This document shows, in pieces, positions 1 to 31,107 of a stretch of 31,107 nucleotides of DNA. Source of the stretch: a virus. The position numbers were made by a program, and so were the translations under genes. The notes beneath the pieces are model-generated. The model was not told where the DNA came from, ran no database searches, and saw nothing but the letters and a program-made list of their open reading frames with translations. Location: IMG/VR virus record IMGVR_UViG_3300028805_000028. One strand, written 5' to 3'. The number at the start of each line of letters is the position of its first letter. Positions within the stretch are counted from its first letter, which is position 1.

Positions 1-327
1 CCCGTTATGACCACGATCAGGGGGGGCATCCTCGCCGATGACGAGCTCGCCGTTGATGATTCTATAGCGCTTTGGCGCTCCCTTTCCGTAGTGGAGCTTG
101 TTGTGGCACTCAATGCATACAGCTTCGAGGTTGTCGAAGTTTAGCGCGAACTCCGGGTCGCGCGCTTTTTCGTCGTCCAGCTCGATGATGTGATGGACGA
201 TGTCAGCCGCTTTGATAATGCCATGCTTTGCACACTCCTCGCACAGTCCGTTTACCGTAGCCATGTACGCACGCCGACACTCCTTCCATTCCTTTGAGCG
301 ATAAAACGGAAAAGAAACGCTGCGCAT
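1..327 (-). CDS. HNH endonuclease, first 109 codons; completed by 30969..30980 across the junction (112 aa total)
   Basis: Own translation from ATG 327..325: MRSVSFPFYRSKEWKECRRAYMATVNGLCEECAKHGIIKAADIVHHIIELDD...NLEAVCIECHNKLHYGKG. It shows the Cys pairs and H/N/H spacing of His-Me finger nucleases. It sits just upstream of terS, as in HK97-like phages. It is missing from the ORF track because it runs off the window edge. Confidence 0.88.
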   Translation of the reverse strand, partial: MRSVSFPFYRSKEWKECRRAYMATVNGLCEECAKHGIIKAADIVHHIIELDDEKARDPEFALNFDNLEAVCIECHNKLHYGKGAPKRYRIINGELVIGEDAPPDRGHNG

Positions 328-340
328 TTTATCACCGCAT

Positions 341-372
341 AAGAAAAGCGCCCGGCTTACGCCCGGCGCTTT
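341..372 (-). terminator. Intrinsic terminator between the regulator gene and HNH
   Basis: Minus strand reads AAAGCGCCGGGC-GTAA-GCCGGGCGCTTT followed by TCTT. This is a 12-bp GC-rich stem with one mismatch, a GNRA-type loop and a U-tract. It ends about 14 nt before the HNH ATG. Confidence 0.7.
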
Positions 373-394
373 GTTGGTATACTTTTACAGCTTC

Positions 395-424
395 ATTGTA
401 TCACAAACATCATGTAACATTCAA
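395..424 (-). promoter_or_regulatory. Sigma-70-type promoter with extended -10 (TTGAAT-18 nt-TGaTACAAT)
   Basis: Minus strand: the -35 TTGAAT (424..419) overlaps the stop codon of the 421..822 gene, and the -10 TACAAT (400..395) is preceded by TGa. The predicted start is about 15 nt upstream of the terminator hairpin. Confidence 0.5.
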
Positions 425-822
425 CAACATTTTTGCGGAAGCTGCACAGCGAGCAGCGCCGCACCGTGCAGCCGGCAGACATGGACGCGGTGATAATTCA
501 TCTCATCCGCGATCTGCTCAAAGCTCTGGCCGTTGATATACCGGCGCCGCAGGATCTCCCGCAGCCGAGGATCCTGCACGGAAGCGATGACGGACTTGAT
601 CTCCTCGCGCAGATCCGCAAGACGGTCGAGCTCAGCAGCAGCTTCCCGACAGGCGTCCATGTACTTCGCGACTGCCGCATCCAGCTCGACGCGCTGCCCC
701 TCGTGATCTCGCAGGCTGTCACACTCGTCCCGCAGCTCAGCAAGATGCGCGGACAGCTCGTCCGATCTGCCGAGCGACTCACGGTACTGCCGCAGATATG
801 CCTTGATCTCATCCGTCCTCAC
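421..822 (-). CDS. Sigma-70 region-4-like HTH protein (ArpU/RinA/DUF1492-style late regulator candidate)
   Basis: The C-terminus LREILRRRYINGQSFEQIADEMNYHRVHVCRLHGAALLAV resembles a sigma region 4 HTH. GTG start with GGAGG 7 nt upstream. It is located immediately upstream of HNH/terS. Confidence 0.7.
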   Translation of the reverse strand: MRTDEIKAYLRQYRESLGRSDELSAHLAELRDECDSLRDHEGQRVELDAAVAKYMDACREAAAELDRLADLREEIKSVIASVQDPRLREILRRRYINGQSFEQIADEMNYHRVHVCRLHGAALLAVQLPQKCC

Positions 823-855
823 TTTATCGCCTCCGTCTCGGTTTGAGTTATAGTT

Positions 856-1182
856 TTATGTGTGCCTTGCTCCGCTGCGAGCCCGGTATAGCATCATCAG
901 TGCGCACCCTTTTGTATGCGGTTTCCCGCCGATGGATCGCACCGGATCTCGCGGCGGAATCGTTTTCGCCACAATTTCCTCGCTGACAATCTCACATACC
1001 AGCTGTGCTGCATCCTTTACGATTTCGCACACTGGTGCGATCATCCGCAGAAATTCTTCTGATACTCCTTGTAAATTGCCTGCTATTTCGGCCATACACT
1101 GCAAAATGCGATTTAAGCGCTCCGGGATGTCTGAACTTTGGACAGCATCCGAAATTTTTGCATAAAGCTCATCTGTCCTCAC
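856..1182 (-). CDS. Hypothetical protein (108 aa)
   Basis: It has the same GGAGG-N7-GTG initiation region and the same first five codons (MRTDE) as the 421..822 gene. Lower GC than the genome average. Confidence 0.55.
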   Translation of the reverse strand: MRTDELYAKISDAVQSSDIPERLNRILQCMAEIAGNLQGVSEEFLRMIAPVCEIVKDAAQLVCEIVSEEIVAKTIPPRDPVRSIGGKPHTKGCALMMLYRARSGARHT

Positions 1183-1200
1183 TTTATCGCCTCCGTCACT

Positions 1201-1512
1201 TTAATCGCCGTAACACTCCATAAATTTATTGCGTGCATTATCCAATCTCTGAACAACCTGTTCAACAAATCTTCGCTTTGATGCTCTCGCAACATTTCTG
1301 CATACGGCGTTTGATATTAACGCGATTGCTTCGTCCATTGGAACCCGAAACTCATCATTGACTACGCACCATTCGATAAACAATGCGAGACACTCTTCGC
1401 GCGATATAAGCTCTGTAAAATTGCTTTTATCTTTTAGAGCCTGATTCAGTCCCGCCTTGACAGGCTCATAATATCTGCAATACTTGCATAGCGTTTTGAT
1501 AGGTTCAAGCAC
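1201..1512 (-). CDS. Hypothetical protein (103 aa from internal GTG)
   Basis: The track ORF 1201..1677 overlaps the better ORF 1505..1807. An in-frame GTG at 1512 has GGAGG 8 nt upstream and overlaps the upstream stop. Confidence 0.5.
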   Translation of the reverse strand: MLEPIKTLCKYCRYYEPVKAGLNQALKDKSNFTELISREECLALFIEWCVVNDEFRVPMDEAIALISNAVCRNVARASKRRFVEQVVQRLDNARNKFMECYGD

Positions 1513-1807
1513 TGTCAGCACCTCCGCCCATTTTCGCACCGCATTTCGGGCAGAAGTTTTTCTGAAAAATGAACCTTTCTTCACGCCCACAATTATTGCA
1601 ATAATACTGTCCGTTTCTTCTTTGTATCCACCGCCCCTGCCGCACTTCCGGTTTGATTGTTGGAAAATCTGTTTCATCTCTTAACGCTCTTGCGAATGCA
1701 ATTAGAATCGCGGTTGCTCCAATTCCGATTTCATCTGCATGAGTTTCGATTTCTCGCATAATCTTATCTGCTGCCGCATTCGCGTCAATCAATCTTACTT
1801 CCGGCAT
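1505..1807 (-). CDS. Phage protein with C-terminal zinc ribbon
   Basis: Motif RQGRWIQRRNGQYYCNNCG...FCPKCGAKM. GGAGG lies 9 nt before the ATG. Confidence 0.7.
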   Translation of the reverse strand: MPEVRLIDANAAADKIMREIETHADEIGIGATAILIAFARALRDETDFPTIKPEVRQGRWIQRRNGQYYCNNCGREERFIFQKNFCPKCGAKMGGGADSA

Positions 1808-1978
1808 CTTTGCTAACCTCCTGTTTTTCAGTTGCGTTATTTCAATTTTTATCAGCTTTTTTGCAAAAATCGGCTGAAAAGTTGCACAAATTGAAATTTT
1901 CTTGAAATTTGGCGAAAAAATCGCAACAGTTGGCGTAAAGTTGGCGTTTTTTTACCGGATAATACATATTATCCGATA
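1808..1978. promoter_or_regulatory. AT-rich non-coding region with short direct repeats and a 20-bp palindrome
   Basis: Repeats seen: gttggcg x2 (1929..1946), ttgaaattt x2 (1891..1910), ttgca x2. Palindrome cggataata-ca-tattatccg at 1956..1975, directly after the recombinase stop. Confidence 0.6.
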
Positions 1979-2782
1979 TTACCAATCTACCACCTTGTCA
2001 ATCGTCTCCTGCTGCCGTGTCTGTGTCTGCCGGAGATAGATCCGCGTCATGTCGATGCTGCGGTGTCCGAGCAGATCGGCGAGCAGTGCTATGTCGTTTT
2101 TGCGCCGGAGGAACTCCAGCGCGTAGAAGTGCCGGAAGCTGTGCGGGTGCATGACCTCCCGCGGGATGCCGTACTTCTCCGCGAGAGACTTGAGCCCGCG
2201 GTTAAACGCATCACCGCTCCGGTACGGTTTGCCCCGCACGCCGCGCACGATCAGATCACAGGCAGACAGTCCGGCGATATCTCCGAGGATCTCACCGAGC
2301 AGCGAGCGCGGAAAGTAGATCGTCCGCATATGGTCTTTGGTGTGCATCGTCACGCTGCCGAGCATCAGATCGCGCTTGGTGATCCGCAGCGCCTCCGATA
2401 TCCTCATGCCGGTGTTGGCAAGCAGCTTGATATTTACATACCACGCGCGATTGTTATCTCGCGCAAGTCCCCGAAGCAGCGCAGAAAGCTGCTCCGGGGT
2501 GATCACATTGTCGATGCTTGTGCGCGTCGGCATCTTGACGGCTTTCAGCCGCATCGGTATCCGGGCATAGCGGCAGTAGGCGAGCATCGCCGCGATCCGC
2601 AGATTGACGGTCGCCGGCTTATGCCGCGCGAGCTGCTCCTGCTTGTATGCGATCAGGTTGGCCTTTGTGATATCGTCGTACTGCGCAGCATACTGCCGCA
2701 GCGCTCCGATGTATGCCGTCACCGTGTTCCCGGCCATTTCCTCCTCGGTGAGATACTGCCGGAAGCCGTCAAGATCTATCAT
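1979..2782 (-). CDS. Tyrosine recombinase, XerC/XerD-like (267 aa)
   Basis: Motifs NTGMRISEAL (Arg), HPHSFRHFYA (H-x-x-R), LLGHRSIDMTRIY (His, Tyr). No arm-binding N-terminal domain is evident. ATGA overlap with the upstream gene. Confidence 0.9.
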   Translation of the reverse strand: MIDLDGFRQYLTEEEMAGNTVTAYIGALRQYAAQYDDITKANLIAYKQEQLARHKPATVNLRIAAMLAYCRYARIPMRLKAVKMPTRTSIDNVITPEQLSALLRGLARDNNRAWYVNIKLLANTGMRISEALRITKRDLMLGSVTMHTKDHMRTIYFPRSLLGEILGDIAGLSACDLIVRGVRGKPYRSGDAFNRGLKSLAEKYGIPREVMHPHSFRHFYALEFLRRKNDIALLADLLGHRSIDMTRIYLRQTQTRQQETIDKVVDW

Positions 2783-3063
2783 GCGTTTTTCCCTCCGATC
2801 TCGTCCGTCAGCTCGCGGACCTTTTCACGCTCGAGCGCGACCAGCATCCGCAGCCGCTCGATCTCTTCCTGCTGCGCGGAGCAGAGCTTCCGCGTCAGCG
2901 CGTTCTGCTCCCGCTGCTTCCGCCGGAACTCGCGCATCCACTCGGCCTGCTGTCTGCGCCGGACTTCCCGCGCGCAGCTCCGGCAGTACTTCAGCGCGAT
3001 ATACTCGTACCAGTCATCCGACTGGATCACCGCGCCGCATTCCGCGCAGTGCTTCGTCAACAT
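2779..3063 (-). CDS. Zinc-ribbon / coiled-coil protein (94 aa)
   Basis: CAECG...CRSC followed by a basic coiled-coil region. GGAGGAG SD. Confidence 0.65.
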   Translation of the reverse strand: MLTKHCAECGAVIQSDDWYEYIALKYCRSCAREVRRRQQAEWMREFRRKQREQNALTRKLCSAQQEEIERLRMLVALEREKVRELTDEIGGKNA

Positions 3064-3517
3064 CGCCGCTCTCCTCCCCTCTCACAAAGCCATAGCTTTG
3101 TCTACAGCTTTGTCTACTGCGTTTACTTCCGGAGAGGATCGCACACTGCCGGGAGAGGAGCTGCTCCAGCTCGTGTGCTTCGCGTTCGCCGATCTCGGCA
3201 AGGCATTCCGCGGCGGTGTTGCTGCCGTCGCAGTACAGCTCCATTTCGTGTTCCTCGTCATCATGCCCGACCCACTCGATGCGCATGATGATCACATCAT
3301 CGGGCGTGCATTCCTGCATATCGGTGATCAGCTGCTCCGCCTCGCCGAGTGCATCCGAGGTTGCCTTTGCCTCGGCGATCTGCTCTCGCACTGTGAGATA
3401 TGCAAAGTCATCCGCATCCTCGTCCTCGCCTGCGAGCTCGCGTGTCTTACGCGCAAGCCACATCATCGCGCAAACGATCGCCATGATGATAAAAAAGCCT
3501 ATGAGCTTATCGTTCAT
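3014..3517 (-). CDS. N-terminally membrane-anchored acidic protein (167 aa)
   Basis: Starts MNDKLIGFFIIMAIVCAMMWLARK (one TM), then an acidic region. The last ~40 codons overlap the next gene and look less protein-like. Confidence 0.5.
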   Translation of the reverse strand: MNDKLIGFFIIMAIVCAMMWLARKTRELAGEDEDADDFAYLTVREQIAEAKATSDALGEAEQLITDMQECTPDDVIIMRIEWVGHDDEEHEMELYCDGSNTAAECLAEIGEREAHELEQLLSRQCAILSGSKRSRQSCRQSYGFVRGEESGDVDEALRGMRRGDPVG

Positions 3518-3533
3518 GTATACCCGCCCCCGA

Positions 3534-3878
3534 TCATACAAAGATCTGCGGCGGCAGCTCGGCTTCTTCGCCTTGCTTGCGCCACAAGTGCAGGCAATAC
3601 GGGTGTTTATTGACATACTCGGCCTTTTTCGGGTGGAACTGCACGACTGTCTCATCGTCGAAGAAAAATAGCTCTTTGACCTTGCACATTTCATCCCATG
3701 TCGGGCAGCGGTTCGGGAACGCGATGCTGACATGATCCCAGCCTCCGCCGAAACTCCACACGATCGACGCGGGCTTCTGCCGGATCCCGTTGAGGTAGAT
3801 CATTCCCGCCCCGCCGTCGTGGCTTGTCCACTCCGTCTGGAGGTAAGGTAGCTGCAAAACTTCTTTCTGGCTTTTCAT
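3534..3878 (-). CDS. Conserved phage protein of unknown function (114 aa)
   Basis: GGWDHVSIAF...CPTWDEMCKVKELFF...VQFHP...LHLW pattern, which I recall from many Firmicutes phages. Confidence 0.7.
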   Translation of the reverse strand: MKSQKEVLQLPYLQTEWTSHDGGAGMIYLNGIRQKPASIVWSFGGGWDHVSIAFPNRCPTWDEMCKVKELFFFDDETVVQFHPKKAEYVNKHPYCLHLWRKQGEEAELPPQIFV

Positions 3879-3953
3879 TTCTCTTTTTCCTTTCCGCCGC
3901 TGCGGAAACGCAGCGGACTGCTGCTTTTTTGCTGCCGATCGGCAGCGAAACGG

Positions 3954-4241
3954 TTATTTTTTGCTGCTTATCGGCTCATACACTATGGCCGGCTCGTTTT
4001 TCGGCTTACTCCACCATGCGAGCAATGCTTCCATGCAGCACGGGCAAAGGTCTCGGACTTTTCGATCGTCTTGCGGCAGCTTTGACCACTGTGATTGCGT
4101 ATATTGGCCATTATCCTCTGTTGTGAGCGTAAACATGATACCGCTCGGCTTTTTATTTTTTGACGCCGTGCCGTCTCCTCCGTCCCAGTTGCTGTACGGC
4201 TCATAGAAAGAACCGCATCGGTCACATTTTCTTGCGTTCAT
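3954..4241 (-). CDS. Zinc-finger protein (95 aa)
   Basis: CDRCG...CPCC four-Cys arrangement. ATGA overlap with the upstream small ORF. Confidence 0.65.
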   Translation of the reverse strand: MNARKCDRCGSFYEPYSNWDGGDGTASKNKKPSGIMFTLTTEDNGQYTQSQWSKLPQDDRKVRDLCPCCMEALLAWWSKPKNEPAIVYEPISSKK

Positions 4242-4402
4242 TTTCCCCTCCTGTGTATGTGCCGTTCCGGGTGACTCTCGGTCTGGCCTTGCCCTCCGGC
4301 GCCCCGCTGATCGTAAAGATCGCCTGCATCCGCATCCCTCCTTTCCCGCTCAGCGCGGCTGCGCTCCGACCAGTATGTCAGATAGCTTTCAAACTCCGTC
4401 AT
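4238..4402 (-). CDS. Small ORF (54 aa), not in the supplied track
   Basis: Own translation: MTEFESYLTYWSERSRAERERRDADAGDLYDQRGAGGQGQTESHPERHIHRRGK. GAGGAGGGGAG SD. ATGA overlaps at both ends fill an otherwise empty 160-nt gap. Confidence 0.5.
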   Translation of the reverse strand: MTEFESYLTYWSERSRAERERRDADAGDLYDQRGAGGQGQTESHPERHIHRRGK

Positions 4403-5046
4403 GATGCTCCCCTCCTCATCAGGGCATCAAGATCCGCAGTGTCGATGCTGCTGCCGCCGGCCGTTGCCGGCTTGTCTCGGCTGTGCGGCATCGTTTCCCA
4501 CTTGCGGACGAGCGCCCGCCAGTCAGTGATCGGTGTGCTGCCCTGCATCCATCCGACAGCCTCATAGTAGGCGATGAAACGCGCAGCATCAATCCCGTTT
4601 TTCCTTCGCTTGCAGTATTGCGCAACCTCTTCTTCAGTCGGAGCAGCTTTGTCGTCAGGCTGCTCCGTATCCGAAGGAGTGCGAGCCGCTTCTTGCTTTT
4701 CCTTTCTCTTTCCCTTAGGATTATTATTTCCATTATTATTTTTATTGGCATCACTCGTATCCGCTTGCATACCGCCGGATGCGTCCGCATCTTTATTTTC
4801 CCACCTTTTTTTCGCGTTCTCCGCATTGCGATCGCACTTTGCTTTATACTTTTCGGCATCGCGGTCGATCTGCTGCGACATAAACGAGAATGCGATTTTG
4901 AGCATCCCGTCCTCGGTTTCGAGCTGCTCCCCGTTGATTGCGTATGATAGCAGTGCCCTGATCAAGGCCGCGGCCTGCTGATCTGACAGCATATCCCACT
5001 GTGGCTTTGTATCCAGATGCACGATAAAGCCTTTAAGCTCAGCCAT
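4399..5046 (-). CDS. Conserved phage early protein (215 aa from MAELKG), replication-associated family candidate
   Basis: N-terminus LSDQQAAALIRALLSYAINGE; C-terminus EEEVAQYCKRRKNGIDAARFIAYYEAVGWMQG..TDWRALVRKWE, a pattern common in phage replication modules; low-complexity KN-rich linker. The track ORF start at 5271 overlaps ssb and is rejected. Confidence 0.65.
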   Translation of the reverse strand: MAELKGFIVHLDTKPQWDMLSDQQAAALIRALLSYAINGEQLETEDGMLKIAFSFMSQQIDRDAEKYKAKCDRNAENAKKRWENKDADASGGMQADTSDANKNNNGNNNPKGKRKEKQEAARTPSDTEQPDDKAAPTEEEVAQYCKRRKNGIDAARFIAYYEAVGWMQGSTPITDWRALVRKWETMPHSRDKPATAGGSSIDTADLDALMRRGAS

Positions 5047-5068
5047 GCGATCACATCCTTTTCTTTTT

Positions 5069-5617
5069 TTACTTTTGCCCCGGATAGTGTGTCCGATAAT
5101 CCGGCACGCTGCCGTACTGCACCGGCGGCTGTCCCTGCGGCGGCTGGTACGGCTGCGGCGGTGCCGGATAGCCGGTTCCCTGATACTGCGGATACTGCGG
5201 CGGCGTGTACGGCTTCGGCGCCTGCTGATATGCATCCGGCGGAGCAGCTCCGGCGGGAGCAGCTCCCGCATATCCGTACTCGGTTGGAGCAGCTGTTTTC
5301 CGCTTCGGCTCCCCGAAGGTCACACTCTCGGCATATACTTCCATGCTGTAATGCTTCACGCCGTTGTTGTCGGTGTAGTCATTGTTCCGCAGCTGCCCCT
5401 CGATGACGATCATCTGCCCCTTGGTGAAGTATCGTGCAATAAACTCCGCCGTCTGGCGCCACGCGGCGCACTGGATGAAGTCCGTCTCGTGGCTGCCGTC
5501 CTTATTCTTTTTCCGGTCGATCGCGATCCGGAAGCGGCACGAGGGCGTGCCGGCCGTTGTCTGCCGGAACTCCGGATCAGCGACGAGCCGTCCAATCATG
5601 ATAGCGCGGTTAAGCAT
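5069..5617 (-). CDS. ssb: Single-stranded DNA-binding protein
   Basis: OB-fold N-terminus MLNRAIMIGRLVADPEFRQTTAGTPSCRFRIAIDR...IVIEGQLRNNDYTDNNG, followed by a P/Q/Y-rich tail. Confidence 0.92.
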   Translation of the reverse strand: MLNRAIMIGRLVADPEFRQTTAGTPSCRFRIAIDRKKNKDGSHETDFIQCAAWRQTAEFIARYFTKGQMIVIEGQLRNNDYTDNNGVKHYSMEVYAESVTFGEPKRKTAAPTEYGYAGAAPAGAAPPDAYQQAPKPYTPPQYPQYQGTGYPAPPQPYQPPQGQPPVQYGSVPDYRTHYPGQK

Positions 5618-5771
5618 GGCTGCCCTCCTTGTGTTCTTCTAGAAGCCATGCCTCAAGACACAAAGCACAACTGCCTTCCTTGCAATCCCGCCCCACGCAT
5701 GGGTCTTGCAGGGCGAGAAACTCAGCGAGCTGTCTGTCCGACATTTTCCGAATCCATTCCCCGTTCGTCAT
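5610..5771 (-). CDS. Small Cys-rich phage protein (53 aa)
   Basis: MTNGEWIRKMSDRQLAEFLALQDPCVGRDCKEGSCALCLEAWLLEE. ATGA overlap with the upstream gene. The rest of track ORF 5610..6341 is rejected. Confidence 0.65.
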   Translation of the reverse strand: MTNGEWIRKMSDRQLAEFLALQDPCVGRDCKEGSCALCLEAWLLEEHKEGSHA

Positions 5772-5971
5772 CCTTTGTCGCTCCCTTCTCGCGGAACTTC
5801 GATGTGCGCCGTCTCCATGACGGTGCGGATCTTGCGCAGCATAGTCGCGCTGCAAATATAACGGATTTCGCCGGTGCGGAAAGCATCTTGCAGCTCCTCG
5901 ACGGTCGTGATAAAATTTCGGCTCAGCTTGGCGACTGCCGCAGAGCCGATTGCTAACTTCGTGATCTCCAT
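5768..5971 (-). CDS. Hypothetical protein (67 aa from MEITK)
   Basis: GGAGG 8 nt upstream of the second ATG. Confidence 0.5.
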   Translation of the reverse strand: MEITKLAIGSAAVAKLSRNFITTVEELQDAFRTGEIRYICSATMLRKIRTVMETAHIEVPREGSDKG

Positions 5972-6037
5972 TGACTTTTCCTCCATTTTGTGCTATACTG
6001 GAGATAGCAATACTTCTTTCTGGACTTCCTTCTTGTG

Positions 6038-6077
6038 CCGCATCCGGTTGAGCCATTCCGGATGCGGTTTTCTTTTT
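6038..6077 (+). terminator. GC-rich hairpin with T-tract on the plus strand (A-tract on the other side)
   Basis: ccgcatccgg-N10-ccggatgcgg followed by ttttcttttt. It lies between two minus-strand early genes. Confidence 0.45.
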
Positions 6078-6429
6078 ATGATGCAGCGTTTCTGACCTGC
6101 TCGATTGCTTCGTCGATGCTGATAGATTCCACGCCGCAGGCCTTGCGCTGCCGGAGCATCTCGGCGATTGATTTCCCGTTCTTGTATCGCTGTTCACACC
6201 GGTAGCAGCTCTGCTCCATGCTTTCCCGCGCCATGCTGCACACATCGAGCAGGTCACGCCATTTTTCCATAGATCGGTAAGATGAGAGCGATCCGGCTGA
6301 CTGGTAGTTTTCTTCCGCCTGCTCATAGCGTTTCCGGGCATCCTTCTCGATCTTGTCGATCAGTGCCGTCTTGCGTGCTCGCTCTGATGCACGGTAACGG
6401 TCTTCGTCTGCTTCTGTCCACTCGCGCAT
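6076..6429 (-). CDS. Hypothetical protein (117 aa from MREWTE)
   Basis: AAGGAGG SD; charged helical sequence. Confidence 0.6.
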   Translation of the reverse strand: MREWTEADEDRYRASERARKTALIDKIEKDARKRYEQAEENYQSAGSLSSYRSMEKWRDLLDVCSMARESMEQSCYRCEQRYKNGKSIAEMLRQRKACGVESISIDEAIEQVRNAAS

Positions 6430-6440
6430 TTTATCCCTCC

Positions 6441-6734
6441 TTACTCTCCAAGTTCCAGCAGCGGCATATACCACTCCGGAACATCCGCGAGCCGGTCGCC
6501 GTCGCGCCCGAAGATCAGCGCAATGCCGCCGATCGCCATGCCTGCGACTGCCGATGCGTTTTCGTTGAGCGGGTAGTTTTTGAGCCCAAATTCCAGGTCT
6601 ACGATCATCACGCCGCCGTCCGGGAGCGTGATCATGTCGATCTTTCCGCCGACCTCGTTTTGCAGCGTTTCCAGATCGTCCGCGTAGTCGTGGATCGTGA
6701 CGCTGTTCGGCTCGATCCTAATGCCTTTTACCAC
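6441..6734 (-). CDS. DUF3846-like protein
   Basis: VKGIRIEPNSVTIHDYADDLETLQNEVGGKIDMITLPDGGVMIVDLEFGLKNYPLN...IGGIALIFGRDG matches my memory of the DUF3846 pattern. GTG start with GGAAGGAGG. Confidence 0.65.
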   Translation of the reverse strand: MVKGIRIEPNSVTIHDYADDLETLQNEVGGKIDMITLPDGGVMIVDLEFGLKNYPLNENASAVAGMAIGGIALIFGRDGDRLADVPEWYMPLLELGE

Positions 6735-7459
6735 CTCTGTGCCTCCTTCCAGCCTTTCAGAGCTTTCAGGTCCCGTCGAAACTCCCGTATCTCTGCCTTG
6801 AGCTCCTCGATTCTCTGCTCGCGCATTTCGATTTCCATTTCCAAATCGTTCATATGCCCGATAACTGCCCGGCGCACAACCGGCGGAAGGCTCTCATTTT
6901 CCGCGATCGTGGATTTATTTTCTGCGCTTGCAGCAAAAGTGTCTTGATAAGTGTCCGAAGTGTCTTCTGACTCGTACTGATCGCACTTGACAGTGTCTTT
7001 TTTCGCATCCGCGATCATCTGATCGACGGCAGCGTCAAAGTCCTCGTTGATTTTGCCCGGCTTTGCAACTTTCTTCTCCGGCAATGTTTTCGGATTTTCT
7101 TGCGTTTCCGGCAAGTCTGCGGCCTGATCAGCTGCGAGCTCGGCCTTGAGCTTTTCCGCGTTGCAGACATTGGCCGCGCTCTGCGCTGCGCAGCCGACAG
7201 ACAGCGCGATGCTGTGATACGACTTCCCGCGGGCGCGCATTTCGAGGATCTTCGCTTTCTGCTCCTCGGTGAGCGGTTTGCCCATTATGCATTCCTTCTT
7301 TCTGATTTCATAGATTTCATCGGCGATGTGATCGGCGCGAAGATGCAGCCGGTGCGCAATCGCCTGCGGTGATTTTCCGGCAGCGAGCTGCTCCTTGATG
7401 TACTCCTGCGTAGGCGTCAGCACCTGCGGCAGCGGATCAATGCTGATCCAGTCGCTCAT
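6728..7459 (-). CDS. Hypothetical protein with HTH-like segments and C-terminal coiled coil (243 aa)
   Basis: GAGGTG SD 6 nt before ATG 7459. Segments GKSPQAIAHRLHL and RGKSYHSIALSVG. Confidence 0.6.
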   Translation of the reverse strand: MSDWISIDPLPQVLTPTQEYIKEQLAAGKSPQAIAHRLHLRADHIADEIYEIRKKECIMGKPLTEEQKAKILEMRARGKSYHSIALSVGCAAQSAANVCNAEKLKAELAADQAADLPETQENPKTLPEKKVAKPGKINEDFDAAVDQMIADAKKDTVKCDQYESEDTSDTYQDTFAASAENKSTIAENESLPPVVRRAVIGHMNDLEMEIEMREQRIEELKAEIREFRRDLKALKGWKEAQRW

Positions 7460-7469
7460 GTCTATCACC

Positions 7470-8090
7470 TCATAAACCTAGCTGGTCACAAGCCATATTA
7501 AAAGCGATTGCCCATAAGTATACGCGCCCGTCAATTTTTGCGCCGCAATGATAAAGAGATTCCCATGCATCAGGGTAAACATCCGTCGCAAGGCCATAAA
7601 GGCGATCTGTTGGCCGGAAATCCTTGTTGAAAATGCTTCTTTCAACTTCTTCTCGCAGCGCCTCTTTGAACTCGTCGAATGTATCAAAGCATGATGATTC
7701 AATGTATGTATCAATATTTTCTGAACGATCATCATCTACCCCGAAAAGCTCGTCTATCAAGGATTCGAGGACATCATCTTCATCATAAACAAGGCTGTCT
7801 GATGTACACTGAAACTTGCTCATGTAATACTGAATGTCTTTGAAAATGTAATCTTTCAGGTCACTGACTTTGATCGGGTTATGCCATGTTGCAATGCTTT
7901 CTCCGAGATCGCCGCTGACAATAAGGCTCCCGCGTTTTTTGTCAACGATGAAGTTGATATAATAGTCCCCGCTGCCATTCCGTTTTCTCCAGTCGATGAT
8001 TGTGAAACGGTCAGTGTCCTGTATCAGTGTAGCAACATGGTCTTGAAAATGTCTTTCCGCGTGTTTGTAGTAGTCATCCCATTCGCTCAC
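7470..8090 (-). CDS. Acidic hypothetical protein in a low-GC island (206 aa from GTG)
   Basis: GGAGG 8 nt before GTG 8090. Hand counts on 60-nt lines give about 32-45% GC, against about 65% in the neighbouring line 8101..8160. Confidence 0.6.
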   Translation of the reverse strand: MSEWDDYYKHAERHFQDHVATLIQDTDRFTIIDWRKRNGSGDYYINFIVDKKRGSLIVSGDLGESIATWHNPIKVSDLKDYIFKDIQYYMSKFQCTSDSLVYDEDDVLESLIDELFGVDDDRSENIDTYIESSCFDTFDEFKEALREEVERSIFNKDFRPTDRLYGLATDVYPDAWESLYHCGAKIDGRVYLWAIAFNMACDQLGL

Positions 8091-8322
8091 GGTGATCGCC
8101 TCCGTTCCGGATCCGTTCCCGGATGATCCTGTCTGTGTACTTCGCCTCGGCGAGCTGCTCCGCACGATCCTCCGCCCACTGTGCCATGCGTTCCCGCTCG
8201 GCGTGGAGATACTGCCGGTTCTGCCGCTGATCGTGAGCGCGTGCCAGAGAGAGGACGAGCGCATCGACGAGCAGCAGGATACTAAAGCCCGCCCATGCCG
8301 GCAGATCAGTCAGCAGTCTCAT
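8074..8322 (-). CDS. Small membrane protein (82 aa)
   Basis: N-terminal TM segment LPAWAGFSILLLVDALVLSLA. GGAGGAGGT SD. Confidence 0.55.
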   Translation of the reverse strand: MRLLTDLPAWAGFSILLLVDALVLSLARAHDQRQNRQYLHAERERMAQWAEDRAEQLAEAKYTDRIIRERIRNGGDHRERMG

Positions 8323-8554
8323 GTTCGGCGACCTCCTCCTCTTTCAACTTTTTCAGCCCTTCGCGATATCCCATTGCGATCGCTTCTTTCAGGATTTCCG
8401 CAGCTTCCCGCTGTACCGTCGGAGACAGATCTTTCAGCAGCGAAACGGTCAGCGCTTTTACGATGTTCGCAGCCTCCTCCGCGAGGACAACCCATGTTCC
8501 GCAGCTTTCGACCTTCAGCGGCGGGTGCTTTTTGTCACACTCGATCTTGATCAT
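8306..8554 (-). CDS. Hypothetical protein (82 aa from MIKIECDKK)
   Basis: GGGAGGTGAGG SD. ATGA overlap with the upstream gene. Confidence 0.6.
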   Translation of the reverse strand: MIKIECDKKHPPLKVESCGTWVVLAEEAANIVKALTVSLLKDLSPTVQREAAEILKEAIAMGYREGLKKLKEEEVAEHETAD

Positions 8555-8829
8555 GACCTCACCTCCCTTGCTATGAGTTTTTCGGCGTGCTCGATCGCGA
8601 GCGGCCGGAGCACTTCCGCCGCGTCGATGCCGAGCAGTGCAAAGTAGCGCCAGAGCCGCCAGAGCGGGATTTTCTCCGGCTCGCTGCTGTCGCCGCTGAC
8701 GGTGCAGACAGCAACGCCCGCCATTTTCGCAAGCGCCGCCTGCGTGATGCTCTGCCGCTGCATCTCCGCAGCGATCAGATCCCACATGATGCGGGAAGGC
8801 GTGCGCGCCCGTGTTGCCTTTTTCGGCAT
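8551..8829 (-). CDS. HTH DNA-binding protein (92 aa from MPKKATRA)
   Basis: ITQAALAKMAGVAVCTVS helix-turn-helix. AAGGAGGGG SD. Confidence 0.6.
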   Translation of the reverse strand: MPKKATRARTPSRIMWDLIAAEMQRQSITQAALAKMAGVAVCTVSGDSSEPEKIPLWRLWRYFALLGIDAAEVLRPLAIEHAEKLIAREVRS

Positions 8830-8842
8830 TGTGCTCCCCTCC

Positions 8843-9061
8843 TTACTGGCTGGCCTTCGGCGGCTCATCCCCCGCAAGCTGCTCGACCGTCATGCCAAGC
8901 ACCTTTGCGAGCCGGAGCGCGATCTCGATTTTGGGAGTCGCTTCGCCACGCTCATAAAGCCAGATAGTCGTCTGTGTGACGCCGATTTTCTTGGCTAATT
9001 CTTCCTGAGACATCAGGAGTTGCAGTCGTCTGTTTCTGAGGTTGTCGCGAAAGTTCCCCAT
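8843..9061 (-). CDS. Cro/XRE-family HTH regulator (72 aa)
   Basis: LLMSQEELAKKIGVTQTTIWLYERGEATP. Divergent from the repressor gene. It is the first gene of the minus-strand early operon. Confidence 0.88.
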   Translation of the reverse strand: MGNFRDNLRNRRLQLLMSQEELAKKIGVTQTTIWLYERGEATPKIEIALRLAKVLGMTVEQLAGDEPPKASQ

Positions 9062-9099
9062 TTTTCCACCTCCCTTGTGCCGATATTACAGAAAACTTG

Positions 9100-9128
9100 T
9101 TGACATTCTGTGCAAAATATGCTATAAT
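9100..9128 (+). promoter_or_regulatory. Consensus sigma-70 promoter toward the repressor gene (TTGACA-17-TATAAT with TGc extended -10)
   Basis: ttgaca 9100..9105, 17-nt spacer, tataat 9123..9128. Confidence 0.75.
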
Positions 9129-9216
9129 GAAGCTGTCAGGCAATCATATATAGCACATTTTGCATTGAATAAGAGGTCTACCGAAAGAAACCTTGCAGTT
9201 TCTTGGGTGTAAGTTG

Positions 9217-9245
9217 ATTATACTACAAGAAAACTAGAATGTCAA
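9217..9245 (-). promoter_or_regulatory. Consensus sigma-70 promoter toward the cro-like gene (TTGACA-17-TATAAT)
   Basis: Reverse complement of 9240..9245 is TTGACA and of 9217..9222 is TATAAT, with a 17-nt spacer. Confidence 0.75.
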
Positions 9246-9344
9246 GAGAAATTTTCAAGTTTTCTTGGATTTCGGCGGAACTTCCATTTTTCAACAGCGA
9301 ATTTTATAGAAAACTAATAGTTTTTGGAGGGAGGTCTGATTTTT

Positions 9345-9962
9345 GTGTTTTACGATGTGTTAAAGGCTCTTTGTGACGAAAAAGGCACGACACCTAACGC
9401 TGTATGTCTTCAGCTCGGATTTTCTCACGCGACAGCGTCATACTGGCGAAAATCAGGCGGCACGCCGAAGAGAGAAGCCCTTGAGAAATTCGCAGAGTTT
9501 TTCGGCGTATCCGTTGACTATCTGCTCGGCCGGCAGGAGCCGCCGAACGCGGAGCTGATGCCGGCCGGCAAGGTGCGCATGATACCGGTCTTTGAGAGCG
9601 TTTCCGCCGGTTTCGGAGCCGATGCGCAGAACCGGATCATCGACTACAGACCGACCGTGATCGAGTCCGATGCCGAGGCCGCCGAGACGATCTTCGTGCG
9701 CGTCTGCGGCGACTCCATGCATCCGCAGATCCAGGACGGCGACCTTGTGCAGGTGCACAAGCAGGAGACCGCCGAGACCGGTGACATCGTGGTCGTGCTC
9801 GACGGCACCGAGGCGTTTGTCAAGCGCTTTATCCACGGCAAAAACGGCGTCGTGCTGGAAAGCGCGAATCCCGCATACCCGCCGCGGAAGTACAGCCGCG
9901 AAGAGTCGAACGAGCTGCGGATCGTCGGCGTCGTGCGGTACATCGTCCGGAAGTGCGAGTGA
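9345..9962 (+). CDS. CI/LexA-type repressor: XRE HTH plus S24 autopeptidase
   Basis: N-terminal HTH (TPNAVCLQLGFSHATASYWRKSGG). S24 motifs CGDSMHP (Ser) and FVKRF (Lys). GTG 9345 is preceded by GGAGGGAGG. Confidence 0.9.
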   Translation: MFYDVLKALCDEKGTTPNAVCLQLGFSHATASYWRKSGGTPKREALEKFAEFFGVSVDYLLGRQEPPNAELMPAGKVRMIPVFESVSAGFGADAQNRIIDYRPTVIESDAEAAETIFVRVCGDSMHPQIQDGDLVQVHKQETAETGDIVVVLDGTEAFVKRFIHGKNGVVLESANPAYPPRKYSREESNELRIVGVVRYIVRKCE

Positions 9963-10726
9963 TGCGCCGGAAGCTGCACGCGCTGATCAGCTCCGGCTGG
10001 TACAGCGCCGGCATGGTGGTCTGCATCGTCGTGAGCATCGTGCCGCTCGCCTTCCGATCCGAGCCGGCTGCGTTTCGCGTGACCGAGGCGATCTGCACCG
10101 CCGTCTTTGTTTTTGACTATGTCGCGCGCTGGATCACCGCAGACCTCGACGATTCGGGCAGATATCCGTTTGCGCGGTATCCGTTCCGGCCGATGGCCGT
10201 GATCGACCTGGTCTCTATCCTGCCCTCGGTGACGGCGCTCGGCAGCGGTTTCCGGCTTTTTAAGGTTTTCCGGCTTGCGCGGTCGCTCCGGATTCTGCGG
10301 ACGCTGCGCGTGTTCCGGACGCTGAAGCTCGCACGGTACTCCCGCAGCATACAGATGATCGGCAGCGTCTTCCGGGAGCAGCGCGAGTCCCTGCTGACGG
10401 TGCTGATGCTGGCATTTGCTTATATACTGATCTCTGCGCTTGTCGTATACAATGTCGAGCCGGAGACCTTCGCGGATTTCTTCGAGGCGGTCTACTGGGC
10501 GACCGTCTCCCTCACTACTATGGGGTACGGCGATATCTACCCGGTGACAACGGTCGGGCGGCTTGTGACGATGCTGTCCTCGCTGCTCGGCATCGCGGTC
10601 GTCGCACTCCCCGCCGGCATCGTGACAGCCGGCTATATGGACGAGTTGAAAAAGGAGCGTGAAGAAAATGGCAAGAAAGACCCCGTTCTGGCGCCGCCAG
10701 AGACCGACGACGCGCGCAAAGCGTAA
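9962..10726 (+). CDS. Voltage-gated K+ channel homolog (6-TM Kv type, 254 aa)
   Basis: S4-like FRLFKVFRLARSLRILRTLRVFRTLKLARYSR with R/K at every third residue. Acidic residues in S2/S3 (FDYVARW, AVIDLVS). Pore helix plus filter YWATVSLTTMGYGD. The ATG overlaps the repressor TGA (TGATG). Confidence 0.9.
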   Translation: MRRKLHALISSGWYSAGMVVCIVVSIVPLAFRSEPAAFRVTEAICTAVFVFDYVARWITADLDDSGRYPFARYPFRPMAVIDLVSILPSVTALGSGFRLFKVFRLARSLRILRTLRVFRTLKLARYSRSIQMIGSVFREQRESLLTVLMLAFAYILISALVVYNVEPETFADFFEAVYWATVSLTTMGYGDIYPVTTVGRLVTMLSSLLGIAVVALPAGIVTAGYMDELKKEREENGKKDPVLAPPETDDARKA

Positions 10727-10865
10727 GATCGCAAAGATTACCGGCATCCCGACCACGCGGAGCGGCCGCAAAGCAAAGGTGCGCCGGTTGCTGCTGCCCG
10801 GCTGCGCGCTGCCCCTCGCTCTGATCGCGGCAGCGGCATCGGTCGCTGCGGCGATCATCCGCTAA
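10668..10865 (+). CDS. Small very basic protein with C-terminal hydrophobic helix (65 aa), tentative
   Basis: AAGGAG 10 nt before the ATG. Sequence MARKTPFWRRQRPTTRAKRKIAKITGIPTTRSGRKAKVRRLLLPGCALPLALIAAAASVAAAIIR. It overlaps the channel 3' end by 59 nt and fills the gap before int. Arg-rich alternative-frame ORFs are common in GC-rich DNA. Confidence 0.4.
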   Translation: MARKTPFWRRQRPTTRAKRKIAKITGIPTTRSGRKAKVRRLLLPGCALPLALIAAAASVAAAIIR

Positions 10866-10900
10866 AAAACGCGTTTTACTGCTAAAAAGGAGCTGATCGC

Positions 10901-11953
10901 ATGGCAAAAGCAAAGAAACTGCCGTCCGGCAGCTGGCGCGTCCTACAGTTTGTCGGTCTGGATGCCGACGGCAAGCGGCAGTATAAAAGCTTTACTGCTC
11001 CGACAAAGCGCGAGGCAGAATTTCTCGCGGCGGAGTTTGTCGCAAAGAAAAAGCGCCCCGCCGGGCGGATGACCGTCGGCGAGGCGATTGACAGATACAT
11101 CGAGAGCAAAGACGGCGTGCTGTCGCCGACGACCGTCTCCGGATACCGGAAGATCCGGCGGAACTACTTGCCCCAGCTCATGCCGGTGCAGCTCGACCGC
11201 CTGACCGAGGAAGAAGTGCAGCGCGCTGTGAACGATGACGCAAAGCGGCTAAGCGCAAAAACCGTGATTTCCGCCCACGGGCTCTTGACTGCGACGCTGC
11301 GGATGTTTGTGCCGGATCTCATCCTGCACACTCGGCTGCCGCGGAAAATCAAACCGCTGCGGCGCGATCTTCCGAGCAGCGAGGATGTGATGCGCGCCAT
11401 GCTCGGCGATGCGGCCGAGCTGCCGGTGCTCTTGGCTCTGTGCCTGTGCCTCCGGATGAGCGAGGTGCGCGGGATCCGGAAAAGTGCTGTCCGCGGAGAT
11501 ACGCTCGCGATTGAGCGCGTGATCGTCACGGCAGACGGCGAGCACATCGAAAAAGAGCTTGCGAAGACGGACGCGACGCGGCGCATCGAGCAGCTCCCGC
11601 CGTTTCTGCGCGATCTGATCCTCGCAGCGCCGACCGAGTATGCGACCACGCTGACCGGGCAGGCAATCTACAAGCGCTTTACGCGGCGCATGGCTGCGGC
11701 AGGCTTTCCGGGTGTGCGCTTCCACGATCTGCGGCACATATCGGCATCGGATATGCACGCGCAGGGCATCACGGACCGTGTCGCAGCGGAGCGCGGCGGT
11801 TGGTCCGGGACGCAGACGATGCGCGATGTGTATCAGCACAGCTTCGGCAGTGATCGCCAGCTCGCCGACCGTAAAATGATCGACTACTACAGCCAGATCC
11901 GGCGCGATGCAACACAAGATGCAACACAGAGTGCTGAAAATGCCGCAGAATAG
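10901..11953 (+). CDS. int: Tyrosine integrase with arm-binding-type N-terminus
   Basis: N-terminus LPSGSWRVLQFVGLDADGKRQYKSF. Catalytic motifs CLRMSEVRG, RFHDLRHISAS, GGWSG..MRDVYQH. Confidence 0.93.
   Translation: MAKAKKLPSGSWRVLQFVGLDADGKRQYKSFTAPTKREAEFLAAEFVAKKKRPAGRMTVGEAIDRYIESKDGVLSPTTVSGYRKIRRNYLPQLMPVQLDRLTEEEVQRAVNDDAKRLSAKTVISAHGLLTATLRMFVPDLILHTRLPRKIKPLRRDLPSSEDVMRAMLGDAAELPVLLALCLCLRMSEVRGIRKSAVRGDTLAIERVIVTADGEHIEKELAKTDATRRIEQLPPFLRDLILAAPTEYATTLTGQAIYKRFTRRMAAAGFPGVRFHDLRHISASDMHAQGITDRVAAERGGWSGTQTMRDVYQHSFGSDRQLADRKMIDYYSQIRRDATQDATQSAENAAE
11906..11928 (+). repeat. Tandem GATGCAACACA x2 (12-bp period), left arm-type site candidate
   Basis: Copies at 11906..11916 and 11918..11928, inside the int 3' end (encodes DATQDATQ). 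Confidence 0.6.
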
Positions 11954-11960
11954 CGGCACG

Positions 11961-11989
11961 GCGCGGGGTTCAATTCCCCTCGCCTCCAT
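11961..11989 (+). other. attP core candidate resembling the 3' end of a tRNA gene (T-arm plus acceptor strand)
   Basis: gcgcGGGGTTCAATTCCCCtcgcctcca lies 8 nt after the int stop. Only a 3' fragment is present, with no full cloverleaf. Confidence 0.6.
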
Positions 11990-11996
11990 AATCCAC

Positions 11997-12044
11997 AAAC
12001 CGCGCATTTATGCACTTTTCGCATAGATGCGCGGTTTTTCTTTG
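11997..12044 (+). terminator. Intrinsic terminator after int
   Basis: aaaccgcgcat-N19-atgcgcggttt followed by ttctttgttt. Confidence 0.7.
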
Positions 12045-12101
12045 TTTCCAGCCGCTTGAAATTTGGAAATTTCAGATATAAAATCGGACATTCCCGAAGT
12101 G

Positions 12102-12123
12102 AATGCAACATGAAATGCAACAC
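12102..12123 (+). repeat. Tandem AATGCAACA x2 (12-bp period), right arm-type site candidate
   Basis: Copies at 12102..12110 and 12114..12122. They share the ATGCAACA core with the left pair, in the same orientation. Confidence 0.6.
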
Positions 12124-12146
12124 GGCAGTTTTGTGCAAAATAGACA

Positions 12147-12232
12147 TTCTACAAACTCAATATTTATGCAATCATACAAAGTTTGAGTTTCTACAAACTT
12201 TTTGCCGTTTTGCTATTGACGTTCTACAAACT
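12147..12232 (+). repeat. Three direct copies of TTCTACAAACT
   Basis: Copies at 12147..12157, 12189..12199 and 12222..12232. The third lies in the promoter spacer. Confidence 0.8.
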
Positions 12233-12244
12233 CTATGCTATAAT
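12216..12244 (+). promoter_or_regulatory. Near-consensus sigma-70 promoter (TTGACG-17-TGcTATAAT) for the moron cassette
   Basis: ttgacg 12216..12221, 17-nt spacer, tataat 12239..12244. Confidence 0.7.
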
Positions 12245-12306
12245 ATAATCAAGGAAAGGGAAGGAAAACCCAAAGGAAACCCAAGAGAACTAACGGAGGT
12301 ATGAAA

Positions 12307-12609
12307 ATGGAACGGTATGAAGCACTGATGACTATGGACGACACTGTCGCGTACTCTATGATTGATCGTGATGGCGAAGAGATGTGGAAGGCCATCGAAG
12401 CCTTGAAAACGATGATGAACGATGCAGAGCCTGAAGACTATGAAACCGCATCGGAAGAGGACTGGACACGGTTTAACGCACTGGGAAAGGCTGTCGCACT
12501 CATGTACAAGGAGTATGAAAGCGCTGCAAAGTCTTACTGCGAAGAAGTCCGGAAAAGCGAAGGCTTCCGCGAGTATGCCGAAGCGCACAAGAATCTGTGG
12601 CTGAGCTGA
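12307..12609 (+). CDS. Acidic hypothetical protein (100 aa from second ATG)
   Basis: GGAGG 12295..12299 is 7 nt from ATG 12307. Confidence 0.6.
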   Translation: MERYEALMTMDDTVAYSMIDRDGEEMWKAIEALKTMMNDAEPEDYETASEEDWTRFNALGKAVALMYKEYESAAKSYCEEVRKSEGFREYAEAHKNLWLS

Positions 12610-12659
12610 TACAAAATGCCGAGCCGGGCGGCAAATCCCGGCAGAAAGTGGGGCTTAAC

Positions 12660-13094
12660 ATGAAAAAGATCATCAAAGGCAAGCTGTACGATACAGCGAC
12701 CGCAAAGCGTCTCGGTGAGTATGAGCCGAGCCCGTACACCTCAGATTTCCACTGGTACTGCGAAACGCTGTACCAGAAGAAGACCGGCGAATATTTCCTG
12801 TACGGCAAAGGGAATGCCGCATCGAAGTACAGCCGGAGCTGCGGACAGAACGAGTGGTGCGGCAGCGAGCAGATCCAGCCGCTGACATACGCCGAGGCGC
12901 AGTCGTGGGCGGAGGAGCATCTCGACGGCGAGGACTACTGCGAGATCTTCGGCGAGCCGGACGAGGACAGCGAAGATGTCGCGCTGAATCTGATGATCAG
13001 CGCCGCAGCATCCGCGAAGCTGAAGAAGTCAGCCGCACAGAACGGCATCTCGCTCCGTGCTCAGATCGAACGCTGGATCGCGGAGGGTAAGTGA
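12660..13094 (+). CDS. Hypothetical protein with C-terminal ribbon-helix-helix-like domain (144 aa)
   Basis: N-terminus MKKIIKGKLYDTATAKRLGEYEP...GEYFLYGKG; acidic linker EPDEDSEDV; then VALNLMISAAASAKLKKSAAQNGISLRAQIERWIAEG, which fits a strand-helix-helix pattern. Confidence 0.65.
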   Translation: MKKIIKGKLYDTATAKRLGEYEPSPYTSDFHWYCETLYQKKTGEYFLYGKGNAASKYSRSCGQNEWCGSEQIQPLTYAEAQSWAEEHLDGEDYCEIFGEPDEDSEDVALNLMISAAASAKLKKSAAQNGISLRAQIERWIAEGK

Positions 13095-13096
13095 TA

Positions 13097-13133
13097 ACAA
13101 AACCGGCAGAGCAAACGCCTTGCCGGTTTTTGT
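13097..13133. terminator. Bidirectional intrinsic terminator between convergent genes
   Basis: acaaaaccggca-N12-tgccggtttttgt with an A-tract before and a T-tract after. It overlaps the endolysin stop codon. Confidence 0.8.
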
Positions 13134-13855
13134 TATTTTTCGAGCTCCGCCCGTGTTGCCGGGCCGCAGATGCCGTCCACGGCAAGCCCGTGCTCAACCT
13201 GAAAAGCGAGCAGCGCGCCGAGCGTAAATGTGCCGAAAATGCCGTCGATCTGTCCCGCCGGCAGATATCCCTTGCGCGTAAGCGCCGTCTGGAGCCAGAC
13301 AACCTGCTCGCCGGTGTCTCCCTTGCGGATCAGCGGCTCAGGCTCCGGCGCAGGCTGCGGCGTGTCCGGCTGATGCACAAATCCGATAAACCGGTAATCG
13401 CTGCCCGCACCCCAGTTCCCGCCGCCTTTTTCGCGGTGAGATGTCCAGAACGGATTCGCGCAGCCGTAGCCGGATTCCGATGTGATGATGCTGCCGTCGC
13501 CGTTGATCTTTTCGACGACCGCGACATGACCTGCACCGTCTCCTATTGTCCATGTTTTTCCCTTCGCCCAAACGATGATCGCGCCGAGCTGCGGCTCCGT
13601 GCCGGTCTTGAGTCCCTGCGCCTTTGCGACATCGACGAAATTCTCCGCATCCGGCGGATATGTCAAGTACTTCCAGCAGCCGGCGCCTATGATCTCGTTG
13701 AATCGTCCGGCTGCGTAGCCGACGCAGTTTGCGAGGATATCCGTGCCGGCCTGGAGCGGGTAGCCCTTGATCGCGCCGACAGCATAGCCGCCGCTCGCAG
13801 GGGTGTTGTAATACTTGTTTCCGCTTTCAGGCTTTGTGAGGCGTGGCTTAAACAT
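13133..13855 (-). CDS. Endolysin: CHAP/NlpC-P60-type catalytic domain plus PG_binding_1 domain
   Basis: ANCVGYAAGRF (Cys) and GAGHVAVVE (His). C-terminus GDTGEQVVWLQTALTRKGYL..DGIFGTFTLGALLAFQVEHGLAVDGICGPAT. AGGAG 8 nt before ATG 13855. Confidence 0.88.
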   Translation of the reverse strand: MFKPRLTKPESGNKYYNTPASGGYAVGAIKGYPLQAGTDILANCVGYAAGRFNEIIGAGCWKYLTYPPDAENFVDVAKAQGLKTGTEPQLGAIIVWAKGKTWTIGDGAGHVAVVEKINGDGSIITSESGYGCANPFWTSHREKGGGNWGAGSDYRFIGFVHQPDTPQPAPEPEPLIRKGDTGEQVVWLQTALTRKGYLPAGQIDGIFGTFTLGALLAFQVEHGLAVDGICGPATRAELEK

Positions 13856-13869
13856 TTCAGAATCTCCTT

Positions 13870-15039
13870 TCATTTTCGATACATAATTGTCATTTCGCTC
13901 GGCTGCAAATCAGTCTCCACCGTCAAAGTGTTCTGCCCCTTTACTGTCGGAATCGTGACGCCTGCATCCGCGCTGTGCAGCTCGTCGGCATAATCGCCGA
14001 TTTTGCACAGCGGTTCGTTGACGATTGCGGTTTCGGGTTCTGCGAGGACGTACCAGACTGTGACGGGAGTTCCGGCGGCGTATTGGGCGGCAAGGTATTC
14101 TTTCAGACCTGCAACGGTGTTTCCGCTCGGTTGTGCATTCATTACATCTAAACCAAAGTTAAAGTATATTACATCATAAGATATAGCAACATTGATGCCA
14201 ACTTCTGTCGAAGGGGTGTGATTTAGATTTTGTAAATGAGTGCAGCACAGAGGAGAGCGGCTAATGGGTGCAGATGATAATGCTGTAAATCTAATATAAT
14301 ATAGCGAATTATCAGCAGAAGTGACGTTTTTTCTGTAAAAGTCTGTTTCTTCCTCACCCGTCAGCACCAACTTCTTCACTCTCCGCACCGTCTGCGTCTG
14401 ACCGAGATACACGGGCGTTGTCTGTCCGGCGCAGGTGATCGGGATTTTGTAGCCGTATGGTTCATACGGGGAAGCGGTGCTGCCGAGGTTGAGCATGATG
14501 TTTGTGTATCCTGCATCCGCCCACGTATTGCCCTGTGTTCCGGATGTGCGGATGATCTGATCAGACACGCCGTCTGCCGTAAACGTATACGGTAAAGAGC
14601 TGATTGCTTCAAACGTGTTCGTGCTGCCGTTTTTGATCGTTCTATAAATCGGCGTTGCGGACGCAGCAGAAACAGCATTAAACGTGTATGTTCCTTGCGG
14701 CAAAACGCCGAGATTTGTGCCTTTTCTTTGCGCCGACGCAGATATCGGAACAAGCTCATATACGGCTGAATCAAACAAATTCCCAGTCCTCACGCCGCAG
14801 AAAGTCGGCTGAATCGGCGCGTCAGGTGTAGGCGTGCCCTGCTGCTCCCCGTTGCCTTTCATGCTCCACGAAATCAGCGGCTTGCCGTTGCTCTTGAAAC
14901 TCAGCGGCGGGATTCCGGTCAGCGTCTTACCCGCGCCGCCCATGAGCGTGCTTGCCCTCATGCGGTCGTAGTAGGTCATGCCGGGGCTTGCAATGCCCGT
15001 TGCGGCGAATTTCAGCAGACTATAAAAGTTAGCGCTCAT
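13870..15039 (-). CDS. Tail fiber / receptor-binding protein candidate (389 aa)
   Basis: Position at the distal end of the tail module. Gly/Thr-rich beta-type sequence. Contains an internal low-GC patch. Confidence 0.6.
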   Translation of the reverse strand: MSANFYSLLKFAATGIASPGMTYYDRMRASTLMGGAGKTLTGIPPLSFKSNGKPLISWSMKGNGEQQGTPTPDAPIQPTFCGVRTGNLFDSAVYELVPISASAQRKGTNLGVLPQGTYTFNAVSAASATPIYRTIKNGSTNTFEAISSLPYTFTADGVSDQIIRTSGTQGNTWADAGYTNIMLNLGSTASPYEPYGYKIPITCAGQTTPVYLGQTQTVRRVKKLVLTGEEETDFYRKNVTSADNSLYYIRFTALSSAPISRSPLCCTHLQNLNHTPSTEVGINVAISYDVIYFNFGLDVMNAQPSGNTVAGLKEYLAAQYAAGTPVTVWYVLAEPETAIVNEPLCKIGDYADELHSADAGVTIPTVKGQNTLTVETDLQPSEMTIMYRK

Positions 15040-15451
15040 CCTCCGTCACCTCGCTCTCGGTGTCGGTTCCTCCCATTTCGTTGGCCTTTTCCATCTCATC
15101 ACTGATCTTGTCGATGTCATCTTCTTCCAGGTTGATCGTGTCGCCGTTACTCTCGTCAACGGCCTTTTTGAGCGTCGGGCTCATGCTTAGCGCATTGTTT
15201 GCAGCACTGGTGCTCTGCGGCGGATACCACTCACCGCTGTCACCGCTCAGCGTGACAAAAGTGACTGTATCTGCCTCAACGATCTGCGCGTTTGATCCGC
15301 CTGCAACGATAAAGTTCCCGACTGCATCGCCGAGCGCAGGAAGATCGGCGGCAGTAGCGACTTGCATATCCACGACTGCGACCTGTTTTCCGGTTTGCGC
15401 GTCAATCGTTAAGATTTCACGCGGTGCGCCCTCAATCCTTATCCATCCCAT
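15029..15451 (-). CDS. Hypothetical protein with acidic C-terminus (140 aa from MGWIRIEG)
   Basis: The longer track ORF overlaps the holin gene; the internal ATG at 15451 is chosen instead. Confidence 0.5.
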   Translation of the reverse strand: MGWIRIEGAPREILTIDAQTGKQVAVVDMQVATAADLPALGDAVGNFIVAGGSNAQIVEADTVTFVTLSGDSGEWYPPQSTSAANNALSMSPTLKKAVDESNGDTINLEEDDIDKISDEMEKANEMGGTDTESEVTEDER

Positions 15452-15863
15452 TTTTATGCCCATCCTTTCTCGCACGAGTCGTGCGTTCCGCATTCCCGGC
15501 CTGGAATGCACGCAGTTTTTTGATGATGCGCCGAACCCACACTGCGTCCGGAGCAATCGCACCGTAATTTTCAAGCATGGAAATCAACTCCATGATTACG
15601 ATATACCCAAAGACAAGCCCCGCCGCGATTGCCCCGGAGATTGCAGCGAGCTCGGCTGAGTTGTAATACTCTCCAAGCAGCCGGACCCCAATTTCAAGGC
15701 CGCAGGCGACCGTCATGACGATAATCTCAGAAAGTTTGTTAAGTCCGCCGCGCCGCATCTTCGCGGAGCTGAGATCGTGGCGGATGTATGCCTTGATGAT
15801 ACCGGTGATAAAGTCGGCGGCGGCGAGCCCGATCACGATCGTGATCATGATGATATACTTCAT
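15432..15863 (-). CDS. Holin (phage_holin_4-like)
   Basis: MKYIIMITIVIGLAAADFITGIIKA motif, about four hydrophobic segments, basic C-terminus. Confidence 0.8.
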   Translation of the reverse strand: MKYIIMITIVIGLAAADFITGIIKAYIRHDLSSAKMRRGGLNKLSEIIVMTVACGLEIGVRLLGEYYNSAELAAISGAIAAGLVFGYIVIMELISMLENYGAIAPDAVWVRRIIKKLRAFQAGNAERTTRARKDGHKNGMDKD

Positions 15864-16594
15864 TCATCCGCCCCCTCTTCCGGCTCAGCTTCAGCTTGTT
15901 CCGCCGCATCAATCCGCCCCGCCTGCATCAGCGATGCCGCAGACTGCGCAGAGGCTCCTGATTGCAGCGCAAGGATCATCTCGTAAAGCTCGCGGTTCGT
16001 GGGTGCATATGGCGTAAATGTGTCATCCGTGATCTCTGCGCGGCGGATCATCGGCTTAAACGTGACCGGCTCCGCTACCACATAGCCGGAAGAAATTCGT
16101 ATGTAAACGTCGATCTGCCCGCCTTCGTATGTAAAAGATAATCCTTCTCCGGTATCCGCGCCCTTGCCGGATATGTTGAGACGATACCCTGACGCGCTGC
16201 CGCCGCTTGGACACCCGGAAAGGATGTACGACTCGCCGGAGATCAGTCCCGTTTCGGCATTTGCATTGATATGCAGGTCTGCGTTTCCGCCTGTCACTGT
16301 CCCGGTTCCAACATCAACACTGCCGTCTCCGTTGACGGTGAATTGCATTGTGCGGATTTCCGTGCTGCCGGCCGGATTAACATTCCGTAGGCGGTTCTTT
16401 GCCCCAATCGCTGAAACCGCGCCGATCTCTGCCTCCTGCCGCTGCTGATCTGCCTCAAAGTCGCTGACGATAACCGCCAGCCTTGCTCTCAGACTTCCGC
16501 TGTTTCCCCGCGCAGCGACCACCTCGTCAATATTGTCGTCTACCTCCTGCCCGCTGTGCGAGAGATAGATCTCCTCGCCTTGTACCTGTGCCAT
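15860..16594 (-). CDS. Tail-associated structural protein (244 aa from MAQVQGEE)
   Basis: TGATG junction with the upstream Tal gene. Gly/Ser/Thr-rich beta-type sequence. Confidence 0.6.
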   Translation of the reverse strand: MAQVQGEEIYLSHSGQEVDDNIDEVVAARGNSGSLRARLAVIVSDFEADQQRQEAEIGAVSAIGAKNRLRNVNPAGSTEIRTMQFTVNGDGSVDVGTGTVTGGNADLHINANAETGLISGESYILSGCPSGGSASGYRLNISGKGADTGEGLSFTYEGGQIDVYIRISSGYVVAEPVTFKPMIRRAEITDDTFTPYAPTNRELYEMILALQSGASAQSAASLMQAGRIDAAEQAEAEPEEGADE

Positions 16595-18015
16595 CAGCGC
16601 ACCGCCTTTCGCATGATTTTCAAGCCGTTTTTGTCGCGCATCGGATACCGATCTTTGTCGCGAAGTTGGAAAGCGCCCTCGATCTGCTCCGGCTCGATGA
16701 CGATCGTCTGCGGATATCCCGCCGGCCGTGTGAAAGAATTTTTGCTCCCGAAGACGACCCGTGTGACCTCTCCCGTGATGCCGTCGGTCTCGGTCTCCGT
16801 GATTTTGAGCCACACCGCGCCGCCGAGCCTCTCATCGTAGATGCGCCCGATGTCGCCGACTTTATATCGGAAAAGGCTGATTTCCTGAAAGTCCGGATTC
16901 CGCCGCGCATCCGCCAGCGTGACATCATAGCAGATCACCGGAGAACATGAGCTGTTAAACCGCGCAAAGAGGATCGGGAAAAGGACGTCGAAGATATCGA
17001 CCGTTCCGGCCTCGATCGCCGCGTATGTCTCATCGCCGAGCGTCACCGTGTCGCTGCGCGCGACATTGTGCGGAAACTGCATCAGCGGCCATGCATTGCC
17101 GTCGTAGCTGACTGCGACCCATGCGCCCGTCCGCGTATCTTTGAGCCGCAGGAGCAGGCAGAGCTGCGAGGTGTCCACCGTGCGCACGATGCCGGAGAGA
17201 TTGCGGCCGAGCCGGATGTCAAAGGCATCGTCCCGCGCTCCCTCCATGCGCTCGTTGATCGAAAAGTAAAAGTTATCGCGGTAAAGCTCGCCGCCCTTCT
17301 GGGCGATGATGCCGTCCGAGCCGAGAAGAAGCTCGACCGGCGTGCAGCCGTCCGCATTGATCGTCCGGAGCCACTGCACCGGCCAGATCCAGTCGGATGC
17401 CCACTCGTATGCATAGCGTGTGCTGCCCGGCGCATCGTGTGCCTCCGCGATCAGCATCACGCCGTCGATCGCGGCCTCGCAGCTGTACCACCCGACCACC
17501 GGCGCGCTGTCCGCGTAGCACCAGAGATCGTTGAGCTGATAAAATACGGCCTCCGCCATCGCGGCCACATAGCCGGTTGTCGCCGTCTCGTAGTGCCACT
17601 CACAGCGCTTGATCGTGAAGATCTGCCCGCCGCATTTTATCAGATTGCTTTCTAGGATGTACTGCCAGCGCCCCTCCGGATCCATCGGATGCGTCAGCGT
17701 GAGCGTCCACTCGCCGTTGATGATCTCATGTACCGGCGCAGATGTCGGATGCAGGATCGCGAGGCCGTTCGATATAAACTCCGCTTTTTGCGTGTGCATA
17801 TCGTATATGCAGATGTAGTCCCTCTGATCTAGGAATGCGTATGATATACGTTCCACATCCGGAAACAGCGCGATATACGGGAAGTCGTTGTTCACAAGCC
17901 TTTCCTGCCGCCATGCGGAAAGCGGAAGACTGTTTTTATCTGAGAGCGCTCGCCCCGGAGCATCCGGAAACTCTGTGTTTTTCGGCATTTCGCCGGGAAT
18001 ACCATACCACGACAT
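16594..18015 (-). CDS. Tail-associated lysin/Tal-like minor structural protein (473 aa)
   Basis: NGLAILHP...EIINGEWTLTLTHPMDP...NLIKCGGQIFTIKR...AEAVFYQLND matches the N-terminal pattern of siphovirus Tal / prophage tail endopeptidase proteins. Confidence 0.75.
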   Translation of the reverse strand: MSWYGIPGEMPKNTEFPDAPGRALSDKNSLPLSAWRQERLVNNDFPYIALFPDVERISYAFLDQRDYICIYDMHTQKAEFISNGLAILHPTSAPVHEIINGEWTLTLTHPMDPEGRWQYILESNLIKCGGQIFTIKRCEWHYETATTGYVAAMAEAVFYQLNDLWCYADSAPVVGWYSCEAAIDGVMLIAEAHDAPGSTRYAYEWASDWIWPVQWLRTINADGCTPVELLLGSDGIIAQKGGELYRDNFYFSINERMEGARDDAFDIRLGRNLSGIVRTVDTSQLCLLLRLKDTRTGAWVAVSYDGNAWPLMQFPHNVARSDTVTLGDETYAAIEAGTVDIFDVLFPILFARFNSSCSPVICYDVTLADARRNPDFQEISLFRYKVGDIGRIYDERLGGAVWLKITETETDGITGEVTRVVFGSKNSFTRPAGYPQTIVIEPEQIEGAFQLRDKDRYPMRDKNGLKIMRKAVR

Positions 18016-18019
18016 TCCA

Positions 18020-18820
18020 TCACCCCCCGATTGCGATCGGGAAGCCGATCGAGCGGAGATACGCCGGATCGCTGAGCTGCGCATCCGTCACGCCTCTGCA
18101 TTGCGCAGGGTTATCGGGGACGAAGTTAGGCAGTCCGTCAACGGAAAACAACGTCATGTCGCTTGGAGTTGATCCTCCGCCTCTTTCTCTCGCTCTCGGC
18201 AGTTCGCCATGAATGATGCATCCGGAAAATTGCTTTGACTGGAGATTCCCGGCATTAGGCGCGAAAATTGCAAGTTCCGACTGCTCGCACATATCCGCGC
18301 CTGCATAGTATGGATACCACACAGAGTTTGGCAAATGCAGCTCTATGCGGCAATACCGGACTGCGCCCTGATAAAATGTGTCAAAATTTCCGGCTGCATC
18401 AACATTGAAACTGCTCTTATCAGCTATCCTATTTGTAGACCAGTCCCACCACCGCACGATTCGCCAATAGTTTGAATTTAGCACGGCTGACAATGCCGAT
18501 TTTTGAAAATGAAAATTACCGTCAAAAAGTCCTGCCTCCGATCGTGGCGATGCGGAGCCGATCAGATCAACAATGCGCAGCGAGTCTAAGTACTGCCTTG
18601 CTGATGATCCGTTTGATGTAAAACGCCCATAAAGATGTAGATTTCGGATCGTTGTGCCATTTCCAAGCACGGATGCCCTCCATAGGATATCACCGCTGTA
18701 TCCGTCCGGATATGTGTCGTTCGCATCCCAGTCCGCACCCTCCGGGCAGACCACAGTGTCACCGGCGACCGAGACCGCCGTGACAAACTCCGCAAGACTG
18801 TTGACCTGTACCGCTGCCAT
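18020..18820 (-). CDS. Hypothetical tail-module protein (266 aa), low GC
   Basis: Sits between Dit and Tal. Ends GVTDAQLSDPAYLRSIGFPI. Hand count of line 18401..18460 gives about 37% GC. Confidence 0.6.
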   Translation of the reverse strand: MAAVQVNSLAEFVTAVSVAGDTVVCPEGADWDANDTYPDGYSGDILWRASVLGNGTTIRNLHLYGRFTSNGSSARQYLDSLRIVDLIGSASPRSEAGLFDGNFHFQKSALSAVLNSNYWRIVRWWDWSTNRIADKSSFNVDAAGNFDTFYQGAVRYCRIELHLPNSVWYPYYAGADMCEQSELAIFAPNAGNLQSKQFSGCIIHGELPRARERGGGSTPSDMTLFSVDGLPNFVPDNPAQCRGVTDAQLSDPAYLRSIGFPIAIGG

Positions 18821-19549
18821 TTAGTAGCACCTCCCGTTTCTCTTGATGCTTACGCTCTGACAGATGCCGCCAAGCTGCACGGCATTGACACCCGGCGCGA
18901 GAAAGCGGAAGAGCCCCGCCGTCTGCATTGTGCGGTTGCTGCCGTCCGTGCCGTAGGCCATTTCGAGGTCTGCATCTATTATGATTTTGCTGCCCGCCGC
19001 CGGATTCGTTTCCGGAATCGTGATCGTCAGCGGATGGCCGTTGACGGTCAGCGTTCCCTGTCCGTAGGCCGCGGACAGCGTGATTGTATAAACCGGCTTG
19101 CAGTACCGGTCGCCGGTATTCCGCACGATGCCGCCGCTCGTCAGCTCGACCGTCGGCTCCGCGTCAAGATACTTAAACGGCGCGAGAGTAAAGGTCAGGT
19201 TGTATGTCAGCTCGTTCCCGCGCAGCCTTGCCGTCGGCGTGATGCCGGAAATGCGCTTGACGCGGAAAAAGTACCGCGGGAGCTGCGAAATTTTGAGTTG
19301 ACGCGCACCGTGCAGCAGTGCATAGAGCGCCGAGTTGTCAAAGCGCTCCGGCTCTCCGGCGATGCGCAGCGTCACCGGGTAGGCGATATCGTCAAAGCTG
19401 TCGTCCGGCACGCTCATATCCTGATCGCCGCCCACCGCGTATGTGGCATAGCGCTGCGCAGCCATCGGCGGCGGGCTGAGCGGATCGACGATCAGCCCAA
19501 GCGACCGCGCCGAAACGCCGTCGACCCTGATATCCTGCATCATTTCCAT
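18821..19549 (-). CDS. Distal tail protein (Dit) (242 aa from MEMMQD)
   Basis: Immediately follows the TMP. GGAGGG 5 nt before ATG 19549. Sequence typical of the phage tail family (RVDGVSARSLGLIV...FFRVKRISGITP). Confidence 0.75.
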   Translation of the reverse strand: MEMMQDIRVDGVSARSLGLIVDPLSPPPMAAQRYATYAVGGDQDMSVPDDSFDDIAYPVTLRIAGEPERFDNSALYALLHGARQLKISQLPRYFFRVKRISGITPTARLRGNELTYNLTFTLAPFKYLDAEPTVELTSGGIVRNTGDRYCKPVYTITLSAAYGQGTLTVNGHPLTITIPETNPAAGSKIIIDADLEMAYGTDGSNRTMQTAGLFRFLAPGVNAVQLGGICQSVSIKRNGRCY

Positions 19550-21837
19550 GCCGTCCCTCCGATCCCGCGCGTCTGCTGGATCTGGTAGACCCGCAGAGCT
19601 TCGTCGATTTTTTGCACGATGATATCCCCGACGCGGTCGATGCCATCCGCACCGGAGACCGAGACATTGATCTCGCCGATCTGCACGCCCGTGCCGATCC
19701 GCGCCGCAAGCATATCCATCCACTCTGTATTCCGTTCGAGCGGCAGCACCATTTCCGCGCCGTTCTCGCCAATCAGCGCCCGCGTCGGTCGTGAGACGAT
19801 GCCGCCGGTCGCCATCGGCTTGCCCGGCGTCCAGACAGCGCCCTCGTCGATGTAGCTGCCCTCCATGTTGCCGTGCAGCGAGTCATAGATGCGCTCACCG
19901 ATGCTGCCCCACCAGTCAGCCCACTCGTCCCACTTCTGTTTCACACCGCCCATAAACTCGTCGATCACATCCATGCCGGCTTCCCAGTACTCGCCGAGGC
20001 CGAGGCAGTCAACGATCTTTTTCACGACTTCGCCGATCGCCTCGCCGACCTTGTAAAGCGCTTTTAGCAGCCCTTCGCAGATTTTTGCGATGATCTCGAT
20101 TGATGTATCAATCATTTTTTGCACATTTTCCGGGTCAAAGAAATAGTCGCAGAGCGCCTCGATGATCTTGACCGCCGCATCGAGCAGCAGGTCGAGCGAT
20201 TCTAAAAGGATGTCCACGAGATTTGAGACGACCTCCGGCAGCATCTCGATCATCGCATTGATGCTGTCAGGGCTGAGCAGCCCCTCGATCAATGCGTTGA
20301 TGATATCAAAGGCCGCACGGATCAGCGGCATCAGCGTTTTCGGGTCGGTGAGGATCTCCGCGATCTCCAAAACGACCTGTATGGCGACTGGTATCAGATC
20401 CGGCAAAGCCTTTGCGATACCCTGCACGACCGCCGTGATGATCTGCATTGCCGCCCTAACCACTTGCGGTAAGTTTTTAATCAAAGCAGTTGTAATTGTC
20501 AAAATTGCATTTGCAGCTATTGGGATCAGCGTAGGAAGAAGTTTCACAAGGGTGTCCACGAGCTTATTAAAAATATCAGTGAACGCCGGGATCAGTTTTG
20601 GAAGAAGCTCCTCGACCGCTACTAAAAGTGTGTCAACGACAGCCGGGAGCGCATCGGCGATCGCATTGACGACCGGCTCAACATTTTCGACAACAGAGCC
20701 GAAAGCATCGACCACATTGCCCGCGAGGTTCGCTATGTCGGCCTCTCCGTTTCCAAGCCCGGCAATCAGCGAATCCCACGACGCAGCAAGCAGCCCAAAA
20801 GAACCTGATATTGTTTCCGTCGCCTCTTTTGCAAAGTTCCCGTCATACTGTTCCGTTGTATCGAGAAACATCTGCATCGCTGCCGTGACCTTATCCTGCG
20901 TTGTGGCAAGGTCACCTAGCCCATGCTCTGCGGCGTATGCTTTCAGCGTTGTATCGTTGATTGCGACGCCGAGGTTATCCATCATCGTAAAGTTGCCCTT
21001 TGCGGCTCCGGCGACGGACTCCATAGCGGCCGACATATCTATTCCCATGACAGATGCCATGTCAGCGGCACGCTGCATTGCTTTTTCTGTGATTTCGGAA
21101 GATTTCTCCGCATCAATTCCTGTACCTTGCAGGAGCGCGCCCATTTTGTTTGCCGTTGCAAGGTACTCAGACTGCGAAATGCCAAGATTTTTGTAGGCTT
21201 CTTCGCCTGCTTTTTGCATCCGCTGTGCATAATCCCCGAAAACGGATTCAGAACCGCCAAGATTCTGCTCAAGCTCTCCTGTTTGCTCAAGAACATCCTT
21301 TACAAGCTTTACGGATGCAGCGCCGACCGCCACAAGTGCGGCACCTGCCGCCTTTGCCCCTGCCGCAAGCCCGTTTTTGAGCGTATCGCCGAGCCCACCC
21401 GCCTTTTTTTCGGCGGTCTGCATCTCGGCTCCGGCGTCTTTGGTGCTGTCGGCAAGCTGCTTTTCTTCTTTTCCGGTATCATCCGCCGCACCTTCGAGCT
21501 CTTTAAGCCTTTTCTCTGTCGTCACCAGCTCGCGCTGAAATGCAATGTACTCCTCCGTGCCGATATCGCCTGAAGCAACAGATTTTTTGACATCTTCCTG
21601 CGCCGCTTTCAGCGCGGCAAGCTTTTTGCGCGTCGTCTCGATGGAGTCAGCAAGGAGCTTCTGCCGGGTGTCGAGCAGCTCGGTGTTTGTCGGGTCGAGC
21701 TTCAGCAGTGCGTCCACGGTTTTGAGCTGCTTTGAGAGTGAGATGCTCTCCGATGTGATATCCTTCAGCCCGGCGGTCACGCCGGAGGTGTCAGCGCTGA
21801 TCGCGATCGTCAGGCCGTTGATGCGCTTCTGTGCCAT
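19540..21837 (-). CDS. Tape measure protein (765 aa)
   Basis: Long helical Ala/Leu/Ile-rich protein with an N-terminal coiled coil. Positioned after the chaperones. Confidence 0.92.
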   Translation of the reverse strand: MAQKRINGLTIAISADTSGVTAGLKDITSESISLSKQLKTVDALLKLDPTNTELLDTRQKLLADSIETTRKKLAALKAAQEDVKKSVASGDIGTEEYIAFQRELVTTEKRLKELEGAADDTGKEEKQLADSTKDAGAEMQTAEKKAGGLGDTLKNGLAAGAKAAGAALVAVGAASVKLVKDVLEQTGELEQNLGGSESVFGDYAQRMQKAGEEAYKNLGISQSEYLATANKMGALLQGTGIDAEKSSEITEKAMQRAADMASVMGIDMSAAMESVAGAAKGNFTMMDNLGVAINDTTLKAYAAEHGLGDLATTQDKVTAAMQMFLDTTEQYDGNFAKEATETISGSFGLLAASWDSLIAGLGNGEADIANLAGNVVDAFGSVVENVEPVVNAIADALPAVVDTLLVAVEELLPKLIPAFTDIFNKLVDTLVKLLPTLIPIAANAILTITTALIKNLPQVVRAAMQIITAVVQGIAKALPDLIPVAIQVVLEIAEILTDPKTLMPLIRAAFDIINALIEGLLSPDSINAMIEMLPEVVSNLVDILLESLDLLLDAAVKIIEALCDYFFDPENVQKMIDTSIEIIAKICEGLLKALYKVGEAIGEVVKKIVDCLGLGEYWEAGMDVIDEFMGGVKQKWDEWADWWGSIGERIYDSLHGNMEGSYIDEGAVWTPGKPMATGGIVSRPTRALIGENGAEMVLPLERNTEWMDMLAARIGTGVQIGEINVSVSGADGIDRVGDIIVQKIDEALRVYQIQQTRGIGGTAWK

Positions 21838-21841
21838 GCTC

Positions 21842-22174
21842 TCACTCCTTCAAACGGCGTTCGCACTCGTCGAGCGTCCGCCGATAACTCTCATACTTTG
21901 CCTGCCGGATCTGTCCGGCCTTGTACATTTCTTCGATGTCCGGCTCCATCGCTTTGAGCGTCTGATACTGCTCATAAGGATCCGGCACGTTTTCGCCGTT
22001 CCGGATCCGCATCCGCCGGTTATATGCGGCGATCCAGTCGATCAGATCGCCTGTGTTCCAGTTGTCGAGCTCGGAAAGCGGAAAGCCCATTGACATCAGC
22101 CGCTCTGCGATCTCGGCTGCGGCCAATGGGCTGCTGTCATCTTCGCTGTCGCCTCCGAGCGTCAGCCGTTTTTT
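21842..22174 (-). CDS. Tail assembly chaperone extension (gpT analog) reached by -1 frameshift
   Basis: The -1 frame is open from the heptamer into the 94-aa track ORF (…KKRLTLGGDSEDDSSPLAAAEIAERL…). That ORF has no credible start of its own. Confidence 0.75.
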   Translation of the reverse strand, partial: KKRLTLGGDSEDDSSPLAAAEIAERLMSMGFPLSELDNWNTGDLIDWIAAYNRRMRIRNGENVPDPYEQYQTLKAMEPDIEEMYKAGQIRQAKYESYRRTLDECERRLKE

Positions 22175-22521
22175 GGTGATACCTTGCTTTCTGCAATGAG
22201 CAGCGGCATGATCTGATCAAAAACAAACCAGATGTTGACGCTGTCAAAGCTGTCGAGCCAGTCGAGCTCGTCCGTGATCGTCGGGTCTGCCTGCTGCGCC
22301 ATGATATAGAGGATATCATACATCCATTCAGTCTCGGCGCTCAGGACAGCCGCCGCCTTTTCCTCTTTGGACGCCTCCGGCGTCAACTTTGCGCGCAGGG
22401 CGAGGATCGCCCGCAGATCGGTGGAAAACTCGCGCCCGAACTGCCGCTTGTACCGCAGCTCTGTGCCGAAGGTCTTGCGCACAAGGACTTTCTGCCCGGC
22501 GATGTCGATCGTCTTATCCAT
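22162..22521 (-). CDS. Tail assembly chaperone (gpG analog)
   Basis: Positioned between the major tail gene and the TMP. Ends with the slippery A_AAA_AAC at 22174..22168. Confidence 0.8.
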   Translation of the reverse strand: MDKTIDIAGQKVLVRKTFGTELRYKRQFGREFSTDLRAILALRAKLTPEASKEEKAAAVLSAETEWMYDILYIMAQQADPTITDELDWLDSFDSVNIWFVFDQIMPLLIAESKVSPKNG

Positions 22522-22534
22522 GCTGCCGCCCCCG

Positions 22535-23365
22535 TCAGGATCCCGTCACGGTGACATTGCAGGTGTCCGTGTAGGTCGTGCCGCCGACCGTGATGCTTGC
22601 CGTGATCACGGATGTGCCGGCTGCCACGCCGGAGACCACGCCGTCCGCGCTGACGGTCGCCTTTGCGGTCGTGCCGGAGCTCCATGTGACGGTCGCGCCT
22701 GCCGGATAGATGCTGTCAACCGTCAGAGCGATCGTGCTGCCGACAGCGACGGATGCCGTGCTCTCCGCGATGCTGATATGCGGCGTTGCCGCGCTCGGCT
22801 CCGGAATCGCCGTGATCTTGGTCTTGGCGGGGATCTCCTTCTTTACGCACATACAGTCCATGCGCGGCCTGTGTGCCATGCTGTGCTGCGGGAACTGCGG
22901 ATTGAGGCCGTTGCCCTCAGATGTCGCGCCGCTCTGTGCGCTGCGCTGCAAGATGTGCGTGTTATAAAAGATTGTCGTTTTGCCGACGCCGTCCGTGGTG
23001 TCCTCGATGATGACCAGCGCAAAGCCCGGATACTCCTTGCCGTCCGCGTATTCCTCGACGCTGCCGTCCGCGTTGACGGTGCGGCCGTACCAGTCCGCCT
23101 CGACATCGTCGGTCACGCCGACAGTCGTCACGGTGTCGTTGTATCCCTGATTATCCTCTGCGGCGTAGACCTCGCGGCCGTCCGCCCAGATGCCGGTTGC
23201 CGTGCCGGCAGGCTGCGCGTCGTAGCTTCGGCCGCCCGCACGGTGATGCGGCAGCCACTTGACAGCGCCGTATGTCGGCTTGCCGTCATCATCGACCGCC
23301 GTGATCGGCGCATAGCCGAGATCGGTGATCGTGCGCACGATGCGCGCTTTCTCTGCTGTAGGCAT
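22535..23365 (-). CDS. Major tail protein with C-terminal Ig-like (Big_2-type) domain
   Basis: Position in the tail module. C-terminus VTWSSGTTAKATVSADGVVSGVAAGTSVITASITVGGTTYTDTCNVTVT. Confidence 0.85.
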   Translation of the reverse strand: MPTAEKARIVRTITDLGYAPITAVDDDGKPTYGAVKWLPHHRAGGRSYDAQPAGTATGIWADGREVYAAEDNQGYNDTVTTVGVTDDVEADWYGRTVNADGSVEEYADGKEYPGFALVIIEDTTDGVGKTTIFYNTHILQRSAQSGATSEGNGLNPQFPQHSMAHRPRMDCMCVKKEIPAKTKITAIPEPSAATPHISIAESTASVAVGSTIALTVDSIYPAGATVTWSSGTTAKATVSADGVVSGVAAGTSVITASITVGGTTYTDTCNVTVTGS

Positions 23366-23377
23366 TTCAATTCCTCC

Positions 23378-23695
23378 TTATTCCAGTTGGAAATAATAAA
23401 TCGTCGTGTGGATGCCCTGCTTTTCGTCGAAGTCAAGCTCCGGATCGCCGTAGGCAAGGCCGTTGTCTGTCAGCATCTGCTCGATCAGCGCCTCCGCTTC
23501 GGGATCCCGCGCCTGTGAGACGAGCCGCAGCACGATCCAGTCCTCGGAGTAGATGCAGCGGCCGTCTGCGTAGATGCAGTTTTTTTCGGTCGCCGCGTAT
23601 GCGATGTAGGGTGCCGCCTGTGCGCCTTTATAGTATCCATATACGGCTTCGATGCCGATCGTCCCGATCAGCGCGCCGAACTCTTCGAGCGTCAT
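23378..23695 (-). CDS. Neck / tail-completion protein candidate (105 aa)
   Basis: ATGA overlap with the gp10-like gene. Assignment rests on position only. Confidence 0.5.
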   Translation of the reverse strand: MTLEEFGALIGTIGIEAVYGYYKGAQAAPYIAYAATEKNCIYADGRCIYSEDWIVLRLVSQARDPEAEALIEQMLTDNGLAYGDPELDFDEKQGIHTTIYYFQLE

Positions 23696-24057
23696 CCTTT
23701 CACCGCCTTCTCGATCGCGGCCTCTGCCGCCTGCTGCGCCCATGCCTCGACGGGTGCGATGTGCGGCTGCGCCTTGACCCAGCCTTTCTTGCTGCGCGTC
23801 CGGTGACCTTTTTCGAGCAGATGTGTCAGGTTTGCATTTCTGCCGCTCTGATGCACTTTGACCGTGATCTCGCCGTACTGCTCGGTCTTGGTGACCTTCC
23901 ATCCGCGGGCATATTTGCCGGTGCGTTTCGGGGATGCGGCGGCGAGCTTCTTGCGTGCTTCTTCGGCGGTATTGGTCAGCGCCTGCTCGACGGCTTTCGC
24001 GACCTCTCCGCTGTACTGCTGCATCGCCTTTGTGATCTCGATTGAAATTTCAGGCAC
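23692..24057 (-). CDS. HK97 gp10-like head-tail joining protein (121 aa from GTG)
   Basis: SPKRTGKYARGWKV...LTHLLEKGH pattern. The GTG overlaps the upstream stop. Confidence 0.65.
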   Translation of the reverse strand: MPEISIEITKAMQQYSGEVAKAVEQALTNTAEEARKKLAAASPKRTGKYARGWKVTKTEQYGEITVKVHQSGRNANLTHLLEKGHRTRSKKGWVKAQPHIAPVEAWAQQAAEAAIEKAVKG

Positions 24058-24358
24058 GGATCTCACCGATCCTTTCGCCGAGATAAATCTCGATATAATC
24101 GCCGCTGCCGTGGGTGCGGTACACCTCATAGCGTTTTCCTGCGACCTCCGCGACGGATTCGCCGCGGAAGTCTGCGAAGAAAACGGAGAGGTGATAAGCC
24201 GGCGAGAGGGATTTCTGCGAGGCCGTGTCCCATTCCGCGGCATGGATATCAAGCACCTTTGCGTAGACGGTGCGCCGCGTCTCGGTCATGGTCTGCTGCC
24301 GGATGCTGTCGAGCCCCGGCGTCTGTGCGATCAGGTAAAGCGTCAGGATTCGCTTCAT
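24050..24358 (-). CDS. Head closure / head-tail adaptor protein
   Basis: Size, position and the ...YAKV......E........SH.F..R.. type pattern. Confidence 0.6.
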   Translation of the reverse strand: MKRILTLYLIAQTPGLDSIRQQTMTETRRTVYAKVLDIHAAEWDTASQKSLSPAYHLSVFFADFRGESVAEVAGKRYEVYRTHGSGDYIEIYLGERIGEIRA

Positions 24359-24657
24359 GTTCCCGCCTCCTCGTAGTCGCCGTAGGCGGAGGACATTGCG
24401 AGCTTTGCTTTATAGTCATCATAGCATTTTTTGAGCCGGTCGGCCTCGTCCGGATCATCCGACCACATCGCGCCGCAGTAGCACTTGATCGCGCCCTTGA
24501 CGAGCGCGTCAGGCGCGGCGACTGCGGCCGCGCTGATGTTGGCCGTTTTCGAGAGGTCGAGCTTTGCTTCCTCGATCAGATCACTGATCTGGCCGGTGAT
24601 GCCCGCGTCGTCTGTGCAGACGCGGAGCGCGACCTTGACATCATCGAGCAGTGCCAT
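24355..24657 (-). CDS. gp6-like head-tail connector protein
   Basis: MALLDDVKVALRVCTDDAGITGQISDLIEEAKLDL is the typical N-terminus of this family. First gene after the capsid gene. Confidence 0.7.
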   Translation of the reverse strand: MALLDDVKVALRVCTDDAGITGQISDLIEEAKLDLSKTANISAAAVAAPDALVKGAIKCYCGAMWSDDPDEADRLKKCYDDYKAKLAMSSAYGDYEEAGT

Positions 24658-24681
24658 GTGCTCGGCCTCCTTTCATGTGGT

Positions 24682-26079
24682 TTATGCGGATGTGACAGTG
24701 ACGGTGCAGGTGTCGGTGTAGGTCGTGCCGCCGACGGTGACGCTTGCCGTGATTACGGTCGATCCGGCTGCGACGCCGGTGACGGTGCCGGTCGCGTCAA
24801 CTGTACCCTTTGCGGCCGTGCCGGATGTCCATGTGATCGTTGTACCCGCCGGATTCAGAGCGAGCACCGGGATCTGCACCTTTTCTCCGGCCTTGACGGT
24901 TGCGGTGGAAGCAATAGCGACCACCGGGTCACCGGTAAAGGACGCTTTGACAAAGGCCAGCGGATTTTCAAGGCCTGCGTCAAAGAGGCTGTAGCCGCCG
25001 ATCGTGGTCACGAAGGTCGTTGCGGAAGTGTCACGCGCGATGAACAGCGCCTCGAAGTCGTTCGCGAGGATCGAGCGCGGCACACCGACATAGACAGTGT
25101 TGTCCGGGATGTTCTCGTCCGTCTTGACGATGCCGCCGTAGATACGGCCGGCGACGAGCGGATCATCCTCAGTCGTGGAGTTGATGAACAGCGGGCGGCC
25201 GGTGCCGTCCTTGATGCCTGCAAGGCCGTTGTAGATGGTCGCGGTGTTTGCATACCACACCTTTGTGCCGACCTCCTTGATCTTCGCGAGGATTTCGCGA
25301 ACGGCAGCGTCGGTGTAGGTTCGGGCGATCTTGTTTCCGGCGTCGATGCCGTATGTGGTGTTGTCGAGCTGCGCGATCACGCGGCCTTCCTTCGCGACTG
25401 CGATGCGGGCGCTGATGTGCTGGACGAGCCAGTCTTCAAAGGCATCGACGGACTGCCACTGCATCTGGCGGGTGATGTTGATGTGCTTCTTGATCTCCAC
25501 ACCGGTGATCGGCAGGAGATCAAACTCGTCCTGCTCGTCATCATTCGCAACGCCCTCCGCGGTCACGGCAGCGTCGCCCTGCGTAATTGCCTTGTGGCGC
25601 GGAACTCCGAAGCCCTGCGTCATGCCGGACTTGCTCGCATCGTCGTACATCGGGCTCATGCTCTGGACGAGCTCGACGATGCGGTTCAGCGTGACGGTCG
25701 GAACGACCGACGCAGTGTTCTGCGTCGTAAAAGTAAACGCTGCGCGCTCTTCTGCGGTCAGATCACCGAGCAGGCGCTGTTCGGTGCCGTCCTGCTGCTT
25801 GAAAACAGCCATATTTTTCAGCCATGCGCGGCGGTACTCCTCGGAGTCTGCGCCCTTGCCGGCCTTCTTTTCGATGACGGGTGCGGCAGCGGTGCCAACT
25901 GCGCCGGATGCGACGCGGCTGCGGACAGCTGCGCGGGTCTCCTCGGCTGCGCGGAGTGCGTCGCGCTCTGCGACCAGTCCGTCAACCTCGTGGCTCAGGG
26001 TCTCAACCTCTTCGGCAGAGGCGTCCTCGATCAGCTTCGCGATCTCCGCGAGGCGCGCTTCGATCTGTTCGATAGTCAT
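24682..26079 (-). CDS. HK97-family major capsid protein with N-terminal delta/scaffold region and C-terminal Ig-like (Big_2-type) domain
   Basis: Coiled-coil N-terminus, capsid core, then TWTSGTAAKGTVDATGTVTGVAAGSTVITASVTVGGTTYTDTCTVTVT. GGAGG 8 nt before ATG 26079. Confidence 0.9.
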   Translation of the reverse strand: MTIEQIEARLAEIAKLIEDASAEEVETLSHEVDGLVAERDALRAAEETRAAVRSRVASGAVGTAAAPVIEKKAGKGADSEEYRRAWLKNMAVFKQQDGTEQRLLGDLTAEERAAFTFTTQNTASVVPTVTLNRIVELVQSMSPMYDDASKSGMTQGFGVPRHKAITQGDAAVTAEGVANDDEQDEFDLLPITGVEIKKHINITRQMQWQSVDAFEDWLVQHISARIAVAKEGRVIAQLDNTTYGIDAGNKIARTYTDAAVREILAKIKEVGTKVWYANTATIYNGLAGIKDGTGRPLFINSTTEDDPLVAGRIYGGIVKTDENIPDNTVYVGVPRSILANDFEALFIARDTSATTFVTTIGGYSLFDAGLENPLAFVKASFTGDPVVAIASTATVKAGEKVQIPVLALNPAGTTITWTSGTAAKGTVDATGTVTGVAAGSTVITASVTVGGTTYTDTCTVTVTSA

Positions 26080-26080
26080 T

Positions 26081-26695
26081 TTACATACCTCCTGCAAGTT
26101 TGATTTTGAGTGCCAGCTTCCGCCGGCTTGCTTCCAGCGCGCTCAGTCTCTCCGCTTCTAACTCTGCGATCACTCCGTCGCACCAGCTCCGCGCGCTGAT
26201 TGATGTGGATTCGTTCGCCGGCATGGACACCGCAGAAACGTCGTACAGCTTCCGGATGCCCTTGATGCGGCGCGTGACGATCGTCTTCCCGTCGATCATC
26301 TCGACGATCCGATCCTGATCACTGACTGTAAATGCAAAGCTCATTTTGTCGGTGTAGCCGCCCTTGACTTCTTCATAGAGCTGCCGCCCGATCTCCGTGC
26401 CGCCGAGTGCTGCGGCCACTTTCAGGCCGATCGTGTCCACCGACAGCGTGAGCGTGTTGTTCCTGTTCCGGGCAAATACGCGCCCCGCGTGGTCATACTG
26501 CATGATAACGTCCGACATATCGCACTTATCAAACGCGTGCGGGTCGATCATTTCTCTGATCTCATAACTCGGATCAGAATACAGCGTGTATGGCTGATTG
26601 AAGGTTGTCGCGTATCCCTCGACGGTGCAGGTGTCGGCATCATCCAGCGCGCGGAACTCCGCACAGCGCCGGAACTCGCGCTCATACTTGCTCAT
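26081..26695 (-). CDS. HK97-family prohead protease
   Basis: VEGYATTFNQPY...MQYDHAG...KMSFAF pattern. Positioned between portal and capsid. Confidence 0.88.
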   Translation of the reverse strand: MSKYEREFRRCAEFRALDDADTCTVEGYATTFNQPYTLYSDPSYEIREMIDPHAFDKCDMSDVIMQYDHAGRVFARNRNNTLTLSVDTIGLKVAAALGGTEIGRQLYEEVKGGYTDKMSFAFTVSDQDRIVEMIDGKTIVTRRIKGIRKLYDVSAVSMPANESTSISARSWCDGVIAELEAERLSALEASRRKLALKIKLAGGM

Positions 26696-27875
26696 CGTCT
26701 GCCTCCTTGTCTGCCGGTCTTGTGTCGCCGGCGTTGTAGTACTCGCCGCGGACGGGCGCAGTCTGCCCGATGCCGTCCGGCAGCGGCGGGAGATTAAACA
26801 GCTCGCGGATCTCGTCCCGCATTATCATGCCGCGGTCGCCGAGCTCGCGCGCCATGTCGATGCGCTGTGACAGCGATGCGTACTGCAAGCGGTTTGCGGT
26901 CACGTCAATCCGGTTCCCGTTGGTCTGCTCCCGCGCGGAAAACGTCATGTCTGTCAGCGCCTCGGACAGCTGGATCTCAAAGGGCTCGACGCAGCAATTG
27001 AAAAAGCCGTCGAGCTCGTCAGCGGTCGCCAGTGATCGCAGCAGCTTGTCATTTACGCCGAAATAGCTGTAAACATTGCCGTTTATCAGATCAAGCTCGC
27101 CCTGATCCACACTGTAGGCCGAGGACTTGATCTGCTGCACGTCTGCGTAAGTGGACGGGAAGAGGATCACGCCGCCCGTGCCGCTCATGCTGGTCTTGGA
27201 AAAGCGCTCCTGCTCCTTCTTGAGATCCTCGGCTTTCGTAAAGTTGCTGACCTTTGCCATAAATCGGAAGGTCGCGGACTGCTTCACGGCTTCGCTGATG
27301 TTCTGCTCGTTCATCGCGATCAAATCCATCGTCGAGTTGAGCGCTTTGTTATCCTCGCCGAAAAAGTCGCTCAGATATTGGTACTTGTTTAGGATGCCGC
27401 AGCGCCGGAGCTCCATCGCCGCGACCTGCCCGCTGCGAAACTGATAGCGCAGATACGGTTCGCCGTCCACGCTGACGATCTCGGTGACGGACGGCAGCAC
27501 CGGATAAAAGCCGGTGACGCGCCCGAAGTCGTCGAGCACCGGCACGATGATGCAGTTGTTCTGCACATCGAGGATCGTGCTGACGCGGTACAGAAAGTGA
27601 TACCATGTCTGCCACTCGCTCGGCTTGTGCCGGATCAGCGCCCGCAGCCTTTCATTCGCCGAGCCACGCTGCTCAACTTTTAGTTTTGCATTCTGCCGGG
27701 CGCGGAAGTCGATCGCGGAGCGGACGAGCAGGATCTCATAAACCTGACCGGCGGCGGAGTAGAACTGCGGCTGGTAGGCGGTGAAGGTCTGCCAGAAGCT
27801 GTCCGCCTGCACGGGTGTCCCGCGGTCGCGCGGCCTGAAAATCTTATCAAACAGCCCCAAGTTATCACCCCGCAT
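26682..27875 (-). CDS. Portal protein
   Basis: Size, position after terL, and HK97-type portal pattern. Confidence 0.9.
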   Translation of the reverse strand: MRGDNLGLFDKIFRPRDRGTPVQADSFWQTFTAYQPQFYSAAGQVYEILLVRSAIDFRARQNAKLKVEQRGSANERLRALIRHKPSEWQTWYHFLYRVSTILDVQNNCIIVPVLDDFGRVTGFYPVLPSVTEIVSVDGEPYLRYQFRSGQVAAMELRRCGILNKYQYLSDFFGEDNKALNSTMDLIAMNEQNISEAVKQSATFRFMAKVSNFTKAEDLKKEQERFSKTSMSGTGGVILFPSTYADVQQIKSSAYSVDQGELDLINGNVYSYFGVNDKLLRSLATADELDGFFNCCVEPFEIQLSEALTDMTFSAREQTNGNRIDVTANRLQYASLSQRIDMARELGDRGMIMRDEIRELFNLPPLPDGIGQTAPVRGEYYNAGDTRPADKEADDEQV

Positions 27876-29520
27876 TCTTCAGCTGTTCGCCGATCGTGTC
27901 ATAATATTTTTCACGGACGATCAGCGCACAGAGGATCGCTGCCGTCCCGTCGATGTGGCTCCGCTTATCCATTTTGACGATCTTGCTCCGGCGGCTCTCT
28001 CCCTCGGATTTGAGCGCCGTGTCGAGCAGATGCATTTTCAGGAGGTCATTGTCGCCGATGTCGATCACGCCGTCACCGAGCAGCCCCTCCAGCTGCTGGA
28101 TAGCCGGGTGCATATTGTACCCCTGAAACACATCGTCACAATGAAAGCCGTATGCCTCCATATCCTTGATGAGATACTGCGAGCTGTACCGGTCGTAGCC
28201 GGTCCAGAGCGGGAGTATCTCGTATTTATCCACGAGCTCCGCAGCCCATGCAAACACGTCGTGATAATCCACGAAGTGTTCGCCGGAGGTGCGCAGGATC
28301 CCGCGGCTGATATACTGCCGGTACGGGACGCCGTCCCGCTGCTCCGCCTCGTCCACCTTCGCCGCCGGCATCCAGAACTGCACGAGCGTGTATAGCTTGC
28401 CGTTCTTTTCGATCAGCAGCGCCGCAGCGGTGAGGTCTGTCGTCTGCGAGAGGTCGATGCCGAGCACCGCGTACGAGCTGCGAAACTGTTCGAGCGAGAG
28501 CGGCGCGGAGATCGCGCCCGTCACATACTCAGTTTTCAGCCACGCCTGCACCGCGTTCTGCTTCACGTTGCAGTACTTCGTCAGGAACTCGGCCTTTTTG
28601 CTCGGCGACTCGTAGGCCGTCCGTATCTCGGAAAGAACGAAATCCACGGACACGGAAACGCCGAGACCGGGCAAAGACTTCCGCAGTTCGTTGATATCGT
28701 CCCACTTGTCGAGGTCGTCTATCATGTAGATGAACGGCAGCAGATGCGTCTCGCGGGAGTTGCCGAGCAGGAACTTCGTGCCGCGCTTGAACAGCTCGTC
28801 ATAGATACCGTCGTTGACATACCCGGCGGAACTGATGCTCAGCGTGATCGGCTGCTCTCTGGCGCCTGTGCCTGATACCATGACTTCATACTGTTTCAGG
28901 CCGCGCGCCGCAGGCCATGAGGACATTTCGTCGCCGACTGTGAGCTGCGGATTGTAGCCGTCCGCCTTTTTTTCGTTAAAAGCGATTTTTTTGATTGTCG
29001 TGTTCGATTGCCGGATGTAGAGGTCGTTTTTGCGCTTCTTCGTCATCCGCGCAAAGGTCGGCGTGTGATCTTTGGTAAAGTCAAACGCCGAGTACACGAG
29101 ATCGGACTGGTCGAGCTTCGGCGCGACGCAGTAGATCTCACTGCCGAACTCGCCGTCCACGTATGCTTCGTAGGACATCACGCCGGAGGCGAGCAGCGTC
29201 TTTCCGCACTTCCGGCCGACGACGATGAAGACCTCGCGGAACACTCTGATGCCGTTTTCATCGACGATCCCGAAGATCACCGAGAGCATCGCCTTCTGCC
29301 AGAGCGACAGCGTGATGACCGCCGGCGCGAGCTTGCCCTTGTTGTGGCGAACAAACTTCTCGAAAAATCGGATCACGTTGTTTGCCTTGCGCTGATCAAA
29401 GATGTACTCGCCGGACTCGATGCCCTGCACGATGCGCTCATACAGCATCCGGATCCACTTGCCGACGATCTCCGAGCCGTCGCAGATCCGCTGATAGTAA
29501 GCTAAGATATAGTTATCCAT
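27865..29520 (-). CDS. terL: Terminase large subunit
   Basis: Walker A VVGRKCGKTLLAS. The length and the nuclease-half patterns fit. No clear SD before the ATG. Confidence 0.93.
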   Translation of the reverse strand: MDNYILAYYQRICDGSEIVGKWIRMLYERIVQGIESGEYIFDQRKANNVIRFFEKFVRHNKGKLAPAVITLSLWQKAMLSVIFGIVDENGIRVFREVFIVVGRKCGKTLLASGVMSYEAYVDGEFGSEIYCVAPKLDQSDLVYSAFDFTKDHTPTFARMTKKRKNDLYIRQSNTTIKKIAFNEKKADGYNPQLTVGDEMSSWPAARGLKQYEVMVSGTGAREQPITLSISSAGYVNDGIYDELFKRGTKFLLGNSRETHLLPFIYMIDDLDKWDDINELRKSLPGLGVSVSVDFVLSEIRTAYESPSKKAEFLTKYCNVKQNAVQAWLKTEYVTGAISAPLSLEQFRSSYAVLGIDLSQTTDLTAAALLIEKNGKLYTLVQFWMPAAKVDEAEQRDGVPYRQYISRGILRTSGEHFVDYHDVFAWAAELVDKYEILPLWTGYDRYSSQYLIKDMEAYGFHCDDVFQGYNMHPAIQQLEGLLGDGVIDIGDNDLLKMHLLDTALKSEGESRRSKIVKMDKRSHIDGTAAILCALIVREKYYDTIGEQLKNAG

Positions 29521-29565
29521 AGGATTTGTTAAGCTAACACACTGCCGGATTTGCTAAGTTTAGCT

Positions 29566-29652
29566 TTAGCAAGTTGTCAGCAAGTTGAAAAAGCGCGATT
29601 CTGCGCTGTTTCCGTAAAACTTAAATCGCCCTGGAAGATCCGCAGCAAGTTA
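29566..29652 (-). repeat. AACTTGCT(G/A) motif x3 (two tandem copies at 11-bp period plus one upstream)
   Basis: Plus-strand agcaagtt at 29568..29576, 29579..29587 and 29644..29652. Inverted repeat ttgctaa/ttagcaa at 29550..29572. Confidence 0.7.
29588..29607 (-). terminator. Weak hairpin plus T-tract upstream of terL
   Basis: Minus strand AGCGC-agaatc-GCGCT-TTTT. The stem is only 5 bp. Confidence 0.3.
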
Positions 29653-29874
29653 TACGGCAGGTTCTGCGAGCCAGCCGGCTATGCAGGCGCGGCAGTCTCC
29701 GTGATAGTGATAGCACCGGAGCGTGACGAGATTCTGACCGAGCGCATCCATGACACACGGATTCGGCTGCGCGTGCTGCCGGGCGTATTCGAGCCGCTCC
29801 TGCATTTCGAGCAGCAGGTCATAGGCTGCCGTGTTCAGCAGCTTTTCGCGGTTCGTCTCCGTGCCGCCCGTCAT
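29650..29874 (-). CDS. Hypothetical Cys/His-rich protein (74 aa)
   Basis: C-terminus CYHYHGDCRACIAGW. ATGA overlap with the upstream gene. Confidence 0.5.
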   Translation of the reverse strand: MTGGTETNREKLLNTAAYDLLLEMQERLEYARQHAQPNPCVMDALGQNLVTLRCYHYHGDCRACIAGWLAEPAV

Positions 29875-30503
29875 ACCGGTTTCAGCTCGACGCAGAACAC
29901 GGAATCAAAGTTATAGATGCCGACCCACGCGCCGTTGAGCTTAACGATGACGGCCTTGCCGTCGTATGCGTAGTCATCCCACTGCTCCGGCCGATAGGTG
30001 ATCGACTCGCCGGAAGTAAAGGTGATCTCCAGTTTAATCTGATCGCTCATGTTATGCGCCTCCCTCTGACTGACATTCCTCCCGACATCCGCGCCGAAAT
30101 CATTCATCTTCTCGCCGCAGTAAGGGCAGAAATCGGTTACCGCGTGAACGATGCCGCCACACTCGCTGCATTTCCATCGCGATCGCAGCCCGTTCGGTTC
30201 GATTTTTATCCACCACCCGTGCCGCACGGTGTCGTATTTGATTGTTGGCACGGCCGGCATTTCTGCGGGTGCAGTTGTTGATTCATCATCACGGACGATA
30301 TCATCGGAAGCATTCCGGCACAGTGCGATAAAGTCCGCCTTGATCTGATCCCGGAACTGCTCGCACACCGCGGGGATCTCGTGACTGAAGACCGGCCGGC
30401 AGATGATCTCCGACAGATAGCGATAAAGATATTTCAGGTCATCGCCGAGGAGCATTGAGATCTCTGTGTATGCCGTGACGATCGCACACTCCTGCTTTGT
30501 CAT
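29871..30503 (-). CDS. Multi-module phage protein with central zinc ribbon (210 aa)
   Basis: N-terminus MTKQECAIVTAYTEISMLLGDD..., zinc ribbon RHGWWIKIEPNG..CSECGG...FCPYCGEKM, then a C-terminal 59-aa module. Confidence 0.7.
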   Translation of the reverse strand: MTKQECAIVTAYTEISMLLGDDLKYLYRYLSEIICRPVFSHEIPAVCEQFRDQIKADFIALCRNASDDIVRDDESTTAPAEMPAVPTIKYDTVRHGWWIKIEPNGLRSRWKCSECGGIVHAVTDFCPYCGEKMNDFGADVGRNVSQREAHNMSDQIKLEITFTSGESITYRPEQWDDYAYDGKAVIVKLNGAWVGIYNFDSVFCVELKPV

Positions 30504-30551
30504 CGTTTCGGTCCCTCCGTTCGATGCTCCCGCTCATCGTCTGCCCCGGCA

Positions 30552-30878
30552 TCACCGGAACTCCGCGAGCGGGTCGTCTTCCTCCGCCGGCGGGCAGAGA
30601 TCCGTCAGCTGCTTGATGATCGCCTGATAGCTTTTGTTCGTCGCGGTATATGTCCTTGACGCCGGACGCTCCCGCTCGTATGGCTCCGCCTTGTCGGACT
30701 GCGAGAACATTTCTGTCTCGCCGTTCTCTTGGATATCGCGCCAGAGATAGTCGAGCCGGACGCGGAGCCTTGCCGCCTCGACGATCAGCCCGTCAACGAC
30801 TTTCAGCTGATTCGGCTCCATGCCCTTGTAGACCCGTTTCAGCCGCCTGATCTCTGATGCCTCTGTTATCTTCGCCAA
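30552..30878 (-). CDS. terS: Terminase small subunit, P27-family-like
   Basis: TTG start after GGAGGGAGG. The sequence ...LKVVDGLIVEAARLRVRLDYLWRDIQENGE...NKSYQAIIKQL fits my memory of the P27 terS pattern. It follows HNH. Confidence 0.75.
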   Translation of the reverse strand: MAKITEASEIRRLKRVYKGMEPNQLKVVDGLIVEAARLRVRLDYLWRDIQENGETEMFSQSDKAEPYERERPASRTYTATNKSYQAIIKQLTDLCPPAEEDDPLAEFR

Positions 30879-30968
30879 AGTCTCCGCCTCCCTCCACTAT
30901 CTCCGGCAAACTCCGCAGGGGGAGGGGGGTCTGCACCCCTCAGAGAGGAAAATTGAACCCCGCCCCCG

Positions 30969-31107
30969 TTATCGGCGGGACCCGTTATGACCACGATCAG
31001 GGGGGGCATCCTCGCCGATGACGAGCTCGCCGTTGATGATTCTATAGCGCTTTGGCGCTCCCTTTCCGTAGTGGAGCTTGTTGTGGCACTCAATGCATAC
31101 AGCTTCG
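30969..31107 (-). CDS. HNH endonuclease 3' end (duplicated part plus last codons ...GHNGSRR and TAA at 30971..30969)
   Basis: The reading frame from 1..327 continues through 30980..30969 to a TAA. Confidence 0.85.
   Translation of the reverse strand, partial: EAVCIECHNKLHYGKGAPKRYRIINGELVIGEDAPPDRGHNGSRR
30981..31107. repeat. Terminal overlap, exact copy of 1..127
   Basis: Compared base by base: cccgttatgaccacgatcagggggggcatc...caatgcatacagcttcg is present at both ends. It lies inside a coding region (HNH). Confidence 0.97.

Follow-up and report, generated by a model that had tools for sequence, protein, structure and literature searches.

A predicted voltage-gated K+ channel encoded between the repressor and the integrase of temperate phages

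A gene for a predicted six-helix, Kv-type K+ channel lies directly behind the repressor gene of a temperate phage, and, judging from the genomes surveyed here, this layout recurs in dozens of unrelated phages of gut and rumen Firmicutes. The window, meaning the whole stretch of DNA analysed (31,107 nucleotides, IMG/VR record IMGVR_UViG_3300028805_000028), is the complete genome of a phage, about 31 kb long, and its ends share a 127-nt overlap, so that the genome is circular. It encodes terminase, portal, tape measure and endolysin, and the phage is temperate and siphovirus-like. A megablast search of its lysogeny module against GenBank phages returned no match. Lysogens probably gain from the channel. 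Its repeated placement behind the repressor, where phages keep genes of use to the lysogen, implies a strong and recurrent selective advantage. Our leading guess at the nature of this benefit, offered tentatively, is that the channel acts as an anti-phage exclusion or abortive-infection device.

The lysogeny region of the window contains the following features.

8843–9061, minus strand: Cro-like HTH gene (Pfam HTH_3, 1.2e-15), heading the divergent lytic/early operon
9100–9128, plus strand: candidate promoter of the lysogenic operon, sigma-70-type TTGACA-17-TATAAT with extended TG (12/12 consensus matches)
9217–9245, minus strand: candidate sigma-70-type promoter reading leftward to cro (12/12 consensus matches)
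9324–9962, plus strand: CI/LexA-type repressor with HTH_3 and Peptidase_S24 domains (Pfam Peptidase_S24 1.3e-26, HTH_3 2.3e-05)
9962–10726, plus strand: six-helix Kv-type K+ channel, 254 aa (Pfam Ion_trans 6.7e-31)
10668–10865, plus strand: small basic tail-anchored protein, 65 aa, in another frame and overlapping the 3' end of the channel gene by 59 nt
10901–11953, plus strand: tyrosine integrase (Pfam Phage_integrase 2.5e-07; PHROG 1 integrase, 5.6e-40)
11956–11990, plus strand: candidate attP core resembling a tRNA 3' end (GGGG-TTCAATT-CCCC T-arm plus acceptor 3' strand), from reading of the sequence
11997–12037, plus strand: intrinsic terminator, a 17-bp stem followed by a T-run, from a sequence scan

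The channel protein carries, as far as its sequence can tell, every hallmark of a working Kv channel. Profile searches and structure prediction, both proposed in the initial annotation as checks, agree with its description of a 254-aa ORF with six hydrophobic segments. Ion_trans scored 107.8 bits (cutoff 25) over residues 13–227, which span the whole transmembrane core, and Ion_trans_2 scored 57.1 (cutoff 22.5), while the AF2 model contains six helices and a pore helix at a mean pLDDT of 75.7. An alternative GTG start is available at 9953. The S4 segment singled out earlier, RLFKVFRLARSLRILRTLRVFRTLKLARYSR at residues 98–128, does carry 11 R/K at strict 3-residue spacing; this number is not exceptional, the family median being 9 and 11 charges occurring in 16 of 134 sequences. 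Periodic charges along S4 and the S4–S5 linker, 9–11 in number, are a trait of the channel family. The acidic counter-charges attributed to S2 and S3 were located (F49-x-x-D52 in S2, D61, D82 in S3), and F49, D52, D61 and D82 are invariant across 26 homologs. The filter reads TTMGYGD at residues 185–191, as had been reported, and TT[VM]GYGD is intact in all 134 family sequences; both the filter and the S4/S4–S5 segment align to Kv2.1. The protein stops about 27 residues past S6, which bears out the view that it has no cytoplasmic regulatory domain.

Among solved structures, the best matches run from Kv2.1 (E = 2e-27) down to Shaker (about 1e-18), with KCNQ and Kv1.x between them, and the Kv identity of the predicted protein is far beyond chance. 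The 50 top Foldseek hits of the model were all Kv channels at probability 1.0, with TM-scores of only about 0.3, low values that probably reflect a different placement of the voltage-sensor and pore domains in a monomer model and that make the fold assignment mainly one from sequence. The protein presumably enters the membrane as a tetramer. The channel has 6899 homologs in our searches and belongs to PHROG 7872, which is labelled 'unknown function'. Its dN/dS of 0.12–0.19 (0.17–0.19 between phage copies) indicates purifying selection.

The control signals around the gene point to expression in the lysogen. Repeated AGAAAACT/AGTTTTCT elements form candidate operator half-sites on either side of the promoter at 9100–9128, and the leftward promoter at 9217–9245 stands face-to-face with it and is overlapped by the inverted repeats I3 and I4. 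A Cro-like gene occupies the equivalent place in loci L001, L002 and L004. The repressor belongs to PHROG 4, transcriptional repressor (4.9e-40); it possibly starts at the GTG at 9345, the start picked by gene callers in L001, and its C-terminal tail is homologous to the tails of the repressor of the related phage L175 and of other S24 repressors. At the attP candidate, ARAGORN reported no complete tRNA and Rfam no significant match. The channel was first described as occupying a Rex-like position and as translationally coupled to the repressor. It does lie directly 3' of the CI/LexA-type repressor, as rexAB does, and has no promoter of its own; its ATG (9962–9964) shares one base with the repressor TGA (9960–9962) in the sequence TGATG, through which the two genes are predicted to be coupled in translation, and int follows 3' of the channel on the same strand, as reported. 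Apart from the promoter at 9100–9128, no promoter-like site was seen on the plus strand up to 12056, and the terminator at 11997–12037 is the first strong one on that strand downstream of the repressor promoter. Between these two elements, no promoter or terminator was found within or flanking the channel cassette, so the cassette would depend on the repressor promoter; the promoter and terminator of its own that classically mark a moron are lacking. Given the rexAB-like position, the lack of a separate promoter and the absence of a terminator before the end of int, it can reasonably be inferred that lysogens express the channel and that the repressor-maintenance promoter drives it, and the identical layout in many phages makes this stronger.

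The channel and the 65-aa ORF together make up a cargo cassette, an insertion of about 920 nt, which sits exactly between the repressor stop codon and the integrase RBS. In L175, only 13 nt separate the repressor stop from the int ATG, with the int RBS kept, which identifies the cassette as a discrete insertion absent from relatives. Fourteen phages with related integrases likewise have no channel and hold other cargo in the slot, such as PDC-S48/DEDDh candidates, lipoproteins and other membrane proteins. In one phage group, AbiD lies directly 3' of the channel (PADLOC 4e-33; Pfam Abi_2 in 7 loci).

A survey of related phages for the same placement, suggested at the outset, found the channel in a lysogeny-module context, serine recombinases included, in 47 of 59 IMG/VR loci, compared with 12 of 79 loci in species-representative genomes. 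A same-strand HTH repressor stands immediately 5' of the channel in 40 of the 59 IMG/VR loci. By Pfam, the upstream neighbour carries HTH_3 in 35/58 cases and Peptidase_S24 in 14/58. On the downstream side, the next gene encodes a tyrosine integrase in 19/49 and a serine recombinase in 7/49. Several near-identical phages are among the surveyed loci, so there are fewer independent cases than these counts suggest. The matches listed from species-representative genomes comprised at least 563 confirmed stretches, nearly all from Clostridia/Bacillota according to record titles, and 80 loci were kept. The neighbours of these chromosomal copies are mostly varied housekeeping genes and not defence islands. 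In a neighbour-joining tree, phage copies are intermixed with chromosomal copies from Clostridia, and the context switches at least 26 times.

One chromosomal copy, L003, is 88% identical to the phage channel and is surrounded by adhE, oxaloacetate decarboxylase, rluB-like and NUDIX genes; a search through these flanking genes revealed no chromosomal neighbourhood that channel copies have in common. Upstream of its channel, L003 keeps a remnant of the repressor gene, about 30 nt from the 3' end. The tail encoded by these nucleotides is native to S24 repressors, and L003 therefore more probably descends, to judge from this remnant, from a phage copy than the reverse. The notion that the 30 nt common to the window and L003 form a coupling adapter borne by the cassette was rejected, as the cassette of L154, a phage with a different repressor, is without them, and as the tail they encode belongs to the repressor itself.

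As an exclusion device, the channel would stay shut while the membrane is at its resting potential. A superinfecting phage that injects its DNA would cause an ion leak and depolarisation, upon which S4 would move and the pore would open. The resulting K+ efflux would hold the membrane near the K+ equilibrium potential while cytoplasmic K+ and turgor fell, and in this way the invader might be stalled at DNA entry or early in its development. Such a device would consist of a single protein, RexB-like in its action and unrelated to RexB, with the small protein as a membrane co-traveller to which no role is assigned. The predicted K+ selectivity of the pore may make the effect reversible and spare the cell. 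The defence flavour of the slot, with its AbiD and PDC-S48 matches in other phages, is consistent with this proposal, and several precedents exist. Ion-channel models of prophage defence have been put forward for RexAB and Sbash gp30/31 (PMC6426596), the Hailong effector contains an IRK K+-channel domain (PMC13586616), and Kcv-linked depolarisation and K+ release in chloroviruses are reported to block infection by a second virus (PMC7019647). Ionic fluxes and depolarisation accompany phage DNA entry (PMC13407855).

Several observations weigh against an anti-phage role. In PADLOC-DB 2.0, searched up to E = 0.1, neither the channel nor the small ORF had a match, and most homologs lie in housekeeping-type chromosomal surroundings, which argues for a general physiological role with the phage genes as imports. 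The phage copy has gained no added sensor domain, and the low dN/dS gives no sign of arms-race diversification. A K+-selective pore pulls the membrane to the K+ equilibrium potential, whereas RexB has been proposed to collapse the potential, and the former cannot collapse the proton-motive force as a non-selective pore would. By our own reasoning, the driving force for K+ efflux would also be small in K+-rich gut or rumen fluid. Moreover, a hyperpolarisation-activated channel resembling the archaeal MVP would provide a path for K+ uptake instead. The model for that type (NCBIfam NF040645) matched the channel partially, at 51.8 bits against a cutoff of 300, and gating polarity cannot be read from the sequence. 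If the benefit is anti-phage, the channel would bring a new effector and a new sensor logic, voltage sensing with K+ selectivity, into prophage immunity.

Comparison with known systems places the predicted protein among channels by family and among prophage defence genes by position. With six-helix Kv channels (PF00520) it shares S1–S6, the basic S4, the charge-transfer residues, the pore helix, TTxGYGD and the S6 glycine hinge, but it is minimal at 254 aa, lacks T1, C-linker, RCK and CNBD, and belongs to a phage immunity operon. RexA/RexB, Sbash gp30/gp31 and CarolAnn are also prophage membrane-protein genes expressed beside the repressor, with a proposed ion-channel or membrane-potential action against other phages (PMC6426596). 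RexB and gp31, however, are four-helix proteins that depend on a sensor in the cytoplasm (RexA or gp30, DUF4747), while the phage channel combines a voltage sensor and a K+-selective filter in a single protein and has no sequence or fold kinship with them. In PADLOC and Pfam, no gene of the operon matched Rex proteins. Sie2009/Ltp (PMC3952083) and the AbiD/AbiF cargo of Firmicutes temperate phages use the same integrase–repressor slot and the same logic of expression in the lysogen, but they are injection-blocking small membrane proteins or lipoproteins, or cytoplasmic Abi proteins, and none is an ion-selective channel. Kcv and other algal-virus channels are likewise virus-encoded K+ channels (PMC7019647). 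Kcv, in contrast, is a pore-only, two-helix protein of about 94 aa with no voltage-sensor domain; it belongs to a eukaryotic virus, which carries it in its virion membrane, and it acts at entry and without lysogeny, and the Kcv-type class (two helices, about 80–125 aa) is not matched by a 254-aa protein with an S1–S4 voltage-sensor domain.

The main rival to the exclusion device is lysogenic conversion, which we consider possible but doubtful. Here, an imported host K+ channel would alter the K+ and electrical physiology of the lysogen (K+ homeostasis, osmotic response, buffering of membrane potential or electrical signalling in the fluctuating, K+-rich fluid of gut or rumen) and would raise the fitness of host and prophage independently of other phages. 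The close identity of the phage channel to L003, the varied housekeeping genes around most chromosomal homologs, the unchanged architecture of the phage copy and a housekeeping-like purifying selection all fit this explanation. A precedent is found in the K+ transporter TrkG of the E. coli rac cryptic prophage, which is, like the phage channel, a host-type K+ transport protein carried on a prophage, but which belongs to the Trk/Ktr/HKT family, lies outside the immunity operon, and is of the kind of foreign gene usually silenced or repressed by H-NS (PMC9898762). Conversion leaves unexplained, however, why the channel has repeatedly been captured into a slot for Abi, exclusion-type and membrane cargo. 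Hosts commonly own such a channel, which makes the marginal benefit of an extra copy doubtful, and the chromosomal L003 seems to be phage-derived and not vice versa. Should the benefit prove physiological, it would represent a widespread form of lysogenic conversion, one that acts on the membrane electrophysiology of gut bacteria.

The 65-aa ORF adds a further question, since it had been put forward as an auxiliary or gating partner of the channel. Its dN/dS of 0.06–0.35 (0.145 against L154 at dS 1.4) indicates a real gene under purifying selection. An AAGGAG RBS lies 10 nt 5' of its ATG, and a start from the GTG at 10659 would give 68 aa. The protein consists of the motif KRKIAKxTGIPTTRSGRKAK, a PGC and a C-terminal helix. 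Residues 1–42 hold 16 R/K, correcting the 19 given earlier. No match was found among Pfam, PHROG, PADLOC and NCBIfam models, and the family comprises 282 cluster representatives.

A dedicated auxiliary subunit, either KCNE/beta-like or a tethered basic 'ball', with the pair forming a functional unit, seems unlikely to us. In its favour, relatives of the small ORF adjoin the channel in all 12 loci that carry one among 148 surveyed (L001–L004, which are the window's own clade, and 8 more), on the 5' or the 3' side depending on the lineage. The two move jointly, as shown by the phage L154 and the chromosomal copy L003, each of which has the pair. The overlap of the ORF with the channel 3' end, its own RBS, and a predicted topology with a cytoplasmic 42-residue basic segment on a one-helix tether also suit such a partner. 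Against this, the neighbour is absent from 136 of the 148 channel loci, and the small protein occurs elsewhere without a channel: P0135 lies in a channel-less phage lysogeny module, after an unrelated 236-aa protein. The motif and helix also serve as N-terminal anchor in larger proteins, among whose domains are dockerin, PLD-like and Cu_amine_oxidN1, which points to a general membrane-anchor or targeting module. These occurrences weaken the partner idea, which keeps partial support from the reality of the gene and its adjacency to the channel in the 12 loci. The 236-aa protein that precedes the small ORF in L149–L153 was considered as a divergent channel and rejected as unrelated.

A joint version, in which the voltage-sensor domain senses infection, K+ efflux provides a reversible, non-killing immunity and the 65-aa protein is the auxiliary subunit, combines these proposals and strikes us as improbable in that full form. 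To our knowledge, what voltage-gated K+ channels do in bacteria is largely an open question, and a voltage sensor serving as infection sensor would, if true, be the first clear physiological role for prokaryotic channels of this kind.

We hold it quite improbable that the channel serves the cycle of the phage itself, for example as a protein made early after infection during establishment, by stabilising the membrane potential against premature triggering of the prophage's holin, or by coupling the energetic state of the host to the lysis–lysogeny decision or induction. The predicted co-transcription with repressor and integrase, both of which act at establishment, would suit such a role. Since depolarisation is what triggers holins, the timing of lysis could shift under a K+ conductance that repolarises the membrane. 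The chlorovirus Kcv, moreover, acts during entry (PMC7019647). On the other hand, the cassette is dispensable, being absent from L175 and the 14 phages with related integrases, it lies on the strand opposite the lytic genes, and it shows no link to the lysis cassette at 13133–13873. The explanation that the cassette has no function in the phage, as a passenger that is neutral or decaying or as an artefact of aberrant excision of host DNA or chimeric assembly, is disfavoured as highly improbable: its place beside int and attP, where imprecise excision adds host DNA, and the 88%-identical chromosomal copy speak for it, but the cassette is internal, between repressor and int and not past attP, the genome closes on itself, four independent assemblies have the same repressor–channel arrangement, the phage copies are under purifying selection with all functional residues intact, and the layout recurs in many unrelated phages.

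Two deposited genomes, Dulem virus 33 (PP511792) and Lactobacillus phage PLE2 (NC_031036), contain an equivalent repressor-to-integrase module, with channels 57% and 30% (gp27) identical to that of the window. These two proteins are homologous Kv-type proteins, as are the members of PHROG 7872, and both are annotated by domain name only. Searches of open-access papers and preprints brought up no account of Kv-type channels in the immunity regions of prophages and no functional study of the Dulem virus 33, PLE2 or PHROG 7872 channels. PLE2 is an inducible prophage of the culturable and genetically tractable L. casei BL23, which makes a channel homolog available there, and the role of the channel is open to a simple isogenic comparison of prophages. 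PLE2 gp27, encoded at 22377–23156 of NC_031036, has an extra tail, SHOCT-like by eye, and an ImmA-type protease lies between gp27 and the repressor.

The window carries, as cargo of a phage immunity operon, an intact Kv-type K+ channel gene under selection. Positions 1-127 and 30981-31107 are identical over 127 nt, so the sequence is a complete phage genome that closes into a circle of ~30,980 bp (~31 kb), and not part of a prophage; its minus strand encodes terminase, portal, tape measure protein and endolysin. The lysogeny region, which includes a repressor with HTH_3 and Peptidase_S24 domains and the tyrosine integrase gene int, contains the following elements:

8843-9061, minus strand: Cro-like HTH gene, target of the leftward promoter
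9100-9128, plus strand: sigma-70-type promoter pointing to the repressor, consensus 12/12
9245-9217, minus strand: sigma-70-type promoter pointing to the Cro-like HTH gene, consensus 12/12
9962-10726, plus strand: Kv-type channel ORF, 254 aa, Pfam Ion_trans
10668-10865, plus strand: small basic ORF, 65 aa, overlapping the channel 3' end, AAGGAG 10 nt 5' of its ATG
11956-11990: tRNA 3'-end-like sequence directly 3' of the int stop, GCACGGCGCGGGGTTCAATTCCCCTCGCCTCCA, resembling a T-arm plus acceptor 3' strand
11997-12037, plus strand: intrinsic terminator with a 17-bp stem, the first strong one, just 3' of int

The two perfect promoters oppose each other face-to-face within 9100-9245, their predicted transcripts overlap by ~75 nt, and repeated AGAAAACT/AGTTTTCT half-sites surround both; this stretch is a predicted genetic switch of the face-to-face type, the arrangement of coliphage 186. 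As the initial annotation had described, repressor and channel overlap by one base, which belongs both to the stop TGA (9960-9962) and to the ATG (9962-9964). Since the plus strand holds no other promoter-like site between the 9100-9128 promoter and position 12056, and the first strong terminator lies 3' of int, the repressor, channel, small ORF and integrase genes read as one operon, a layout from which channel expression in the lysogen would be expected. The tRNA-like sequence is probably the core of a candidate attP through which the phage would integrate at a tRNA gene; neither ARAGORN nor Rfam confirmed it. If it is the core, transcription of the repressor-channel-int operon would, in the prophage, continue across attR, leaving the terminator behind the rebuilt tRNA.

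The channel protein itself is unexceptional within a known family. Pfam Ion_trans matches residues 13-227 (6.7e-31; 107.8 bits, cutoff 25) and Ion_trans_2 matches as well (1.7e-15), both supporting the channel assignment, and the nearest solved structures by sequence search are Kv2.1 (2e-27), KCNQ2, KCNQ5, Kv1.3, Kv1.2 and Shaker. The AlphaFold2 model places helices as expected (mean pLDDT 75.7), and its top Foldseek matches are all Kv channels (probability 1.0), consistent with the predicted fold; TM-scores reach only ~0.3, which may reflect domain placement in the monomer model. The features first read from the ORF were all recovered: its 254-aa length, an S4 segment (residues 98-128) with 11 R/K at strict 3-residue spacing, the selectivity filter TTMGYGD, the absence of a cytoplasmic regulatory domain, and acidic counter-charges in S2 and S3. 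The last of these belong to a charge-transfer centre, F49-x-x-D52 in S2 and D82 in S3, that is invariant across 26 homologs. An S4 this long is ordinary within the family, whose median is 9 periodic charges; 11 are present in 16 of 134 sequences. Pairwise dN/dS is 0.12-0.19 for the channel and 0.06-0.35 for the small ORF (0.145 at dS 1.4 against the related locus L154), low values that mark both as real, constrained genes.

What is new is that a K+ channel with a voltage sensor recurs immediately 3' of phage repressors, together with a small co-travelling membrane protein. A search of open-access papers and preprints returned no paper on Kv-type channels behind phage repressors, and the channel matches PHROG 7872, annotated 'unknown function'. 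Homologs at 40-95% identity are encoded at 65 IMG/VR loci, 59 of them evaluable: a same-strand HTH repressor ends within 400 nt upstream in 40 of the 59, and a tyrosine integrase lies within 2.5 kb downstream in 23. Counting serine recombinases, a lysogeny-module context is found at 47/59 viral loci versus 12/79 genome loci, so the siting in the lysogeny module recurs in many phages, unrelated ones included. By Pfam, upstream neighbours include HTH_3 (35/58) and Peptidase_S24 (14/58), and downstream neighbours include Phage_integrase (19/49), serine recombinase (7/49) and Abi_2 (7/49), the last being AbiD by PADLOC (4e-33). Two deposited phages share this layout. Dulem virus 33 has an XRE repressor, an 'Ion transport protein' overlapping it by 4 nt and an integrase farther on. 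In Lactobacillus phage PLE2 (L. casei BL23) the order is repressor gp29, metalloprotease gp28, ion transporter gp27, with integrase gp24 farther on. PLE2 gp27 (L156 3333-4112) has six helices, the filter TTVGYGD and a tail, ..IKKLYDLKQIGAITQSEYDAKKRQLL, that looks SHOCT-like by eye; an ion-transport plus SHOCT architecture has been mentioned (PMC3581485).

In the human-associated IMG/VR phages L011-L021, repressor, Kv channel, AbiD and serine recombinase follow on the same strand, with AbiD ~160 nt 3' of the channel, which pairs the channel with a known abortive-infection gene. Separately, two contigs of one MAG (uncultured Clostridiales RUG006; L072 and L075) each bear a repressor-channel-integrase module, so a single host may harbour two channel-bearing prophages.

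Comparison with relatives delimits the cassette. In the related phage L175, whose repressor is 50% identical and whose integrase is similar, only 13 nt separate the repressor stop from the int ATG and the int RBS is conserved; channel and small ORF thus amount to a ~920-nt insertion. The channel is absent from 14 further phages with integrases 35-74% identical, where the slot holds lipoproteins, a TM2-domain protein, an ImmA-type protease, a DnaJ-domain membrane protein and DEDDh exonucleases matching PADLOC candidate PDC-S48. L001, L002 and L004 are independent assemblies of the window's phage type, cassette included, and in L154 the cassette follows a different repressor and an additional 161-aa gene.

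Channel homologs are also very common in Clostridia, with 6899 matches in the protein database and at least 563 confirmed stretches in species-representative genomes. Among the matches listed, chromosomal neighbours vary and are for the most part housekeeping genes, and a search based on the genes flanking the chromosomal copy L003 found no conserved neighbourhood. Neighbour joining of 134 distinct channels mixes copies from phage contexts with chromosomal ones; Fitch parsimony gives at least 26 context switches, a count made on an unsupported tree in which context calls are imperfect and several phages nearly identical. Outside phages the nearest copy is L003 (88% identity), whose neighbours are adhE, oxaloacetate decarboxylase, a rluB-like gene and a NUDIX gene. 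Its DNA homology with the window runs from ~30 nt 5' of the channel ATG to the small-ORF stop. In the window these ~30 nt code for the end of the repressor, ..RYIVRKCE, homologous to the L175 tail (..KRIIRDV) and other S24 repressor tails, and they are retained in L003 at 5970-6001 (..HIVRKCG, then TGATG). This remnant argues that the chromosomal pair was probably acquired from a phage, not the reverse.

For the small ORF, the overlap with the channel reported initially stands, whereas the count of 19 R/K in its first 42 residues is corrected to 16. Its family (16 close members, 282 cluster representatives; no Pfam or NCBIfam model) shares KRKIAKxTGIPTTRSGRKAK, then PGC or GGC, then one helix. 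That a relative adjoins the channel in 12/12 loci carrying one, among 148 surveyed, would suit a dedicated channel subunit, a role that is possible but rather unlikely: the protein is present as well in a phage lysogeny module lacking a channel, and its motif and helix serve as N-terminal anchor of larger proteins. Across the 12 loci it lies upstream of the channel in some lineages and downstream in others. In relatives P0139-P0208, (F)SWKRALGIT..KRKIAKATGIPTTKSGRKxK, GGC or PGC and one helix form the N-terminal end of many Clostridial proteins, followed by dockerin, PLD-like (PLDc_2) or Cu_amine_oxidN1 domains. The motif and helix could represent a so far undescribed N-terminal signal for membrane anchoring or targeting, and the small protein is best read as a basic module of general membrane-anchoring use that is a frequent companion of the channel.

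In the lysogen, the channel would be made and would assemble as a tetramer in the membrane, where its benefit could, speculatively, be exclusion or abortive defence. We favour this reading tentatively, at somewhat less than even confidence. The slot holds Abi and exclusion-type cargo in phages, and prophage defence is known to employ ion-channel effectors, as in RexAB and Sbash (PMC6426596) and Hailong (PMC13586616). Furthermore, phage DNA entry perturbs the membrane potential (PMC13407855), and Kcv-linked depolarisation blocks a second chlorovirus (PMC7019647). Against exclusion, the channel matches no defence protein catalogued in PADLOC, its cellular homologs occupy housekeeping contexts, a K+-selective pore would clamp the membrane at the K+ equilibrium potential without collapse, and gating polarity is not readable from sequence. 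The main rival, lysogenic conversion of K+ or electrical physiology, is possible if less probable, with a precedent in TrkG of the rac prophage (PMC9898762). That the channel serves the life cycle of the phage itself is unlikely beside exclusion or conversion, and a neutral passenger is very improbable beside either.

Two further observations concern the phage genome. The early/replication region, distant from int, holds a second, shorter tyrosine-recombinase-like ORF (1979-2782, minus strand; 267 aa; PHROG 1 integrase, 2.6e-29). Between the candidate attP and endolysin, two overlapping plus-strand ORFs, 12301-12609 (102 aa) and 12597-13094 (165 aa), neither matching a family, follow a near-consensus promoter at 12216-12244 (TTGACG-17-TATAAT with TG), and 12216-13094 is a possible second moron.
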